64,000 nt of DNA from an uncultured Chloroflexia bacterium. GTDB lineage: Bacteria; Chloroflexota; Anaerolineae; Anaerolineales; UBA4823. Positions 1 to 64,000 of this stretch are shown here, piece after piece. Positions within the stretch are counted from its first letter, which is position 1. The number at the start of each line of letters is the position of its first letter. The notes under the pieces were generated by a model, which searched no databases, was not told where the DNA came from, and worked only from the letters and a program-made list of their open reading frames with translations. The stretch covers positions 697,550 through 761,549 of the forward strand of contig CAVORW010000004.1 of the NCBI GenBank assembly GCA_963698715.1, given 5' to 3'. Both the position numbers and the translations under genes were made by a program.

Positions 1-1181
1 ACCGCCCAAACCAGGGCATCTGTAGCGCTGATCTTAAATGTGGTCTGAATATTGCTGACCACCAGCAGGAACGGCCCCCCATACAATTCTTGCTGCCCGG
101 TGTTTATCCGCAAATGATACAAACCGGGGAGCAGCGGCTTGCGATCCGGTGATAGGTACAGGTCGACCACCTGGCTGCGGTTCGGCGCCAGCTCAAGTGG
201 TTGGGTCCAGGTGCGCACATCATCCGGCTGGAAATCGTTTAAGAACTCATAGCCACCTGGCCCTGCCATACGGATAAAATCCTGAACGGACAGGCTGCCC
301 AGGCTAAGCGATAGGCTAAAAATATTGGTTGCCTGGATCTTAAGGCCCAGATCCTGGGGGGTGAGGAACAGGGAGTTTGGACCGGTTGTGACCAGAAGCG
401 CCGGGGTAAAGTTGCCAGTGGTGAATATCAAGTTGTAACCCTGTCCACCCAGCTGGCCGCCCCAAGGATCGCTAAGGGCAGCCGACAGGCTCAAAACATA
501 CGCCGTGCCGGCAGAAAAATCGCCCCTCAGCCGCAAAATGCGTTCCTCTGGACTCCACCAATGGGTTAGATTTGGTATGCTGGGGCTGATCGTCAGGCTG
601 GATTGGATGGTTGTTTCATCCAATAATGTGTTGAAGGTCAGGCTTACCACCTGCTCGGGGCGTAAAAGGCCGCCCATGGCAGGCTCACTTGTTACCACTG
701 CCAGGGCCTGCACAGTCTCGAAACTCTGGGATAGGGTCGTTCCAAGGGGTGTCCCGCCCTGCGCTTCAACCTGCCCGGCGAGACTGACTTGATAGATTGT
801 GCCGCGCCTCAGCAAGTTGTCAGGCGTAAATGTAAGCTCACTAAAGTCTTCGTTCCAGTCATATGTCCCAGCAAGGGAGCTGCCCCCGGCTGATAGCTTC
901 AAACCGGCTTCGACGCTGAGCGGATCAATTGGTTGGTTAAACTGCAGCACAACCGGGCTGTCCAGGGGAACATAGCTGTTTCCAGCAATTGGCTCAGCAG
1001 ATACCAGGCGGGGAGCGGCTGTGCGGAACGACCAGGGCTGGATATCCTGAAGCGGGCTGCCCTGCGTGCCTTTGAGGTTATTGTTCACAAACACCGAATA
1101 GCTCTGGCCGCCAGCCAAAGCCGGATCAGGATAGAAAACATAAGTGCTGGTGTTTAACCATTCACCTTTACCCTGGGAAGG
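1..1181 (-). CDS. Ig-like / alpha-2-macroglobulin-like large surface protein, downstream part; runs off the window at position 1. Same gene as 1168..1785 but in another frame.
   Basis: My translation of the minus strand from ~1181 to 1 has no stop (GKGEWLNTSTYVFYPDPALAGGQSYSVFVNNNL...LYHLRINTGQQELYGGPFLLVVSNIQTTFKISATDALVWA). It shows repeated beta-rich modules like bacterial A2M N-terminal / SbsA-Ig domains. It is absent from the ORF track because it has no stop inside the window. Confidence 0.6.
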
Positions 1182-1785
1182 GGGGGCCAAAGTAAACGCT
1201 GGAGGCAGGCTGTCCGAAATCAACACCAAGCGGCACTACCGGCCGGTTGAAGGTAACCAACACCGCTGAGCTGGGGTCAACCTCATCGGTACCCGATTCG
1301 GGTAGTTGTTGGGCAATCTGCAAAAAACCGACTGCCTTGTAGCTGACCTCAACCGGCTCACGCAGTGTTTGCCCTTCAAGAGAACGCGCAGATGTTTCCA
1401 CCCGCAAAGTCAGCTCGCTGTCTGGCGTAAGAGGGATATTCGGCTGGAAGGTGAGGGTTAAGTCATCCTGCCAGGTCAGCTCGCCTTCGACCCGTGGTTG
1501 CTGCAAAGCAGCCTCGACAGAGCTGCGATCCATCGGTTGGTTAAAGTACAGGGTTATGCGACTGTTTAGAGACAATTCGGCGCCCGGGGCTGGATCAGCT
1601 TCCACCAACCCGGGAGGCAGAGGCGCCTGAGGTGTTACTGTGGGTGGGTTGGGTGTGGCAGAAGCTCTGATCACTGGCAGGGTTGGAGTAGGCCGCCCGA
1701 TGGAGGGCAGTGAGCACGCCAGGCTGATGATTAACAACAGGAATGGAATCAGGCGAGGCCAGAAATTTCGGTTTTTAGCAGTCAT
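1168..1785 (-). CDS. N-terminal lipoprotein fragment of the A2M-like protein; the frame ends at a TAA created by a frameshift in a G7 run.
   Basis: ATG at 1785 gives MTAKNRNFWPRLIPFLLLIISLACS (signal peptide plus lipobox), then Ig-like repeats. The longer track ORF (to 1896) reads through a repeat element and is rejected as the start. Confidence 0.6.
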   Translation of the reverse strand: MTAKNRNFWPRLIPFLLLIISLACSLPSIGRPTPTLPVIRASATPNPPTVTPQAPLPPGLVEADPAPGAELSLNSRITLYFNQPMDRSSVEAALQQPRVEGELTWQDDLTLTFQPNIPLTPDSELTLRVETSARSLEGQTLREPVEVSYKAVGFLQIAQQLPESGTDEVDPSSAVLVTFNRPVVPLGVDFGQPASSVYFGPPFPG

Positions 1786-1861
1786 AAGTTCGCTCCTAAC
1801 AATAGAACGCCCAAACACTCCAGCCGGTTCCCCACGCAGCCAGCAACATACCTGCATCGAC

Positions 1862-1995
1862 CTTAGTGGTTCTCGCGCTAAATCCTTTGCATACAAAAGA
1901 AGGATGGGTAGTGTTCGGTTTGGACGGCTACACCGTCCAAACTGAACACTACAATCTCTTCTCTTCTTAAGTGACTTGCCGAGAATACCACTTAG
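1862..1995 (-). repeat. Bipartite intergenic cassette, copy A, with nested palindrome
   Basis: Minus strand reads CTAAGTGGTATTCTCGGCAAGTCACTTAAGAAGAGAAGAG, then the hairpin, then TTTTTGTATGCAAAGGATTTAGCGCGAGAACCACTAA. Homologous to 34302..34434, 25599..25674 and 46836..46873. Confidence 0.75.
1908..1952. repeat. REP-like palindrome: 20-bp stem with one G-T pair, 5-nt loop
   Basis: GTAGTGTTCGGTTTGGACGG CTACA CCGTCCAAACTGAACACTAC. On the minus strand it is followed by CCATCCTTCTTTTGT, so it is a plausible terminator for the upstream gene 2028..3266. Confidence 0.8.
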
Positions 1996-2027
1996 TGCGG
2001 CTTTGTGGGAATTCTCTCAAAAAACTG

Positions 2028-3266
2028 TTATACATCGTCCAGGCTGCGCTCCAGGTCAGCCAACAAATCCTGCAGATTCTCGATCCCAACCGACATTCTC
2101 ACCAGGCCATCACTGACGCCCATGCGCAGGCGTTCTTCTGGCGGCATGGCAGATTGGGTCATACTGGCGGGGTGCTGGATCAATGTATCGGCATTGCCCA
2201 GGCTGACCGCCAGAGTAGCAACCTGGACGCTTTCCATGAGCCTGACTCCGGCCTGAAAACCGCCTTTCAATTCGAAAGATAGCATGCCTCCAAAATCAAA
2301 CATCTGCCGCTGAGCCAGATCAAATTGGGGGCTATCTTCAAGGCCAGGGTAGTAAACTTTGGAAATCCTGGGATGGCGATTCAGGTAACGTGCAATTGCC
2401 AGGGCATTCTCACAATGGCGCTGCATCCGCAGCTCAAGTGTCCTAAGCCCCTGGGCTGCTAACCAGCAGTCAAACGGGCTGGGCGCTCCCCCAAGCAGAA
2501 CGATCATGCGCTGTACTTCCTGGCGGATATAATCGGGGTGCCGGCTGACAACCGCCCCGCCAATGATAGTCCCATGCCCTGACAGGAATTTTGTGGTTGA
2601 GTGGATCACGATATCCGCTCCCAGGGAAAGCGGTCGCTGGCAGTAAGGGCTGGCGAAGGTGTTATCAACCAGCAGCCAGGCTCCATACTGATGCGCCAGT
2701 TCAGCCAGGGAGACCAGGTCAACCAGTTGCAGAGTAGGATTAACCGGCGACTCTGCATAGACCAGTGTCGCCTCCGGATGCTCTTCCAGAGCGATCTGCC
2801 AGCCAGCTGGGGAAAGATCATCCACCCAGACCAGGTTAATACCCAGGGTTGGAGCAATATCGCCCAAAAAATTAAAAGCATGCCCATAAAGCGCCGATTG
2901 GGCCACAATCGTCGCCCCAGCCCGCGCCTTGCCCAGGACCGCGGCTGTAATGGCTGCCATACCAGAAGACAACACCCTTCCAACAACCACATCATCCGGC
3001 TCTATCAGTGGCTGAGCGCGCAGCAAGTCCAGTCCCTCCAAATACGCGATTTTTTGGGCTAACTGCCAGGCGTTTGGATTGGCTACCCGGGTGTAGTAGT
3101 AACCAGGCTCGCGGCCCTGGCTGATAGCGGCCCCGGTTGGCACATCTGGATAGATGAAAGAGGAGGTTTGGTAGATGGGACTGACATGAGCATGGGAAGG
3201 GTCAAATCCCTCGCCGACATGGTTGACAAGCGTGCTCATCCCAGATGATGAGGGGATTTTTTTCAT
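2028..3266 (-). CDS. Cys/Met-metabolism PLP-dependent enzyme (cystathionine gamma-synthase / methionine gamma-lyase / O-acylhomoserine sulfhydrylase family)
   Basis: Full-length match in style to the trans-sulfuration family, with the PLP-lysine motif STTKFLSGHG. Start chosen at the ATG (MKKIPSS) preceded by GAAGGAA. The exact subfamily cannot be assigned by eye. Confidence 0.85.
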   Translation of the reverse strand: MKKIPSSSGMSTLVNHVGEGFDPSHAHVSPIYQTSSFIYPDVPTGAAISQGREPGYYYTRVANPNAWQLAQKIAYLEGLDLLRAQPLIEPDDVVVGRVLSSGMAAITAAVLGKARAGATIVAQSALYGHAFNFLGDIAPTLGINLVWVDDLSPAGWQIALEEHPEATLVYAESPVNPTLQLVDLVSLAELAHQYGAWLLVDNTFASPYCQRPLSLGADIVIHSTTKFLSGHGTIIGGAVVSRHPDYIRQEVQRMIVLLGGAPSPFDCWLAAQGLRTLELRMQRHCENALAIARYLNRHPRISKVYYPGLEDSPQFDLAQRQMFDFGGMLSFELKGGFQAGVRLMESVQVATLAVSLGNADTLIQHPASMTQSAMPPEERLRMGVSDGLVRMSVGIENLQDLLADLERSLDDV

Positions 3267-3342
3267 GAATGTTGATTCCTTCAATCAGGTGTTGTTCTTG
3301 CAACTTCTGAACAAACACGGCAGGTGGGATCTTTCCAGCTCG

Positions 3343-3372
3343 ATTATACGTCTGCTGGATAGGTCAGCGCAA
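3343..3372 (-). promoter_or_regulatory. Putative sigma70-type promoter for the Cys/Met PLP enzyme
   Basis: Minus strand TTGCGC, 18 nt, TATAAT, about 75 nt upstream of the ATG. Confidence 0.4.
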
Positions 3373-3489
3373 TGAGATGATTCGAGAGTTTTATTACTCG
3401 GTCTGCGCATCTCAACCCTCGCCAGGCAGTCTTCAGGGATGAGTGGGGTAGATCCCCAGATTTGGGGGTGAACTAAAATCTTGTAGCTG

Positions 3490-3541
3490 TAGTTCGCAAT
3501 TTTCGGGGGCGTTGCACCCAATAATTGCGAACTAAAAAAAA
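3490..3541. repeat. 12-bp perfect inverted repeat with 21-nt loop followed by A8
   Basis: TAGTTCGCAATT (3490..3501) and AATTGCGAACTA (3523..3534), then AAAAAAAA. The run is on the wrong side to be a canonical terminator on either strand. Confidence 0.6.
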
Positions 3542-3701
3542 TTTACAGACTTTTAGCACACCTATCCTGACCTGGGTCAGCAGATAATCATAGATCATTT
3601 GGTACAATTAACGAAACTTCTCAAATGGTCACGTATCGCACGCCTTCTCCTGATATAGAGATGATACCAAGTTAACTCGTTTGTTGTTATTAAAGGTATT
3701 T

Positions 3702-5573
3702 ATGAGTTCTTACACCGTTACCAAACAACCAACCCGGCAGACCCTGCCATTTATCTTACAGTCCATGCTGGTATTGGCATTGGGTATGGGACTGTTTTTC
3801 GTATTTCTTATGGCAGCAGTCATCGGCTACGATATCGTATATGCCGGGAAGATTTATCCCGGCATCTCAGTAGCCGGGGTGGGTATCTCTGGACTCAAGC
3901 CAGAAGAAGCTGTCGCTCGACTGGCTGCCCACCTGATTTACCCGACAACCGGAAAAATTGTCTTCCAGGATGGCGCTAAAGTCTGGGTGGCACGCCCCGT
4001 CGACGTCGGGCTATATTTTGACCCCAACACCAGCGTTCAGGCTGCATATGCCCTTGGCCGCAGCAGCAATATTATCTCGCGTTTGGGGGATCAGTTTGAT
4101 GCCTGGTATTTTGGCACCGATTTACCAGCATTACTGATTTACGACGAGAAGATCGCCAGAGGTTTTGCAGCCGGCATAGCCTCTCAGATCGACCGCCCGG
4201 CTTTCGAAGCCACATTGGAGGTCAGCGGCACAGATGTGGTGGTCAAACCCGGCCAGGTGGGACGAACTCTTGACATTGATGCCACCCTGGCGCCTCTTGA
4301 GATTCAGCTGCGCAGTCTGACGGATGGCATCCTGACTGTGGTTATTAACGAATCCACGCCAGCCATTCTTGACGCCACCCAACAGGCCGAAATTGCGCGC
4401 AAGATTCTGAGCGCTCCCCTGGTACTGGAGTTGCCTGATACTGCCGAGGGCGATCCTGGCCCCTGGACCTTCAAGCAGGACCAGCTGGCGGCTATGTTGA
4501 GCATCGAGCGAGTTGAAGCAGTAGATGGTGCGCACTATCAAGTTGGGCTCAATCCCGACAGCCTGAAAGCCTTCCTGGAAAGTCTGACGCCGCGCCTGGC
4601 CCGCAGCCCGCAGAATGCTCGGTTTATCTTCAACGATGATACTCGCCAGCTTGATCCACTCCAACCAGCCATCATTGGTCGCAGTCTGGATGTGGAAGCG
4701 ACCATCGGGGCGCTTAACGATGGTTTAGCGAAAGGCCAGCATAAACTCCAGCTCAGCATGCAGTACACACAACCGGCAGTTGCGGATAACGCTACAGGCG
4801 CCAAATTGGGTATCGCTGAGCTGGTCAGCTCACACACATCTTATTTCTATGGATCGAGCGGATCGCGCATCCAAAATATTGAGACAGCCTCCAGCCGTTT
4901 CCACGGCTTGATGGTCGCGCCCGGCGCAACTTTCTCGATGGCCGATGTTTTAGGCGATGTAAGTCTGGACAATGGTTACGCTGAAGCCCTGATCATCTAT
5001 GGCAATCGGACGATCAAGGGCGTGGGCGGTGGTGTCTGCCAGGTCAGCACAACCCTGTTCCGAACAGCATTCCTCGGTGGTTTCCCAGTCACCGAACGCC
5101 ATCCGCATGCCTACCGGGTGTATTACTACGAATTAAACGCTGCCAACCAGATCAATACCGGCCTGGCTGGCCTGGATGCTACCGTCTATGTTCCGGTTGT
5201 GGATTTCAAGTTTGTCAACGACACGCCTAATTGGTTGTTAATGGAAACCTATGTCAATGCCGCCGCCCGCAGTCTGACCTGGAAATTCTACTCAACCTCC
5301 GATGGACGCACGGTGGAATGGGATTCAACCGGCCTTCAGAACATCGTCGATCCACCCGAGCCGGTATATCAGGAAAACCCTGATCTGGCTAAAAATGAAG
5401 TTAAACAGGTTGACTGGGGTGTGGCCGGAGCGGATGTATCGGTTACTCGCACGGTGATGCGGGATGGCCAGGTGTACTTCACCGACACGTTCAATACCCA
5501 TTATTTACCCTGGGCGGATGTCTACGAATATGGCCCAGGCACCAAGCTGGAAAATATCGGGAACGGAGATTGA
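3702..5573 (+). CDS. VanW family protein with N-terminal TM segment and peptidoglycan-binding-like region
   Basis: VanW core GGGVCQVSTTLFRTAFLGGFPVTERHPHAYRVYYYE; TM helix near the N-terminus. The ATG at 3702 is preferred over the TTG at 3681. Confidence 0.85.
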   Translation: MSSYTVTKQPTRQTLPFILQSMLVLALGMGLFFVFLMAAVIGYDIVYAGKIYPGISVAGVGISGLKPEEAVARLAAHLIYPTTGKIVFQDGAKVWVARPVDVGLYFDPNTSVQAAYALGRSSNIISRLGDQFDAWYFGTDLPALLIYDEKIARGFAAGIASQIDRPAFEATLEVSGTDVVVKPGQVGRTLDIDATLAPLEIQLRSLTDGILTVVINESTPAILDATQQAEIARKILSAPLVLELPDTAEGDPGPWTFKQDQLAAMLSIERVEAVDGAHYQVGLNPDSLKAFLESLTPRLARSPQNARFIFNDDTRQLDPLQPAIIGRSLDVEATIGALNDGLAKGQHKLQLSMQYTQPAVADNATGAKLGIAELVSSHTSYFYGSSGSRIQNIETASSRFHGLMVAPGATFSMADVLGDVSLDNGYAEALIIYGNRTIKGVGGGVCQVSTTLFRTAFLGGFPVTERHPHAYRVYYYELNAANQINTGLAGLDATVYVPVVDFKFVNDTPNWLLMETYVNAAARSLTWKFYSTSDGRTVEWDSTGLQNIVDPPEPVYQENPDLAKNEVKQVDWGVAGADVSVTRTVMRDGQVYFTDTFNTHYLPWADVYEYGPGTKLENIGNGD

Positions 5574-5702
5574 AACGCCTCGGAGCTCTCTGGGGTGGTA
5601 GACCCTGCTATGTCCCAGGGACCCGTCCCAGCCATCGGTGGTAAAATGGGCCCAATACAAGTACAAGCATCAAATCCCAAGAACCAATCTCAGGAGCAAA
5701 CC

Positions 5703-5921
5703 ATGGTCAGCCAAGACTTGCTGGAAATTTTACGTTGCCCGGCCTGCGTGCGGGATAAAGACGGCCTGCTCGATTTTATTAAAGAATCCTGGCTGGTGTG
5801 CCAGGACTGCGGGCGAAAATACCCGATCCGGGAGGACATCCCGGTTATGCTGATCGATGAGGGGGATAAATGGGTCAATGTCGAAGTTGGGGATCTGCCC
5901 GTGCCGCCTCCTGGCGATTAA
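5703..5921 (+). CDS. Trm112 / UPF0434 family small zinc-ribbon protein
   Basis: LLEILRCPACVRDKDGLL...LVCQDCGRKYPIREDIPVMLIDEG. The ATG at 5703 is preceded by AGGAG. Confidence 0.7.
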   Translation: MVSQDLLEILRCPACVRDKDGLLDFIKESWLVCQDCGRKYPIREDIPVMLIDEGDKWVNVEVGDLPVPPPGD

Positions 5922-5972
5922 AATTTTTTCCCGGTATCCAAAGGGAGCGATTCATAATCCCACGGCGTAATC

Positions 5973-6548
5973 ATGACTGAAATTGAACACTTACTGGCGC
6001 AGCTGACTGGGGGCAACGATGAGCGGGCGGAATCGGCTGCCGCCGAGCTGGCCCGTCTTGGACCAGCTGCATTGGATGCGCTGAGCCAGCTGGCGAACAG
6101 CCCACTGCCTGATCAGCGCTGGTGGGCTTTGCGAACACTGGCCGAACTTTCCGATCCACAAGTACCAGAGATTCTAATCGAAGGGCTGCAAGACCCAGAG
6201 CTAAGCGTGCGCCAGTGCGCAGCACTCGGCCTTCGCCAGCAGCCAGATACCCGGGCAGTAGCAGCCCTTATCGATCTCCTGGACTCGTCCGATAGTCTGA
6301 TCGCTGGCCTTGCGGCCGACGCTCTGATCGCAGTTCAAGAACCTGCGGTAGAGCCGCTCCTGTCTATATTGGCGGACGGGCAACCGCGCGCTCGTCTGCT
6401 GGCGGCCAAAGCTCTGGCCCTGATCGGCGACCCGCGGGCAATCTCCGCCTTGTTTTACGCTCTGGATGATGATTCCGCGTTGCTGGAATATTGGGCCAGC
6501 GAAGGTCTGGATCGAATGGGGATTGGGATGACATTTTTCAATCCATAA
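5973..6548 (+). CDS. HEAT-repeat (PBS-lyase-like) protein
   Basis: Repeated A-A-x-A-L-G-x-hGDPRA-like units (ALALIGDPRAISAL, AALGLRQQPDTRAVAAL). Confidence 0.75.
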   Translation: MTEIEHLLAQLTGGNDERAESAAAELARLGPAALDALSQLANSPLPDQRWWALRTLAELSDPQVPEILIEGLQDPELSVRQCAALGLRQQPDTRAVAALIDLLDSSDSLIAGLAADALIAVQEPAVEPLLSILADGQPRARLLAAKALALIGDPRAISALFYALDDDSALLEYWASEGLDRMGIGMTFFNP

Positions 6549-6573
6549 TTTCTAATAGGGTTTCCGGCAAATA

Positions 6574-7071
6574 TCATGCCAGCCAGGCCCAAAACCACCA
6601 CAAGACCATTAAAACCACCCCGATACCGAAGCGCACAACGAAAGATAAGCCCCAGCCCGTTGCCAGGCCACGCAAGGCCTGCCTGGCTTTCTGCCAATCC
6701 CGCACCCGGTTATATTCCAACAGCAGCACTGCGGTCGGGGCAGCAATGATCCCGCCCAAGGGAGGGAATATCAGAGTGCCGATTATCCCGGCTGCCAGTG
6801 CTACGCCAATCGTAGGCCAGGAGGCGCCTCCTTTGCGGGCACCTGCACCCATGAACAGATTATCGACCAGGGTGCCGCCGATCATCAAAAGGGTCATTAC
6901 CACGAAAATGACAATGCCCGTGGTGCTGAACCCACTGGCGAGCCCATAGCCTAACGCCGCCAGCCACATCACCACCAGCCCTGGGAAAATCGGGATGAGC
7001 AGGCCAAACAGGCCGGCCAGCATAAAAATCTGCGTCAGGCCAAAGATGGATATATTTAACCAGTCAGGCAA
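6574..7071 (-). CDS. DUF456-like small integral membrane protein
   Basis: Four hydrophobic segments, LLIPIFPGLVVMW motif. TTG start 8 nt after GGAGG. Confidence 0.6.
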   Translation of the reverse strand: MPDWLNISIFGLTQIFMLAGLFGLLIPIFPGLVVMWLAALGYGLASGFSTTGIVIFVVMTLLMIGGTLVDNLFMGAGARKGGASWPTIGVALAAGIIGTLIFPPLGGIIAAPTAVLLLEYNRVRDWQKARQALRGLATGWGLSFVVRFGIGVVLMVLWWFWAWLA

Positions 7072-7260
7072 GATAGTCGCCTCCTAAGAATTCACCAATT
7101 GGTTGAGTGTCTATCAAAAAAGGCAGAGGATATGCCCAAAGTTTCGCTCTACCCCGTGGGTCAAGGGCTAACCCCCAGATATGGGGGGAAATACCTTGAG
7201 ATCAACCGCCAGGGATGAAATGAGCTAAACTTATTGCCGGCACACACGCTGGGCAGCTAA

Positions 7261-8539
<1,279 letters not shown>

Positions 8540-8540
8540 T

Positions 8541-8871
8541 TCAGCACCTCCAGCGTTTGGTTTGAAGCCCGTTAAACTACAGACTTCAAGGAATAAAATA
8601 CCCCCCGGTCCATGCAGGACGAGGGGGGCGCTCGTGGTGCCACCTGCTTTTGCCTGCCCACCCATCAGGTGAACGGCCTCGACAACGCGTTAACGGGCGA
8701 ACCCGATCCTCTTTACGACAGGTTGATTGCCTGTCCCTCCAGGGGCAACTGGCCCAATATGAGCCGGTGGAGGGGATTTCGCCGCCAGGGTCTGCTGCCT
8801 CACACCGGCCGGCAGCTCTCTGAAAGAGTAGCGACTACTTGGTCTCCACGCTGGTTATTGTTGAATTAATT
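8541..8871 (-). promoter_or_regulatory. T-box riboswitch leader of serS
   Basis: The minus strand has the stem-I AGAGAG bay, GGUGUGA, and a T-box core AGCAGGUGGCACCACGAG (8631..8650). A terminator CCCCCCUCGUCC..GGACCGGGGGG + UAUUUUAUU follows (about 8592..8629). The UGGC bulge fits a G73 discriminator as in tRNA-Ser. Confidence 0.8.
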
Positions 8872-8877
8872 GATCGG

Positions 8878-8905
8878 ATTATACCCCAGCTGGAATAACT
8901 GTCAA
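8878..8905 (-). promoter_or_regulatory. Near-consensus sigma70 promoter driving the serS T-box leader
   Basis: Minus strand TTGACA (8905..8900), 16 nt, TATAAT (8883..8878). Confidence 0.65.
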
Positions 8906-9068
8906 GCTTTATTGATATTGTAATCAGGCCATTAACCGATTCGCAGCCGACATGTCTTTCATCACCGGCAGGAGAAAATGTTTGGGACACCCAAAATCCT
9001 TTGTCGTGAAAGCCGTGATATTGTGGTTCAGGCAGGCAATGAAACCGCATGTCTGAACCCTATCAGCC

Positions 9069-10589
9069 TTATTCTTCAGCTTTGCGCAGATGCGGGAACA
9101 AAATCACTTCCCGGATATTGGCACTGTCGGTAAACAGCATCGTCAAGCGATCGATGCCCATTCCAAAGCCACCGTTAGGCGGCATGCCATAGCGCATGGC
9201 GCGCAAATAATCTTCATCCATAGGGTGACGCTCTTCATCCTCGCTGGTGTAGTCTCGGCCCATCTCAAGGAAACGAGCTTCCTGATCCACTGGATCATTA
9301 AGCTCAGTAAAAGCGTTGCACAGCTCCATACCGGCGATAAAGCCTTCAAACCTCTCTACAATGTGAGGGGTGCCCGGCTTGCTTTTTGCCAGCGGTGATA
9401 TATCGCGGGGATAATTGTAGATGAAAGTCGGCTGGAGCAAATTCGGTTCAAGGTAATCGCTGAGCAAAGATTCGATCAGTTTACCACGCGGCGCTTTGGG
9501 GTCAACCGGGATATCGCGAGCACGCATTACACTCGCCAGACTCTCTGTGGTTGGGTGCTGATCGATATCAATCCCGGTCATTTCCAGCAAACCTTCGTTC
9601 AGCTCAATCCGCTGCCAGGGTGGTTCAAAGCTGAGTGTTTTACCCTGATAGGTCAGGCTGCGAGTACCCAGTACCCGGTCTGCGGTATAGACCAGCATAT
9701 CCTCAGTGAACTTCATAACTTTTTCGTAATCGGCATAAGCCATGTAAAACTCTAGCTGGGTGAATTCGGGGTTGTGGGTTCGATCTACACCCTCGTTGCG
9801 GAAATCGCGCCCAATCTCATATACACGCTCAATCCCCCCCACCAGCAAGCGTTTCAAATACAGTTCAAAAGAGATGCGTAAATATAAGTCTTGTTTAAGC
9901 TGATTGTGATGGGTAATAAAAGGCTTGGCGGCTGCGCCTCCATAGATTGGCTGCAGGACTGGTGTTTCGACTTCCAGGAAATCATGCGAATCCAGAAACT
10001 CCCTCAGCGTCCGTACAATGGCCGCTCGAGTCTGGAAGATCGCGCGCACATCTTCATTGACCGCCAGGTCTGCATAGCGCTGCCGGTAACGGGTTTCAGG
10101 ATCTGCCAGGGTAGCATAACGCACCACTTCGCCATCTACAACTTGATCTTTAGCGGCGGGCAGCGGTGTGATCGCTTTACTCAAAATGTGATATTCACTG
10201 ACACGCAGCGTCACCTCGCCAGTGCGCGTCCGAAACATTTCGCCGCTGGCCTGAATGAAATCGCCCAGGTCGAAGGTTCGGTTAAACAGGTCGAGCTTTT
10301 CCTGACCCATATCATTGGCCCGTAAGAAGAGCTGTACCCGACCAAACCCATCCTCGATATGTGCAAAAGTGATCTTCCCCATCGGGCGCAAGGAACGCAG
10401 CCTTCCGACCAGGGTTACCATTACCGGGGGCGGGTCTTCTGTTTTCTCGCCGGCTTCAAAAGCCTCGATCGCCTGCCGGCTGGTATGGGTGCGTTCTGCC
10501 TGGGTAGGATAAGGGTCAATCCCCTGCGAGTGCAATTTTTCGACCTTTTCCAACCGGATCTGCTCTAGATTTGAATATTTTTCGACCAT
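9069..10589 (-). CDS. lysS: Lysyl-tRNA synthetase, class II
   Basis: 506 aa from [21 protein letters not shown]-fold plus class II core ([34 protein letters not shown]). Confidence 0.95.
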
Positions 10590-10615
10590 TGCGAGTACCT
10601 CTCGGCTCAGGTTAT

Positions 10616-10651
10616 AAAAAAAGCCCCGCGCAAGGGTACCATGCGCGGGGC
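10616..10651 (-). terminator. Rho-independent terminator after greA, directly upstream of lysS
   Basis: Minus strand GCCCCGCGCA-9 nt loop-TGCGCGGGGC followed by T7. It ends 26 nt before the lysS ATG. Confidence 0.75.
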
Positions 10652-10670
10652 GAGTCAATTTGCCCCAGTT

Positions 10671-11132
10671 TTACTCAACCTTCAAAATGCGGACGACAAA
10701 TGAACCGCCAGGTGCATCGACTTTAACCGTATCGCCGGCTCGATGATCCATCAACGCCCTTCCGAGCGGAGATTCATTCGAGATGCGACCTTCGCGCGGA
10801 TTGGCTTCAGCTGGACCGACGATAATATAATTCTCAGGATCGTTGTCATCTTCCTGAATGGACACTTTGGCTGCAATCTGAACAACATCCTTTTTCCCGG
10901 TTTCATCAACAACGCGGGCATTTGCTAGGAGCATCTCAAGTTCCTGGATACGACCTTCCACAAAAGCTTGTTCATTTTTTGCAGCTTCATATTCAGCATC
11001 TTCGATTAATTCACCACCCTCCATAGCTTCATGCAGGCGGTTAGCAACCTCCTGGCGCTTGGTGGTACGAAGGTATTCCAGTTCGTCTAGCAATTTTTCG
11101 TAGCCCGGACGGGTTAAGAATGAAGGCGGCAT
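10671..11132 (-). CDS. greA: Transcription elongation factor GreA
   Basis: MPPSFLTRPGYEKLLDELEYLRTTKRQEVANRLHEAMEGGEL...; ATG at 11132 after AGGAAA. Confidence 0.9.
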   Translation of the reverse strand: MPPSFLTRPGYEKLLDELEYLRTTKRQEVANRLHEAMEGGELIEDAEYEAAKNEQAFVEGRIQELEMLLANARVVDETGKKDVVQIAAKVSIQEDDNDPENYIIVGPAEANPREGRISNESPLGRALMDHRAGDTVKVDAPGGSFVVRILKVE

Positions 11133-11413
11133 TTTATTTTCCTGACTAACTGATATTGGGGGCAGTTTGAAATTCAATCCATTTCAATGGAAACAAGTGT
11201 AAAACCCCACGAATTTATTTCAAACGATCACTCCACAAAATTGCCCAGCCTGTTCAAGACAGCGAAATGTGGGTCAGCGTTGGGGGCACTTACGCCTTTG
11301 CCTGAGCAACTCCATAAAACAAAACCACTCCAAGGGGAGCGATTTTAATCAAAGCACCCATATTTGAAAAGCGAACGGCGTTCTGAGGGGTAGCCCTCTG
11401 CCGCCGCGCGGAT

Positions 11414-11442
11414 ATTTTAGCATAGATTATTATGAAACGCAA
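11414..11442 (-). promoter_or_regulatory. Putative promoter of greA (implies a leader of about 275 nt)
   Basis: Minus strand TTGCGT (11442..11437), 17 nt, TAAAAT (11419..11414). Confidence 0.45.
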
Positions 11443-11496
11443 GTTCATTCGATGGGCTATTCTTGATAAGAATGCAAATTCATTCCTCCAGGTGGG

Positions 11497-12318
11497 CTAT
11501 GTCCATGATCGCTCTTTGGGAATTTCTGCGTCGGGGAAGAGATGTGGTGGCGGTTGCCATAGACGCACCCCACCCATTTGCTCCCGATAGTTTTCCAGCG
11601 CTGCTCGGAGCTCATTCATCCCCAACCAGAAGGAGCTAATTTGCGACCGGTAAACCATCACGGACTTTATCCAGGCCTCCAGACCCATCCCAGATATTGG
11701 GAAAACCTTCTTCTTCCAGCCAACCGAAGCCAGCCTGTTAATCTCCTCCAGCCGCTCCTGAGCATAAGGATAATCCGCATAGTACCAGAGCTGGCGTCCT
11801 AACGCTTCTGCCGCCGCCCTGGTTAATTGATGATCAACATGATTTCCAATTGCCAGCGGCGAAACCAGCCTGTCATCTTCTGAGAGGAGCATGGAAAGGG
11901 ACTGTCGAACTGTATCAACCAGCTGAAGATCTGGAGTTTGTAGCGCGCCAAATAGCATCTTTTCGCCTGTATAAAGGTGGTTACCATCTGCGTCTGTGCG
12001 ATAGATACAATCCGGGATCGTAAAATGGCGATATGTGGCATCAATTTCCAGGCAAGCCTGCTGATCTTCTTCTCTCCGGAGTGCAACGACCTCCCGATCG
12101 ATTCGCCAACGGTCATGCAGCGACAGGGCAAAATGGGATAGCGGGCCAGCCGGTGGGTCTCCTGCACAGATCGTCCAGATTTCAACTGGCTTCCCTGCCT
12201 GAACCTGTTCCCAGACCAACCCACCACAAGAAATCGCCACATCGTCCAGGTGCGGTGAAAGGTAGATCCACTTATTCATAAGCCCATTTTTACCATAAAT
12301 ATCTCGCGCTACGGACAT
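11497..12318 (-). CDS. PIG-L / LmbE family deacetylase
   Basis: YLSPHLDDVAISCGG and AIGNHVDHQ motifs. The start may instead be 12279 (MNKWIYLSPH). Confidence 0.75.
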   Translation of the reverse strand: MSVARDIYGKNGLMNKWIYLSPHLDDVAISCGGLVWEQVQAGKPVEIWTICAGDPPAGPLSHFALSLHDRWRIDREVVALRREEDQQACLEIDATYRHFTIPDCIYRTDADGNHLYTGEKMLFGALQTPDLQLVDTVRQSLSMLLSEDDRLVSPLAIGNHVDHQLTRAAAEALGRQLWYYADYPYAQERLEEINRLASVGWKKKVFPISGMGLEAWIKSVMVYRSQISSFWLGMNELRAALENYREQMGGVRLWQPPPHLFPDAEIPKERSWT

Positions 12319-12346
12319 TCATGGCAATACTTGATGAGTCCCCTAC

Positions 12347-12375
12347 TTGCGCCCACTGTCGCCTGGTGTTATCAT
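12347..12375 (+). promoter_or_regulatory. Putative promoter for 12438..12935
   Basis: TTGCGC (12347..12352), 17 nt, TATCAT (12370..12375). Confidence 0.4.
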
Positions 12376-12437
12376 CTAAACCTCGATAGAGTGTAATTCA
12401 CCTGAAGACTATTCGCAAATCAGCTGACTGCTAACCG

Positions 12438-12935
12438 ATGAACATTACTCCCGATGCACGTTATCGTATCCGTTTTATTCTTATCGCAATCATCCTGGCA
12501 ACCTTGCCATGCTACTGCGCTGGGGTCTTCATGGTCTCACAGGCGCGTCGAATTGCTAGCCTGCCCACCCGCACACCAACCCTGACAGCAACCGCTACAC
12601 TTACACCCACAGCCACATCAACCCTGATCCCATCTCAAACACCTCAGACACCTTCAGCAACGGCTACCCAAACTCCGACTGGAACAATGACATCGAGCGT
12701 TACGACAACAGCTACACAGACCGCTACGTCTACAACGACCCCAACCAGCACCATCACCCCAACCCCCACCGTTTCGAACACGCCGGTGACACCCAGCATT
12801 ACGCCGACGGTCACCCCAGTGACACCCAGCCCAACCCCAGTGACGCCCAGCCCAACTTCTGTGGTCATCACAATCAACCCCGGCACCAGCACACACACCC
12901 CTACCGTAACACAGAAACCACCTGATGAACCTTAA
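12438..12935 (+). CDS. Membrane-anchored Thr/Pro-rich low-complexity protein
   Basis: N-terminal TM helix (FILIAIILATLPCYCAGVFMV), then ~120 aa of T/P/S repeats including a tandem VTPSPTP unit. Confidence 0.55.
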   Translation: MNITPDARYRIRFILIAIILATLPCYCAGVFMVSQARRIASLPTRTPTLTATATLTPTATSTLIPSQTPQTPSATATQTPTGTMTSSVTTTATQTATSTTTPTSTITPTPTVSNTPVTPSITPTVTPVTPSPTPVTPSPTSVVITINPGTSTHTPTVTQKPPDEP

Positions 12936-13011
12936 TTCAGTTGCTGCAGGCAACCCATCCTCAAGATGACCAGGAATGCGTGCGATGCCAAACTATTTTC
13001 CTAAATAAAAC

Positions 13012-14070
13012 ATGTCAGAACTCCAACCTTTCCTAAAAACCCTTATCTCAGCGCCTGGTCTCTCGGGCCATGAGGCCCCAATTCGCAAACTAATCGAAGC
13101 TGAATGGCAGCCATTATGCGACCAGATCAATGTCAGCCGCCTGGGCAGTTTGCAAGCATTAAGATTGGGTACAGAAGATGAACCCCGCAACAGCCTGCTT
13201 TTAGCTGCCCACATGGATGCGATTGGCATGATGGTCACAGGCATCACCGATGGTTTTCTTCGCGCGACCCAAATTGGTGGGATTGACCCGCGTGTCTTAC
13301 CAGGACAAATCGTTACCGTGCATGGACACCAAGACCTGCCTGGCATGATTGTTCAACCCCCACCCCACCAGATGCCTGCAGAATATGCAAACTCCCCAGT
13401 ACCGCTGAACCATTTATTGATTGATGTCGGATTGAACCCCCGCCAGGTAACGCGGCTGGTTCGAGTTGGGAATCTTGTCTCGTTCGCTCAACCGCCTCTG
13501 GATTTGAGCAGCGATATCCTGGTCGGCCATTCACTGGATAACCGCGCTTCTGTAGCGGCGGTCACTTTCTGCCTGGAATCGCTTCAAAAGCGTACGTTGG
13601 CCTGGGATGTATGGGCGGTAGCCACTACCCAAGAAGAAGAAACCCTTGGCGGAGCGGCAACTTCCGCATTTGGACTGCGACCGACACTGGCTGTAGCCAT
13701 CGATATGACCTTTGGCGCCAGCCCCGGTAGCCCTGGGCATAAAACTTTTCCGATTGGTAAAGGGATTACTCTAGGATGGGGTCCTAACATCCATCCGGCC
13801 CTGTTTAAGGTTTTCAAAGAGCTTGCCGAACGCCTCGAAATCCCATACAAGATGGAGGTCATGCCGCGCAATTCAGGGACAGATGCCATTGCAATGCAGG
13901 TCGCAGCTGAAGGCGTCCCAACGATGGTGATCAGTATTCCACTGCGCTACATGCACACCCCGGTTGAAATGGTCTCTTTGAAAGATATTCAGCGCGCAGG
14001 CCGTTTGCTGGCTGAATTTGCGGCCAACCTGGATGCTACTTTCATGGAAAAGCTCATCTGGGATGCCTGA
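13012..14070 (+). CDS. M42 family metallo-aminopeptidase (paralog 1)
   Basis: APGLSGHE...LLAAHMDAIGMMV...TTQEEETLGGA...; typical size for the family. Confidence 0.85.
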   Translation: MSELQPFLKTLISAPGLSGHEAPIRKLIEAEWQPLCDQINVSRLGSLQALRLGTEDEPRNSLLLAAHMDAIGMMVTGITDGFLRATQIGGIDPRVLPGQIVTVHGHQDLPGMIVQPPPHQMPAEYANSPVPLNHLLIDVGLNPRQVTRLVRVGNLVSFAQPPLDLSSDILVGHSLDNRASVAAVTFCLESLQKRTLAWDVWAVATTQEEETLGGAATSAFGLRPTLAVAIDMTFGASPGSPGHKTFPIGKGITLGWGPNIHPALFKVFKELAERLEIPYKMEVMPRNSGTDAIAMQVAAEGVPTMVISIPLRYMHTPVEMVSLKDIQRAGRLLAEFAANLDATFMEKLIWDA

Positions 14071-14133
14071 CAGCCGCTCATTTCTGACAGCTAAACAATT
14101 TACGCTCTCTTAATGGACCCTGGAGATAGCAGA

Positions 14134-15261
14134 ATGACAGAAAGTCACGAAAACTCGTTTTACCTCCCGCCAAAGATAGGCAGTGCTCAACTGAAGCTGC
14201 TTGAACGTCTATGTAACGCCTGCGCTGTATCTGGGGACGAATCCGAGGTTCGCACGATTGTGCTTGATCAAATCCGGGAGCATATCAAAAAAAATCCTGA
14301 ACTCAATACTGAAATTAAGATCACAACGGATCATCTTGGGAATGTTCTGATCAGCCGTCAGGGCCGTTCGCCAAACCGCATGCGTATCATGGTAGCAGCC
14401 CATATGGACGAAGTCGGTTTTATGCTGACCAATGATGAAGATGACGGTATCTTTCGCTTCGAAGTGGTTGGTGGGATAGACGAACGCCAGCTGGCAGGTA
14501 AACCGGTCGTGGTCGGAAAAGACCGTGTGCCGGGAGTAATCGGAGCGAAACCTATCCATCTGACCACTGCTGAGGAGCGCAAACACAACATAACAATCGA
14601 CAGTTTGCGAATTGATCTAGGCCCTGGCAATGGTGGCAAAGCCAAAATTGGCGACCGAGCAACCTTTGCCACCGCCTTCAGCAAAATGGGGCCCAGCATA
14701 CGAGCCAAGGCACTGGATGATCGCCTGGGGGTAGCCAGCCTGATCGAGCTGATAAAACATTCACCGCCCAATATCGATTTGCTGGCTGCCTTCACCGTCC
14801 AGGAAGAAATCGGCCTGCGCGGTGCAACAGTTGCAGCTTATGCACTGGATCCCCAGTTGGCCATCGTCCTGGATGCCACGCCGGCAAACGATCTGCCTGC
14901 CTGGGACCCCTCTGAAGATGGCGAAAACCAACACTACAACACCCGCCTGGATGGCGGTCCGGCGATCTATCTGGCAGACCGGATGGTCTTTTCAGACCCG
15001 CGCCTGATCCGGCATATCAGCGAGATAGCCGAACGACTGAAAATCCCCTATCAATTCAGGCAACCGGGCGGCGGCGGGACTGACGCAGGAACGATCCATA
15101 AACAAAGGTCTGGAATACCCAGTATTTCCATTTCCGTACCAGCCCGATACACCCATACTACCGCCAGCATTTCCCGATTATCTGACTGGCAAAATACGCT
15201 GGCGTTGGTGTATGCCGCCTTGGCTAATCTTACGCCAGATATTCTTCAGCCGCTGGAATAG
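14134..15261 (+). CDS. M42 family metallo-aminopeptidase (paralog 2)
   Basis: VAAHMDEVGFML, FTVQEEIGLRGA. The ATG at 14134 has GGAGA upstream; the ATG at 14113 has no RBS. Confidence 0.85.
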   Translation: MTESHENSFYLPPKIGSAQLKLLERLCNACAVSGDESEVRTIVLDQIREHIKKNPELNTEIKITTDHLGNVLISRQGRSPNRMRIMVAAHMDEVGFMLTNDEDDGIFRFEVVGGIDERQLAGKPVVVGKDRVPGVIGAKPIHLTTAEERKHNITIDSLRIDLGPGNGGKAKIGDRATFATAFSKMGPSIRAKALDDRLGVASLIELIKHSPPNIDLLAAFTVQEEIGLRGATVAAYALDPQLAIVLDATPANDLPAWDPSEDGENQHYNTRLDGGPAIYLADRMVFSDPRLIRHISEIAERLKIPYQFRQPGGGGTDAGTIHKQRSGIPSISISVPARYTHTTASISRLSDWQNTLALVYAALANLTPDILQPLE

Positions 15262-15332
15262 CTTGCCGGAGGAATGGTGAACACCAATCTCGATCTACTT
15301 CAAAGTAGCTACAAAGTTGTCAGGAGTATGGA

Positions 15333-16343
15333 ATGAAAAACCTAATCCAAAAGCTGGTTGAGACCGCAGGCCCCTCGGGATTTGAGACCAAGATTCGGAA
15401 AGTAATTCGGGAAGAAATCGAGCCATTCTGTGACGAAATTCGAGTTGATCAGCTTGGTAACCTGATAGCAGCTAAAGGCAGTCCTACCCCAGGATCAAAG
15501 AGGATTATGCTGGCGGCCCACATGGATGAGATTGGGCTCATGGCTACCCATATCGATGAAGCTGGTTATATCCGATTTTTACCCATCGGTGGAGTTTCAC
15601 CTTTAACTTGCCTGGGAGGCCGGGTCAAATTCCTGAATGGCGCAGCAGGCGTAATCGGTGCTGAGCGCCTTGATCCTGGTAAAACGCCCTCCATGAGCCA
15701 GCTCTTTATTGATATAGGCTGTTCTTCGCGAGAAAACTCCCAGGTAAGCGTTGGAGATGTGGCAGTTTTTGAACGTCCTTTCAGCAGCTTGGGACAGCGC
15801 CTGGTAGCCAAAGCCATGGATGATCGGATCAGTGTTGCAATTTTGATCGAAACACTGCGACAGATTTCCGAAACCAAAGGCGAACTGGCTCATCAAGTAT
15901 ATTTTGTCTTTTCCGTTCAGGAAGAAGTTGGTACCCGCGGAGCCACAACTGCTGCCTTTGGAATAGAGCCCGACCTGGGATTAGCCGTAGATGTGACCTC
16001 TACTGGTGACACACCCAAAGGGCTAAAAATGGAAGTCCGCCTGGGGCGTGGGCCAGCAATCAAAGTGCGCGACCAGGGAAATTTATCCGACCCAAGAGTG
16101 GTAGCTTGGATGGTAAAAACGGCCGAGAAAGCCCGAATACCCTATCAGATGGAAGTATTAGAGCGTGGCGGCACAGATGCCCGTGCTATCCAGCTCTCAC
16201 GGGCTGGCGTCCCAGCTGGCTGTCTCTCAATTCCATGCCGCTACATTCATACACCTTCCGAGATGGTGGATCTCCGAGATGTAGAAAATGCGGTTAAACT
16301 CTTGGTTGCGCTGCTCAGCCAACCAATCGAATTGGGTGAATAG
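15333..16343 (+). CDS. M42 family metallo-aminopeptidase (paralog 3)
   Basis: ETAGPSGFE, LAAHMDEIGLMA, FSVQEEVGTRGA. AGGAG RBS. Confidence 0.9.
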   Translation: MKNLIQKLVETAGPSGFETKIRKVIREEIEPFCDEIRVDQLGNLIAAKGSPTPGSKRIMLAAHMDEIGLMATHIDEAGYIRFLPIGGVSPLTCLGGRVKFLNGAAGVIGAERLDPGKTPSMSQLFIDIGCSSRENSQVSVGDVAVFERPFSSLGQRLVAKAMDDRISVAILIETLRQISETKGELAHQVYFVFSVQEEVGTRGATTAAFGIEPDLGLAVDVTSTGDTPKGLKMEVRLGRGPAIKVRDQGNLSDPRVVAWMVKTAEKARIPYQMEVLERGGTDARAIQLSRAGVPAGCLSIPCRYIHTPSEMVDLRDVENAVKLLVALLSQPIELGE

Positions 16344-16378
16344 TGACTGATTCGCCTGGCCGGAAGGTACTTTTATCT

Positions 16379-17725
16379 ATGAAATATCCAAGTCTGATCA
16401 TTGGGTTGCTGCTCATCCTGCTGTCAGCCTGTTCAAGCCTACCGCCGCCGTTCGGCACGCAGGAACAGATCGTGTCAACACCCATCACAACCACTCCCGG
16501 TGGTTCTCCCGCTGCTCCGACGCCAACTGTAATAGAAGGTACGGCTCCAGTTGAAACAGCCCCTGCGGAGGAAAACACGCCGGGTTCTGGCACCTCTCCC
16601 AGCCCAATTGTACTGCTTTTGTGGTTACCCCCAGAATTTGACCCTGAAGCGGGTACGCCAGCCGCCGAACTATTCCGAGCCCGGTTGGAAGAATTTTCGC
16701 GCCGCCGGCCGGGAATCCGCACCGAAGTACGCATAAAAGCCCTTGAAGGCCCCGGAGGCTTGCTGGACTCTCTTACCACGGCCAGCGCAGCAGCGCCAGT
16801 GGCCCTACCCGATCTGGTTGCCTTGCCGCGCCCGATGCTCGAAACTGCTGCCCTAAAAGGCTTACTGCATCCATTCGACGGGCTTACCAATGCCCTGGAG
16901 AATCCCGATTGGTTTGACTTCGCCCGTCAGCTGGCTCATTTGCAAAACAGCACATTTGGTCTGCCGATCGCAGGGGATGCGCAGGTTCTGGTGTACCGGC
17001 CAGCTGTAATCGGCACACCACCCCCAGACTGGACAACCACGCTGACGATGGAAACCCCGCTGGCGTTTTCCGCTTCCGATCCCCAAAGCATCTTTACACT
17101 GGGTTTGTATCAATCCATCGATGGGGCACTGTTTGACGAGCAGGGCCGTCCAACACTGGAGAACGATCCCCTCACTAGAGTATTGGAGTTTTATCATCAG
17201 GCAGAACAGAATGGCGTGATGCCGTATTGGATTACACAATATCAGACTGACGAGCAAGCCTGGCAGGCGTTTGAGAGCGGAGAAACGGACCTGGTCATAT
17301 CCTGGTCATCACGCTATCTGTCCAGCAGGCTGGCAGACACAGCCATCGCCCCTCTGCCTACTGAGAATGGCGAACCATACACCCTGGCAAATGGCTGGGT
17401 TTGGGCGCTTTCTACCCCGCATGCCGACCGTCAGAGTCTGGGGGCTGAGTTGGCCGAATACTTGACAGATAGTATATTTTTAGCCCAATGGAGCCAGGCC
17501 GCTGGAACTATTCCCCCACAACCAAGTGCCATGCGCGCCTGGGCCGATACTTCGCTGCAAGCGTTGGTTAACCGGGTTGCCATCTCGGCGCGCATCATCC
17601 CATCCACCGACTTGATTACCAGTCTGGGTCCACCTGTGCAGCAAGCTGTCGTAGCAGTTCTAAAAGAACAAAGTGACCCTCAAGTGGCTTCTCAGGCAGC
17701 CATCGAAAGTGTAGCCAACCCGTAA
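16379..17725 (+). CDS. ABC-type extracellular solute-binding lipoprotein (family 1, sugar-type)
   Basis: MKYPSLIIGLLLILLSACSS lipobox, Pro/Thr linker, SBP_bac_1-like body. Confidence 0.75.
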   Translation: MKYPSLIIGLLLILLSACSSLPPPFGTQEQIVSTPITTTPGGSPAAPTPTVIEGTAPVETAPAEENTPGSGTSPSPIVLLLWLPPEFDPEAGTPAAELFRARLEEFSRRRPGIRTEVRIKALEGPGGLLDSLTTASAAAPVALPDLVALPRPMLETAALKGLLHPFDGLTNALENPDWFDFARQLAHLQNSTFGLPIAGDAQVLVYRPAVIGTPPPDWTTTLTMETPLAFSASDPQSIFTLGLYQSIDGALFDEQGRPTLENDPLTRVLEFYHQAEQNGVMPYWITQYQTDEQAWQAFESGETDLVISWSSRYLSSRLADTAIAPLPTENGEPYTLANGWVWALSTPHADRQSLGAELAEYLTDSIFLAQWSQAAGTIPPQPSAMRAWADTSLQALVNRVAISARIIPSTDLITSLGPPVQQAVVAVLKEQSDPQVASQAAIESVANP

Positions 17726-17751
17726 ACTTGCTTGCTCCCCTTTGCAGATGT

Positions 17752-17946
17752 TAGGGTAATCGCATTTGAAATATTCACAATCGTTTTTGCCCATTCTAAC
17801 CGGGACTTGGCACTAACTTAGGTCATAGAAGCTTCTTCGGGGCGATAATTTGCTATCCCGGAGTGTTCCCAGAGCCTGCCGAAGGGCCTTCAATGCACAA
17901 AAATGGGTCTTCGGTCGAGCCAAAAAATCCTAATGCGATTACCCTA
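17752..17946. mobile_element. MITE-like non-autonomous element: 195 bp, 15-bp perfect TIR, flanked by a 10-bp direct repeat
   Basis: TAGGGTAATCGCATT (17752..17766) and AATGCGATTACCCTA (17932..17946). TTGCAGATGT occurs immediately outside both ends (17742..17751 and 17947..17956). No ORF; the interior looks less GC-rich than its surroundings by eye. Confidence 0.6.
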
Positions 17947-17959
17947 TTGCAGATGTAAG

Positions 17960-17988
17960 TTGACGAATTAGGGTGGCGATGTTATGAT
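17960..17988 (+). promoter_or_regulatory. Putative promoter of the LysM/M23 gene
   Basis: TTGACG (17960..17965), 17 nt, TATGAT (17983..17988). Confidence 0.5.
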
Positions 17989-18009
17989 GCGCCCGGAGAT
18001 ACTTTAAGA

Positions 18010-19257
18010 ATGCCTAAAACTGACTTTCTCAACGACTTTCCTGTTGAAGAGAGTGCCTCTACTCAGAAGAAAGCCCCGGATCAGCTCACAAGCCCAGTGA
18101 TTAACTCTCCCGAGTCAAACCCTGGTGAGAGAGCCCGGTTTCTGGTTATATGGGAACAGCTCTCTCAGGCTGGTTTAGCAGAAATCACTGTCCGCCTGGG
18201 TACCAATATCCTGCTGATTGCTCTAATATTAATCGTGGCCTGGGGGATGCGCGAACTATACACTCGCGCTCAAGTGCTGCAACCTGCCCAAGAAGCAGTT
18301 CTGGCAGCTGAGATGACAGCCCCTTCACCGACTGAAATCGCGCCAATATTGCCAGAATTCAAATTTGACCTGGTTCCTGTCAGGGGAGTGACACGTTTAG
18401 CGCGCCTGCACACAGATGTTCCTTCTCTACAGAGGCTTGAGGTAGCAAAATATACGGTCAAATCAGGGGATACTCTATTTGGCATCGCCGAGAAGTTTGG
18501 CCTGAAACCTGAAACAATCCTATGGGGTAACCAGTTTGTTTTAGGTGATAATCCCCATAATTTACAGCCAGGCCAGGAGTTAAATATTTTGCCCATCAAT
18601 GGAACTTATCATAAATGGTCAGCCGGAGATGGTTTGAACGGTGTCGCAAAATTCTTCGGTGTTGACCCAGAAGAAATCATCAACTTCTCTGGCAACCACC
18701 TGAATCCCGATACGATTGGCGATTGGTCACAACCGAATATTGAACCAGGTACCTGGCTGGTAATTCCGGGAGGCACCCGCGAGTTTGTCAGTTGGAGCGC
18801 GCCGGAAATCCCGCGCGATAATCCCACAGTTGCCAGCGTACTAGGGCCGGGCGCCTGCAGTTCGGTTGCAGATGGAGCCATCGGCATTGGCGCTTTCATC
18901 TGGCCAGCAAACAGGCATTATCTCTCCGGTTTCGACTACAACCCCAGCGCCAACCATCGCGGAATCGATATCGATGGTGAAACCGGCGATCCAGTTTACG
19001 CAGCCGATAATGGCGTTGTGGTTTATGCCGGCTGGAATAATTGGGGCTACGGCAATGTGGTCGTCATTAACCATGGCAATAGCTGGCAGACGCTCTATGC
19101 TCACCTGAGTGCCTTAACTGTCGGATGCGGGCAATCTGTGTTCCAGGGCTCTATGGTCGGGGCAATCGGCAGCACGGGCAATTCTACGGGCTCGCACCTG
19201 CATTACGAGATGATGTACGCGGGTGGGAAGGTTAATCCCTGGGATTATCTGCCCTGA
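18010..19257 (+). CDS. LysM domain plus M23 family peptidoglycan metalloendopeptidase
   Basis: LysM YTVKSGDTLFGIAEKFGL. M23 HRGIDIDGETGDPVYAADNG...GSTGNSTGSHLHYEM. N-terminal TM. Confidence 0.9.
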   Translation: MPKTDFLNDFPVEESASTQKKAPDQLTSPVINSPESNPGERARFLVIWEQLSQAGLAEITVRLGTNILLIALILIVAWGMRELYTRAQVLQPAQEAVLAAEMTAPSPTEIAPILPEFKFDLVPVRGVTRLARLHTDVPSLQRLEVAKYTVKSGDTLFGIAEKFGLKPETILWGNQFVLGDNPHNLQPGQELNILPINGTYHKWSAGDGLNGVAKFFGVDPEEIINFSGNHLNPDTIGDWSQPNIEPGTWLVIPGGTREFVSWSAPEIPRDNPTVASVLGPGACSSVADGAIGIGAFIWPANRHYLSGFDYNPSANHRGIDIDGETGDPVYAADNGVVVYAGWNNWGYGNVVVINHGNSWQTLYAHLSALTVGCGQSVFQGSMVGAIGSTGNSTGSHLHYEMMYAGGKVNPWDYLP

Positions 19258-19282
19258 CGGTTTCGGTGTGTCAGAGGATAAC

Positions 19283-19326
19283 AAAAAGGTGCGATTGCCG
19301 GCATACACCGACAATCGCACCTTTTT
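19283..19326. terminator. Bidirectional intrinsic terminator between convergent genes
   Basis: AAAAAGGTGCGATTG, 14-nt loop, CAATCGCACCTTTTT. Confidence 0.7.
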
Positions 19327-19357
19327 CGTGCCTGTACTCAGGCAGATTCGAGCAAGC

Positions 19358-20653
19358 TCACAAACGAGCCGCCAGAAACGGCACCAACATCTCGCTCGAG
19401 TGCAATCCACCATGCCTGCCCATCATGCGATTAGCCTTATTTCCCCACCACAAATAAGCGTCTCCCCGGCTGAGGACGATATAGTCACCGATCCTGTTCA
19501 ATAGATCGTGATGTGGCTCGCCTGGGCCAAATAGTCCAGCTTCAGCGGCATAAACACTCTCCAACACCACAAACTGGTTAGGCCAGGTACGATTCAGGTA
19601 TTCCCGCACGGCTTCAGTCTGTCCAGGACGGATAAAGAGATAAGCCAACCGATTCTCGCCGCTTGGAAGGATATGTAAACGGCGGGTTAGATTGGGATGA
19701 TTGTTAAGATCATAATGGGGATTGACGGGTGTGGTGATTTGGCCGTGATCGCCAGTTAAGATCAAGAGTGTACCTTGACGGGCCTGTGGGCTGAGCCGAT
19801 CCAGGAAGAGCCGCTGGAAAGCCGCGCTAAAGCTGGCAAACTCAGCAGCCGGGCGTTCGTCATCCGGTCCATAACGGTGCGAGAAGGTGTCCACCTCCCC
19901 CCAATAGACCCAGCTGTAGAACCGCTCCTGAGCTTGTGCTTCAAACAATTCGCGCAGGCTGATCCACAGATCGGTCGCATTCACCACACCGCGTGTATGC
20001 ACATCCTTAAAAAACATCTGGGATAGGCCCGAATCCACAATCGAAAAGTGCTGGCGGGCGAAACTTTGAACGCCATAGTTCGCCAGGTGAACCCCTAACG
20101 TGGGGAGCGCCAGAAAATCGCGCGGGGTGAATCCGGCACTGGTAAGGCTGCCGACCCCATCCCGGTAGGAAGCCGGGTTGTGCAAGATGGTGTTTACCAC
20201 CATTCCATATTCTTTTACCCACATCTCGTAACCAGTGATGCCATGGACGGCGGGGCTCTGACCGGTCCACAAACTGGTCAGGGCTGCTGAGGTTGTGCTG
20301 GGCACAATGGAGGTTAGCGGGGCCAGGATGCCCGTTTCAACCAGGCTGCTCCACAGCGGGGCCAGGCCCTTCGCAATCCACTCCTGCAGGTGATGCAGCG
20401 ATAGCGCATCCATCAAAATGACCATCACCTTACGGATCTCCGGCTGGTTAGTAGCGTGAGCTGCCGCCAGATAACGATCATCCAGGGCCGGGGCGCCAAT
20501 TTCTGGCAGGCCGAACAACCGGCAGATGCTGGCAGGTATATTCAGGATAGAGCGCCCCTGGTAGTTCGGATAGATCCATTCCGGTCCAAGGTCTAAGCCG
20601 GGTAAGCGATGAGATCGAATCACTGGCAGCAGTTCATGGCTGATATCTGGCAT
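19358..20653 (-). CDS. Alkaline-phosphatase-superfamily enzyme (type I phosphodiesterase / nucleotide pyrophosphatase-like)
   Basis: VMVILMDALS, PSTTSAALTSLWTG, LTGDHGQ, GRHGGLHSSEM. GGAGG RBS. Confidence 0.7.
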   Translation of the reverse strand: MPDISHELLPVIRSHRLPGLDLGPEWIYPNYQGRSILNIPASICRLFGLPEIGAPALDDRYLAAAHATNQPEIRKVMVILMDALSLHHLQEWIAKGLAPLWSSLVETGILAPLTSIVPSTTSAALTSLWTGQSPAVHGITGYEMWVKEYGMVVNTILHNPASYRDGVGSLTSAGFTPRDFLALPTLGVHLANYGVQSFARQHFSIVDSGLSQMFFKDVHTRGVVNATDLWISLRELFEAQAQERFYSWVYWGEVDTFSHRYGPDDERPAAEFASFSAAFQRLFLDRLSPQARQGTLLILTGDHGQITTPVNPHYDLNNHPNLTRRLHILPSGENRLAYLFIRPGQTEAVREYLNRTWPNQFVVLESVYAAEAGLFGPGEPHHDLLNRIGDYIVLSRGDAYLWWGNKANRMMGRHGGLHSSEMLVPFLAARL

Positions 20654-20734
20654 AATACCTCCATTTGGATCCAGTCTGATGCGCCTATGCCATTACCTGA
20701 ACACAGGCAAGGATGGAGCTATATCCGTTAAAGG

Positions 20735-20765
20735 ATATGTCCCAGCGGAAACCGCTGGGACATAT
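20735..20765 (-). terminator. Hairpin terminator after the fused SBP gene
   Basis: ATATGTCCCAGCGG AAA CCGCTGGGACATAT, 20 nt below the stop at 20786. Weak U-tract. Confidence 0.5.
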
Positions 20766-20785
20766 ATTTGTAAATTCGGTAGCTG

Positions 20786-23191
20786 CTATTCGCCCAGGCC
20801 TTCCAGGGTCAGGCCAGCCAGTTCAACCATTTGGCGGACGACGTCGTATTCTTCGTCTATGGCAGGGTTAATGCCTGTCCAGCCATAGAAATCCTGGCTG
20901 CCGATTGAAGCGTTCCAGGCGTCGGTTTGCGCGAACGCAACCAGCGCGGCGGAGATTTGCTCGCGCAAATCAGCCGGGAATTCCGGTCCGAAGGACAGCG
21001 TGTCATTCGGGATCTCAGGCGAGATCGTCAGGATGCGAACTTTCTGGACAATGTCAGGAGCTTCCTGTCGCAGGCCTGCTCGAGCATCCAGAACACGCCA
21101 GCCGTCACACATCAGTCGGCTGCCGTCATCATTGGGCGCGCACGATGGGATCAGGTCGGCCGGGATTTCGGGATCATCGCCAACAGCCCAGGCGGGCTCG
21201 CCTTCAGGCTTAAGCGGCGGGGAGAAGAAAACACTGCCGAAATCGGCTTCGCCATTATAGATCGCACGGACAACGCCGGTATGGCCACCGGCTTCCAGCG
21301 TCTCGCCAGCCGAAATGCCGGCCTCAGCCAGCATCGGCAGGATGGCCAAGTAGCCGGAGGTTGACCCTGGATCAGGGTAAGCCCATTTCAAACCATCCAG
21401 GTCGGCCAGGGTTTTGGCCTCGCTGTCAGAGGGCACTATGATCTGCGCCCAGTAAACGTCCCAACCGAAGCGCACAGCCTTGAAAGCCACATCCACGCCA
21501 CATAGCTGGTTAGCCAGGACATAACCCAGGCCAGGGATGAAGCCCATCGTATCGGTGGGCGAGGCGCACATCTCTTCGATGGTGGCAGCGTAGGAGGTCG
21601 GGACACTGACCTCGAACTCCAGGCCGGTGGCCTCTTTGAGGGCAGCAGCCATGACTTCACCACCGGTAGTGATCACCTGCGAATCAACCGATGGGACGAA
21701 GAGCACCTTGATCGGGTTTTCGGTAGTACCGATCGGGACAGCCGTAGGCGCAGGCGGCTCAGTCGGTACAGGGGTGGGCAGCGGCGAGGTCATTTGCTCA
21801 GATAGAATATCATCCGATTCAACATCCAGGGCAGCCAGGGTGCTGGCGACATCATCGCCATTGGCAATGGCAGCCATCGCTTCACCAACTTTGACGCGCA
21901 CAAAGTCGTATCCAGGCACAGGCGGCTCATAGTAGCCGTACTTCAGCATGTCAAAGGCAGTCTTGTAAGCAGGGTCGGATGCGAAGTAATCTGCCAGACC
22001 ATTTGCTACGCTCTCACGCACCGGGAAGTATTGGGAGACTTCCGCCCAGCGAGCCTGAACATCAGGGTCGGTATAGTATTTGAGGAACAGCCAGGAAGCC
22101 AGTTCGGCTTCGGGCGTGCTGACAGGCATGCTGACGCTGGCGCCGTAAATATTCATGACAGGTTCTGCAGTGGTATGCGGGATAGCTGCCACGCTCCACT
22201 CAAAGTTAGCGCCACCCGCCTCAACGGCGGAGCGGTAAAAGGGCAAGCCAGAGCTGGAGCCAACTGCAAAGAGCAGCTTGCCGGTTCCGAAGTCAGTCTG
22301 GTCCCCATAGCTTTCGGTCACGATGCTGGCGCAGCCATCATTGAACATGCCTTGCAGGAAGGTCATGGCGGCGACGGCGGCATCACTATCGTAGGTATAT
22401 TCACTGGTGTTGTAATCGAAAATATCGCCGCCAAAAGCAAACGTGAAGCTGGCAAAACGGGAAGCATCAACACTTAATTCATACCCAATGCTGCCTTCTA
22501 CAACTGCTCCTGAGAAGGGCTGCTCTGCGGCTTTGCAAGCCATTTCCTTAAACTCTTCGGGGGTGGTTGGGGGTCCGTCATAGCCGAGCTCAGCCAGCCA
22601 GTCGGCATTGTAATACAGCACTTCCATAGAGCGGTTGGGGGGCCATCCAAGGCGAGCGTTGCCGTAGGTGGGGAATACGTCCTGAGTGAAAAAGCCCGGG
22701 AAGAAATCGGCTTGATCTGCTTCGCTCAGCCCCCATTTGGGGCTGTTCACCATGCTGGTCATATCCACCAGGCCATCAACTAGCTGATATGTTGCCGCCT
22801 GGTTCTGGTAAGCAACCACCAGGTGTGGGGCATCCGGCGTATTCAGCACACCCAACATTTTGTTGAAGATGTCACTGTATCCACCCTGATATTCAGCTAC
22901 GACCGTGATACCATATTCGTTGCTGGCATTGAAGTCGGCAACAATTTCTTGAAGGGCTGTCTCACGATCACGCGTGTGCTGGTGCCAGAAAATGACTGTC
23001 TGCCCGGAAGGATCAACGTCTGCCCAGGGATCAGTCGGCGCAGCCGGAGCTTCAGTTTCTTGAGCCGCCGGCGCTTCTGGCGGTGTCGTGGCTTCAGCGG
23101 GCGGTTCCGGCGTAGCCGGGGCGCAGGCCGACAGTACCATTGCTAAAGTCATCAGTAGTGCAAATATGGTAGACCAAGTTTTTTTATTCAT
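20786..23191 (-). CDS. 801-aa lipoprotein fusing a family-1 (sugar-type) SBP with a PhnD-like (phosphonate-type) SBP domain
   Basis: MNKKTWSTIFALLMTLAMVLSACAP lipobox. The N-terminal half is paralogous to 25793..27247. A Pro/Thr linker (PLPTPVPTEPPAPTAVP) follows. The C-terminal half, IKVLFVPSVDSQ...LDGLKWAYPDPGSTSGYL...GEADFGSV, is PhnD-like. Confidence 0.8.
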   Translation of the reverse strand: MNKKTWSTIFALLMTLAMVLSACAPATPEPPAEATTPPEAPAAQETEAPAAPTDPWADVDPSGQTVIFWHQHTRDRETALQEIVADFNASNEYGITVVAEYQGGYSDIFNKMLGVLNTPDAPHLVVAYQNQAATYQLVDGLVDMTSMVNSPKWGLSEADQADFFPGFFTQDVFPTYGNARLGWPPNRSMEVLYYNADWLAELGYDGPPTTPEEFKEMACKAAEQPFSGAVVEGSIGYELSVDASRFASFTFAFGGDIFDYNTSEYTYDSDAAVAAMTFLQGMFNDGCASIVTESYGDQTDFGTGKLLFAVGSSSGLPFYRSAVEAGGANFEWSVAAIPHTTAEPVMNIYGASVSMPVSTPEAELASWLFLKYYTDPDVQARWAEVSQYFPVRESVANGLADYFASDPAYKTAFDMLKYGYYEPPVPGYDFVRVKVGEAMAAIANGDDVASTLAALDVESDDILSEQMTSPLPTPVPTEPPAPTAVPIGTTENPIKVLFVPSVDSQVITTGGEVMAAALKEATGLEFEVSVPTSYAATIEEMCASPTDTMGFIPGLGYVLANQLCGVDVAFKAVRFGWDVYWAQIIVPSDSEAKTLADLDGLKWAYPDPGSTSGYLAILPMLAEAGISAGETLEAGGHTGVVRAIYNGEADFGSVFFSPPLKPEGEPAWAVGDDPEIPADLIPSCAPNDDGSRLMCDGWRVLDARAGLRQEAPDIVQKVRILTISPEIPNDTLSFGPEFPADLREQISAALVAFAQTDAWNASIGSQDFYGWTGINPAIDEEYDVVRQMVELAGLTLEGLGE

Positions 23192-23353
23192 CTGGTCTTT
23201 CTCCTCCATTAAGATTAAACGAAATTTGTGTGTAAGATATTTTATTTTCAACTGCCTTCTCTTCTTCTATTTGGTCACAGTTCGATGATCAGCCTCCTTT
23301 TTACGGTCTCTGAGATAGCGTTTGACCTTGACAACTCTGGCCTGGACTTTATA

Positions 23354-24265
23354 TTACCCCTTCAAGCCGGTCGTGGCGATGCCCTCAGTAAATTGCTTTT
23401 GAGTCAAGAAGTAAATGATTAAAATCGGAATCACTGTAATGACAGCCCCTGCCATCAATAAGTTCGTTTCCGGGCCGGCTTCGCTTACGAATGTCCACAG
23501 TCCAACCATCAGCGGCCGCCAGGTTTCGCGGGTTGTCACCAGCAGTGGCCAGAGAAACGCATTCCAAGAACCAATAAAGGCAAAGATCAGCACGGTCAGG
23601 ATCGGTGCTTTGCTGATCGGGAGCACAATCTGGATCAAGAAGCGGAGATGGCCGGATCCATCTATCCGAGCCGCATCCCATAATTCGTCCGGGATCTTAA
23701 CAAAGAACTGCCGTAACAGGAAAATACTGAAGGCGTTTGCCATGAAAGGCACGGTTAGCGCCTGTAAAGAATTCAACCAGGAACCGCCCGGTAAAGGTAA
23801 AATATCGCCTCGGATCATCAAAAAATTGGGGATCATGGTGATTGATTCGGGGATCATCATCGTACTGAGCAACAGCGCAAATAGCAGGTCGCGCCCAAAA
23901 AATTTAATCCGGCCAAAAGCATATCCAGCCAGGATCGAAGTGGTCAGCAAACCAGCGATCGTCGTCCCGGTTACAACCACACTGTTTAAAAAGTAACGGG
24001 CAAATCTGGCCTCGGTCCAGGCTTCAATATAATTGGCAAATTGGGGAGATTTGGGCAGCCACTGGCGGTTAATGGTTTCGCCCAAACTCATCAGCGAAGT
24101 GGATACCATCCAGAAGAACGGAACTACAGCCAAGACAGCGCCCAGAATCAAAAGCAAATACATCAAAAGGCGCGCAGGGCGGAATATAACCGGAGCTGGG
24201 CTGGCCTTAGAAAGGGACGCACTTCGCTCTTGAATTTGATCTTCGATTTGGAAGGTATCAGCCAT
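23354..24265 (-). CDS. Carbohydrate ABC transporter permease (MalG-like)
   Basis: Six TM segments, EAA-type loop DAARIDGSGHLRFLIQIVLP. The ATG overlaps the upstream stop by 8 nt. Confidence 0.9.
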   Translation of the reverse strand: MADTFQIEDQIQERSASLSKASPAPVIFRPARLLMYLLLILGAVLAVVPFFWMVSTSLMSLGETINRQWLPKSPQFANYIEAWTEARFARYFLNSVVVTGTTIAGLLTTSILAGYAFGRIKFFGRDLLFALLLSTMMIPESITMIPNFLMIRGDILPLPGGSWLNSLQALTVPFMANAFSIFLLRQFFVKIPDELWDAARIDGSGHLRFLIQIVLPISKAPILTVLIFAFIGSWNAFLWPLLVTTRETWRPLMVGLWTFVSEAGPETNLLMAGAVITVIPILIIYFLTQKQFTEGIATTGLKG

Positions 24266-25436
24266 AGAACACCTTATCGCCAAAGATCTTATTCTGGGCA
24301 AAAGTCAGCGCAAGGATAATAAAGAACAGGATAATCGCCTGGGCTGCTGCATAACCATATTGATTGGCTTTATAAAATGTATCAAAAATCGTCACGCTGG
24401 CAACATCCACCGTGCCTTGAGCCGATGGCACCCGCATCACATAGATATGGTTGAAAGCTTTAAATGTGCCAATGAAGGCAATCAGGGCCAGGTAGAAGGT
24501 CACTGGTGAGAGCAAAGGGACCGTGATATAGCGGAATAACTGCCATTTCCCGGCGCCATCGATCTCGGCTGCTTCATACAGCTCCCCTGGGATCGAGCCC
24601 AATCCCGCCAGGAAAATCACCGTGTTGTATCCAACATACGTCCAGATCCCGAAGAAGATAACCGAGACCAGCGCCATACTCGGGCCCGCCAGAAATCCCT
24701 CGAGATCCTGGAGTTTTAAAATAATTTCGTTGATCGGACGCGGTTCGAACAACCACTTCTGGGGTTCAATATTCAACCAGGAAAGGACAATATTCGACAG
24801 GGAAGTCTCGCGTGGGCTAAAAATAGTTCGGAAGACCACCGCAGCTGCCACAACCGGCGTAATATAGGGTAAGAAGTACAGCATTCGGAAAAACTCCTGG
24901 CCTTTTATCTTCTGAAACAAGATATAAGCCAGGATTAAAGCAAAGAGCAATTCGGCCGGGACCGTACCCAGGGCATAGAAAAATGTGATGGGCAAAGAAT
25001 CTAGAAAACTCGTATCACCAGCCTCCATCATTCTTTGCCAGCCTACCGGTATAACCAGGCCCGATCCAATCAGTATCAAAGCTGCCAGCAGCCTGATTAC
25101 CAAGGATCGATCATCCTGAGAACGCAAAGCGCTGTTCCAGACAAGATAGGCTATAAATAAAAGTGCAAACCCGACCAAAAAAATCAGAACGCCCATCCAA
25201 TCCCCCAGGGCTTTATGATAATTTTCAATACCAATAAAGGAGCCTTTTCGAACCCGCCAGCTATAGGTGCTCATGTAAAAAGCGTAGCCAATCGGGAAAA
25301 AACCAAATATCGTGATGATAAGGAAGGCCGGCAGGATAAATAAGTACCCGGTAATGTGTTCTTTTATATCGATCCAGCGCCTCTGCCTGCGCTTTGGCTG
25401 TCCGAGACTTGATTGAGGCATTGATGTAGTTGTCAA
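24258..25436 (-). CDS. Carbohydrate ABC transporter permease (MalF-like)
   Basis: EAAEIDGAGKWQLFRYITVPLL loop. TTG start 6 nt after GGAGG. Confidence 0.85.
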   Translation of the reverse strand: MTTTSMPQSSLGQPKRRQRRWIDIKEHITGYLFILPAFLIITIFGFFPIGYAFYMSTYSWRVRKGSFIGIENYHKALGDWMGVLIFLVGFALLFIAYLVWNSALRSQDDRSLVIRLLAALILIGSGLVIPVGWQRMMEAGDTSFLDSLPITFFYALGTVPAELLFALILAYILFQKIKGQEFFRMLYFLPYITPVVAAAVVFRTIFSPRETSLSNIVLSWLNIEPQKWLFEPRPINEIILKLQDLEGFLAGPSMALVSVIFFGIWTYVGYNTVIFLAGLGSIPGELYEAAEIDGAGKWQLFRYITVPLLSPVTFYLALIAFIGTFKAFNHIYVMRVPSAQGTVDVASVTIFDTFYKANQYGYAAAQAIILFFIILALTFAQNKIFGDKVFYG

Positions 25437-25598
25437 TACATACCTCCCCGTCGTTCGCGGCCCAAAGCATCCAAAATCACAGTAAGCTTAATGCCTGATG
25501 ATCCAAGAGAATTGGTCCAATGAAAATGCTAGAGGTTATCCCAACTCATTATAAAACAAAAAACTCAAAGTGTGAAATATCAGGCCATAAAAAGTGCG

Positions 25599-25674
25599 CT
25601 AAATGGTCTTTTCGGCACGTCACTTAAGAAAAAAGAGCTTGTGTTTGCAAAGAACTTAGCGAAAGAACCACTAA
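25599..25674 (+). repeat. Bipartite intergenic cassette, copy C (no nested palindrome)
   Basis: CTAAATGGTCTTTTCGGCACGTCACTTAAGAAAAAAGAG | CTTGTGTTTGCAAAGAACTTAGCGAAAGAACCACTAA. About 95% identical to the two halves of copy B. Confidence 0.8.
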
Positions 25675-25792
25675 TGCGTGCACTTAAATGTTGTAGATGA
25701 TAAACTTGGGAAACGCTTACAGGTCTCAGCTCACAGCTCAGCCATAATCGCTGCGTACGAACCGACCTGACCGAAATATCGGGAGAAATAAG

Positions 25793-27247
25793 TTGCTGCT
25801 TTCTTTGCATAATAAAATTAACCACCGCCAATCGTTGTGCTTAGGACTGATCTGGCTGGTACTTATCCTGGCAGCTTGCCAGGCAAATGTGCCTGCTCCC
25901 GATAGCACATCTACAGCGCCAGCCGGAACCGTCATACCTACACCCGCTCAGAAAACTGTCACGACGCCAACCCACGCGCCAACCTCCGCACCCACCCCTG
26001 CCAGCACATTGGGGATCGACTCCCAGGAATTGGACGGCATCTCAGTTACTTTTTGGCATGTCTGGAACGAAATACCAGGCTCGGTACTTCAAGCCCTGGT
26101 TGCAGATTTCAACGCTCAGAATGAATGGGGCATCCGGGTCAACAGCCGCTATACGGGGACCTTTGATGAGCAATACGCCAGCGTCCTTGCAGCTCTCAAC
26201 ACGCCCGAACAGCCGGATATTGCTGTTGGTTATGTCTATCAGACGCTTGATTGGGATGCAAATGACCAGGTTGTCGATCTAAATCCATATGTGAATGATC
26301 CCATTTGGGGAATGGGGCCAGCCAGCGAGGATTTCTTGAGACCCTTCTGGGACTCCGATGTGGTGGCAGGAAAACGCCTGGGGATACCCGCCATGCGGAC
26401 TGGCCAGTATCTCTTTTACAATCAGACCTGGGCCAAGGAGCTGGGTTACGACACAGCGCCCAGCACGCCAACCCAGTTTCGGCAACAAGCCTGTGCAGCC
26501 GCCGATGCAAACCGGCAAGACGATGATCTGGACAATGATGGAACCGGTGGTTATATCTTGAGCATAGACTATAGCGTGATGCTGGCCTGGATTGGTGGGT
26601 TTGGCGGTGATGTTGTCGTCCCTTCAGACGGCGGCTACCAATTCGATACCCAATCCGTTCAAAACACTTTTCATTTTTTGAGAGATCTGTTCGATCGCGG
26701 CTGCGCTTGGCTGCCTGAAGACCAGCTGCCAGACACTGATTTTGCTTTTCGCCGTGGTCTGTTTGCTTCCGGCAGCCTGCTAGATGTTCCTGAACAATTT
26801 TACACTTTCAGCCAGACGCCCAACCGGGACCGCTGGACGCTGATTCCATACCCGTCTAATCAGGGTGCGCCGGTAGTAGACGTTTATGGACCGTCCTTCA
26901 GTGTATTGAAATCTTCTCCTGAGAGAGAATTGGCTGCCTGGTTGTTTATTCGCTGGCTGTCTGAGCCTGAAAATCAGATTCGTCTGACAGGCGCGACCTC
27001 CTCGCTGCCCCTGCGAGGCGATGCACAGCAATTGATGGAAACCAAGCCCCTCTCGCCCCAATGGCAGGCTGCAGTCGATGCAATTCAATACGCCCGAGCG
27101 GAGCCGGCAGTTCGCTCGTGGCTGAATGTGCGTTGGGCAGTAGCAGATGCAGCCACGCAGCTTTTCCGTTACTACTTCACCATCGATCAGGTACCCATGC
27201 TGATCGAGCTCCTCGACAATACTGCAAAGGAATTACACAATCGATGA
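25793..27247 (+). CDS. ABC-type extracellular solute-binding lipoprotein (family 1, sugar-type)
   Basis: TTG start after GGGAGA. Signal [14 protein letters not shown]. Body VTFWHVWNE...[13 protein letters not shown]. Confidence 0.8.
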
Positions 27248-27693
27248 CCTCCCATGCAGCTGAATTTCCTCACGTAGCGATCTACACCGATGGCGCCTGT
27301 TCCCCCAACCCCGGACCTGGGGGGTGGGCTGCTTTACTTAAGTTTAAAGATCAAGAAAAAACACTGACTGGGGTAGAGCGCCAAACCACGAACAATCGTA
27401 TGGAGCTCTCTGCTGCAGTTGCGGCATTGAAAGCGCTCAAACGACCTTGCCAGATTGACTTTTATACGGATTCAGAATATTTAAAACGGGGCATCACCGA
27501 ATGGCTGCCTGGTTGGCGTCGGCGAAATTGGCGCCGGAAAGCAGGTAGCCTGGCTAATGTGGATCTATGGCAAGCGCTGGATCAGGCTATTATGGAGCAC
27601 CAGATCAATTGGTATTGGGTGCGAGGGCATGCTGGCCATCCAGAAAACGAGCGCGTCGACCGGCTTGCCCGCCAAGCGATTCCAAGGCGGTAA
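27244..27693 (+). CDS. rnhA: Ribonuclease HI
   Basis: [23 protein letters not shown]...[11 protein letters not shown]...YTDSEYL...[19 protein letters not shown]. The ATG overlaps the SBP stop (ATGA). Confidence 0.9.
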
Positions 27694-27712
27694 GCAAGTT
27701 CCGATTAAAATT

Positions 27713-28186
27713 TCAGGTTTCGGTCGTTTGGGCTGCATCCGCCATATTTAAGTCTGCCGTTTCTGCAGCTGGCTGTATTGGCCTGTCAGCGGCTGGACGT
27801 ACTTCAACATCCACCTGATCTTCCATTCGTATCTGGCCACGCAGAAAAGCGCCCTCTTCGGTTGCAAAGGCGGCTGTCACCACATTACCCCATACTCGCC
27901 CGGTTGCACGAATCTCGACTTTTTCCGCAGTGATATCCCCGCGCACTGCTCCAGCTACAATCACAACATTCGCTCGCAGGGTCTCGCAGGTAACCCGCCC
28001 TGTTTCGCCAACCACCAGCAGCCCGCGTAGCGCAATATCCCCTTCAAAAGCGCCCTCGATGCGTACCCCACCGCTGCCGCTCAAATCGCCATTCCAAATA
28101 ACCCCGGTTCCGAGCACTGAAGTAATCCGTTCAGTGGGGGCCGGCTGCTCAGGCTGAGGGGCCGGCTCAGCTCGCCTACGAAACAT
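27713..28186 (-). CDS. Bactofilin family cytoskeletal protein
   Basis: Repetitive beta-helix pattern GDLSGSGGVRIEGAFEGDIALRGLLVVGETGRV...AGAVRGDITAEKVEIRATGRVWGNV. Confidence 0.8.
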   Translation of the reverse strand: MFRRRAEPAPQPEQPAPTERITSVLGTGVIWNGDLSGSGGVRIEGAFEGDIALRGLLVVGETGRVTCETLRANVVIVAGAVRGDITAEKVEIRATGRVWGNVVTAAFATEEGAFLRGQIRMEDQVDVEVRPAADRPIQPAAETADLNMADAAQTTET

Positions 28187-28232
28187 ATCGTCTCCTCAAT
28201 TATTCACACCCGGCTTAGAAACTTACGCTAAG

Positions 28233-29015
28233 CTACTCAACCGCCTCAGGAATTCCCAGAATATTGTAACCCGAATCAACAAAAAGCACTTCACCGGTAA
28301 TTTTGGCCGCTAAATCAGAACATAAGAAAACCGCCGCCCCGCCCACATCCTCACTGGTTACATTCTCATGCAAAGGCGCAATTTCTGCAAACTGCCGGTA
28401 CATTGATTTAAACCCCGAAACACCGGCTGCCGCCAGGGTCCTGATAGGGCCAGCCGAAATGGCGTTTACCCGGACCTGATGTTTACCAAAATCATAAGCC
28501 AGGTAGCGCACTGAAGCTTCTAAAGCCGCTTTCGCCACACCCATAACATTGTAATTGGGCGACACTTTTTCAGCACCATAATAAGTCAGCGTGATCATAG
28601 CTCCACCGGGACGCAGCATGGGCTGGAATGCTTTGGCCAAAGCAGTGAAGGAATAAACGCTAATATCCATCGCCAGATGAAATCCAGCCCGGCTAGTGTT
28701 ATAGTACGGGCCGGTTAGTTCATCCCGGTTCGCAAAGGCTATCGCGTGTACCAAAATGTCGATTTCCCCGAAGGATTCCGCTGCCCGTGCCGCAACCTGC
28801 TTTATTTGCTCGTCGGAAGCAACGTCACAGGATTCGACAAAAGTACAGCCAATGGATTCCGCCAATGGGCGAACTCGACGCTCAAGGGCTTGCCCAGCAT
28901 AGCTCAACCCGAGCGTTGCTCCATGATCGTGAAAGGCTTTGGTTATTCCCCAAGCGATAGAACGTTCATTTGCAACCCCAAATACCAGGGCAGTTTTTCC
29001 ACTAAGCAAGCTCAT
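28233..29015 (-). CDS. fabI: Enoyl-ACP reductase (NADH), FabI
   Basis: [19 protein letters not shown]..., Y-x6-K region ([12 protein letters not shown]). GGAGG RBS. Confidence 0.9.
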
Positions 29016-29074
29016 GGTAGATCCTCCAATTTAACCTAACATCCAAAAGATAGCGGGGCGACAGTTTGTCACAC

Positions 29075-29689
29075 CTACCCCGCAGCCTCATCCAAGGCGG
29101 AAACTGCAGCCAAAAATCGCCAGGGTTTACTTTTCCATGGTTCAGGCACATTGTATAACCCCACTCTAGGGCCAGTAGTAACGCTGACATTAGAAATTGG
29201 TCGGCCGGCTTCTACCCAAAGTTTGCTGGTTGGCTCGCAGATATCTACACCATTAAACAATTTGTCGATCCCCAAGGCCTGGCAGATTTTCCCCGGACCA
29301 TCAGTCCAACGTCGGGCAGGTTGGGAACTGCGCCGGGCAGCAATTAATCCCAAGCCTTCCACCGGCAGAATGGAGCGAATCAAAACAGCGGCAGGATAGT
29401 CTTCTCGTTCAACTACAAAATTGAGCATCCAATGCATACCATAAGTAAAGTAGACATAGGCATGGCCAGGCGGTCCATACATCACCTGGGTACGTGCCGT
29501 ACGCCCGGCCTTACAATGGCAACCCAGATCATCTTCACCCCGGTAAGCTTCTGTTTCAATAATGATGCCGGCAATTCGTTGTTCCTGGTCGTAGCGTACC
29601 AGCCGCATACCCAGGAGTTCACGCGCCACTTGCAGCGCTGAGCGGTCGTAGAAATCACGCAGCAGAATCAAATTTTCATTCACTTTCAT
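29075..29689 (-). CDS. mpg: DNA-3-methyladenine glycosylase (Mpg/AAG family)
   Basis: FYDRSALQVARELLG..IIIETEAYRGEDDLGCH...GPPGHAYVYFTYGMHWMLN. Confidence 0.85.
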   Translation of the reverse strand: MKVNENLILLRDFYDRSALQVARELLGMRLVRYDQEQRIAGIIIETEAYRGEDDLGCHCKAGRTARTQVMYGPPGHAYVYFTYGMHWMLNFVVEREDYPAAVLIRSILPVEGLGLIAARRSSQPARRWTDGPGKICQALGIDKLFNGVDICEPTSKLWVEAGRPISNVSVTTGPRVGLYNVPEPWKSKPWRFLAAVSALDEAAG

Positions 29690-29782
29690 TCACTTTTTGG
29701 CCGGTTTTATCGTTCTCAGTGAAATCCCTTCGGGTAAACACATCTTTTTGCTCGCTTTACACATCATGCTTAATGAACAGGG

Positions 29783-31288
29783 TTAGTGCCGAAAATGGCG
29801 GACACCAGTAAACACCATTGCAATCCCATATAAATTTGCTGCGGCGATTGATTCGGAATCTCGGACAGAGCCTCCCGGCTCAACAATCGCGGCAATACCA
29901 GCCCGGGCTGCCTCTTCCACTGAATCTGGGAAGGGAAAGAATGCGTCTGAAGCCATTACCGCTCCTTTTGATCTATCGCCGGCGCGCTGAACAGCTATAC
30001 GCACACAGTCTACCCGATTTGGCTGCCCACCACCAATGCCGACCGTCCCCTGTCCTTGAACCAGGACGATTGCATTGGATTTAACATGCTGGCAGGCTTT
30101 CCAGGCGAAGCGCAGACTTTCCCATTCAGCCGCTTCCGGAGCGCGCTGAGTTACAACTTTCCAGTCCGGAGTTCCGGGGGGATCGCCCAAATCCACAGAT
30201 TGGCTCAGCATACCCTGGTTGACTGACCGGTACTCAAACAATGGTTCAACCCTCGTATCCGGCATAGCAACCAGCCGCAAATTTTTACGGCTGTTCAGGA
30301 TTTCCAAAGATTCTGCGCTGAAACCTGGGGCAGCAATACACTCTAAAAACAAATTGCCCAATCCACCAGCAATATTTGCATCGAAAAGCCGGTTAACTGC
30401 AACAACCCCGCCGAAAGCCGAAACTGGATCCGAGGCCAGCGCAGGGGCAAAAGCATCACCTAGTGTGTCGGCAGAGGCTATCCCGCAGGGGGATAGGTGC
30501 TTGACAATACAAACCGTTGGGCGATCAAAAGATACGGCTGCCCGCCAGGCTGCATCCAGATCGAGCAAATTGTTGTAAGATAAAGCTTTCCCTTGAAGCA
30601 GCTGCCCCCCCAGCGGGCCAGAATCAGGTCGGTAATTATAGAGAGTGGCTGCTTGATGGGGGTTTTCGCCGTAACGCAATGTGCTCACCGGGTAGAGCCT
30701 CAGATCCAGAGGTGTAGGCTGATCTTGCAAATAAGCTGAAATCGCCGAGTCATAGTGGGCAGTTAACAAAAAACCTTTCACAGCCAGTGCTCGGTGAATC
30801 TCGAGGGATAAGGAATTCTTTTTAAGTTGTTCGAGCACACTTTGGTAATCTTGCGGGTCACAAACCAGGGCAACCCGCTCGAAATTTTTCGCGGCTGCCC
30901 GCATCAAGGCAACACCCCCAATGTCGATATTTTCAATCGCGTCTTGCAGATTTTTATCAGGCTTTTGGATCGTCTTCTCGAACGGGTAAAGATTCACGGC
31001 AACCAGATCGATAAGCGACCAATTGAGTTCCTTCAACTGGTCCAGATCCTTCGGGTTATTGCGAGCCAGCAAACCAGCGTGGATTGCCGGGTGAAGTGTT
31101 TTGACACGCCCCTGGAGGATTTCTGGCGATCCGGTATACTCCGCCACTTCAGTGACCGCCAACCCGTTTTCGCTCAAAAGCCGGGCTGTACCGCCAGAGG
31201 CGATCAGCTCCCAGCCCAGTTCAAGCAATCCGCGCCCAAAATCGACCAGACCGGTTTTATCATACACAGAAAGAATTGCTTTCGGCAT
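29783..31288 (-). CDS. purH: Bifunctional AICAR transformylase / IMP cyclohydrolase
   Basis: MPKAILSVYDKTGLVDFGRGL...GRVKTLHP.IHAGLLAR...; full length. Confidence 0.95.
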   Translation of the reverse strand: MPKAILSVYDKTGLVDFGRGLLELGWELIASGGTARLLSENGLAVTEVAEYTGSPEILQGRVKTLHPAIHAGLLARNNPKDLDQLKELNWSLIDLVAVNLYPFEKTIQKPDKNLQDAIENIDIGGVALMRAAAKNFERVALVCDPQDYQSVLEQLKKNSLSLEIHRALAVKGFLLTAHYDSAISAYLQDQPTPLDLRLYPVSTLRYGENPHQAATLYNYRPDSGPLGGQLLQGKALSYNNLLDLDAAWRAAVSFDRPTVCIVKHLSPCGIASADTLGDAFAPALASDPVSAFGGVVAVNRLFDANIAGGLGNLFLECIAAPGFSAESLEILNSRKNLRLVAMPDTRVEPLFEYRSVNQGMLSQSVDLGDPPGTPDWKVVTQRAPEAAEWESLRFAWKACQHVKSNAIVLVQGQGTVGIGGGQPNRVDCVRIAVQRAGDRSKGAVMASDAFFPFPDSVEEAARAGIAAIVEPGGSVRDSESIAAANLYGIAMVFTGVRHFRH

Positions 31289-31431
31289 AGTTATCTACAT
31301 CCTCACTTAATATCGCTCTTCCAAAAAGCACCCAACCGTCAGTCTGCGCCAATGCCAGCGCTCATTTTAACTGAACTTGCTTCAATCCGGCTCCTTTTCT
31401 TGAAAATATCGCCCGAAAATACTGGAGGTGC

Positions 31432-31460
31432 TTGCTGTGCCCAACCGAGAAGACTATAAT
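31432..31460 (+). promoter_or_regulatory. Putative promoter of purB
   Basis: TTGCTG (31432..31437), 17 nt, TATAAT (31455..31460). Confidence 0.5.
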
Positions 31461-31535
31461 GTCAGGCAATAAACCATCCGGATAATTCAGAACGCACTTT
31501 TTATCTGCTCAGGCTCGGGCAAAAAGGACGGGAAA

Positions 31536-32927
31536 ATGCCTTTCGATTTTGACACTTATTTATCACCATTTACATGGCGATATGGCAGTCCCGAGATGCA
31601 AATTATCTGGAGCGAGGTGAACAAACGGCGTTTATGGCGGCTCCTATGGGTGGCGCTGGCAGAGGTTGAGGCTCAGTTTGGCGTGCTCCGCTCCGAGCAA
31701 GTCAACGATTTGAAGGCACACATGCAACAGATTGATGTTTCCCGGGCCCTGGCTATTGAAGCCGAGATACATCATGATCTGATGGCTGAATTGCAGGCCT
31801 TCGCCGAACAGGCTCCGATCGGAGGCGGCGGGTTGCACCTGGGGGCAACCTCCATGGATATCGAGGACAATGCCGATGTGCTTCGGATCCGGAGCTCTCT
31901 GGATTTGATTCTGGAAAGACTGCAGCCAATCCTGCTCGATCTGGCAAAAAAAATCGATGCCTGGGCTGACCTGCCGCTGATGGCCTTTACCCATCTCCAG
32001 CCAGCAGAGCCGTCTACCCTTGGATATCGCCTGGCCCAATACGCTCAGGATCTGCTGACAGATTGGCAAGCGCTTTCCGCAATCCGGGCCAGTCTGCGAG
32101 GCAAGGGCTTTAAGGGCGCAGTTGGGACCAGCGCATCTTACGCCGAATTATTGGGCGTTGAAAAGCTGCCTGAATTCGACGAGCGCCTGTCTGGAATATT
32201 GAAACTGGAATTTTTCCCGGTCAGCACGCAGGTATACCCGCGCAAGCAAGATTACCAGGTTATTGCTGCGCTGGCGGGATGCGCTGGCTCGTTATACAAA
32301 TTTGCATTCGATTTGCGTATTTTACAAAGCCCGTCCTTTGGAGAGCTCAGCGAACCCTTTGGCAAAAAACAGGTCGGCTCTTCGGCAATGCCTTTTAAAC
32401 GCAACCCGATCCAGGCCGAGAAAATCGACTCCCTGGCCCGCTCCCTGGCGCAGATGCCACGATTGGCCTGGGATAACGCTGCTAATTCCCTGCTGGAGCG
32501 CACCCTGGACGATTCTGCCAACCGCAGGAGCCTGCTGCCGGAGGCTTTCCTGATCATGGATGAACTTCTGCTGGTCGCCAAAAAGATTATCACTGGTCTT
32601 CAAGTGGATGAAGGTGCGTTGAGACATAACCTGGATCTCTACGGCCCGTTTGCTGCCAGCGAGAGGGTCTTGATGGCAGCCAGCAAAGCCGGCGCGGATC
32701 GCCAGGCACTCCACGAACGATTGCGTGTTCACGCAATGGCAGCCTGGGGGGAGTTACAGGCGGGTAAATCCAACCCCCTGGTGAAGTATATCACTCAAGA
32801 TTCTGAGCTGCTTGACGTTCTGTCAGCATCCGAATTGACGGCCTTGATGAACGCCAGCCAGCATGTCGGCGATGCCCCTGTGCGGGCCAGGCAGCTGGCG
32901 AAAGAGGTCCGCGCTCATGCGGCTTGA
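31536..32927 (+). CDS. purB: Adenylosuccinate lyase
   Basis: Fumarate-lyase signature GSSAMPFKRNP. Full length, 463 aa. Confidence 0.9.
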   Translation: MPFDFDTYLSPFTWRYGSPEMQIIWSEVNKRRLWRLLWVALAEVEAQFGVLRSEQVNDLKAHMQQIDVSRALAIEAEIHHDLMAELQAFAEQAPIGGGGLHLGATSMDIEDNADVLRIRSSLDLILERLQPILLDLAKKIDAWADLPLMAFTHLQPAEPSTLGYRLAQYAQDLLTDWQALSAIRASLRGKGFKGAVGTSASYAELLGVEKLPEFDERLSGILKLEFFPVSTQVYPRKQDYQVIAALAGCAGSLYKFAFDLRILQSPSFGELSEPFGKKQVGSSAMPFKRNPIQAEKIDSLARSLAQMPRLAWDNAANSLLERTLDDSANRRSLLPEAFLIMDELLLVAKKIITGLQVDEGALRHNLDLYGPFAASERVLMAASKAGADRQALHERLRVHAMAAWGELQAGKSNPLVKYITQDSELLDVLSASELTALMNASQHVGDAPVRARQLAKEVRAHAA

Positions 32928-32989
32928 CGTGCATGTTTTCCGGCCCAGGCAGCAAGATAGCTGAGATTAATCTGGCTTTGGTGAAATGC

Positions 32990-34285
32990 TCAGGCGGGCG
33001 GCACCAGGATGACTTGATCCCTTTCTGGACCGACTGAGAGAATCGTCACCGGGACGCCGACCAGCTGTTCGATCTTCCTTACATAGTCTTGCGCCTGAGC
33101 AGGAAGCTGCTGAAAATACCGGATAGCAGTTGTCGACTGCATCCAGCCTGGCAGCTCCTGGTAAACCGGCTGGCAACTTTGCAGCCAATGGGCGTCCCCC
33201 TGCCAGTAATGGGCGAGATCCTGATCCGGGCCACGTTCGGGAGTGTGATATCCGACGCAAATTTTAACCGCAGGCAAACTATCTAAAACATCCAGCTTGG
33301 TTAATGCAAGTTCGGTGAAACCATTCAACTGGCTTGTGAAGCGGACCAGATCAGCATCGAACCAACCACAGCGCCGCGGCCGCCCTGTCACCGTGCCATA
33401 TTCATGGCCTTGCTCGAGCAAAGTTTTCCCGTCTTCGTCAAACAATTCGGTTGGGATCGGACCCATCCCAACCCGAGTCGTGTAGGCTTTGGCAATTCCA
33501 ATCACCCGCTGGCATAAAGCTGGTGCAATTCCCAGCCCGGCACTTACCCCGCCAGCCAGGGTAGTAGAGGCCGTGCAGTACGGGTAAGTGCCCCAAGTAT
33601 TATCTAGCAAGGCAGCCTGAGCACCCTCAAGAACGATTTCCTTATCCTGTGCGAGCGCTTCCTGCAACATCCCAAAGTGCTCGCGGACCATCGGCCGAAT
33701 TTTGGCATATTGGTCCATTTTTTCAGCAATAATGGCCTTTGCTTCGAGCGGCTCAATACCAAAAGCCTCAAGGATTGGATTTTTCACCGCCAGCTGAATT
33801 CTCAGCTTTTCGGTAAAGATTTTTTCATCCGCCAGATCAACTAAGCGTATACCGTTATAACTGACCTTATCAGCATACACCGGGCCCATTCCACGCCGGG
33901 TTGTGCCGGTGCGGGCGTCACCTTTTGCATTTTCGTAAATCCCCTCCAAAAGTGGGTGATATGGCATCACGAGATGGCAGCGTGGTGAAATCCAATATCG
34001 GGAGCGCAGATCGATACCCTGGCTTTCGATAAATTCAAGCTCGCTGATCAGCGTCTCCAAATTGAGCACAACCCCTGGGCCTATGATACAGACTGTATCT
34101 GGGCTGGAAAACCCATTGGGCGTTAATCGAACCTTGAAGGTTCCATATTTGTTGACCACAGTATGCCCAGCATTATCCCCACCATTGAAACGGGCCACGA
34201 TTTCGGCCTGACCGGAGAGCAGGTCTGTTATTTTTCCTTTCGCTTCATCCCCCCATTGTGCACCAACGATTACAGTAACAGCCAT
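32990..34285 (-). CDS. purA: Adenylosuccinate synthetase
   Basis: MAVTVIVGAQWGDEAKGKITDLL...; ATG at 34285 after GGAGG. The track extension to 34393 reads through the repeat cassette. Confidence 0.95.
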   Translation of the reverse strand: MAVTVIVGAQWGDEAKGKITDLLSGQAEIVARFNGGDNAGHTVVNKYGTFKVRLTPNGFSSPDTVCIIGPGVVLNLETLISELEFIESQGIDLRSRYWISPRCHLVMPYHPLLEGIYENAKGDARTGTTRRGMGPVYADKVSYNGIRLVDLADEKIFTEKLRIQLAVKNPILEAFGIEPLEAKAIIAEKMDQYAKIRPMVREHFGMLQEALAQDKEIVLEGAQAALLDNTWGTYPYCTASTTLAGGVSAGLGIAPALCQRVIGIAKAYTTRVGMGPIPTELFDEDGKTLLEQGHEYGTVTGRPRRCGWFDADLVRFTSQLNGFTELALTKLDVLDSLPAVKICVGYHTPERGPDQDLAHYWQGDAHWLQSCQPVYQELPGWMQSTTAIRYFQQLPAQAQDYVRKIEQLVGVPVTILSVGPERDQVILVPPA

Positions 34286-34301
34286 AATGCGACCTCCATT
34301 T

Positions 34302-34434
34302 TTAGTGGTTCTTTCGCTAAATTCTTTGCAAACATAAGAAGGATATGTGGTGTTCGGTTTGGGCGGCTGCACCGCCCAAACCGAACACCACATTTCTCTT
34401 TTTTCTTATGTGACTTGCCGAAAAGACCATTTAG
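34302..34434 (-). repeat. Bipartite intergenic cassette, copy B, with nested palindrome
   Basis: Minus strand CTAAATGGTCTTTTCGGCAAGTCACATAAGAAAAAAGAG, then the hairpin, then CTTATGTTTGCAAAGAATTTAGCGAAAGAACCACTAA. It ends 16 nt before the purA ATG. Confidence 0.8.
34345..34393. repeat. REP-like palindrome: perfect 22-bp stem, 5-nt loop
   Basis: ATGTGGTGTTCGGTTTGGGCGG CTGCA CCGCCCAAACCGAACACCACAT. Confidence 0.85.
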
Positions 34435-34561
34435 TCCCTCATTATTTTCCATGCGGAATGGTTTTCTTGGTAAGGGTGCTTTGGGAATCTCTGGAGTGGG
34501 GAATTTGGCAACCAAACAACTAAGTCCCCAGCCTGTCTCTGGCCAGGGCAATGCCTGGTCC

Positions 34562-35518
34562 TTAAGAACGCTGGATCGGCCTGGTCGGCGGTTCTCGGCG
34601 GTAGCGCGGATCGCGCTCTATCGTCAGGCGCAGCCCCTCCTCAAGTGAAAAACGAGGCTGGTAACCCAGTTTATCACGAGCCAGGCTGAGATCTGCGCAC
34701 ATCCGTGACACGCCTGGTGAAGTACGTGGATTGTTAATCACTTCTATTTTTGCTCCAGTCACAGCCGTGACCATCCTGACAAGACCCCGGATGCTGGTCT
34801 CTTGCCCGCTGCCGATATTAATGACCATCTGGTTAATTCCAGGCGCCGTAGCAGCGGCTATCAAGGCAGTGACCACGTCATCCACATATACATAATCGCG
34901 GGTTTGATTACCATCTCCGTGCATAACCAGGGTCCCCCCGCGCATCGCCTGGCGTAAAAAATTTGGAATTACCGGTGGATGCGAGGGTGGCAAATGCTGT
35001 CCGGGGCCATAGGCATTAAACACGCGCAGGCTTACGCTCTCAATCCCCCACAGATCACCGATGGTGCGCACATAATATTCAGCTGCCAGCTTAGAGACGG
35101 CATAAGGAGAACGCGGGTTAGGAAAGGCTGTTTCTTTGAGAGGCTGAGTTCCCTGATCCCCATACACTGCCCCCGACGAGACAAATACAACTCGGTGAAC
35201 GCCGACATCGCGCATGGCTTCCATCAGGCTAACTGTTCCGCCGACATTGGTAGCGTTATACTCGCGCGGGTAAAGCACTGATTCGGGCACAGCCACTCGC
35301 GCCGCCAGATGATAGACGCAATCCACTTCTTGCAGCAAAGTCCACAACTTGGGACGATCATTGACATCGCCCCGAGTAAAGAGGATATCCGGAGAAAGCG
35401 ATTGCGGATTGCCTGCCGAGAGATCATCCAGTCCCCGGACCTGATGGCCTTCTCGAACCAGATAATTTGCCAGATTCGAACCGATAAATCCGGCCGCACC
35501 AGTGATTAAAAAATTCAT
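34562..35518 (-). CDS. NAD-dependent epimerase/dehydratase (UDP-sugar 4-epimerase-like SDR)
   Basis: ITGAAGFIGSNL Rossmann motif, YAVSK catalytic motif. Confidence 0.85.
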   Translation of the reverse strand: MNFLITGAAGFIGSNLANYLVREGHQVRGLDDLSAGNPQSLSPDILFTRGDVNDRPKLWTLLQEVDCVYHLAARVAVPESVLYPREYNATNVGGTVSLMEAMRDVGVHRVVFVSSGAVYGDQGTQPLKETAFPNPRSPYAVSKLAAEYYVRTIGDLWGIESVSLRVFNAYGPGQHLPPSHPPVIPNFLRQAMRGGTLVMHGDGNQTRDYVYVDDVVTALIAAATAPGINQMVINIGSGQETSIRGLVRMVTAVTGAKIEVINNPRTSPGVSRMCADLSLARDKLGYQPRFSLEEGLRLTIERDPRYRREPPTRPIQRS

Positions 35519-35703
35519 TCAGTGCCTTTTTGTATCCTCTCAGTATTAGGGGGTAAGTTGTTTGTGGCCATCCTGATCCCTAAAATTTCAGGATATAGCC
35601 CAAACCTTCAGTAAATTGATTATAGCACGTTGGCTGATCAGCTAATCCCGTGAGTGTATTTCAACTTGGGGTAGTTACAGCATAAGCCCCTATATGGATG
35701 AAT

Positions 35704-35756
35704 GATTGGGTGTTATTGGCAGCGCATGGCAGTGTCAATAACACCCAATCCTTTTT
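35704..35756 (+). repeat. 15-bp inverted repeat with 17-nt loop plus T-tract; a diverged relative of the GGGTGTTA-type palindromes
   Basis: GATTGGGTGTTATTG (35704..35718) and CAATAACACCCAATC (35736..35750), then CTTTTT. It lies 75 nt upstream of the 35830 gene with no upstream plus-strand gene to terminate. Confidence 0.55.
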
Positions 35757-35829
35757 CCACCAGGATTGAAATGCACCTTCAGAAAGATAATAAGCCTTAG
35801 GCTCTTCCTGGCATGGTAAAATCCCAGCG

Positions 35830-37101
35830 ATGTTAACCACCCTTCGCCGTTCTACTCGAAACCTAATCTTAATGGCCATCCTTACGGCCTTACTGGGCGG
35901 TAGCATTGTGCCTCCTGGCGACCAAACTGAACGGGTCCGGGCGTTCACTCGCCAGATTGAGTTCGATTATGTAGGTTGGACGATCAACGCCCTGGGAGTG
36001 AAATTCCAGCAAACCGCATTGGGGAGTGGAGATTATCTATCCAACGCTGCTCGCGGCCAGATGATGCTGGAGTATATGGAACTGGTAGCCGATATTCAAA
36101 AAGCTGAGGCTCAATTGAACGATATCTACGCTGACCCAGCAGTTGATGATCCTTTTGCGGCCTCCAGTGAGCTGCGAGCCCATCTTCAAGGTTTATACGC
36201 CCGGCGTGAAAGCGCAGGCCCGCTGGCCGAATCGATCCTGCAGGGCCAGATCAGTGCAATTGCCGCACAACTGGGCCTGACCTTGGGCGGCCAACCTGTC
36301 CCACCCGTACTATTTCACAGCACACCATTGCCCCTGGCTTTGATCGTATCGCCGCGCGATGTAATCCGCCAGGAAGATGATATCTCCCTTAAACCTGACC
36401 TAACCATCGACCAGCAGGCGGCTCTGGAGTATCAGGTAGATACTGCGATTAATGTATCGTCATTGGTAGTAAAAATCGGGGGAGTTGGGCTCTACCCCAC
36501 CATGGTCTATCAAACCAGTTATCTCAATGGCTATATAGAAGTCGTCGCCCATGAGTGGATCCACAACTATCTCACCTTACGCCCGTTGGGGCTTAATTAT
36601 CTTACATCTCCTGAATTGCGCACCATGAATGAAACCACCGCCTCGATTGCCGGCAAGGAAATCAGCCAGGCTATCCTGGAGAGGTATTATCCTGAGCTTG
36701 TCCCGCCGCCTCCCACCGCCACCCAGCCTGCTGCTCCGCTGACGCCGGTCGAGCCGCCCGCTTTTAATTACAATGCCGAGATGCGCATCACCCGCGTTCG
36801 GGTGGACGAGCTGCTGGCGGAAGGCAAAATCCAGGAGGCCGAGGCCTACATGGAGGCCCGCCGGGCGATTTTCTGGGAAAACGGATATCGCATCCGCAAA
36901 CTTAATCAGGCTTATTTTGCTTTTTACGGCGCATACGCCGATCAGCCTGGCGGGGGCGCAGCCGGAACAGATCCGGTTGGGGCAGCTGTCCGCCAGCTGC
37001 GTGCCCAGAGCACTTCCCTGGCAGACTTTCTGACCCGTATTTCCTGGATGTGGTCAGTGGAACAGCTCTATCAGGCGACCGCCTACGATCCTCAAGGGTA
37101 A
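35830..37101 (+). CDS. Membrane-anchored hypothetical protein with HExxH motif (putative zinc metalloprotease)
   Basis: N-terminal TM (LILMAILTALLGG). VVAHEWIHNYL contains HEWIH. No family recognised. Confidence 0.55.
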   Translation: MLTTLRRSTRNLILMAILTALLGGSIVPPGDQTERVRAFTRQIEFDYVGWTINALGVKFQQTALGSGDYLSNAARGQMMLEYMELVADIQKAEAQLNDIYADPAVDDPFAASSELRAHLQGLYARRESAGPLAESILQGQISAIAAQLGLTLGGQPVPPVLFHSTPLPLALIVSPRDVIRQEDDISLKPDLTIDQQAALEYQVDTAINVSSLVVKIGGVGLYPTMVYQTSYLNGYIEVVAHEWIHNYLTLRPLGLNYLTSPELRTMNETTASIAGKEISQAILERYYPELVPPPPTATQPAAPLTPVEPPAFNYNAEMRITRVRVDELLAEGKIQEAEAYMEARRAIFWENGYRIRKLNQAYFAFYGAYADQPGGGAAGTDPVGAAVRQLRAQSTSLADFLTRISWMWSVEQLYQATAYDPQG

Positions 37102-37380
37102 TAATCTATCCAGAAGTATTGAGTATTCCTGGGGTGGTATCCTCATCACAGGATTTCCCAGAGACCCTAATTTAAGGTTCTCCGGAATCTCTGCGGGAGA
37201 GTCCCAGCAATTGCCAATGACCCTAATTCAAGGCTAACAAACCTGGCAAGATTCGCTGGTAAAATGAAACACATTTGTATCCAATTTGACAACGATATTA
37301 CGGTAGGCAATCCCACTCTCGTGAATAACGCGATATTGTCAGGCTGGTTAGCCCTAAAATTAATGGAGAGATGATCCATA

Positions 37381-38670
37381 ATGGTCAGGAAAATATTCTT
37401 TATTGCCAGCCTTCTGGCTCTACTTCTGGCTGCCTGTACAGGCAGCCAGCCAATTGTGACTGAGACACCCACAATCCCAAGTGCCACGCTGGCACCCACA
37501 GCTACCACTGCGCCCCCAACCGACGAACCAAGCCAGGAGACGCCTGTGGCGCAGTCCCTGGGACCTGGCTGCAACGTGATCAGCCTACAACCAACCCCTG
37601 GGCCAACCCAGCAATCGATTTTTCCTCCGGTTAGCGAGGACGATTGGGCAAAAGGGCCAAAGGATGCGTATGTCACCATCACGGAATACAGTGATTTCCA
37701 ATGCCCTTTCTGCAGCGAGCTCGAACCGGTTCTCGAACAGCTGCAAAAGGATTTCCCAAAAGATTTGCGCATTGTTTATCGTCATTTTCCATTGGTTAGC
37801 ATACATGATAAAGCCGCTCTGGGGACCCAGGCCTCCGAAGCTGCGGGTATTCAGGGGAAATTCTGGGAAATGCACAATTTGCTGTTCACAACCCAGAACG
37901 AATGGGAAACGTTTACCCCCGATCAATTTATAACCTGGGTGATTGAGCAAGCCAATGAGTTGGATCTGGACATCGATCAGTTTCAGGCGGATTTTGAGAG
38001 CGATGACCTGGTCAAGCTGGCTGAAGACGCCTGGAGCCACGGGTCTACGGTTGGCTTCCCCGGCACGCCTATGATCCTGTTCAACGGCAATTATTACAAC
38101 GGGCCGCTCAGTTACAGCAACATCTCCGCCATCATCAAACTGATGTTGTTGGAAGAACGACAGTACTCCGGCTGCCCGCCATTTGAAATTGATCGCAGCA
38201 AACAGTACATTGCCACACTGGAAACAGCCAGGGGTGAAATTGTGGTCGAATTATTTACTGAAGATGCCCCATTGGCGGTGAATAATTTTGTGTTTCTGGC
38301 GCGCGATGGCTGGTTTGACAATATTACCTTTCACCGAGTCCTGACTGATTACATCGCGCAATCCGGTGATCCTACCGGAACTGGCTTTGGAAGCCCCGGC
38401 TATGCGTTCGACAATGAAATATCACCCGATCTGAAATTCGACCGAGCCGGTTTGCTTGCTATGGCAAATGCCGGGCCAGGCTCAAATGGATCCCAATTCT
38501 TCATCACGCTGGCGCCAACGCCCAACCTGGATGGCGACTACACGATTTTCGGCCAGGTAGTCGAGGGGATGGACGTCGTCAAACAGCTGACCCCTCGCAA
38601 CCCGGATCAATCTGATCTCAATCTCCCAACCGGTGATGCCCTCCTATCGGTGACGATTGAAGAGAAGTAG
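37381..38670 (+). CDS. Lipoprotein fusing a DsbA-like thiol:disulfide oxidoreductase with a cyclophilin-type peptidyl-prolyl isomerase
   Basis: Lipobox LLLAACTG. FQCPFC (CxxC) thioredoxin-fold half. Cyclophilin half FHRVLTDYIAQSGDPTGTGFGSPGY...GPGSNGSQFFITL. Confidence 0.8.
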   Translation: MVRKIFFIASLLALLLAACTGSQPIVTETPTIPSATLAPTATTAPPTDEPSQETPVAQSLGPGCNVISLQPTPGPTQQSIFPPVSEDDWAKGPKDAYVTITEYSDFQCPFCSELEPVLEQLQKDFPKDLRIVYRHFPLVSIHDKAALGTQASEAAGIQGKFWEMHNLLFTTQNEWETFTPDQFITWVIEQANELDLDIDQFQADFESDDLVKLAEDAWSHGSTVGFPGTPMILFNGNYYNGPLSYSNISAIIKLMLLEERQYSGCPPFEIDRSKQYIATLETARGEIVVELFTEDAPLAVNNFVFLARDGWFDNITFHRVLTDYIAQSGDPTGTGFGSPGYAFDNEISPDLKFDRAGLLAMANAGPGSNGSQFFITLAPTPNLDGDYTIFGQVVEGMDVVKQLTPRNPDQSDLNLPTGDALLSVTIEEK

Positions 38671-38709
38671 TACGCCTGGTGGTCGGCAAGCCGTTTACTG
38701 GTTCAGTCT

Positions 38710-40026
38710 ATGATGAGACCTACCCCATCCCCCGGGCCAGATGACGCCCCAATTACGATGCATGCTCAAGAGCCGCTGCACTGGCCTTCGATCCTGCAAT
38801 TTGTTTGCAGTGTATTAGCCTTGTTCGCCCTGTGGGGAGGTGCAGTTGGTTTAGGGCTGATCGGCTTGATCGAAGCCTCTGAAGCCTCCCTTTCTTCCTA
38901 CTTACTGACCGCTGGTCTGATTCTATCCGGTGTCTTGGTGTTACCTTCCCTGGTTTTTTCGGGGCTGCGCCTGGCCGGTCGTCCGATAAAAAGCAGTCTA
39001 CAATTAGGCCTGTTTCGCCCAACATTGTTGATCTTTCTGCTTCCATTGATCTTACTGGTGGGCAACTGGTCAGCCAACCAAAACGGTCTCGGCCGGCTGA
39101 TTCTACCTGTCGCACACGTATTGGCAATCGGGCTGCCGGTCTGGTGGATTGCTTACCTGGCTCTACGCAGACTGCCGATGGGTTCCCTCCAGCGCCGCTG
39201 GGGCGTATTTGTCAGCGGTCTTATCTTGGGACCGGCTTTGATTCTGGTGTTAGAGACCCTGGCTCTAGTTGGCTTCGTGCTGATTGCAGTCCTGATGGTC
39301 AGTACCCAACCAGACCTGCTGAACGAGTGGATGCGTCTCAGCCGTAACTTAAGCGGGTTGCAAACTTCCCCGCAGGACGCGCTGAACATTCTTGGGCCTT
39401 ATATGAACCGGCCCGGCATTATCTTTGCAATCCTGGCTTTTGGAGCCGGGCTCGTGCCCCTGATTGAAGAGACCCTCAAACCGATTGGCGTCTGGCTGCT
39501 GGCTGGTCGCAATCTAACCCCCGCTGCCGGATTTGCCGCCGGCGCGTTGAGCGGAGCTGGCTACGCCCTGTTCGAAAGTCTGGCATTGAGCAGCTCAACC
39601 GACGATTGGCTTTATCTTGTGGTAGCCCGGATTGGAACTGCCGCGGTTCACATCTTAACCTCCGCCCTAACTGGCTGGGCACTGGTTCTGGCCTGGCGGG
39701 AAAAACGTTATCTTCGTCTGGGTGCAGTTTATTTGCTGGCTGTCTTGATACACGCTAGTTGGAACGGCCTAAGCCTGCTCGCATCTCTGGGCGCTTTTGC
39801 GGATGGCGCTGCTGATCAATTCCAGACTCTATTCCTTCAGTGGTTGAATGAAAATATCAGTGTTGGTCTAGGCCTGCTCACGATTGCCAGCTTTGCCGTT
39901 TTGTTATGGGCGAACCATCGTTTAGCTATAACGACCCACCCAGCACCCATTGACCGAACCAGTTTCCCTGATAATGATCCCCAAGCCAGCGATTCTTATC
40001 TGGACAGCCCAAAAACGCCATCTTAA
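38710..40026 (+). CDS. PrsW-like polytopic membrane protease family protein
   Basis: About 8 or more TM segments. IEETLKPIG, GAGYALFESL and AAVHILTSALTGW resemble PrsW motifs. Confidence 0.5.
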   Translation: MMRPTPSPGPDDAPITMHAQEPLHWPSILQFVCSVLALFALWGGAVGLGLIGLIEASEASLSSYLLTAGLILSGVLVLPSLVFSGLRLAGRPIKSSLQLGLFRPTLLIFLLPLILLVGNWSANQNGLGRLILPVAHVLAIGLPVWWIAYLALRRLPMGSLQRRWGVFVSGLILGPALILVLETLALVGFVLIAVLMVSTQPDLLNEWMRLSRNLSGLQTSPQDALNILGPYMNRPGIIFAILAFGAGLVPLIEETLKPIGVWLLAGRNLTPAAGFAAGALSGAGYALFESLALSSSTDDWLYLVVARIGTAAVHILTSALTGWALVLAWREKRYLRLGAVYLLAVLIHASWNGLSLLASLGAFADGAADQFQTLFLQWLNENISVGLGLLTIASFAVLLWANHRLAITTHPAPIDRTSFPDNDPQASDSYLDSPKTPS

Positions 40027-40306
40027 AGTCAACCACCCCGCACACAAGACTGGCTTTGACCCTCCCATATTTATGAGAGCAAGGAATTTAGAAGCGGTAT
40101 GGGCACAGAACAAGCTGTGGGCACAAAAATAAGATATCCCGACAACAACTCATGGCCTTTTGTGCATCCAAATTTGCAAGTTGGGAAGCAGGTAATGCAA
40201 AGCGTGCTATAATGCCGCTTGCTGCGTAAACAGATCAGACAAAAATAGAATGATTAAGCCCTGAGGGCTTTCAGACCCGCTTGCGGCCCCTCAAGATGGA
40301 GAAAAT

Positions 40307-40969
40307 ATGGACTTGCTGGCAACTTTTATCGATTTATTCTTACACCTGGATGAGCACTTAAGCGCGGTAATCCAATCGTACGGCACCTGGACTTACCTGC
40401 TGCTTTTTCTCATCGTCTTTATGGAAACCGGGTTGGTCGTGACACCTTTTTTGCCTGGCGATTCGCTGCTGTTCGCGGCTGGGACCTTCGCATCACCTGC
40501 ATTGGGATCCCCATTGAACATTGTGCTGCTATTTGTGCTGTTGTGTATCGCTGCCATCGTTGGCGACACAGTCAACTATTGGATTGGTCACTATATTGGT
40601 GAGCGAGCTTTTAGCGGGAATATTCGCTTTCTAAAAAAGGAATACCTGGAACTTACGCAGGAATTTTACGAGCGGCATGGCGGTAAAACGATCATCCTGG
40701 CCCGCTACGTTCCTATTGTACGAACGTTTGCGCCCTTTGTGGCTGGGGTTGGCAAGATGAGTTATGGTCATTTCATTGCTTATAACGTGATCGGAGGAAT
40801 CAGTTGGGTTGCGATCTTTACGCTGGGAGGTTATTTCTTTGGCAATTTGCCCTTTGTCAAGGATAATTTTACTGTGGTAGTCTTGGTGATAATATTGATT
40901 TCGGTTCTGCCTGCCATCATTGAAATTGTCAAGGAGAGGTCGCGTAAAGCTGCCAAAGCCCAGGCTTAG
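40307..40969 (+). CDS. dedA: DedA family membrane protein
   Basis: [22 protein letters not shown] and [15 protein letters not shown] motifs. Confidence 0.85.
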
Positions 40970-41003
40970 CAATCTGCTTACATATTTTTGCCCAGGTGAC
41001 AAT

Positions 41004-41050
41004 AAACCATGCACCCCGACTTCTGCTTCGGGGTGCATGGTTTATTTTTT
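41004..41050 (+). terminator. Rho-independent terminator after dedA
   Basis: AAACCATGCACCCCG, 10-nt loop, CGGGGTGCATGGTTT, then ATTTTTT. Confidence 0.8.
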
Positions 41051-41137
41051 ATTGAAAATAAGTGGTATGTTGCGCGTGCAAACCGCACGCATCACATACC
41101 CAACCATTTTTCGGATATTTTATGATCCCTATAAGGG

Positions 41138-41347
41138 TTATTTAGGCACTACCATAGCGGCTTGTAATCCTTTGGGGCTTTCTTCAATCGAAAATTCAAC
41201 CTGCTGTCCTTTTTCCAACCGGCGATAGCCATCACTCTGGATCGAAGAAAAATGGACGAAAACGTCTTCTCCATCCTCACGGCCCAGGAAGCCATAACCT
41301 TTGATATTATTAAACCACTTAACAGTTCCAATGATACGCTCGGTCAT
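41138..41347 (-). CDS. Cold-shock protein (CspA family)
   Basis: [15 protein letters not shown]...[12 protein letters not shown] motifs; 69 aa. Confidence 0.95.
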
Positions 41348-41402
41348 ACAATATTTCTCCGTCTTATAAATAATTTAAAAGCTACACAGTTCCAGGGAAA
41401 TT

Positions 41403-41447
41403 TGGTGAGTTTGGGCGGGCGCTGCCCGCCCAAACTCACCAAATCCT
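41403..41447. repeat. REP-like palindrome: perfect 21-bp stem, 3-nt loop, inside the csp 5'UTR
   Basis: ATTTGGTGAGTTTGGGCGGGC GCT GCCCGCCCAAACTCACCAAAT. Confidence 0.85.
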
Positions 41448-41498
41448 ACTCTAACTGCGGATGTCCCCGAGGTACTGAGGTGCTTAACTAAAAATCAA

Positions 41499-41527
41499 AC
41501 TTATCACGCATCGTTATGCCTGTCAAG
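41499..41527 (-). promoter_or_regulatory. Putative csp promoter (5'UTR of about 145 nt)
   Basis: Minus strand TTGACA (41527..41522), 17 nt, TAAGTT (41504..41499). Confidence 0.55.
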
Positions 41528-41764
41528 TGATCGAAAAACGCCCTGCGAGCGCACGATGCACCTGTTTGGGATTTTTTTATATGAAATTTATGCTGGCAGC
41601 CGAAAAAATTATGATTTCATTGAAGCGTGGGGGGCAAATCAGAATCATGTTTCATTCGGCAGCCGACGTCCGAATGAAACCTTCCTGCCCGGACTGAGAG
41701 TCCCGAGTAGTCCAATCATAAATTCTGTGTATTTGGATTAGTGGTACTCGCTCTAGAATTAAAT

Positions 41765-41811
41765 GGTTGTGTCGGATATTCGGCGATTTTCCCCAAATAT
41801 CCGACACAACC
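41765..41811 (-). terminator. Long hairpin downstream of etfA (possible terminator)
   Basis: GGTTGTGTCGGATATT, 15-nt loop, AATATCCGACACAACC. The minus strand is followed by ATTTAATT. Confidence 0.45.
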
Positions 41812-41824
41812 AAGCCTTCTAAAC

Positions 41825-42868
41825 TTATTTGCCCAGCCGCAGGCGCAGGGTTTCCGTCAGGTGGGGCAGGATTTCATGCAGATCTCCCACCACACCAAAC
41901 CGGGCCAGTTTAAAGATCGGAGCGTCTGGATCTTTATTGACAGCCACAATGGTTTTACTGGAACGCATTCCTGCCAGGTGTTGAATTGCGCCGGATATAC
42001 CAGCAGCAATATACAAATCGGGTGAAACAACTTTCCCCGTTTGGCCGACCTGGTGCGCATAAGGAATATAGCCGGCGTCCACTGCGGCTCGACTGGCGCC
42101 AACCGCCCCACCTAAGACTTGTGCCAGGCCGCTGACCAGTTGAAAACCCTGCCGGGCTTTCCAGATCTCAGCTTCTTTTTCGTCCATCCCGGCAGGCGGG
42201 GTAAGGGAAGGATTATTGGCTACTCCGCGCCCACCCGACACGATCACCGCAGCTTCAGTCAGGCTAACGCCGCCATCAGCCGGCACATAGCCTTCAACCT
42301 GGCTTTTTACGAGGCCGTCTATGCCGGAGGTATCCATTCGGATTGGGGTGCCGCTGCGAGCAACATCTTTTTCAGGAGCCGCAAATGCTCTCACTCGCAG
42401 GGTGATGATCTGCGGGCGCGTTTCGCAGCGTGCTTTAGAAAGTAGTTTGCCGGCATACACCGGGCGAGTAACTACGACTGTATCGCCATCCATCTCCAGA
42501 GCAATGGCTTCCGGCATGACGCCTGTTGACAAGTCAATCGCCGCCATCGCCGCCAGTTCTCGGCCGCGGCTGGTGGTCGGAAATAGCAGGACTTGCGGCT
42601 GGCTTTCCTTGGCCTGCCTGGACAACACGGATGAAAAGGGTTCCGGGCGATAATCCGCCAGACCGGGATCATCACCCACCAGGACTTCATCAGCCCCGGC
42701 CTGATAAGCTTCCTGGACCAGCTGTTCGAGACCCTGTCCGAGGATTACTGCCGTCACGCCTTCTCCCAGGGAGGTGAACAATTCTTTGGCCGCTCCAATT
42801 CCTTCCCAGGAAACTGGTAGGGCTTTGCCTTCAAAATGATCGATGTAAACCCATATTTTGTTGCTCAT
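41825..42868 (-). CDS. etfA: Electron transfer flavoprotein alpha subunit
   Basis: C-terminal FAD-binding region PDLYIAAGISGAIQHLAGM. The ATG at 42868 overlaps the etfB stop (ATGA); a GTG at 42871 is also possible. Confidence 0.9.
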   Translation of the reverse strand: MSNKIWVYIDHFEGKALPVSWEGIGAAKELFTSLGEGVTAVILGQGLEQLVQEAYQAGADEVLVGDDPGLADYRPEPFSSVLSRQAKESQPQVLLFPTTSRGRELAAMAAIDLSTGVMPEAIALEMDGDTVVVTRPVYAGKLLSKARCETRPQIITLRVRAFAAPEKDVARSGTPIRMDTSGIDGLVKSQVEGYVPADGGVSLTEAAVIVSGGRGVANNPSLTPPAGMDEKEAEIWKARQGFQLVSGLAQVLGGAVGASRAAVDAGYIPYAHQVGQTGKVVSPDLYIAAGISGAIQHLAGMRSSKTIVAVNKDPDAPIFKLARFGVVGDLHEILPHLTETLRLRLGK

Positions 42869-43641
42869 CACAGCACCTTCTCCGCCAACAGCTTATCAAC
42901 AAGTTTTTCAGCTTTTTCTTTGGGAGAATCCCCAGTGATGATCTCCGTGGCGACCTCCTGGGTAGGTGGGTTCATCACTTCAGGCCAGCGAACCACAGAT
43001 GCCGGAGCAGAGATGCCCACATCTGCTAACGACCATACCGGAATATTGGCCCTGGAAGCTTTACGAATCCCCATAAAGGATGGGTAGCGCGGCTCACCGA
43101 TATCTTTGATCACGCTGACTACTGCTGGTAAGCCGGCATTGACAACCTGTCGGCCCTCTTCAATCGATCGTTCTACTTCAATTCTGCCCGCCTCCACTTT
43201 GCGGATGGTCGACACGAGGGTAAGGGAAGGCCAGCCCAGGGAGCGCGCAGTTTGGATATGCGTCATGCCAATATCGCCATCGATTGCTTGCTTGCCAAAG
43301 AATGCCAGGTCCACCCCGTCGACCTTCTCAATAGCCGCAGCCAAAACCTTCGCAACTGCCTGGCTGTCAGATCCCGCCAGAGCCGGGTCAGAGATCAGGA
43401 TGGCTTCGCTGCAGCCCATCGCAAGTGCATGTTTTAGGGCATCTTTGGCGTTCTCATTCCCAACACTGATGACGGTTACATCGCCGCCCAGGGCTTCTTT
43501 CTGAGTCAGAGCGGCCTCGACTGCATACTCATCCCAGGGATTAATGACCAGAGGTGCTTCCCCCCAGGTCACCTCACCCGATTCAACAGCCACTTTGGCG
43601 GCCGAATCGGGTACTTGTTTGACACAGACTACGATTTTCAA
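42868..43641 (-). CDS. etfB: Electron transfer flavoprotein beta subunit
   Basis: MKIVVCVKQVPD.... TTG start 6 nt after GGAGG. Confidence 0.9.
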   Translation of the reverse strand: MKIVVCVKQVPDSAAKVAVESGEVTWGEAPLVINPWDEYAVEAALTQKEALGGDVTVISVGNENAKDALKHALAMGCSEAILISDPALAGSDSQAVAKVLAAAIEKVDGVDLAFFGKQAIDGDIGMTHIQTARSLGWPSLTLVSTIRKVEAGRIEVERSIEEGRQVVNAGLPAVVSVIKDIGEPRYPSFMGIRKASRANIPVWSLADVGISAPASVVRWPEVMNPPTQEVATEIITGDSPKEKAEKLVDKLLAEKVL

Positions 43642-43748
43642 GGCGTCCTCCTTTAGAAATTGATTATCGTGAAATGGGAAACGGTATCACATACCTTCGA
43701 AAGACATGTTACCTGCCCGGCTTATCATGCTCCCCACATCGTAAGAAC

Positions 43749-44969
43749 TCACAGGGCTGCTTCGCTTTGCCAGAACTCTTCATCGTAGGCTGGCAGTTCA
43801 CGGCGCAGCTCAGGATCCTCGCGATACCCCAAAGCATATCCAGCCTGGATTAACTGGTGGATTTCGCTGGTGCCCTCATAAATGATAGCTCCTTTGGCAT
43901 TCCGCAAATAGCGTTCTACATCATATTCATCGCTATAGCCATAAGCCCCATGCACCTGAATCGCTTCAGAAGCTGCCTGAAAAGATGCGTCCGTTGCGAA
44001 CCATTTTGCCAGCGAAGTTTCACGAGAATTGCGCAAGCCTTTGTTTTTCATCCACCCGGCACGCAGATAAAGTAGACGCGCTGCGTCATAGAATTGTACC
44101 ATATGGGCAATTTTCTGCTGTACGAGCTGGTGCCTGCCGATCTCACGCCCAAAGGTTTTTCGATCGTTTGCATAGCGAACACTAGCCTCCAGGCTGGCCC
44201 GGATTAATCCGGCAGCCCCTGCAGCTACGGTGTAACGACCATTATCCAGGCAGCTCATGGCTATTTTAAATCCCTCCCCTTCCAGGCCAATTCGCTGATC
44301 CCCAGGCACGCGCACATCTTGAAATGAGATCCAGCCGGTTGAGCCCGCTCGTACCCCAAGCTTGCCATGGATGTCACCTGCCTTTACTCCCGGCTGATGC
44401 AGTTCCACCAGGAATGCCGATAGCCCGTCGTGCGGATCAGGTGTTTCGGGGTTAGTACGCGCGACCCACAGCACATGATCAGCCTTCGTCGCCAGGGATA
44501 TCCACATCTTCTCGCCGTTCAGCACATAGTCATCACCTTCTCTACGAGCTGTACTGCTGATTGCGGCTACGTCGGACCCAGCCCCCGATTCGGTCAGGCC
44601 AAAACAGGCAATCTTCTCGCCCCGCGCCTGGGGTATCAAAAATCGCTGCATCTGGTCTTCATTCGCCCATTGCAGCAGGCCCAGACTGTTCAATCCAACA
44701 TGGACAGACATCACCACACGCAGCGTGGTGTCGACAGCTTCCAACTCTTCGCATGCCAGCCCCAGGGAGATATAGTCCATGCCCTGCCCACCATAGCGAA
44801 CCGGTAGGCAGATGCCCAAAATACCGAGTTCTGCCATGCGAGCCAAGACGAATGGGGCCATTTCCTGCGCTCGGTCGTTTTCCTTAATCACTGGTGCTAC
44901 TTCACGTTGTGCAAACTCACGCACCATCTGCTGCACCATCCGTTGTTCCTCTGTAAGAGCAAAGTTCAT
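43749..44969 (-). CDS. Acyl-CoA dehydrogenase
   Basis: MNFALTEEQRMVQQMVREFAQREV..., GLTESGAGSD, YEGTSEIHQLIQA. ATG after GGGAGGA. Confidence 0.9.
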   Translation of the reverse strand: MNFALTEEQRMVQQMVREFAQREVAPVIKENDRAQEMAPFVLARMAELGILGICLPVRYGGQGMDYISLGLACEELEAVDTTLRVVMSVHVGLNSLGLLQWANEDQMQRFLIPQARGEKIACFGLTESGAGSDVAAISSTARREGDDYVLNGEKMWISLATKADHVLWVARTNPETPDPHDGLSAFLVELHQPGVKAGDIHGKLGVRAGSTGWISFQDVRVPGDQRIGLEGEGFKIAMSCLDNGRYTVAAGAAGLIRASLEASVRYANDRKTFGREIGRHQLVQQKIAHMVQFYDAARLLYLRAGWMKNKGLRNSRETSLAKWFATDASFQAASEAIQVHGAYGYSDEYDVERYLRNAKGAIIYEGTSEIHQLIQAGYALGYREDPELRRELPAYDEEFWQSEAAL

Positions 44970-45213
44970 ATCTGTTCCTCCCATCCAGCGGTGATGTTTT
45001 TGCAATCCTGCCTCCCAATTATAGCCGGGCTTTTTGGAGGATAAATTGGGTTCTTTGAGAGTCATTGGGAAATACTGTTCTGAGGGTACCACTCCAGAGA
45101 TTCCCGGAGAACCTTCTTTGAGTGTCTCTATGGTTGGGAGGAACTGTGGTGGTTTTCAGTTTTTTCACAACCAGATTATAGAGAACTGAACTGCCTCGGA
45201 TATAATCATCGGC

Positions 45214-46668
45214 ATGAACTACTCGCCCGGTAAACATCTACCAGGCTTGATCCTGGTTTTGGTACTGATCTCCATACTAGGACTATCGGCGCTTCCTCAC
45301 GATGCAAGCCGCGAGCTCGAACAGGCTCAACGCGCTCTGGATGCAGGCGCACACCTTGCTGCCTCCGAGCACTTGGCTCGGGCTGCTGAAAAGCTGCCTG
45401 AACGATCGGATCTATGGAGTCTTGCAGGCCAATATGCCCTGCAGGGTGGCCAACCAGATCGCGCGATCGCGTATCTGCTCCGCATTCCACCAGCCAGTCA
45501 AACGGCAGAAGATCTATTGAGCCTGGGAGATGCATACGCCCAGACAACCGACACAGAGCCAGCGATCGCCAGCTGGCGGGCTTCTCTCCAGGTCGGTGGA
45601 CCGGCGGTGCCGCTCCATCAGCGCCTGACAGAGGCCCACTTGACCCTGAAGGAATATCCGGCTGCAATATCTAATTTACACAACCTGATCAGCCTTCTCC
45701 CTGGGGATGCAGCCATCCATTACCGACTGGGATTGATCACGGCTACACAGGATCCCGAAAGCGCGCTCGCCCACCTGGCCAGGGCAGTGGAACTTGACGA
45801 AACCTTTGGCAGCCGTGCTCGAATCCTACAGCGAGGCATCACCTCAGCCAGGTTGGCCGAATCACGCGCTTACAGTTTGATGGCCGCCGGACGCGCCCTG
45901 GCTTCTTTGGATGAATGGAAATTTGCAGAGGAGGCGTTTCGCCAGGCCACCCTGGATAGCCCAAATTATGCAGAAGCCTGGGCGTACTTAGGAGAGGCTC
46001 GCCAGCATTCCGTAGATGGGTTGGGGTCTGCAGGCAACGAAGTTCTGCCGCCCGAAACCGGGCTGCTGGAATTAAAAAGGGCTATCGAACTCGATCCAAC
46101 TTCTATTGCAGCTTATCTATTCATGGGGATGTATTGGCGTCGCCAGGACAGGTACGATCAGGCCCTTGCCAGCCTGCAGACGGCCGTCGAAATCGAACCT
46201 GAGAATCCTATCTTACAGGTGGAGCTTGGAGAGGTTCTGGCTACTCTAGGCGATTTGAATGCCGCACTGAACGCCTACCGGAAAGCCAGTCAGCTTGCCC
46301 CAAATGATCCATCCTATCTTAACTTTCTGGTGGCATTCTCATTAAAGTATGAATACTATATCGAAGAAATTGCTCTGCCTGCAGCTCGTCAGGCAGTCAT
46401 ATTAGCTCCCGACGATCCAGAAGCGCTCGATAGCATGGGGCAGGTATTGATCAAGCTGGATGATCAGATCAACGCCGAACGATTTATCACCAGGGCACTG
46501 GAAAATGATCCCTTTTTCGCTCCAGCCCATTTGCATTTGGGTCAGGTTTACCTGCTCCAAGGTAGAATGGCCCTGGCCCACGAGCAATTAAACCAAGTCA
46601 AAGAACTGGCCCCGGATAGTCCGACAGCCGAACAAGCCCAACGATTGATCAATAAATACTTTCCATAA
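45214..46668 (+). CDS. TPR-repeat protein with N-terminal TM anchor
   Basis: Multiple 34-aa TPR units (AEAWAYLGEA, AAYLFMGMYW, APAHLHLGQVYLLQG). Confidence 0.8.
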   Translation: MNYSPGKHLPGLILVLVLISILGLSALPHDASRELEQAQRALDAGAHLAASEHLARAAEKLPERSDLWSLAGQYALQGGQPDRAIAYLLRIPPASQTAEDLLSLGDAYAQTTDTEPAIASWRASLQVGGPAVPLHQRLTEAHLTLKEYPAAISNLHNLISLLPGDAAIHYRLGLITATQDPESALAHLARAVELDETFGSRARILQRGITSARLAESRAYSLMAAGRALASLDEWKFAEEAFRQATLDSPNYAEAWAYLGEARQHSVDGLGSAGNEVLPPETGLLELKRAIELDPTSIAAYLFMGMYWRRQDRYDQALASLQTAVEIEPENPILQVELGEVLATLGDLNAALNAYRKASQLAPNDPSYLNFLVAFSLKYEYYIEEIALPAARQAVILAPDDPEALDSMGQVLIKLDDQINAERFITRALENDPFFAPAHLHLGQVYLLQGRMALAHEQLNQVKELAPDSPTAEQAQRLINKYFP

Positions 46669-46835
46669 GTAAGGAAATAATCCAACCTGATAGCTAACCT
46701 CCAAAGATAATTTCCAAATGATGTGGGCATAACTATCTACAAAACATACGTGCTCCCACTCAAGATACGTAACTTTCTATGCTAATCCTATGTTAAAATA
46801 GCTGTCTATTGCTGTCCTATTTGGCAAATTCAAGC

Positions 46836-46873
46836 CTTAGTGGTGTTTTCAGCAAGCCACTTAAGAAAATGAG
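46836..46873 (+). repeat. Bipartite intergenic cassette, copy D (5' half only; 3' half degenerate)
   Basis: CTTAGTGGTGTTTTCAGCAAGCCACTTAAGAAAATGAG aligns along the 5' half of copies A-C. Confidence 0.55.
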
Positions 46874-47053
46874 ATATTTTGGTGTGTGAAGTTTGTCCTT
46901 TTCCACTCCTGGCGTTATATTTCAGATCAACTATCGCCATATCAGGGGGTGAAACTGTGCAAAATACGGAAAAGGTCTAACTCAAAATAATCCATCCCCT
47001 TTTCAAAGGACAGCAAATTGGAAATAAAACCACATACATATACTGGAGTAATT

Positions 47054-47710
47054 ATGAAATCCGATCACAGATTTTTTATCATATTAGCAATCCTAATCCT
47101 GGCGTCCTTGGCTTGTCAGACAGCAACTGGAGGAGGTGAAACTCCCCCTGAACAGCCCAGCAATTTACTGTTTCAAGATGATTTTTCTGATACATCTAGC
47201 GGTTGGGATCGGGTGACGACAGACACCGGCGTAACAGATTACGTTGATGGCTTGTACCGCATTTACGTGAATGAAGCCGGAACAGATATCTGGGCTAACC
47301 CAGGCCTGGAATTTACGGATGTGAGCGTGCAGGTTGAGGCGATCAAAGTTGGCGGGCCAGACGACAATGACTTTGGTGTCATTTGCCGCTCGGTGGACAT
47401 CTCAAATTTTTACTTCTTCGTAATCAGCAGTGATGGCTATTATGGGATCGGCAAAGTCTCCGATGCGGGTCAAGAACTGATCGGCACGGATGCCATGCAA
47501 CCCAGTGAAGCCATCCAGCAAGGGGAAACCACGAACACAATCCGGGCCGAGTGTGTTGGCAGTTCGCTAAGCCTGTATGTTAATGGCGAAATGCTTGCTG
47601 AAGTTCAAGACTCGGAATTCAGCAGCGGCGATGTTGGCCTGATTGCAGGATCCTTCGATATCCAAGGTACAGACATCCATTTCGATAATTTTAGCGTGAC
47701 CCAACCATAG
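47054..47710 (+). CDS. Secreted lipoprotein with a ConA/LamG-like jelly-roll domain (hypothetical)
   Basis: MKSDHRFFIILAILILASLACQT lipobox after GGAG. The beta-rich body ends ...IHFDNFSVTQP. Confidence 0.65.
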   Translation: MKSDHRFFIILAILILASLACQTATGGGETPPEQPSNLLFQDDFSDTSSGWDRVTTDTGVTDYVDGLYRIYVNEAGTDIWANPGLEFTDVSVQVEAIKVGGPDDNDFGVICRSVDISNFYFFVISSDGYYGIGKVSDAGQELIGTDAMQPSEAIQQGETTNTIRAECVGSSLSLYVNGEMLAEVQDSEFSSGDVGLIAGSFDIQGTDIHFDNFSVTQP

Positions 47711-47833
47711 AGATTTATGAAAAGATACGGTTTTGCAAGTGCACCTCACAAAACCGTATCACAATCCCGCGCCGCTGCCTCTCACAGATATCCATTTTTG
47801 GGCTCTCCCAGTGGTTCGGGATAAGATAATGTA

Positions 47834-49204
47834 ATGAAAATATACCTGGATACAGTTGGCTGCCGCTTAAATCAGGCAGAGATCGAACAATATGCCCGCC
47901 AGTTTCGAGCTGCCGGGCACACACTTGTCCCCAGCCCACAGCAGGCCGACCTATCGATTGTCAACACCTGTGCTGTGACTGCGGCTGCCGCTTCCGATTC
48001 GCGCCAAAAAATCCGCCAATCCAGCCGGGCTGGCTCCAAAGCGGTTGTGGTGACTGGCTGCTGGTCTACCTTAAACCCTGGTCAGGCAGCCGCCTTGGCG
48101 GGAGTCAGCCAGGTCATTCCCAATAACCAAAAAGACCTGCTGGTTCCAACCCTTTTAAATACTCCTCTCGAGAAGTTTGAGCTCGAACCGGTAGAACGTG
48201 AAATTATTCCTGGAGCGCGGCTACGGACGCGCGCATTTATTAAGGTTCAGGATGGCTGTGACAACCGCTGTACCTTCTGCATAACAACTGTGGCGCGTGG
48301 GCAGGGGCGCAGCCGCTCGATCGAAAGCATTTTGACAGATATCCGGGCTGCTTTGATGACCGAAGGCGACATCGCACCGGAGGCCGGCAAGGAGGCCGCC
48401 AAAGAGATCGTCCTCACAGGTGTCCATCTCGGTTCCTGGGGTCACGATCTTAATTCCGAACTCTGCCTGCGGGATCTTATCCTGGCGATCTTGGATCAAA
48501 CAGACACACCGCGGCTGCGCCTGTCTTCTTTAGAACCCTGGGATCTGGACGAGCATTTTTTCGATCTCTGGCTGGACAAACGGCTTTGCCGGCATCTGCA
48601 TCTGCCCTTACAATCTGGCAGCGCTAACGTCCTGCGAAGAATGGCCCGTAAAACCACGCCCGAGTTTTTTGCTGCTCTGGTGCAGGCAGCCAGGACAGCT
48701 ATCCCGGGGGTAGCCATTACGACCGATGTGATCACCGGATTTCCAGGTGAAACCGAGAGCGAATTTATAGAGAGCCGGTCGTTTGTTGAGGCGCTCCAAT
48801 TTGCTGGCGGGCATGTGTTCACGTACTCTGCCCGAGATGGGACAGCTGCCGCCCGGATGCCCGCTCAGGTGCCGGTCGCCATACGTAAAGCGCGTAATGC
48901 TCAGATGCGGTCAGTCTTGGCTGCTGCCAGCCATGCTTATCAATCAAGCTTCATTGGGCAGGTGCTCCCGGTTCTCTGGGAAAGTGCAACTAAGCTCGGA
49001 CCGCACGATTGGCACATGAGCGGTTTGACCGACAATTATTTGCGCGTCTCGGCTCAGGCGCCCCGCCAGCTCTGGAATCAGATTGTCCCCGTGCGCCTGG
49101 CTGGATTTAGCTCGCAGGGGTTGCAGGGTAAAATAGAGCCAGGTTTCAGTTATCAAGGAGGGATGGATGACAGATTGCATCTTCTGCAAGATCATCGCCG
49201 GTGA
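47834..49204 (+). CDS. mtaB: Radical-SAM methylthiotransferase, MiaB-like / MtaB type
   Basis: N-terminal TVGCRLNQ, radical-SAM CDNRCTFC, TRAM-like C-terminus. Confidence 0.8.
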   Translation: MKIYLDTVGCRLNQAEIEQYARQFRAAGHTLVPSPQQADLSIVNTCAVTAAAASDSRQKIRQSSRAGSKAVVVTGCWSTLNPGQAAALAGVSQVIPNNQKDLLVPTLLNTPLEKFELEPVEREIIPGARLRTRAFIKVQDGCDNRCTFCITTVARGQGRSRSIESILTDIRAALMTEGDIAPEAGKEAAKEIVLTGVHLGSWGHDLNSELCLRDLILAILDQTDTPRLRLSSLEPWDLDEHFFDLWLDKRLCRHLHLPLQSGSANVLRRMARKTTPEFFAALVQAARTAIPGVAITTDVITGFPGETESEFIESRSFVEALQFAGGHVFTYSARDGTAAARMPAQVPVAIRKARNAQMRSVLAAASHAYQSSFIGQVLPVLWESATKLGPHDWHMSGLTDNYLRVSAQAPRQLWNQIVPVRLAGFSSQGLQGKIEPGFSYQGGMDDRLHLLQDHRR

Positions 49205-49511
49205 TATTCCCAGCAGCCGGTTATATCAAGACGACCAGGTGACTGCCTTTCGGGATATTAACCCGGTAGCGCCGACTCATATCTTGATCGTACCGAATTG
49301 GCATATTGGCTCAGTGAATGAACTGATCAAGACTGATGAGCTGCTGGTCGGACGGCTGTTTCTGACTGCCCGCCAGCTAGCCGAAGAGCAAGGCATCCAG
49401 GAATTGGGTTATAGGCTGATCATCAACACTGGGAAAGACGGCGGACAGGAAGTCCTGCACCTGCACCTGCACCTGATTGGCGGGCACAGAATGCGCCATC
49501 CAATGGGTTGA
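49167..49511 (+). CDS. HIT (histidine triad) family protein
   Basis: CIFCKII.GDIP..., HLHLHLIGG. AAGGAGGG RBS. Overlaps mtaB by 38 nt. Confidence 0.9.
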   Translation: MTDCIFCKIIAGDIPSSRLYQDDQVTAFRDINPVAPTHILIVPNWHIGSVNELIKTDELLVGRLFLTARQLAEEQGIQELGYRLIINTGKDGGQEVLHLHLHLIGGHRMRHPMG

Positions 49512-49592
49512 CCCTTCCTTGATCTTGAGCATCAGGTTGTACGACCGGCATCTATCCACCGGTGTGTTGCTTGAGCCTGATACTGGTCTATC

Positions 49593-50378
49593 ATGATTAC
49601 TTCTATCCGCAATCCAAAAATCCAGTTGGTTCGCAAGCTCCAGTCTCAAAGCCGCGCTCGCCGGGAAGAACAATTGTTGATTACCGAGGGTGTGCGGTTA
49701 TGCGAGGAGGCACTGGCGGCTGGTTGGCCTGCGAAGCTTGTTTTATATACTGCTGACCTGAGCGAACGCGGTCAGTCCCTCCTGGATAGTTTGGCCGATC
49801 AGGGTGCGGATCTGGAACAGGTCTCCGAGCAAGTCATGCGCTCGGCCAGCGATACTCAGTCTCCCCAGGGTATTCTGGCAGTCTTGCCGCAGCGCAGTTT
49901 ACCTATCCCAGAGCCCCTGAATTTTGTATTCATTCCGGACGAGGTTCGTGACCCGGGTAATCTGGGCGCCATGCTGCGCACGGCTGAAGCAGCCGGTGTC
50001 GGGACAGTGCTTCTACCTCCCGGCACGGTTGATGTCTATGCGCCCAAGGTTGTCCGGGCTGCAATGGGGGCTCATTTTCGCCTGCCGATCTTTTTGCTCA
50101 GCTGGGATGAAATCTACAGCAAACTACGATCTGTGAACCTGAGAGTGGTGGTAGCCGTGGCAGGTTCTGGGACAACCTATACCCAGGCCGATCTACACAG
50201 CCCTCTGGCGCTGATAATAGGTGGTGAGGCCGAGGGAGCTGGAGAAAAGGCCCGCTTGCTGGCAGACGAACTGGTGCATATACCGATGCCCGGTAAGGCT
50301 GAATCATTAAATGCTGCCATTGCTTCGGCAATCCTGTTGTTTGAAATCGTTCGGCAGAGGGGCTTATACCTCCGGTGA
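49593..50378 (+). CDS. TrmH/SpoU family RNA 2'-O-methyltransferase
   Basis: DEVRDPGNLGAMLRTAEAAG, LIIGGEAEG, ESLNAAIASAILLFE. Confidence 0.85.
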   Translation: MITSIRNPKIQLVRKLQSQSRARREEQLLITEGVRLCEEALAAGWPAKLVLYTADLSERGQSLLDSLADQGADLEQVSEQVMRSASDTQSPQGILAVLPQRSLPIPEPLNFVFIPDEVRDPGNLGAMLRTAEAAGVGTVLLPPGTVDVYAPKVVRAAMGAHFRLPIFLLSWDEIYSKLRSVNLRVVVAVAGSGTTYTQADLHSPLALIIGGEAEGAGEKARLLADELVHIPMPGKAESLNAAIASAILLFEIVRQRGLYLR

Positions 50379-51604
50379 AAATACGATCGATCACCTATTT
50401 CCTTAATCCAAACAGCCCGACACCAGACATCGCGTTGAAGCAGGCTGGTGAATTCCTGATGACGGCCCGGCCCGCCTTTGAGGCGGCGGGGTATGAAGTT
50501 CAAACTGCCAGATTGGCGACTGTTCCTTTCCCCAGACTGCTGCCCCGCCTTCATGTTAATGCTTTGCTTGATCTGGCCCAAAATCTGGAATATGCAGGTA
50601 GGGCAGCCGGTTACGACTACATTTCCCTTGGACCAGCTTTACCCGACCAAATCGAAAGTTACGCCCTGATTCCACCGGTATTAGCTAAAACGAGTTAGGT
50701 TTTTATGGCGGGAATGTTAACCACTTCCGGCGGTGGGATCAGCCTGCCGGCCGTACGGGCCTGCGCTCACGTTATCCAGCACGCGGCTACCATCACGCCG
50801 GATGGATTTGGAAACCTTTTCTTCGCGGCCCTGGGCAACGTTCCGCCAGGCGCGCCATTCTTCCCGGCTGCCTACCATGGCGGGGATGCACCCTCATTTG
50901 GGCTGGCCTGCGAGGCGGCCGATCTGGCAGTCGAAGCCTTCAGCAAAGCGAATTCGCTGGAGCAGGCTCGCCAGGGATTTATCGAGCAGATTGAGAACCA
51001 CGCCAGCCTCCTGGCCCAGGTAGCTCAAAAAATCAGTGAAATTCACAAGCTGGCTTTTGGGGGAATTGATTTAACGCCGGCGCCTTTCCCGAAAAAAGAA
51101 CTCTCACTGGGAACAGCCCTGGAGAGGCTTGGTCTGGCGGCGGTTGGTCTGCATGGTGGCGTGGCTGCAGCAGCCTTTCTGGCCGACGCCCTCGACCGCG
51201 CCCATCTGCCTCGGGCCGGTTTCAATGGGCTGATGCTGCCAGTACTGGAAGATGCTGCCCTGGCAGAGCGCGCTACTGAAGGCACTCTGACGATTCGGGA
51301 TTTGTTGCTTTATTCAACGGTTTGCGGCACCGGTTTGGATACTGTGCCTTTGCCGGGAGATACTTCGCCAGACCAGCTGGCAGCTGTCCTGCTGGACCTG
51401 GCTGCCATCTCTCAGCGACTTGGAAAACCGCTGACGGCCCGCCTGATGCCCATCCCTGGCAAAAAGGTTGGTGATCCCACCGAGTTCGAATTCGGTTACT
51501 TTGCCAACAGCCGGATACTGGCTTTGGAGGCCGCCCCGCTGAGCGGTCTTCTGGCGGGAGATGAGACTTTCTATTTACAGCCGCGAGGCGGCTCAGGAAG
51601 TTGA
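50375..51604 (+). pseudogene. DUF711 / UPF0210 family gene interrupted by one in-frame TAG (50696..50698)
   Basis: GTG start overlaps the TrmH stop (GTGA). MKIRSITYFLNP... ends at TAG. Track ORFs 50375..50698 and 50705..51604 are in the same frame, and together give 409 codons. Confidence 0.75.
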
Positions 51605-54514
51605 TGCAACCAGCGCTGGATCCGCCTTATCAACGCACACATAGGGTTTGAGGAACTGCCCGGTATAAGAGTTTGGAACGTCACAAATTTCCTCCGGTCT
51701 TCCAACAGCGATCACATATCCACCGAGGTCGCCACCCTCCGGCCCCAGGTCGATGATGTAATCAGCAACCTTGATGATATCAAGGTTGTGCTCAATGATC
51801 AGCACGCTGTTGCCAGTCTCAACCAGACGTTGTAAAACTTCGATTAATTTATGCACATCGGCAGCATGCAGTCCGACAGAAGGTTCATCCAAAACATAAA
51901 TGGTTTTACCGGTAGGCCGCTTGGAGAGCTCGCGGGCCAATTTTACACGCTGAGCCTCACCGCCGGACAGAGTTGGAGCGGGCTGCCCGACCCGAATATA
52001 CCCCAACCCGACATCCTGCAGCGTTTGCAGACGGTTCAGCATTGCCGGGAAGGCCGCAAAGATCTCCAGCGCCTCATCCACCGTCATATCGAGCACATCG
52101 GCAATACTTAATCCCTTGAAACGGACCTGCAGCGTTTCACGGTTGAAACGCGCCCCGTGACAGACATCGCAAGGCACGTAGACATCTGGCAAGAACTGCA
52201 TTTCGATTCGCAGTTGGCCCTGGCCCTGGCAAGCCTCACAGCGCCCACCATGCACATTGAAGGAGAACCGTCCAGGCTTATAACCTCGAACTTTGCTTTC
52301 AGGTAAATCGGCATATAACGAGCGGATGTGATCGAATAAGCCAGTATAGGTGCCCGGGTTGGAACGTGGGGTCCGGCCAATGGGGGACTGATCGATATTA
52401 ATGATCTTGTCGATGTTCTCCATCCCTTCAATCCGATCATGCTCGCCGGGAAGGGCATGTGAGCCATGCAAGTGACGCGCCAGGGCTTTGTATAAAATTT
52501 CAACCATCAAGGTTGACTTGCCTGAACCGGACACACCTGTGATGCACACAAATCGGCCAAGCGGAATTTGCACATCAACATTTTTCAGGTTGTTTTCGCG
52601 TGCCCCGATCACTCTCAATGATTTTCCGTTCCCATTCCGCCGTTTTTCAGGGATAGGGACGCGCATCCGTCCCGACAGATAAGCTCCGGTCAGCGATTTC
52701 GGGTGAGCCAGGATCTCATCGACCTTTCCTTCGGCTACAACCTCCCCGCCATGTTCACCAGCGCCAGGGCCCAGGTCAAGAACCCAATCTGCTTCCAGAA
52801 TGGTCTCGCTATCATGTTCAACAATCAGGACCGTGTTGCCCAGATCGCGCAATCCTTTCAGGGTGCGCAGCAGACGGGTATTGTCGCGCGGGTGCAGCCC
52901 GATGGAGGGCTCGTCCAACACGTATAGAACACCCATCAACCGCGATCCAATCTGGGTAGCCAGGCGAATCCGTTGTGCTTCTCCACCTGATAGCGAGGCC
53001 GCTGAACGCCGCAGTGTCAGGTAATCCAGCCCGACATCCACCAGAAAACCCAGCCGGGCTTGAATCTCTTTCAGAATGCGTTCAGCGATAATTTGCTGGC
53101 GGGTTGTGAGCGGCGTGTTTTCAGCACCCAGGCGCAGGGCCCAATCCAGGGCGCGCATCACCGGCCAATCGGTCACTTCAATAATATTCTTGTCATCCAC
53201 CGTGACCGCCAGTGCTTCGGGGCGCAGCCGGGCTCCCCCACAAGTGCCACAAACCCGTTCGTTCATATATTCGGCGATTTTATCGCGCATATATTCTGAG
53301 TTGGTTTCATTAAAACGTCGTTCGAGATTGCCAATCACCCCTTCAAAGGGTGTCCGAAAGGTAGCCTTGCGCCCATTGCGATTCTGGTAATGGACAGTCA
53401 CTTCTTTCCCCTTGGTGCCATACAGGATAATGTCCATTTTTTCCTGGGAAATGCTGCGCACCGGGGCATCCAGATCAATATCATAATCATGTGCGGCCGC
53501 TTCGAGAGTTTGCCAGTAATACCCGCCCTCATCGCGCGGGCCGCTCCACTCAGAGACTACAATTGCACCCTCGTTCAAAGCCATATCTGGATCTGGAATC
53601 AACAAGGCCGGATCGATTTCCAGCCGTCCCCCCAGGCCCTGGCAATCCGAGCAAGCGCCATGTGGGGTATTGAAAGAGAAAGTGCGCGGTTCGATCTCCG
53701 GCAGGCTGACCCCGTGCTCGGGACAGGCCAGGTGTTCCGAGTAATACAAATCCCGGCTCTCCTGAGGGTTGGTCAAATCCTGAACGATCAGATATCCATC
53801 CCCAAACTTTAAGGCGGTTTCGACCGAGTCGGTCAGCCTGGAGCGAAAGATTTGATCATCATCCGGGTTTTCGCTCTGCTGAATGACCAAGCGATCGACG
53901 ACAGCTTCGATATCATGGATCTTGTAGCGATCCATTTGCACATCGTCATCCAGCTCGTAAACCTGACCATCCACTCTGGCCCGCACAAAGCCAGATTTCC
54001 GGATTTCATCCAGCACAGCTTGATGTGTCCCTTTACGGCCCCGCACCAGCGGAGCGAGCAGCAGCAGCCGCGAGCCCTCCGGCAAGGCACTGACCGCATC
54101 GACAACTTCCTGCGCCGACTGGCGAGTAACCTCCCGTCCGCATACCGGGCAATGTGGGATACCCGCCCGGGAGAACAATAACCGCAAATAATCATAAATT
54201 TCTGTGACTGTGCCCACGGTCGAACGCGGGTTATGCGACGCCCCTTTTTGATCGATCGACACTGCCGGAGAAAGCCCGTCGATATAATCGACATCCGGCT
54301 TATCCATTCTCCCAAGAAACTGGCGGGCATAAGCTGACAGCGATTCCACATAACGCCGCTGGCCCTCAGCAAAGATCGTATCGAACGCCAACGAAGATTT
54401 GCCTGAACCCGAAAGCCCGGTGATTACAACCAGCCTGTCGCGCGGGATTTCGACGGTGATATTTTTTAAATTATGCTCACGCGCACCAACAACACGAATT
54501 ACGTTTTGAGTCAT
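51593..54514 (-). CDS. uvrA: Excinuclease ABC subunit A
   Basis: 973 aa, two ABC modules ([22 protein letters not shown]), zinc-finger cysteines. Confidence 0.95.
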
Positions 54515-54667
54515 GCCAAACCTTTTTGATGTAAACCTGGGGTCATAGAAATAAACCAGCTCAATTATAGCACATATGTTTTATTATTAAGATTAATGCT
54601 TCCATCTCGCGTAAGGCTTTCCCAAATTCGAAAATCTTGGAAATTTCCACCTAGAAAATGAGTTGCT

Positions 54668-54706
54668 GGGTGTGAGAAAAACGGCAGAGCCGTTTTTCTC
54701 ACACCC
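54668..54706. repeat. Perfect 18-bp palindrome with 3-nt loop in a large AT-rich spacer
   Basis: GGGTGTGAGAAAAACGGC AGA GCCGTTTTTCTCACACCC. Confidence 0.8.
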
Positions 54707-55003
54707 AAATAGCATTCTTGAAAGAGCCTTGCCATCTCGAGCAACCTTAACCTGGTGTCCGGGACTCTCCCAAATAGAATACATACACAAACTGTTATTA
54801 TACCAATACGAAACCGCTCTAGTTTAAAAAATAATTAATATGGGTTAGCACGCCAATAAACGCTTGTTTGCTATTATCCCATCTGGTAGCCAGTTATCAT
54901 CTATAATCATAAGTGTCAGGCAGTTTAAGGCATCGAAACAAAAAAATACAATCCAAGGGCTCAACAACCTGATACCGGAGCTAGCGAAAGGACGGAAACA
55001 GCC

Positions 55004-55309
55004 ATGGGATTTTTCAAAAAATTGGGCAAACTTTTCAACCCCCGGATGGATAGCGACCAATGGGTGCAGTGGGTGAGCGTAAAATGTAATCGCTGTGGTG
55101 AGCTAATTCGCAGCCGCATCGATTTGCGCAACGATCTGAGCATCAATTACGGAGAAGATGGGAGTCCGACCTACTTCGCCCGCAAACTTCTCATCGGAGA
55201 GGGTCACTGCTTTCAAAGAATCGAGGTTGAATTAACCTTCGATAAAGATCGCAAATTAATGGATCGCCAGATCAGCGGCGGAAAATTCGCTGACGAACAA
55301 ACCGACTGA
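55004..55309 (+). CDS. Small hypothetical protein with a CxxC...HC motif
   Basis: AAGGA RBS, 101 aa, VKCNRCGELIRSR...GEGHCFQRIEV. No family recognised. Confidence 0.55.
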   Translation: MGFFKKLGKLFNPRMDSDQWVQWVSVKCNRCGELIRSRIDLRNDLSINYGEDGSPTYFARKLLIGEGHCFQRIEVELTFDKDRKLMDRQISGGKFADEQTD

Positions 55310-55319
55310 TCTTTTAGAC

Positions 55320-56189
55320 TCAATCCACCTCTATCTGCACATACTTGCTTTGCTTTTGCCCCAAAATTCCAGCAAGCAGGTGATATGTGGCATACAGTTC
55401 TAGGGCAAATGGCAAGTAACCGCCATATCCCAATAACGGCATCTCAAAGATATGGCAGCAATTTGCCCATGGAATGTGATAGATCCATTTAGGAAAGGCG
55501 AAGTAATTCCACATTTCCCAGAAAAAGGCAGTGATCAACACTCCAATCCACAGGGCCAGAATCGGGCGCCAGTTTCCATTGCGGGTGTTTTCTGCCAGAG
55601 ACCGGTTGCCCAACCAGATATTAATCGGTTCAAGAATAAAATAAATCGAAATCCAGCAAAAAGGGAAGAACAGTTTGGGCCAGGCCCACATCAGGGCAAA
55701 CATGATCCACCCGGCTAAAAAGAACAGGCGGGTGGTACGCAGATCGGGGCGTATCACCGGCCCGCGACCTAGGCGTTGAAGGAATCCAAACGTGCTTACC
55801 AACTCTGCAGTTCCGAAGACGGCCGGAATCACAGTCGTAAAACTAAAGGTCGCCCAGACAAAGAACTCAAAAGGATGAAAAAGCTCAGAGCCAGTATATT
55901 CCCAATTCTGCAAGCGCCAGTTGATCGCCTCGAACAGCCACCAAACTGGGGCCGAAACCACGAACAGTCCGATGTATTTTTGCCAGCTACGGGTGTACAG
56001 CGAGGTCCCCTTGCGCATGTAAACCAGGGCATCCACGGTCAAGCAGTAACCTAACCAGAGTGGAAAAAAACCCCAATGGGTGCGCGGTCCGGTCAGCGCC
56101 CAGTTCAGGGGCCAGAAGATCGTGATCAGCCCTATTCCCAGCCACCCGTGGCTCAAAAAATGATTCTGTCTTGGCGAAATATTTTCCAT
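55320..56189 (-). CDS. Trp-rich polytopic membrane protein, unknown family
   Basis: About 8 hydrophobic segments. It starts 12 nt after the epimerase stop, so is likely co-transcribed. Confidence 0.6.
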   Translation of the reverse strand: MENISPRQNHFLSHGWLGIGLITIFWPLNWALTGPRTHWGFFPLWLGYCLTVDALVYMRKGTSLYTRSWQKYIGLFVVSAPVWWLFEAINWRLQNWEYTGSELFHPFEFFVWATFSFTTVIPAVFGTAELVSTFGFLQRLGRGPVIRPDLRTTRLFFLAGWIMFALMWAWPKLFFPFCWISIYFILEPINIWLGNRSLAENTRNGNWRPILALWIGVLITAFFWEMWNYFAFPKWIYHIPWANCCHIFEMPLLGYGGYLPFALELYATYHLLAGILGQKQSKYVQIEVD

Positions 56190-56201
56190 CTGGCGCCCCC
56201 G

Positions 56202-56615
56202 TCAGTCAGAATTCAGCTCATATAATTCAACCATCACGCCATGAGCGCTTTTCGGATGCACAAATGCATATTTACGCCCATCAGATCCGATCTTCGGCTC
56301 GTCATTGATCATCTGAATGCCCTTCCCTTTTAGCTGGGCCAACATGCCAGCAATGTCGTCCACTTCGAGGCAAATATGGTGCATGCCCGGCCCGCGCTTA
56401 TCCAGGTAGCGGGCCAATCCGGAATCCTCCGTAGTTGGCTTGACCAGCTCGATCTCGCTCTCTCCGGTCGGGAGAAAAGCAATAATCGCCTGCTCGCCGG
56501 GCACATCCTGCGTGTGAGTCAGCTTTAAACCCAGGGCATCCTGCCAGAAATTGATGGTGGCATCCAAATCATCGACCAGAATAGCAATGTGGTTGATTTT
56601 CTTTACAACAGGCAT
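56202..56615 (-). CDS. mce: Methylmalonyl-CoA epimerase (VOC/glyoxalase fold)
   Basis: INHIAILVDDLD...GPGMHHICLEVDDI...AFVHPKSAHGVMVELYE. GGAGG RBS. Confidence 0.85.
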   Translation of the reverse strand: MPVVKKINHIAILVDDLDATINFWQDALGLKLTHTQDVPGEQAIIAFLPTGESEIELVKPTTEDSGLARYLDKRGPGMHHICLEVDDIAGMLAQLKGKGIQMINDEPKIGSDGRKYAFVHPKSAHGVMVELYELNSD

Positions 56616-56697
56616 ACTGCCTCCACTTTAGAAAAATCGGACCTGCACAGGCTCGTATAAATACAATGGCCAATACTTGAAAGTCCCACACGAAACT

Positions 56698-58353
56698 CTA
56701 CAGCCAGGTCGGTGATTGGTACTCACCCCACAGACCGCGCAGCAGGTGGCAGATTTCTCCCAGCGTGATATCGTTTTCCACACAGGCGATAAAAACCGGC
56801 ATAAGATTTTCCGTGCTTCGGGCAGCTGTATCCAACCAGCCCAGCAGTTCGTTGGTCCGCGCCGCATCCCGGCGGAGGCGCAAATCTGCCAGCTGAGTGC
56901 GCTGAGCTTGTTCGATTGCCGGATCTACCTTCAAGCGTTCAAGCTCCATCCGCTCATCGATCGGGAAGGCATTAACGCCCACCACGATCTCTTCGCCCCG
57001 TTCGACAGCTTGCTGGAAGCGATAAGCTGCCTCCTGGATCTCCGCCTGGATGTAGCCTTCTTCAATCGCTTTGAGGGCCCCGCCCATCTCATGGATCCGA
57101 TCAAGATATACCTGAGCCCGCTTCTCGATCTCATCCGTCAGGCCTTCAATTAAATAGGAACCTGCCAGCGGGTCGACGCTGTCAGCCACGCCCGACTCAT
57201 AAGCAATGACCTGCTGGGTGCGCAGCGCTACCCGAACGGCTTTTTCAGTCGGCAGCCACAGAGCCTCGTCCATGCTGTTGGTATGCAGCGACTGGGTGCC
57301 GCCCATCACGGCTGCCAGGGCTTGGATGGCAACCCGGATGACATTGTTCTCCGGCTGCTGGGCCGTCAGGGTCGAGCCGGCCGTCTGGGTGTGAAAACGC
57401 AGCATCCACGAGCGCGGATCTTTAGCCCCAAAGCGCTCGCGCATGATGCGAGCCCACATCCGGCGGGCAGCCCGAAACTTGGCCACCTCTTCCAGAAAGT
57501 TGTTGTGGGCGTTGAAAAAGAAAGATAGCTGGCTGGCAAAACTGTCCACGTCCAGTCCGGCTTTGATAGCCGCTTCCACGTAGGCGATGCCATCCGCCAG
57601 GGTGAAGGCCACTTCCTGGTCGGCCGTGGAGCCCGCTTCGCGAATGTGATAGCCAGAAATGCTGATCGTGTTCCAGCGTGGCACCTCGGCCTGGCAGTAG
57701 CTGAACACATCGGTGATCAGGCGCATTGAAGGCCCCGGCGGAAAGATATAGGTACCTCGGGCAATATACTCTTTGAGAATATCGTTCTGGATCGTTCCCC
57801 GCAGGCGATCAGGCTCTACACCCTGCTGTTTACCTACAGCGATGTACATGGCCAGCAAGATCGAGGCCGGCGCGTTGATCGTCATGCTGGTCGAGACCTT
57901 ATCGAGCGGGATCTCCCGGAACAGAGTTGCCATATCGTCTCGGGAGGAGATCGAAACGCCTACTTTACCGACCTCGCCGGCTGCGATCGGATCGTCGGCG
58001 TCATAACCGATCTGAGTCGGCAAATCGAAGGCCACTGACAGGCCCGTCTGTCCCTGTTCGAGCAGGTAGCGGTAGCGGCGGTTGGATTCTTCGGCGGTGG
58101 CATAGCCAGCATACTGCCGCATGGTCCAAAACCGGCCGCGATACATGGTGGGCTGGACCCCGCGCGTGAAAGGGTACTCGCCCGGAAAACCTAATTTTTC
58201 CATGTAATTGGGATCAGGATCTTCCGGCAGCGGCAGGCGCGGCAGCGGGATGCCGGAAAGGGTGTTGAATGCGCTTTTTCGTTCCGCGAAGCGCTTGAGG
58301 GTGGGGTTAAGGGTTTCCTCTCCCCAACGTTTCTTTTCAGAGTCCAGAGTCAT
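56698..58353 (-). CDS. Methylmalonyl-CoA mutase, catalytic (large, N-terminal) subunit without a B12-binding domain
   Basis: [36 protein letters not shown].... 551 aa, ends before any DxHxxG B12 domain. Confidence 0.9.
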
Positions 58354-58649
58354 CGTTCGCCTCGGTTGTCCAGCGTTGGTTTTGATGTATATTGCCCCCG
58401 AGTATACCTTAACTGAGACGGACCATACCAGCGCGATTCCTTGCCTCTCTGGAAAATACTGTGGTGGTGATTTATGGAGGAGTTACGATCCGAGCAACCA
58501 GCCCATTTCCTGACAGGTTCCATGGGCTATAATACGAGGGTATCCAGGAGTATAGCTCCAACCATGTCGGTTTTTATCACAAATAGACTGCTGCACCTAG
58601 CCGTGTATTGTACGGCCGCTCGCAGTGACAGTTCCTTAGAGGGATTCTG

Positions 58650-59813
58650 ATGCAAATTTTAACCGTAGACGTGGGTACCGGCACGCAGGATATCTTCCTT
58701 TACGACTCGCGGGTAGACCTGGAGAACGGCTTAAAGCTAATTGTGCCCTCCCCAACCATGATCGTTCGCCGCCAGATCCAGGAGGCCACCCGGCGCGGCG
58801 AACCGCTGCTGTTGACTGGCTTAATCATGGGCGGTGGCCCTTGCGCCTGGGCAGCCGAAGATCACGCCAAGGCCGGCCTGCCGGTTTTTGCGACACCGGA
58901 AGCGGCTCGCACTTTCAACGACGATCTGGATATGGTCCGGGCTTCCGGGATTCAGGTTGTCAGCCAGGACGAGGCCGCTCGCTTACCTGCTTCTGTCCAC
59001 AGGCTGGTGCTGCGTGATTTTGACTTTGATGCGATCAGCCGGGCGCTGGGTCAGTTCGGGGTCTCACTCGACCACCTGGCAGCCGTTGCCATCGCCGTAT
59101 TCGATCACGGCGATGCACCGCCCGATGTTTCCGACCGCCAGTTTCGATTTGATTACCTGGATGATCGCATTCGCCAACAGAATCGCCTGAGCGCCTTTGC
59201 ATATCGTTCCGACCAGATCCCGCCAATTATGACCCGCCTGCAGGCTGCGGCCGATTCGGCTAACCACACCCCCAGCCCGCTGCTGGATGGCTTGCCGATG
59301 GTCATCATGGACACGGCCCCGGCAGCCGTGCTGGGGGCCACTTATGACGATCAGGTCGCCGCCCGTGAGCGCAATCTGATCGCCAACGTGGGAAATTTCC
59401 ACACCCTGGCTTTCCGGCTCGGCGCGCAGGGCATTGAAGGCGTCTTTGAGCACCACACCGGCTTGATCGACCTCCCCAAATTAGAAAACCTGCTGCGACA
59501 CTTAGCTAACGGCAGCCTGACCCATGCCCAGGTATTTGGGGACCATGGCCACGGCGCATTGGTATATGATTTAAACCCTTTGAATCTTGATCTGGGCGAT
59601 TTTGGGGTGGCGGTCACTGGGCCCCGGCGCAATCTCATGCGCTTCTCCAGCCTGCGGCCCCATTTTGCCGTCCCGTTCGGCGACATGATGATCGCCGGCT
59701 GCTTTGGTCTGCTCAGCGCGGTTGCAGACGTATTACCTGAGTTGAGCCAACCGATTCAGGCCTCCCTGGCAGGGGCCGGCGGCAGCGGCACGCCGCCCTG
59801 GGAATTGGACTGA
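58650..59813 (+). CDS. ASKHA-fold (DUF1786-like) protein
   Basis: MQILTVDVGTGTQDIFLYD phosphate-1-like motif. The family name is from memory only. Confidence 0.5.
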   Translation: MQILTVDVGTGTQDIFLYDSRVDLENGLKLIVPSPTMIVRRQIQEATRRGEPLLLTGLIMGGGPCAWAAEDHAKAGLPVFATPEAARTFNDDLDMVRASGIQVVSQDEAARLPASVHRLVLRDFDFDAISRALGQFGVSLDHLAAVAIAVFDHGDAPPDVSDRQFRFDYLDDRIRQQNRLSAFAYRSDQIPPIMTRLQAAADSANHTPSPLLDGLPMVIMDTAPAAVLGATYDDQVAARERNLIANVGNFHTLAFRLGAQGIEGVFEHHTGLIDLPKLENLLRHLANGSLTHAQVFGDHGHGALVYDLNPLNLDLGDFGVAVTGPRRNLMRFSSLRPHFAVPFGDMMIAGCFGLLSAVADVLPELSQPIQASLAGAGGSGTPPWELD

Positions 59814-59956
59814 ACGGCTGCTTTCTTACGCGATTCTTACACGCATGCGGTATATAAAATAGGGCAAGGGCTTACCCCCTGCTGAAATTTCCCGGTATGG
59901 CCTGGAGGTAAAGCCTAGCCGTGCCAAAACAACCTATTAATGATAAGGAAGATGCT

Positions 59957-61834
59957 ATGAGCAGTAACCCCCAGACTACCCAACCCATAGAGTCGCAGCC
60001 TATTGCCTTTAAAGCCGAAACCCGCCAGCTTTTAGACATTCTGATTCACTCGTTGTACACCGAAAGAGAGATTTTCTTGCGCGAGTTGATTTCGAATGCT
60101 TCCGATGCTCTCACGCGAATGGACTTTGAGATCCTGACCAATCGGGAAGTGCTCGACCCGGACGCCGCGCTGTCCATCCGGATCGTTCCGGACCCCGAGG
60201 CCCATACCCTCACCATCAGTGATACTGGCGTCGGCATGACTGCCGAAGAGCTGGCCGAAAACCTGGGAACCATAGCTCACTCAGGGGCCCGCAGCTTTAT
60301 GAAGGCCATTAAAGAATCAGGGCAAAAACCGTCCGACCTGATCGGCCAATTCGGGGTCGGTTTTTACTCGGCTTTTATGGTCGCCGAATGGATCCAGGTC
60401 ACATCTCGTTCGTTCCAGACTGAGGCTGAAGCGGCAGGCTGGCATTCCACTGGCGCCGACACTTTCACCCTCGAGCCAGCTGAAAAAACCAGCCGCGGCA
60501 CCACGGTCACCATCAAACTGAAGCAGGAAGCGGAAGAATTTCTCACCGAAAATCGCTTGAAAGAGATTGTACGCCGGCACTCGGATTTTATTCCCTTCCC
60601 GATCTATGTCGGCCAGGATGAAGAGCAGACCAACCGGCAAACCGCCCTCTGGCGCCAGTCACCACGCGAGGTGGAAGAAAAATCCTATCAGGATTTTTAC
60701 CAACAGCTGACCTTGGACTTTACACCCCCACTTGCCAATGCCCATATGGTGGTTGATGCGCCAGTCCAAATGTATGCGCTGCTTTACATTCCCAACGACC
60801 CCGAACGAAGCATGTTTTCTTTGCGCAAGGAAGACGGACTTAAACTCTTCGCTCGCAAAGTATTGATCCAGGAGTACAACAAAGCTCTGCTTCCGGAATA
60901 CCTGGGCTTCGTACAGGGCGTAGTTGACTCGGAAGACCTGCCGCTCAATGTGTCGCGCGAATCGGTCCAATCCAACCGGATTATGGGCCAGTTGAAGAAA
61001 CTGGTTACATCGAAAGTGATCGATACCCTTAAAAAGCTGGCCCTGGATGATCCGGGGAAGTACGCCAGCTTCTGGAAAGCCTACGACCGCCACATCAAAC
61101 AAGGCATCGCCATCGAGCAAAATGACCCCGAAATGCTATACCCGCTGCTGCGCTTCCGGACAAATCAACACACCGATAGCTGGACTGCCCTCGATGAATA
61201 TGTTGAACGCATGCAGCCAGACCAGAAGAATATTTATTACCTGATGGGCAACGATCAGCACTCCGTGCTGCAAAGCCCGCATCTGGACGTGGTGAAGCGG
61301 CATAACTATGAAGTATTGCTGTTGACTGATCCCGTAGATGCCTTCATGCTGGTGCGTTTGACCCAATATAAGGAAAAAACTTTGGCGAACGTCGCCAGCG
61401 CGGACCTGGAGCTGCCCGAATCTGACCAGACCGAGCTCGAGCAAGAAGAAACTACCCTGCCGGAAGCTGTGAGCGCTTCTTTGATGGAGCGGTTTAAACA
61501 GCAGTTGGCTGAGCGGGTCAGCGATGTGCGCACGACCGACCGCCTGAGTGGGTCGCCAGCCCGTCTGGTTGACCCCGAGGGCTCCATGGGACAAGAGATG
61601 CAGCGGGTTTATCGCATGCTGAACCGTGACTTCGAGGTGCCCAAAAAGGTTCTGGAGTTGAACCCGCGCCACCCCATTCTGATTGGCCTGAGCCAGATGC
61701 CGGATGACAGCCCATTGGGTTCCATCTTCATCGAACAGATTTATGAAAACGCCTTACTGATCGAGGGGCTGCACCCTGACCCCGCCAGCATGATCGAGCG
61801 CATTCAGAAATTGATGGAAGCCGCTCTAGTATAA
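59957..61834 (+). CDS. htpG: Molecular chaperone HtpG (Hsp90)
   Basis: FKAETRQLLDILIHSLYTEREIFLRELISNASDAL, GQFGVGFYSAFMVA. ATG after AAGGAAG. Confidence 0.95.
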   Translation: MSSNPQTTQPIESQPIAFKAETRQLLDILIHSLYTEREIFLRELISNASDALTRMDFEILTNREVLDPDAALSIRIVPDPEAHTLTISDTGVGMTAEELAENLGTIAHSGARSFMKAIKESGQKPSDLIGQFGVGFYSAFMVAEWIQVTSRSFQTEAEAAGWHSTGADTFTLEPAEKTSRGTTVTIKLKQEAEEFLTENRLKEIVRRHSDFIPFPIYVGQDEEQTNRQTALWRQSPREVEEKSYQDFYQQLTLDFTPPLANAHMVVDAPVQMYALLYIPNDPERSMFSLRKEDGLKLFARKVLIQEYNKALLPEYLGFVQGVVDSEDLPLNVSRESVQSNRIMGQLKKLVTSKVIDTLKKLALDDPGKYASFWKAYDRHIKQGIAIEQNDPEMLYPLLRFRTNQHTDSWTALDEYVERMQPDQKNIYYLMGNDQHSVLQSPHLDVVKRHNYEVLLLTDPVDAFMLVRLTQYKEKTLANVASADLELPESDQTELEQEETTLPEAVSASLMERFKQQLAERVSDVRTTDRLSGSPARLVDPEGSMGQEMQRVYRMLNRDFEVPKKVLELNPRHPILIGLSQMPDDSPLGSIFIEQIYENALLIEGLHPDPASMIERIQKLMEAALV

Positions 61835-61864
61835 TGGTGGGGGATCCACACAACCGCGATGATT

Positions 61865-61910
61865 GGGTGTTAGGTTGGATGCGGGGAACGCCGCATCCAA
61901 CCTAACACCC
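61865..61910. repeat. REP-like palindrome: perfect 20-bp stem, 6-nt loop, downstream of htpG
   Basis: GGGTGTTAGGTTGGATGCGG GGAACG CCGCATCCAACCTAACACCC. No U-tract on either side. Confidence 0.85.
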
Positions 61911-61972
61911 GAAAACCTTCCTGAAGGCAAAAGACCCTCTCAGAGACACGACTTTTAAAGCGAGTTGGCTTG

Positions 61973-64000
61973 ATGAACCCTGGCGATCTGTATCTTCTCC
62001 AATCTGCTGTCTGGATCATCCTGCTCGTTTTACTTGTCAGCGTACTAGCGCTATTCCTGCTGGTTCGCTACTGGCAAAAAAACACCCAACATGATCTAAA
62101 ACTGATCCGGTCAGAACTGCGCCGTTACCAGTCCTTACGGCGCGAGCTAGACCTGGCGAGTCTGGGCTACTCGCCCGAAGACCCTGAGCCTTTTGGCCCA
62201 CAGGTTGTGGAATTGGAGGAGCAGCTAATTCATTTAGACCAACAGCTCCAAATCCTGGAAAAGCAGCAGGTGAGCATTCAGGAGAGCACCCGTTTCTCAG
62301 CTGTCTCCCGCTGGAATGCGATCCTCGGCGCGCCTTTCTTGTGGTTCAAGATCCAGCAAGTCACCACAACCCAAAAGAGAAACCTTGCCGGCCTCCAGCC
62401 TCTGATATCAGCCGCGCATAATTCCCTTAAAAAGCTTGTGGGACTGCCCTGGGATATAGCCTTACAGGCCCGCCAGGTCAGAGAGCTTCAACGGCAGCTC
62501 ACTAGCAAAATCGATGAGTTTCGCAACAACAAAGTTCATGGCGACAGTCTGGATGCCCTCTTGCAGCATCAAACCGAGCTTCAGGCTCTTCTCAATCAAA
62601 TACCGGTTTATTTTTATCAAGCTGACCAGCAGGATGTCCTGGAAAAATCCAACTCGCAAACCACCGCTCACGCCCACGCCATCCTGAACGATTCAGGCCC
62701 AAAATTGGAAGCGATGCTCCGCCGAATCGGCCATTGGGAGGTTCAATACACAGACACAACCAGCAAAGTGGCCCAAATGCGCCAGGAGCTCGACCGGTTG
62801 GACCCGCTCCTAGAAAAACCGCCCGAGGGTTTGGACCTGGCTCCCATTCAAACTCAGGTTAGCCAGCTCAAAATCATTGCCCAAAATTTGCAGGCAACTC
62901 TCTCACGACTCGAGATTGAAAGCATGCCAGCTGTCGCAGAAGAGGCCTCGAAAGTTCAACAGGCTGCCAGTGACAACTACCGCCAGTTAAAAAATCCGCG
63001 CCAGCATTACAATGCCCTGAACCAGATCCTATTAGATTTAGGGGATGGGTTAAGCATATTATCTGATCAATTTGCCGCCCTGGGTACCAGTTCCGTCCAC
63101 CCAATAGCCTGGGGAGCCAGCCGGGATGCCCTGACAAAGATTAGCCGCAACGCCGGCGTGATCGGCCCTGCCCAAAAAACGCGCCAGCCCCAACAATTAG
63201 AGCAGGACCTGGCCACTGCTAGCCAGCTCAACACAAGCCATAAAGATCTGGCAGCTAGTTGCCAGCAGCTGGCTGTCCGACACGCCGAGTTGATCAAGCT
63301 GCTGGAAAGCCCTGAGCTCAGCCAGGGCATGACCTGGGTCCAAAGCATTCAATCCATGCTGGGCCGTATCAAAGGGTACGACCCTGGCAATTGGGCCCGC
63401 GCTGATGGCGTTGCAACTTTACCCAATGAATTGCAAAGCCTCTCCCAAAGCCTGCGCAAACTTGTCGGCGACCCCAAGACCCCCATCCCTGAAGCCGACC
63501 TGGCTCTGCGGCTGGACGAGACTCGCCAGCTATCCAGCCGGGTTCAAGAGCTGCGAGCTCGGGTAAATAATGTCCACAATCGCCTGGAACAAATCCAGCA
63601 GATTGAGCGCGACGCGGAACAAAATCTTGAAAGCGCCAGAGCGGCCCTGGCTCAGATTAACTTACTGGCACGCAGCAACACCTTCCTGGCGAGCTTGGCC
63701 ACTCAGGAACTTTCTCGTTCCCAGCGCCAGATCGATCAGCTGACGGCCGAACTCGCCCAGCACGAGCGCGGCCCGCTGGACAAAAAAGCCCGTTCAATTG
63801 CCGCCTTGCTGGACCGTATCACCCAAAATGGCAATCTCTGGGCTGCGCGCCTGGCAAAAGAAATCGAAGCCTTAAAACTGGCTCTGACTGGAAAACTGAA
63901 TGCATTGCAGGCGATCGCCGATCTGGAAGACCCGATTGTGGCGGATACCCAGCGGCTGCAGGCGTCGATCAGGCAGTCGCCGGCCATCGACCAGGTTTAC
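61973..64000 (+). CDS. Membrane-anchored long coiled-coil protein (partial; continues past the window end)
   Basis: My translation: MNPGDLYLLQSAVWIILLVLLVSVLALFLLVRYWQK, then over 640 aa of Q/L/E/R-rich heptad-like sequence with no stop through 64000. It is absent from the track because it has no stop. Confidence 0.7.
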   Translation, partial: MNPGDLYLLQSAVWIILLVLLVSVLALFLLVRYWQKNTQHDLKLIRSELRRYQSLRRELDLASLGYSPEDPEPFGPQVVELEEQLIHLDQQLQILEKQQVSIQESTRFSAVSRWNAILGAPFLWFKIQQVTTTQKRNLAGLQPLISAAHNSLKKLVGLPWDIALQARQVRELQRQLTSKIDEFRNNKVHGDSLDALLQHQTELQALLNQIPVYFYQADQQDVLEKSNSQTTAHAHAILNDSGPKLEAMLRRIGHWEVQYTDTTSKVAQMRQELDRLDPLLEKPPEGLDLAPIQTQVSQLKIIAQNLQATLSRLEIESMPAVAEEASKVQQAASDNYRQLKNPRQHYNALNQILLDLGDGLSILSDQFAALGTSSVHPIAWGASRDALTKISRNAGVIGPAQKTRQPQQLEQDLATASQLNTSHKDLAASCQQLAVRHAELIKLLESPELSQGMTWVQSIQSMLGRIKGYDPGNWARADGVATLPNELQSLSQSLRKLVGDPKTPIPEADLALRLDETRQLSSRVQELRARVNNVHNRLEQIQQIERDAEQNLESARAALAQINLLARSNTFLASLATQELSRSQRQIDQLTAELAQHERGPLDKKARSIAALLDRITQNGNLWAARLAKEIEALKLALTGKLNALQAIADLEDPIVADTQRLQASIRQSPAIDQVY

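Follow-up and report, generated by a model that had tools for sequence, protein, structure and literature searches.

Elements of the ISAs1 family are bounded by inverted repeats of 14-22 bp that start with CAGGG and are flanked by a direct repeat of 10 bp (PMC11946415). In ISArsp11 the inverted repeat is CAGGGCTGATGCAAAGTCG and the direct repeat is GGAACAGCAC (PMC6305408, Table 3), and the lengths of ISArsp11 and ISAsp2 are 1306 bp and 1627 bp respectively (PMC6305408, PMC3542288). Type I MITEs are short elements with the same terminal inverted repeats (TIRs) as an IS, whose transposase is thought to mobilise them (PMC3542288), and multi-copy status is part of the usual operational definition of a MITE (PMC2779907). 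Within the literature examined few or no MITEs have been described for the ISAs1 family, and no paper was found that ties a MITE to it. The window, by which is meant the whole stretch of 64,000 nucleotides that was analysed, holds a 195-bp element that is best explained as a type I (non-autonomous) MITE that stems from an ISAs1-family IS, with a probability of about 0.93. The element lies between the gene of an extracellular solute-binding protein (SBP) and that of a LysM/M23 peptidase, and its plus strand is that on which the transposase gene lies in the full-length IS. The features of the locus are as follows.

16343-17725, plus strand: extracellular solute-binding protein gene, upstream, ending 26 bp before the element; the orthologues in the relatives L001-L005 carry PF01547/PF13416.
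17742-17751, no strand: left target-site duplication TTGCAGATGT, identical to 17947-17956 and abutting the left inverted repeat.
17752-17946, plus strand: probable non-autonomous ISAs1-family element (MITE), 195 bp, with ends as in 1.2-kb ISAs1 elements, non-coding and missing from syntenic relatives.
17752-17774, plus strand: left end, consisting of the 15-bp TIR TAGGGTAATCGCATT and 8 further bases, identical to the transposase-proximal IS end TAGGGTAATCGCATTTGAAATAT.
17767-17931, no strand: interior filler of 165 bp, a singleton cluster unrelated to the IS interior and to other short elements.
17921-17946, minus strand: right end with the 15-bp TIR (17932-17946), its subterminal bases like those of a 143-bp MITE subfamily.
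17947-17956, no strand: right target-site duplication TTGCAGATGT, identical to the left copy.
17960-17988, plus strand: sigma-70-like promoter TTGACG-17-TATGAT of the LysM/M23 gene, intact and beginning 3 bp past the right duplication copy.
18010-19257, plus strand: LysM and M23 peptidase gene, downstream (PF01476, PF01551).

The two inverted repeats are perfect over 15 bp, with 17752-17766 the exact reverse complement of 17932-17946, and the direct repeat abuts the element at both ends. Given that the bases beside each copy of TTGCAGATGT differ, the direct repeat is exactly 10 bp. The perfect 15-bp TIRs, the length of 195 bp and the 10-bp flanking duplication had been reported in the first-pass annotation and can all be read directly from the sequence. 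A repeat search of the window extends the ends, as an imperfect inverted repeat, to 24 nt at 83%. No other inverted repeat found there has its arms separated by 100-400 bp; most are tight hairpins, and four weaker pairs are more than 1 kb apart. Near-matches to the end occur at 13759, 19424 and 21373, with 3 mismatches each, and none pairs into an element; that at 21373 is conserved coding sequence in relatives. The element is single-copy within the 64 kb and no ORF of at least 40 aa lies inside it, both as first annotated, and the sole such ORF to touch it is a 44-aa minus-strand ORF that overlaps its left edge. The interior had also been called AT-richer than its surroundings, and this holds against the window as a whole (46% GC for the element, 53% for the window) but the start of the neighbouring gene is also low in GC (48%), and the composition is therefore only partly distinctive for the element.

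Other hairpins occur elsewhere in the window. That at 19283-19326, with a 19-bp stem between runs of A and T, separates the convergent M23 and phosphodiesterase-like genes and looks like an ordinary bidirectional terminator. Two long intergenic hairpins (34331-34407 and 41387-41457) have a common arm motif, GGTG..TTTGGGCGG / CCGCCCAAAC, and the tight hairpins at 35695-35759, 54667-54707 and 61865-61910 start with GGGTGT-like arms; those with GGTG- or GGGTGT-like arms may all belong to one small family, of palindromic terminators or of REP-like elements.

The origin of the element is indicated by its ends. A total of 185,579 species-representative genomes were scanned for both ends at a spacing of 150-180 bp, and metagenome contigs were scanned for a single end (TAGGGTAATCGCATTNGRAW), which gave 102 loci. 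Both 15-bp ends of the window element recur, identical, in 22 transposase-carrying elements with lengths of 1111-1216 bp from public metagenomes and assemblies (20 of 1111-1212 bp from the metagenome scan, plus L128 and L131 on long contigs). Each of the 20 matches one transposase ORF by tblastn. The profile test was run on the copy at L026:622-1794, whose transposase ORF matches NCBIfam NF033564, 'ISAs1 family transposase', with 432 bits against a cutoff of 70, as well as PF13808 and PF01609, and the remaining long elements were assigned by tblastn to the L026 transposase, to which the transposases in elements with the TAGGGTAATCGCATT end are 54-100% identical. The full-length transposases are ~45-50% identical to named cyanobacterial ISAs1 elements. 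An IS4-like source had been suggested earlier as an example, and this is not borne out, since the transposase-carrying elements with these ends are of ISAs1 type and a partner of IS4 type was not seen. At base level, the left end of the window element is identical at 23 of 23 positions to L026, L123, L108, L046, L040 and others, which is the IS left end, and the right subterminal bases agree at 25 of 26 positions with L071, the end of the 143-bp MITE subfamily. Across 18 aligned ends there is no variation in AGGG, AA and GCAT. Both ends of the window element begin with T, and the left end of L006, several partner ends and ISAsp2 from Anabaena sp. 90 begin with C; the ISAsp2 ends (CAGGGGAAACGCATCTAA) match those of the window element at 13 of 18 positions.

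Among the full-length copies, perfect duplications of 10 bp are present at L040, L101 and L108, and the duplication is 10 bp at L131 and 8 bp at L128. No target duplication was seen at L025, L026, L029, L032, L046, L048, L051, L058, L059, L074, L112, L116, L123 and L125. The copies that lack a duplication sit mostly on short metagenome contigs, while L128 and L131, on long contigs, have one; it is likely that the former are assembly joins across a multi-copy repeat, and recombination between copies is possible. Relatives of the transposase are highly abundant in metagenomes, mostly on contigs of ~1.2-2 kb, which is the expectation for a multi-copy repeat. Two deletion derivatives, L099 (809 bp) and L089 (1111 bp), retain parts of the transposase. 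In L026 (601-680) the longest transposase ORF begins 22 nt inside the left end, and gene callers start the protein at Met14 (378 aa). A start so near the left end leaves almost no room for an internal promoter, and the IS transposase may need either the terminal repeat region or read-through for its expression.

The same ends are borne by 42 further gene-less elements of 132-283 bp, or 43 with that of the window. Both flanks are readable in 42 of the short elements (window included), of which 20, at 17 distinct sites, are flanked by perfect duplications of 10 bp; of the remaining duplications six agree at 9/10 positions and four at 8/10, and several others are of 9 bp. Clustering by interior divides the 43 into 10 groups (one of 32, two pairs and six singletons), and the window element is one of the singletons. 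A MITE of 150-152 bp with the ends TAGGGTAATCGCATT and TAGGGC(T)ATCGCATT has at least 15 copies in the WBZO01 assembly (L028, L034, L042, L047, L055, L057, L065, L069, L075, L080, L082, L085, L096, L113 and L114), many of them with perfect 10-bp duplications, and this MITE is part of a 32-member superfamily of 132-153 bp. The window element is like that superfamily (WBZO01/WBZL01/WBZR01/WBZY01 and several JGI contigs) in the same 15-mer on one end and in the 10-bp duplication, and unlike it in its interior and length, which are unrelated; furthermore, the second end in the superfamily is usually TAGGGC(T/A)ATCGCATT, whereas the two ends in the window are identical. Beside a MITE copy at L070:7703-7883, three end-like 15-mers lie in tandem at 14-bp steps (7841, 7855 and 7869, minus strand). 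Two of the short elements were the yield of the scan of species-representative genomes and come from labelled MAGs: L006 (labelled Bermanella) holds a 203-bp element and L007 (labelled Desulfocicer) a 186-bp element flanked by GTCGCGGTAA/GTCGCGGCAA, and the interior of each is unlike that in the window. For the 165-bp interior of the window element no homolog was found in 131 loci, in plasmids or in phages, nor in any part of the IS. The blastn search of the element against plasmids and phages returned chance matches only (~21-44 bp, E>=0.6), the scan of viral contigs with the 15-mer gave 16 single matches and none with an inverted partner, which are read as chance, and a full-text literature search for the end sequence returned one unrelated amphioxus paper only.

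Comparison with the ISAs1 family, as represented by ISAs1 of Aeromonas salmonicida, ISAsp2 and Arthrobacter ISArsp11, indicates agreement in the inverted repeat, which at 15 bp falls within the range of 14-22 bp and matches the CAGGG start at 4 of 5 bases, as (C/T)AGGG, and in the target duplication, which is 10 bp in the window, about 10 bp in the family and 8 to 10 bp across the retrieved members. In addition, elements with identical ends encode the NF033564 transposase. The window element differs from the family in that it is transposase-less, in that it is 195 bp long against 1.2-1.6 kb, and in its first base, which is T and not C; the matching full-length elements (1206-1216 bp) are themselves near the short end of the ISAs1-family sizes seen here. 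With the type I bacterial MITEs it shares small size (195 bp, below ~600 bp), an intergenic position and the absence of any transposase coding sequence (tblastn blank), along with repeats identical to those of an autonomous IS and a duplication of the length made by that IS. Presence and absence also agree, as the element is missing from five of five syntenic loci, the closest of which is at 86% protein identity. Unlike the usual definition, which includes multi-copy status, the window variant is present as one copy in 64 kb and its interior is unique among the 43.

The syntenic loci define the state of the site in relatives. No record identical to the window M23 protein was found; its best public relatives are 86% and 84% identical to it, and on this protein the host is placed among Anaerolineales-like Chloroflexota. 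Five Anaerolineales-like loci (L001-L005) hold the same gene pair, with M23 proteins 68-86% identical to that of the window, and on alignment none of them has the element. The SBP-M23 spacer is 70-148 bp in these relatives and 284 bp in the window, of which 79 bp are left without the element and one copy of the duplication. Among these five loci, of which the closest has 86% protein identity, none shows the exact empty site, in which TTGCAGATGT would occur once and the sequence would read CCCCTTTGCAGATGTAAGTTGACG. All five relatives retain the promoter form TTGACG-17-TATNAT, with no change in TTGACG and ATGTTATNAT, but upstream of the -35 almost nothing is conserved among them. The promoter-like site of the window, TTGACG-17-TATGAT with a TG preceding its -10, was located correctly in the first-pass annotation, as was the right end of the element 13 bp upstream of it. 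The accompanying suggestion, that the insertion may have displaced upstream regulatory DNA, is unsupported, given that nothing upstream of the -35 is conserved and the promoter is intact. With the promoter invariant and the upstream DNA barely conserved, the element sits in an unconstrained spacer, and because the native promoter is untouched the insertion is probably neutral for the M23 gene. A promoter scan found no outward or hybrid promoter from the element, the native promoter being the only one.

The spacer varies among the relatives also. In the closest relatives, L001 (~2630-2720) and L002 (~1-95), a different extra segment occupies the same SBP-M23 spacer and includes a perfect 12-bp stem, TTTGTGTGGGGC...GCCCCACACAAA. 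Given that this segment differs from that of the window and that the filler in L003 differs again, the spacer is a hotspot of variation.

If the element is a type I MITE, its transposase would come from elsewhere. No ISAs1 transposase was found in the window by tblastn with the L026 transposase, and a weak 36-aa tblastn match at 42233-42340 was rejected as spurious, since it lies antisense inside an ETF-alpha-like gene. A full-length ISAs1 element of 1212 bp with both ends perfect is present at L123:540-1751 (Ga0315912_10026099), where it adjoins an epimerase 77% identical to that at 34565-35518 of the window and a glycosylase 60% identical to that at 29078-29689, and the adjacency of the glycosylase to FabI matches too. 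The resemblance of these neighbours to window genes indicates that the autonomous element occurs in a relative of the window's organism. We infer that the 195-bp element was mobilised in trans by a full-length copy that is, or formerly was, present in the genome of the window. In such a scheme, a full-length copy elsewhere in the cell would supply the ISAs1-type DDE transposase, which would bind both 15-bp TIRs of the element; the element would then enter the DNA that separates the solute-binding-protein gene from the LysM/M23 promoter, and repair of the staggered target cut would leave the 10-bp duplication. The perfect repeat pair and the perfect duplication suggest that the insertion was recent, and a recent insertion would imply that an ISAs1 transposase was active in the Anaerolineales-like lineage.

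The same segment could also have arisen where it now stands, if a full-length ISAs1 element of 1.2 kb had inserted and its interior had later been deleted or replaced, in which case it would never have moved as a miniature. Such a history would fit the occurrence of the window element as a singleton in all sampled sequence, the existence of IS deletion derivatives (L099 and L089) and the identity of the left 23 bp to the IS left end. However, this is unlikely, given that the right subterminal region resembles another MITE subfamily and not the IS right end and that the perfect state of both repeats and of the duplication speaks for one recent event. In addition, the interior is unlike any part of the IS, so that a simple internal deletion does not account for the element and was rejected as its origin.

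A reading that places the function of the segment in RNA, which had been offered as the alternative in the first-pass annotation, would make it a structured cis-regulatory RNA or leader, or else a small RNA, with a 15-bp closing helix, its target being the M23 gene or read-through from the gene upstream. The 215-nt stretch does fold better than its shuffles on the plus strand (z = -3.5), and two CUUCGG motifs occur on that strand. Without the TIRs, however, the interior folds like its shuffles (z = 0.05 on the plus strand and +1.3 on the minus strand), which indicates that the folding signal is the terminal inverted repeat helix alone, and a search of Rfam with 17000-18700 (E<=10) gave no match for the element, with just two chance snoRNA hits. 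Furthermore, none of the five syntenic relatives has the segment, its position is upstream of the conserved promoter and outside the leader, and identical terminal repeats bound transposase genes elsewhere, all of which makes an RNA element very improbable. Slighter still is the probability that an inverted and a direct repeat came together by chance in an intergenic spacer, for which there is nothing but the single copy in the window. On a rough estimate, the probability of finding somewhere in 64 kb a perfect inverted repeat of 15-mers separated by 100-400 bp is ~0.02, and it falls to ~2e-8 when the abutting 10-bp direct repeat is included (x 4^-10), and the same 15-mer pair recurs at transposase genes and in 42 other short elements. 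A MITE with a target-site duplication, which was the original proposal for this segment, is therefore upheld: its ends bound transposase elements of ~1.2 kb and dozens of short elements, and syntenic relatives lack the segment.

For annotation, this means masking the 195 bp as mobile DNA; no riboswitch, leader or regulatory region belonging to the M23/LysM hydrolase gene should be read into it. The element is ordinary bacterial mobile DNA and leaves the current understanding of such elements unchanged. These 15-bp ends enclose at least 10 unrelated interiors, the transposases of elements with this end share as little as 54% identity with one another, and the hosts of these ends include the Chloroflexota window and MAGs labelled Gammaproteobacteria and Desulfobacterota, though the cross-phylum spread is provisional as MAG labels can be wrong. 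This raises the possibility, to be entertained only tentatively, that the ISAs1 subgroup of ~1.2 kb with the end TAGGGTAATCGCATT is an unusually prolific, broad-host source of MITEs and that the window element is the first of an undescribed ISAs1-derived lineage. A bolder version of this reading would have expression of the M23 hydrolase gene altered by the unique interior, 13 bp from the -35. What the ISAs1 family gains is a clear set of MITEs linked to it, whose defined end sequence, duplication of 10 bp and candidate transposases can be tested jointly.

Follow-up and report, generated by a model that had tools for sequence, protein, structure and literature searches.

The 64,000-nt stretch of DNA analysed here (the window) contains four dispersed intergenic copies of a short two-part repeat; the earlier note had claimed such a repeat at four sites, and both its coordinates and its sequences were borne out. 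Most likely, this repeat is ordinary small selfish DNA and not a dedicated regulatory cassette of purA. We consider the family to be a lineage-specific set of non-coding, non-autonomous interspersed repeats, MITE-like in character and of the BOX/Correia kind (probability approximately 0.7); of the two readings that the earlier note offered, the MITE-type alternative is the better one. Both forms of the element, of 76 and 133 nt, are smaller than 300 bp, non-coding and AT-rich, and the family agrees with classic MITEs in part, namely in size, composition, dispersal and polymorphism. The GC content of the halves that make up the 76-nt core is 34-38%, compared with 53% for the window, and the sole open reading frame in the element is a spurious in-frame upstream extension of purA.

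The long form of 133 nt occurs twice. Copy A (34302..34434, minus strand) lies between an epimerase gene (34562-35518, -) and purA (32990-34285, -) and consists of a 5′ half (34434..34396), a hairpin module (34395..34339) and a 3′ half (34338..34302). Copy B (1863..1995, minus strand; 5′ half 1995..1957, hairpin module 1956..1900, 3′ half 1899..1863) has a Cys/Met PLP-enzyme gene (2028-3284, -) on one side and a Big_5/A2M-like gene (start at about 1785, -) on the other; this copy had been placed correctly, except that it ends at 1863 and not at 1862. The short form is copy C (25599..25674, plus strand, 76 nt), in which the hairpin module is absent and the halves abut; its neighbours, an ABC permease gene (24258-25436, -) and a solute-binding-protein gene (25793-27247, +), diverge from the spacer that contains it. 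Copy D (46836..46874, plus strand) comprises the 5′ half only and is flanked by a TPR gene (45214-46668, +) and a 3keto-disac_hyd (PF06439)-like gene (47018-47710, +); an extension to about 46895 that resembles the left hairpin arm is weak and scores like shuffled sequences. The gene context of all copies was assigned with Pfam. Although 88% of the window is coding, every one of the four copies is intergenic (chance probability 2e-4); their flanks are unrelated, and two of them lie on each strand.

A 26-mer of the 5′ half, searched with up to three mismatches, was found at 34403-34428(-), 1964-1989(-), 25605-25630(+) and 46842-46867(+) and nowhere else in the window, with 0 matches expected by chance (100 shuffles). 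At the same tolerance the 3′ half was found in the window at 25642-25674(+) and 34302-34334(-), and nhmmer retrieved all three 3′ halves. No additional copy of either half was detected by nhmmer in the whole 64-kb window, and the check for further copies that the earlier note had proposed for the genome and its relatives, applied here to the window and to the contigs of relatives, returned only the four known ones. Copies A and C are the closest pair: the identities of 37/39 (5′ half) and 35/37 (3′ half) given previously were recomputed with the same result, corresponding to approximately 95%. Copy B shares 34/40 and 32/37 positions with copy A (82% across 134 nt, and 84-86% against A and C), and copy D is more distant from the other copies (31/40, about 78%).

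The closest proteins are those of uncultured Anaerolineales-like bacteria, and the relatives compared comprise eight contigs of 73.6 kb in total, several of them syntenic with the window. The similarity of their marker proteins to those of the window is 86%, 92% and 91% identity for purA (L005, L006 and L007, respectively), 85%, 87% and 83% for the PLP enzyme (L022, L023, and both L024 and L025) and 80% for the solute-binding protein (L026 and L027). In these 73.6 kb, nhmmer found no instance of either half, where 4.6 would be expected at the density of the window. Nor do the orthologous spacers contain the element, be it upstream of purA (site A; L005 and L006), downstream of the PLP gene (site B; L022, L023 and L024) or upstream of the solute-binding-protein gene (site C; L005, L026 and L027). 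The family is thus dispersed and differs in presence between genomes, with four copies per 64 kb in the window and none in the relatives; a clean, base-exact empty site was also sought in the relatives, and none was found in spacers that have diverged too far. In exact-pattern scans of GTDB genomes, JGI metagenomes and IMG/VR with the conserved cores, every match was confined to the pattern, most matches lay in coding sequence and none combined both halves; a 22-mer core produced nothing but chance matches in coding regions (GTDB and JGI). Neither the plasmid nor the phage collection contained a blastn match to the 133-nt element, and searching the literature for the terminus words yielded nothing of relevance. 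A Logan short-read contig from the same organism, with a 100% identical PLP enzyme, stops 60 nt past the stop codon, approximately 28 nt inside copy B, as is expected where an assembler meets a repeat.

In each of four genomes, the middle of the site-C spacer is occupied by a different hairpin or repeat element, which makes the site look like an insertion hot spot. The same spacer (window 25436-25793; L005, L026 and L027) is conserved at its edges only, in TTCACA-17-TATAAT and GATGATAAACTTGG. At site B, L022 carries a different element, in which 21-nt outer inverted repeats surround a perfect 24-bp palindrome and the terminus has GTGGTTCTTT in common with the window family.

The window element terminates in short inverted repeats that match imperfectly, reading T[T/A]A[G/A]TGGTnYTYTCG at one end and CGnnAGAACCACTAA at the opposite end. 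Inverted repeats had been described before as spanning about 20 nt with roughly 14/20 matches; inverted ends are indeed present, but they are short, with an 11-nt core (TGGTCTTTTCG versus TGGTTCTTTCG) matched at 9/11 positions in A and C, and copy B matches at 15/19 with gaps. A 9/11 match in a single copy is not significant, being equalled by 253/2000 shuffles; the termini are, at the same time, kept in every complete copy, with one parallel change at both ends. The form of the terminus word that an IS partner would share is TTAGTGGTTCTTTCG. Outside TGGT...ACCA the flanks read CTAAA/CTAAA in A, CTAAG/CTAAG in B and CTAAA/CTAAT in C. Because both ends always carry CTAA, a target-site duplication is indistinguishable from element sequence: the repeated letters may represent a duplicated TA, CTAA or 5-nt preferred target, or else belong to the element itself. 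At site C, a GTGCRCTWAAAT block stands on both sides of the element, which may reflect an approximately 11-nt duplication, although such a duplication does not agree with copies A and B.

The long form additionally contains a 57-nt module, a GC-rich hairpin of 20-22 bp that is bordered by A-rich sequence on its left and by T-rich sequence on its right, and the word typical of this hairpin family is TGGTGTTCGGTTTGGGCGG. The palindrome had been called perfect in both long copies, which is true of A, but B contains one A.C mismatch (pair 53-79). A search by nhmmer with the A/B module revealed five stand-alone members, four in relatives (L026 9181-9224, E = 4e-8; L027 3368-3411, E = 8e-5; L022 at about 1613-1664, E = 1e-3; L005 7308-7348, E = 0.014) and one in the window (41387-41457, E = 0.07 in this search and 0.03 in another), the last with 34-nt arms that are 82% complementary and a TTTGGGCGG core. 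The L026 palindrome, TGGTGTTCTGTTTGGGCGGCGA/TCGCCGCCCAAACAGAACACCA, is 19/20 identical per arm to the arm of copy A. Across six members, 98% of the cells of the stem are paired and 10/19 pairs have changed on both sides; 0/500 shuffles match any of these covariation measures, and slid registers fall to 33-45% paired. Homology of the stand-alone copies extends slightly past the stem, into the A-rich sequence on the left and the T-rich sequence on the right, which are the inner ends of the two halves in A and B. Judging by these sequences, the inner hairpin is a separable, older, clade-wide family maintained by compensatory change. The previously suggested modular cassette therefore stands insofar as the inner palindrome is separable and occurs alone in relatives, whereas the terminator and promoter roles assigned to it are not supported. 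The hairpin in the window at 41387-41457 lies upstream of a cold-shock gene (start at about 41349, -) and shares the long ETF-alpha/cold-shock spacer with a second palindrome at 41764-41812, just downstream of the ETF-alpha gene, whose 23-nt arms (91%) start with TGGTTGTGTCGG and are of the TGGT...TCGG word type seen in element termini and hairpin arms. A terminus-like word, TTAGTGGTACTCGC, is located at window 41740-41753.

We propose that a transposase acting in trans, which would recognise the termini or, less likely, the hairpin, carried the whole unit, or a copy of it, to new intergenic sites. Among approximately 38 ORFs of the window, a Pfam-type scan found no transposase domain, and no autonomous partner was found. 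The long form probably spread as one piece: copies A and B align without gaps along 133 nt, with the hairpin module at the identical junction, and such a shared architecture at unlinked loci suggests that the composite moved as one unit. The short form would then be an internal-deletion derivative that has lost the long palindrome, and the half copy a truncation. We favour a deletion because the palindrome is common to A and the more distant B although the copy closest to A is C (95%), and because long perfect palindromes are prone to deletion. The earlier view that the palindrome was inserted between the halves is correct about the junction, which is the same in A and B, but the direction is probably the reverse. 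Effects on neighbouring genes, such as incomplete termination, processing or stabilisation of transcripts at the hairpin, or a 5′ UTR with structure ahead of the purA ribosome-binding site, would be a by-product or a later co-option and not the reason why the sequence is repeated.

A distance of 16 nt separates the end of copy A from the purA ATG (34285); this distance had been given correctly, but the element does not stand immediately before GGAGG, from which AAAT (4 nt) separates it. The hairpin (approximately -40 kcal/mol) is located 53 nt upstream of the purA start codon and 37 nt before GGAGG and could affect purA expression, although a mild secondary role before purA, as attenuator, 3′-end stabiliser or structured leader, is unlikely. 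A dedicated link to purA is not supported: the genes downstream of the copies (purA, Big_5/A2M-like, solute-binding protein and 3keto-disac_hyd (PF06439)-like, according to Pfam) are unrelated, and relatives lack the element before the same genes. Upstream of purA, its frame continues without a stop through the element as far as an ATG at 34393 (32990-34393, -; 467 aa), whereas the conserved start with GGAGG at 34285 yields the 431 aa seen in relatives; automatic annotation might choose the wrong start.

The copies were also said always to face the next gene. All three informative copies (A, B and D) point the same way as their genes, which has a one-sided chance of 0.125 and does not establish the rule; copy C is uninformative, because in a divergent spacer either orientation faces a gene. 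If the co-orientation held genome-wide, it would need explaining. Co-orientation has been reported for the pneumococcal BOX, RUP and SPRITE repeats, and the orientation of BOX mirrors the coding bias of the genome (PMC3049150). A further pattern, that the palindrome accompanies a same-strand upstream gene, applies to A and B (2/3), but copy D lies downstream of a same-strand gene and has no intact palindrome.

Several other explanations account for part of these observations. It is very improbable that the repeat is a structured cis-regulatory RNA or a small RNA, in which the halves would close a helix and the leader would regulate the downstream gene. The long form is very stable, copy A folding at -64.5 kcal/mol with z = -11.3 in sense, but the fold is equally good on the opposite strand (z = -10.4) because it reflects a DNA palindrome, and the 76-nt form is no stabler than its shuffles (z = +1.07 sense, -0.05 antisense; DNA parameters agree). 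The compensatory U-A to C-G change noted earlier in connection with a closing RNA helix is present in the outer helix of the three complete copies, as is the one disruptive change, but the short form folds like shuffled sequences, and the covariation over the whole structure in these three sequences was equalled by 40/500 shuffles, so that the helix is not supported. While copy A does lie next to the purA ribosome-binding site, the downstream genes have no function in common and are preceded by no such element in the relatives. Rfam gave no match at the gathering score in the whole window and, at E <=10, assigned to copy A only generic miRNA-precursor hairpins (25-30 bits against thresholds of 62-90), which is generic-hairpin noise, and nothing to copy C; the statement that the element is not a recognised RNA family is thus borne out. 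The same is true of the reported lack of a sigma70 promoter within the element, since a sigma-70 scan found no promoter-like site inside any copy, 3′ halves included. The sole strong promoter-like site, TTCACA-17-TATAAT at 25576..25548 (-), is located outside copy C and faces the permease gene. Sigma-54 and ECF-type promoters in the halves were rejected by eye, as spacing and words do not fit.

A portable terminator or insulator of mobile origin, co-opted and kept because its hairpin ends or attenuates the upstream transcript or stabilises its 3′ end, is unlikely; its outer halves would supply a defined leader for the downstream gene. There is precedent for such co-option in the pneumococcal SPRITE repeats (PMC3049150), and A and B lie between tandem genes, but C and D have no intact hairpin. 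The hairpin has T-rich flanks and copy A passes a simple terminator scan on both strands; copy B, in contrast, passes only on the plus strand, antisense to its flanking genes. The U-rich tail noted after the palindrome therefore exists, but the better T run is antisense to the neighbouring genes, the sense-strand tail being poor, and B fails the scan in the sense of its genes. The co-orientation of the three informative copies and the other, non-homologous hairpins that relatives carry in the same spacers would suit an insulating function, although the relatives' hairpins fail the terminator scan and the 3′ half has no promoter in the scan. The hairpins of L026 and L027 sit in a divergent spacer in which no gene ends and nothing terminates, so that the family is not simply a terminator, contrary to the role first proposed for the hairpin. 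Equally on the functional side, we find it quite unlikely that mobile cassettes supply and replace the clade's intergenic hairpins, a TIR-bounded vehicle carrying hairpin cargo that is kept only in a tolerable orientation. This would amount to terminator turnover by transposition, with the 3′ half as a portable purA leader, and the co-orientation with genes would follow from keeping only those copies whose orientation makes termination or insulation tolerable.

Rather doubtful, too, is a selfish repeat mobilised via a single-stranded hairpin, in a REP/REPIN/RAYT-like or IS200/IS605-like HUH manner, and not by a DDE transposase acting at the termini. Every copy would then have been inserted as the long form, and C and D would have decayed. 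The weakness of the inverted termini and the fact that the hairpin is the sole part conserved across the clade, and strongly covarying, favour such a route, and we also count for it the CTAA at the left flank and the right end, where we see a likeness to the logic of IS200/IS605 cleavage sites. A strand bias like that of IS200/IS605 was rejected, as there are two copies per strand (2 + and 2 -) under a GC skew that is uniformly negative in the window. The hairpin arms begin with GT[G/A]G, and copy B reads GTAG, as does the GTAG tag of REPs; REP arms start with a GT[A/G]G word, and GTAG repeats have been reported in Chloroflexi (PMC3733652). However, the word is paired inside the stem on both arms and is not a one-sided tag, and the module is a single perfect 20-22-bp palindrome and not a 20-40-nt imperfect REP or an inverted doublet. 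The window contains no REP doublet, no HUH transposase, and no RAYT or TnpA gene.

Among known small repeats, the Correia elements differ in their termini, which are longer and well matched (inverted repeats of approximately 26 bp), whereas the window element has an 11-nt core at 9/11. The Correia elements of Neisseria (CREE/NEMIS) are likewise small non-coding intergenic repeats with inverted ends, whose length classes differ by an internal segment (PMC2649163). They form a hairpin when transcribed, often lie just 5′ of genes and show insertion differences between related genomes (PMC2649163). For Correia elements, length classes, a TA target and regulatory side-effects have been described, including altered expression of adjoining genes (PMC2649163). 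Unlike for the window element, promoters, an IHF site and RNase III cleavage are documented for them as well as the TA target; there is no sequence similarity between the two, and the phylum differs (here Chloroflexota-like).

The build of the window element resembles that of pneumococcal BOX (boxA-boxB(n)-boxC), which is also intergenic and in which the terminal modules either abut (A1C1) or enclose a self-folding internal module (A1B1C1) (PMC3049150). Similarly, the halves of the window element abut in C and enclose a self-folding module at a fixed junction in A and B; the likeness is one of build, and a relationship in sequence is not to be expected. Unlike boxB, the inner module is present 0 or 1 times, with no tandem array or multiplicity in the window copies, is a GC-rich perfect palindrome, and also exists alone. 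SPRITE repeats share with the window hairpin a dispersed distribution, a long stem (18 bp in SPRITE, 20-22 bp here) and a pyrimidine- or U-rich tract, and both are enriched close to the ends of genes and may have been recruited as terminators (PMC3049150). The window hairpin family differs in that it also occurs in divergent spacers, has a weak sense-strand tail and, in this genome, travels inside a larger unit. REP, BIME and REPIN sequences (RAYT) are also clade-wide intergenic palindromes with compensatory changes that form mosaics with other motifs (PMC3733652), but the window palindrome is perfect, longer and symmetric, without a one-sided GTAG, and the halves are not palindromic units. 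Neither these sequences nor SPRITE are related to the window element in sequence. The element opens no new class of mechanism. Small interspersed repeats are poorly catalogued in uncultured Chloroflexota, to which this adds one family, and it provides an example of a composite repeat in which the inner hairpin is shared across the clade and the outer part is lineage-specific. The element disrupts short-read assemblies.

Further repeats were observed in the window and its relatives. Another short motif, CCACTCCAGAGATTCCC[RR]AG[M]ACC, is dispersed as well: two copies of it are 22/25 identical (0 expected by chance), and the places concerned are window 34475-34499(-), 45089-45113(+) and 37151-37167(+) and L022 11253-11396. 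It resembles the termini, GGGAATCCCAAAGACCC, of the L022 element with outer inverted repeats and an inner palindrome (11288-11396), which is bordered by a 14-nt direct repeat, CCNGGTTATGTGGT. A similar word, GAATTCCCACAAAGCC, stands directly upstream of copy B, and contig L023 terminates in GGAATTTCTGTGG. A third hairpin family, AGGTGTGCGTGGG...CCCACGCACACCT, is found upstream of purA in L005 (at about 9917-9955) and in the site-C spacer of L026 (9094-9147), two sites that are non-orthologous. Among the other genes of the window, a DUF711 protein is split into two neighbouring ORFs, 50375-50698 and 50705-51604, which cover profile positions 8-130 and 141-406, and this split may reflect a frameshift, a sequencing error or a pseudogene. 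In addition, three M42 glutamyl-aminopeptidase paralogues are encoded in tandem at window 13012-16343.

Follow-up and report, generated by a model that had tools for sequence, protein, structure and literature searches.

The palindromes and their surroundings

The spacer between the stop codon of an epimerase gene (34562) and the start of purA (34285) harbours a composite element on the minus strand, with a long palindrome at its apex. This palindrome is one of four in the window, the term used here for the whole stretch of 64 kb that was analysed. A sequence-only reading of the window had grouped these four as one family of REP-like repeats, and inspection of the sequence establishes that all of them are real, with stems of 20–22 bp and loops of 3–6 nt. 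Three (1908–1952, 34345–34393 and 61865–61910) are identical in sequence to what had been reported, while the remaining one is present but lies at 41400–41444, 3 nt away from the position given previously (41403–41447). Every copy is intergenic, as had been claimed. The four palindromes, none of which is assigned to a strand, read as follows:

1908..1952, palindromic core copy 1, subfamily S1: GTAGTGTTCGGTTTGGACGG / ctaca / CCGTCCAAACTGAACACTAC
34345..34393, palindromic core copy 2, subfamily S1: ATGTGGTGTTCGGTTTGGGCGG / ctgca / CCGCCCAAACCGAACACCACAT
41400..41444, palindrome copy 3: ATTTGGTGAGTTTGGGCGGGC / gct / GCCCGCCCAAACTCACCAAAT; stem 21 bp, perfect, loop 3
61865..61910, palindrome copy 4: GGGTGTTAGGTTGGATGCGG / ggaacg / CCGCATCCAACCTAACACCC; stem 20 bp, perfect, loop 6

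The stem of copy 1 comprises 20 bp with one G.T/A.C mismatch and that of copy 2 comprises 22 perfect pairs (25 bp with 1 mismatch), each closed by a loop of 5, and the two copies are distinguished by two compensatory double changes. Hairpins with a stem of at least 18 bp and at most one mismatch number seven in the 64-kb window; of 30 dinucleotide-preserving shuffles of the window, 29 contained none and one contained a single such hairpin. Folded as single-stranded DNA, the palindromes reach -22 to -30 kcal/mol (z = -10 to -11 against shuffles), with copy 2 at -30.2 kcal/mol (z = -10.8). Copy 2 scores as terminator-like on both strands in a consensus scan and is bordered by a T-rich tract on each side, and inspection of copies 3 and 4 found no T-tract beside the hairpin. 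Copy 3 is located in the 5' leader of the cold-shock gene csp (41138–41347, minus strand), whose start codon lies 53 nt downstream, and copy 4 begins 31 nt beyond the htpG stop codon.

The proposal that all four copies share an arm sequence holds to differing degrees. Homology is genuine between copies 1 and 2 (local alignment score 16 of about 20), the resemblance of copy 3 is modest (score 11 against copy 2, P=0.009 with composition-preserving shuffles) and that of copy 4 is marginal (score 10 against copy 2, P=0.044). For comparison, 21 arms from distant Anaerolineae genomes scored at most 9, all below the value of 11 obtained between copies 2 and 3. Two other palindromes had been suggested as diverged relatives. 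The one at 35704–35750 resembles copy 4 (score 11, P=0.004) and not copy 2, and the similarity of 54667–54707 to copy 2 is not significant. Other candidate identities were rejected at this level: integron attC sites, as no GTTRRRY/RYYYAAC core is found and the neighbours are housekeeping genes rather than cassettes (from the sequence and general knowledge), and HIP1 (GCGATCGC), which is not enriched.

Composite elements in the window

Two of the copies had correctly been described as nested in a bipartite cassette: copies 1 and 2 each form the apex of a 134-nt imperfect palindrome, referred to here as the A-type element, in which the core is enclosed by an R' and an L' module. The two cassettes are 82–84% identical. 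The whole of copy 2 folds as a single long hairpin (-64.5 kcal/mol, z = -10), within which R' and L' are predicted to pair, with a complementarity of only about 70% by eye. Cassette copy 1 extends between the stop of a gene for a Cys/Met-PLP enzyme (2028) and the start of an A2M/Big_5 gene (1785). Partial forms of the cassette and fragments beside it are also evident:

34302..34435, minus strand: A-type composite element copy 2; R' (CTAAATGGTCTTTTCGGCAAGTCACATAAGAA...), core, L' (...TTCTTATGTTTGCAAAGAATTTAGCGAAAGAACCACTAA)
1863..1996, minus strand: A-type composite element copy 1, from repeat comparison and folding
25599..25675, plus strand: core-less short A-type form, 77 nt, R' joined straight to L'
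25676..25702, plus strand: solo B-type terminal inverted repeat (TIR), TGCGTGCACTTAAATGTTGTAGATGAT; nhmmer with the B-TIR profile, E=0.0014
46836..46895, plus strand: truncated element; solo R' (46836–46869), then half core ATTTTGGTGTGTGAAGTTTG (46876–46895)
34479..34500, plus strand: C-type-TIR-like fragment, CTTTGGGAATCTCTGGAGTGGG, adjoining cassette copy 2

The core-less form is located ahead of a gene for a solute-binding protein, in a divergent spacer, and is directly abutted by the solo B-type TIR. Its fold is no more stable than that of shuffled sequence (z=0.35), it yielded no junction repeats, and it may be either the product of a deletion or an ancestral form. The half core of the truncated element is like an arm of copy 3, by eye. 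The resemblance of the C-type-like fragment was likewise assessed by eye, against the TIRs of elements in related genomes (L207 11317, L208 7592 and L210 8542; relatives' loci are designated L throughout), and a stretch to the right of copy 4, 61911–61937, also resembles a C-type TIR by eye.

Further elements of the window, again without strand, carry other palindromes:

3466..3562: B-type, MITE-like copy; TIRs GGGGGTGAACTAAAATCTTGTAG and its reverse-complement partner, B-TIR profile E=0.0014 and 0.11
54610..54731: element with a 19-bp perfect palindrome at 54667–54707, TGGGTGTGAGAAAAACGGC
35704..35750: imperfect palindrome, GATTGGGTGTTATTG...CAATAACACCCAATC, with ATGATTGGGTGTTA common to copy 4
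41764..41812: G/T-rich-armed palindrome, TGGTTGTGTCGGATATTCGG..., beginning 12 nt past the ETF-alpha stop

The core of the first, TAGTTCGCAATTTT...AATTGCGAACTA (3490–3534), represents a second subfamily, S2. The second is situated upstream of uvrA in a divergent spacer, bounded by 8-nt direct repeats CCATCTCG (54602–54609 and 54732–54739), and the orthologous uvrA spacer of L210 is 208 nt shorter and does not contain the palindrome. The third is found where the epimerase gene and a gene of 423 aa diverge, in the spacer that separates them. At the position orthologous to the fourth, L081 and L082 carry unrelated or S1-type palindromes.

The A-type cassette is confined to this lineage: a search of 80 Anaerolineae and other purA loci did not recover it, and its R' pattern has no matches in GTDB representative genomes or JGI metagenome contigs. 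L086 has an L' module on its own. The case for homology between the A-type outer modules and the B-type TIRs depends on short alignments, in part evaluated by eye.

The orientation of the cassettes raises the question of a shared regulatory signal, in which cassette and palindrome would act as a common operator, promoter or structured leader for the A2M-like, purA, solute-binding-protein and csp genes. In each of the three cassette copies, the L' module is turned towards the start of the gene that follows, an agreement expected by chance with a probability of about 0.25, and the genes so placed are functionally unrelated. Cassette copy 1 replaces a promoter-like motif, TTCATCCGGTACAATT, that is conserved in L207 and L208, and the solo L' of L086 stands just upstream of a conserved TGCTATAAT. 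A putative promoter in L' is no more than a possibility, as no promoter-like (sigma-70-like) site was scored in L'; in addition, the orthologous spacers of close relatives lack the elements. Searches of Rfam, and for tRNA, plasmid and viral-contig matches, returned nothing. The reading of the elements as a regulon signal is given very little credence.

Dispersal in related genomes

The family had been proposed from the window alone, and its existence as a real, dispersed, lineage-specific and mobile set is borne out by the spacer differences and the paired stems described below and by the core of copies 1 and 2, which recurs at non-orthologous sites in five related genomes or contigs. In relatives, this S1 core (GTGGTGTTCGGTTTGGGCGG) is flanked by terminal inverted repeats. 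In L082 (2396–2450) it lies in the ETF-csp spacer, with a right arm identical to that of copy 2 at 21/21 positions; further examples are found in L208 (808–932 and 20462–20582), L207 (about 1590–1680, decayed) and L130, and none of the sites in these four is orthologous to a site in the window. The other subfamilies are similarly scattered over non-orthologous sites: S2 in the window at 3490 and in L082 at 8154, S3 in L081 at 10993 and L208 at 9806, and S4 in L208 at 7592, L207 at 11317 and L210 at 8542. A metagenome scan with a 15-base arm pattern was swamped by chance and coding matches (dehydrogenase VFGLGGIGL), L130 being the only true relative, and copy number is extrapolated from the 64-kb window.

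B-type TIRs, of about 20–26 nt, occur in L082, L084, L081, L207 and L208 as well as in the window element at 3466–3562. They flank the S1 core in L082, L207 and L208, whereas in the window the same core is bordered by A-type modules, and several unrelated cores are found within a single TIR type. For copies 3 and 4, a search with the B-TIR profile gave no TIRs with statistical support. Across the S1 stems, 7/22 pairs are changed on both sides with 91% of cells paired, a value that 0/500 shuffles reached, and the stems are kept paired via compensatory changes.

Comparison of orthologous spacers reveals presence and absence differences between the window and its relatives. The epimerase-purA spacer measures 26 nt in L086, where it is empty, 128 in L081, 175 in L082–L084, 265 in L001 and 277 in the window, with different palindromes or none across the relatives. 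The spacer orthologous to that of cassette copy 1 is occupied by another element in L207 and is free of elements in L208. In an alignment of csp leaders, copy 3 is missing from those of L081, L082 and L083. At the htpG 3' spacer, three genomes harbour three different palindromes, those of L210 and L211 being different perfect palindromes of 27–28 bp. Such variety at the same 3' spacers could also be explained by selection for a hairpin there.

Insertion and target-site duplication

One element was captured in both filled and empty states. L082 and L084 contain 98 nt together with a second copy of GTCCTCAGAA, L083 and L085 contain a single GTCCTCAGAA, and the flanks are 100% identical. The insertion is a B-type element with a 10-bp target-site duplication, namely GTCCTCAGAA, and its S2 core matches that at 3490–3534 in the window. 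This sister element of L082 and L084 is polymorphic within a population. In addition, direct repeats of 8–11 nt abut four more elements in relatives (CCCTGGATTA, AGTCATTGAG, GGTTATGTGGT and CAGAGTTT), against a background in which 1.4% of random positions have such repeats of 10 nt or longer. In the window, neither the A-type copies nor copies 3 and 4 are flanked by a target-site duplication of 8 nt or more; for copies 1–4 themselves, such duplication is inferred from their membership of the family. Target-site duplications are the signature of staggered cuts, as made by DDE-type transposases, whereas single-strand Y1/HUH transposition does not generate them.

Neither the window nor the relatives' loci yielded a parent transposase with ends matching those of the family. 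The insertion sequences observed in L210 and L083 have ends unrelated to the family TIRs; rejected as candidate parents are an L210 insertion sequence with ends TGTCAATGCAAAGTAG, which has a 17-bp duplication, and an L210 rve_3 element with unrelated ends CCTGTGCTGG. An ORF of 165 aa beside an S1 copy in L208 was likewise rejected, being a low-complexity membrane protein.

Terminators and REP elements as possible accounts

The position of many of these hairpins invites another account, by which each would be a gene-specific intrinsic terminator, often bidirectional, and the arm similarity a by-product of lineage-wide hairpin constraints (a G/T-rich 5' arm and a GC-rich apex). Copies 1, 2 and 4 and the palindrome at 41764 do sit after gene ends, copy 2 has the terminator-like character described above, and several relatives have a hairpin at the same 3' spacers. 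Furthermore, L010, L020 and L039, from other Anaerolineae, contain many perfect palindromes of 21–27 bp after genes, often with A-tract...T-tract flanks, and the window has classical A/T-tract terminators at 19283–19326 and 40999–41048. Terminators would not, however, be expected to share near-identical arms (17–21 nt) at unrelated loci of different genomes, nor to show insertion polymorphism of element length with a target duplication, nor to leave solo modules and a cassette without a core. A T-tract is missing from copies 3 and 4, and copy 3 occupies a 5' leader. The account is also weakened by the divergent promoter spacers, in which terminators have no role and which hold the window elements at 3490, 35704, 54667 and 25599 as well as L082 8154 and L208 9806. 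Gene-specific terminators are accordingly regarded as a highly unlikely explanation of the family.

A second account follows the label under which the palindromes were first described, with REP or REPIN elements mobilised by a RAYT (Y1/HUH) transposase, the palindromes serving as single-strand recognition hairpins and the composites as REPIN-like dimers. The elements are intergenic, palindromic, multi-copy and divided into subfamilies, the whole elements form long REPIN-like hairpins, and GTAG stands in or beside many cores (copy 1 starts with it, and the B-type TIRs end in TGTAGA before the core). GTAG REPs have moreover been reported in one Chloroflexi species (PMC3733652). REPs, however, have stems of 5–13 bp, often imperfect, and carry the GTAG (GTRG) tag unpaired at one end (PMC3733652), whereas the stems here span 16–27 bp, mostly perfect, and the GTAG or GTGG head that had been taken as a sign of REPs is paired inside the stem with CTAC or CCAC in copies 1 and 2. 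The GTAGA of the B-type TIRs is paired as well, with TCTAC opposite, in the fold of the L082 element. The cores in relatives sit between terminal inverted repeats, and the 10-bp duplication at the polymorphic insertion, with the 8–11 nt flanking repeats elsewhere, also conflicts with this account. A RAYT gene had been said to be lacking from the window, and Pfam scans of the window ORFs (no RAYT or other transposase gene, no Y1_Tnp) together with tblastn agree; the tblastn search, with E. coli RayT against the window and 88 relatives' loci (1.48 Mb in all), gave only noise at E>0.5. With the head paired, the stems too long, target duplications present and no RAYT found in the window or the loci searched, the REP/RAYT account is unsupported and has a very small chance of being right.

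Comparison with known repeat families

The closest likenesses are to the Correia/NEMIS repeats of Neisseria and the ERIC repeats of Enterobacteria, which are multi-copy, intergenic, non-coding elements of about 100–150 bp with TIRs and one long hairpin. They resemble the present elements further in having size variants that arise by internal deletion, comparable to the 77-nt core-less form and the 134-nt cassette in the window, in inserting near promoters and gene ends, and in retaining flanking direct repeats in younger copies only. Correia elements duplicate TA at the target, in contrast to about 10 bp here. The phyla differ and the sequences are unrelated, and the centre of the present elements, unlike that of Correia or ERIC, is a perfect palindrome of 16–27 bp that changes between subfamilies as the outer repeats stay similar, with the same core also occurring between different outer repeats.

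A small interspersed repeat with a body like a terminator hairpin provides a further parallel, in that its copies cluster and insert into or beside one another (PMC10969869), as do the adjacent A, B and C fragments in the window. Sequence and host are unrelated, however, T-rich tails occur in only some copies here, and many copies sit where a terminator is not needed. GTAG REPs and REPINs are comparable as intergenic palindromic subfamilies, mostly downstream of genes, with compensatory stem variation and GTAG-like tetranucleotides nearby; they differ in having neither such terminal inverted repeats nor target-site duplication, and in the RAYT gene that REPs flank. Intrinsic bidirectional terminators share the GC-rich perfect hairpin at gene ends and, with copy 2, T-rich sequence on both sides, but they are not dispersed in near-identical form, have no TIRs or target duplications and are not placed between divergent promoters.

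A probable family of miniature elements

The palindromes probably form the centre of miniature elements, MITE-like, non-coding and non-autonomous, that make up a lineage-specific superfamily in a genus-level group of uncultured Anaerolineae. MITEs measure about 50–500 bp (PMC10969869, also the source of the general MITE features noted above), and the elements fall within this range without coding capacity, at 134 nt for the A-type, 77 nt for its short form and 98 nt for the polymorphic B-type; about 95–135 bp is the best reading for the family. Terminal inverted repeats are provided by the B-type TIRs, a target-site duplication by the filled and empty pair, and copies are dispersed and differ in presence between related genomes.

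A full element would consist of an outer terminal inverted repeat, a perfect palindromic core and the inverted outer repeat, and the outer repeats around the core would therefore make the whole element one long hairpin when single-stranded. The core would be a perfect palindrome of 16–27 bp with a G/T-rich 5' arm, usually starting TGTGG or TGGGTG, and the cores group into subfamilies, copies 1 and 2 belonging to S1. The outer repeats are of at least three kinds, A (the cassette of the window), B (GGGnGCACTAAAATGTTGTAGA) and C (GGAATTTCTG-type). Movement would take place in trans, by a DDE-type transposase making staggered cuts of about 10 bp and presumably encoded elsewhere in the genome, and the window copies without clear duplications would be older insertions. 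After insertion, and where they are transcribed, the hairpins may terminate transcription or stabilise RNA ends, a role that would be a side-effect of their structure and not the reason for which the family exists.

A variant of this model regards the core as a separable fold-back module of roughly 45–55 bp, with TGTGG...CCACA ends, that is itself mobile or exchanged between TIR scaffolds, or is kept perfect by arm-to-arm correction. The mixing of cores and flanks described above points in this direction, as do the core-less cassette and the bare cores (copies 3 and 4) that occur without recognisable TIRs. So do apparently orthologous elements with cores that differ by about 40% yet remain perfectly complementary, as observed at the htpG 3' spacer (window and L210) and likewise at the thioredoxin/424-aa spacer (L081 and L082). 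Such a module is nonetheless considered unlikely.

Implications

A MITE-like family of this nature would not be new biology in kind, small TIR-bearing repeats with hairpin bodies being well known in other phyla. In this poorly known, uncultured Anaerolineae lineage it would represent an active miniature transposon family that is reshaping the spacers between genes, among others at operon junctions (epimerase-purA), in 5' leaders (csp) and in promoter regions. For the annotation of metagenome-assembled genomes (MAGs), its recognition bears on hairpins that, without it, would be taken for terminators, REPs or small RNAs, and the elements could be utilised as strain-level markers in metagenomes. 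The family may also offer a natural system in which to study the persistence of long perfect palindromes in bacterial genomes.

Genomic Context and Relatives Compared

The genes of the window are housekeeping ones (purA, purB, purH, uvrA, htpG, csp, ETF and tRNA synthetases), and comparison of purA places it in the Anaerolineae (Chloroflexota), with one GTDB representative (L001) 86% identical and all others 70% or less. The close relatives compared were the loci L081, L082–L085 and L086 (95, 96 and 97% epimerase identity, respectively), L207 and L211 from one assembly, L208 from the same genome as L001, and L210 (91% HtpG identity). In L086 (1837–2453) purA is called as two ORFs of 196 and 233 aa, a split pointing to a frameshift in its metagenome contig. 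At the window's other end, a plus-strand ORF of at least 675 aa (61973–64000) runs past the boundary; neither it nor its 899-aa homologue in L210 has a Pfam match.

Palindromes of the Window

An independent hairpin scan recovered four palindromes with essentially the stems and loops already described for them, copy 3 lying 3 nt away from its earlier placement at 41403–41447.

Palindromes recovered by the hairpin scan
1908–1952: copy 1, 20-bp stem with one mismatch, loop 5
34345–34393: copy 2, perfect 22-bp stem, loop 5
41400–41444: copy 3, perfect 21-bp stem, loop 3
61865–61910: copy 4, 20-bp stem, loop 6

Their folding energies as single-stranded DNA are −22 to −30 kcal/mol, and z is near −10 or −11. 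Stems of at least 18 bp occur in seven hairpins of the window, while 29 of 30 dinucleotide-preserving shuffles contained none and the remaining one a single example. Two of the seven (19283–19326 and 40999–41048) are terminators of the classical A-tract/T-tract form; the remaining five lack A/T tracts within the stem and carry G/T-rich 5′ arms, the constant feature of the cores. The former two, bidirectional-terminator-like and situated at gene ends, differ in sequence from the G/T-armed family and provide an internal contrast.

The four copies had been proposed to share one arm family, and arms were compared by local alignment scores with P taken against composition-preserving shuffles. The proposal stands for copies 1 and 2. 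Against copy 2, copy 3 scores 11 (P = 0.009), exceeding the score of copy 2 with each of 21 arms drawn from the genomes of distant Anaerolineae, and copy 4 scores 10 (P = 0.044); these scores are weak, and the tight family therefore consists of copies 1 and 2, with copies 3 and 4 at best loose relatives by arm sequence alone. Two diverged relatives had also been suggested: 35704–35750 is similar to copy 4 (P = 0.004; ATGATTGGGTGTTA is common to both), and 54667–54707 bears no significant likeness to copy 2.

The A-Type Cassette

Copies 1 and 2 are nested, as previously noted, in a larger bipartite cassette, a 134-nt repeat (1863–1996 and 34302–34435, 82–84% identity) which on the minus strand runs from an R′ module (CTAAATGGTCTTTTCGGCAAGTCACATAAGAA...) through the palindrome to an L′ module (...TTCTTATGTTTGCAAAGAATTTAGCGAAAGAACCACTAA). 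Through pairing between R′ and L′, the whole A-type element is predicted to form one long hairpin (−64.5 kcal/mol, z about −10). The two stems differ at two positions, changed on both arms.

Partial elements in the window
25599–25675: 77-nt core-less cassette, palindrome missing (repeat comparison)
25676–25702: solo B-type TIR (another outer-repeat flavour), adjoining the short cassette
34479–34500: C-type-like fragment (a further outer-repeat flavour)
46836–46895: solo R′, then half a core (repeat comparison)
61911–61937: C-type-like fragment

The core-less form folds no better than shuffles and may be ancestral or a deletion product. In all three cassette copies L′ points toward the next gene, and upstream of the A2M-like gene it takes the place of a conserved promoter-like motif. 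L′ may supply a promoter; none was scored in it. This A2M/Big_5-like gene (1785 to window start, minus strand) changes frame near 1208–1219 (tblastn frames −2 then −3), owing to a pseudogenising frameshift or to an error of assembly, and is a single 1992-aa ORF in L207 and L208.

Core Subfamilies among Relatives

Copies 1 and 2 belong to core subfamily S1 (GTGGTGTTCGGTTTGGGCGG), which is also found in L082, L208, L207 and L130, at no site orthologous to those of the window. In the first three it is bounded by the B-type TIR GGGnGCAnTCAAATTGTGTAGA and its inverse, without the R′/L′ modules. Across the seven S1 copies 91% of stem cells are paired and 7 of 22 pairs are altered on both sides; none of 500 shuffles reached any of five measures of stem covariation. 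Three further subfamilies likewise occupy non-orthologous sites, S4 bearing a third TIR flavour.

Dispersed cores
S1, L082 2396–2450: ETF–csp spacer; right arm as copy 2 over 21 nt, left arm decayed
S1, L208 808–932: dispersed site
S1, L208 20462–20582: dispersed site
S1, L207 about 1590–1680: right arm decayed
S1, L130 (JGI contig): dispersed site
S2 GGTTCGCAATTTTTCGGG: window 3490–3534; L082 8154
S3 GGTGTGCGTGGGCG: L081 10993; L208 9806
S4 ATTTGGGGnTGTGAGCGTG: L208 7592; L207 11317; L210 8542

Less closely related Anaerolineae (L010, L020, L039) hold many perfect palindromes of 21–27 bp, with loops of 3 nt and 5′ arms rich in G/T or in purines; L010 has seven within 21 kb, and some begin TGTGGGGG, as the window's cores do. 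These may be terminators, relatives of the window's family, or both.

Insertion and Spacer Turnover

Direct evidence of transposition comes from L082 and L084 (two JGI samples) compared with L083 (a third JGI sample) and L085 (a Logan run), whose epimerase protein is identical and whose aligned flanks are 100% identical. The former pair has 108 nt extra, comprising a 98-nt element (GGAGCACTAAAATGTTGTAGA-TGTGGTTCGCAATTTTTCGGGCG-ca-CGCCCGAAAAATTGCGAACCACA-AAACAAATCTACAGACTTTTAGTGCACCC) and a second copy of the 10-mer GTCCTCAGAA, which is single in the latter pair; this is a filled and empty site with a 10-bp target-site duplication. The element carries the S2 core, as does the TIR-bearing copy at window 3466–3562, which encloses 3490–3534. 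Exact flanking repeats abut other elements, against a background in which a repeat of at least 10 nt occurs at only 1.4% of random positions.

Flanking repeats
L082 6717: CCCTGGATTA, exact
L081 13955: AGTCATTGAG, exact
L207 11317: GGTTATGTGGT, exact
L208 859: CAGAGTTT, exact
Window 54667 element: CCATCTCG, both sides

No such repeats were seen at the A-type copies of the window or at copies 3 and 4. Because direct repeats around insertions are known to fade (PMC10969869), these copies fit older insertions, and for them we infer the mode of insertion. At 37146–37233 two direct repeats 56 nt apart (CCTTGAATTA... and CCTTAAATTA..., read on the minus strand) surround a 46-nt remnant; the equivalent site holds a full MITE flanked by CCCTGGATTA in L082 and another element in L081, and the arrangement resembles an insertion of some age that has eroded at a site common to these genomes.

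Comparison of orthologous spacers bears out presence/absence differences between relatives. The epimerase–purA spacer is empty in L086 (26 nt), lacks a long palindrome in L082–L084 (175 nt), and contains an S3 palindrome in L081 (128 nt), yet another palindrome in L001 (265 nt) and the cassette in the window (277 nt). Within the cold-shock gene's 5′ leader, copy 3 stands on the downstream side of a promoter-like motif, TTGACA...TGATAA, that is conserved; the copy is missing in L081, L082 and L083, all variable at precisely that point. This csp gene (41138–41347, minus strand) encodes a 69-aa protein, below the default ORF-list length; relatives conserve its promoter-like motif and the initial ~70 nt of the leader, and the remaining leader, home of copy 3, is hypervariable. 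The spacer that follows htpG holds copy 4 in the window and palindromes of 27 and 28 bp in L210 and L211, respectively; the spacer upstream of uvrA is shorter by 208 nt in L210 and without the 54667 element; and at the copy-1 spacer L207 carries an S4 element, L208 none. Apparently orthologous elements with very different yet perfect cores, after htpG (window and L210) and in the thioredoxin/424-aa spacer (L081 and L082), may have arisen by replacement or by both arms changing in concert.

Classification of the Family

The sequence-only reading took the palindromes for REP-like elements, of the sort that RAYT transposases mobilise, and saw no RAYT gene in the window. Neither RayT-like sequence nor any transposase gene was indeed found within the 64 kb, and RayT-like sequence went undetected in the window and 88 relatives' loci together (1.48 Mb), an absence that is weak on its own because RAYTs are single-copy. 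Structure and insertion speak against the REP assignment: GTAG REPs have stems of 5–13 bp, an unpaired GTAG tag and associated RAYT genes (PMC3733652), whereas here GTAG/GTGG is base-paired within a 20–22 bp stem and target duplications occur (10-bp, L082/L084).

That the palindromes are merely terminators would agree with copy 2, whose T-rich tails on both strands give it the look of a bidirectional terminator, with the gene ends preceding several copies and with the many long perfect palindromes that follow genes in other Anaerolineae and carry A/T tracts. It leaves unexplained, however, the identical arms at unrelated loci of different genomes, the insertion with duplication, the copies between divergent promoters (3490, 35704, 54667, 25599) and copy 3 in a 5′ leader. 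Given the former observations, a terminator or RNA-stabilising side-effect of the elements is plausible, as has been proposed for MITEs elsewhere and for SPRITE (PMC10969869).

Insertion sequences of L210 and L083 were considered as the family's source and rejected, their ends being unrelated. One in L210 (14776–16381) encodes a 432-aa protein whose only domains are N-terminal HTHs and has multi-repeat ends (GCAAAGTAGAnATGTCCCCT) and an exact, unusually long 17-bp target duplication (AACACTGCGAACCCACC). At 19566–21046 L210 has an rve_3 (IS481-like) element whose inverted ends measure 26 nt, and in L083 (95–1138) an IS66-family transposase stands upstream of csp in place of the ETF genes, being absent from L082 with the same epimerase protein; the latter two elements indicate active IS traffic in these populations.

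By the defining features of MITEs (PMC10969869), the anatomy is that of a MITE family: the elements are small, lack an ORF, have TIRs and target duplications, are dispersed and polymorphic for presence or absence, and occur also as nested or adjacent fragments. Two traits are unusual: the palindromic centre is perfect and specific to the subfamily, and cores and outer repeats are mixed. The repeat family is real and well supported, and is here reclassified from REP-like to MITE-like. No paper linking Anaerolineae with MITEs was found in the literature searched; the family is new for this lineage and of a known kind of element.
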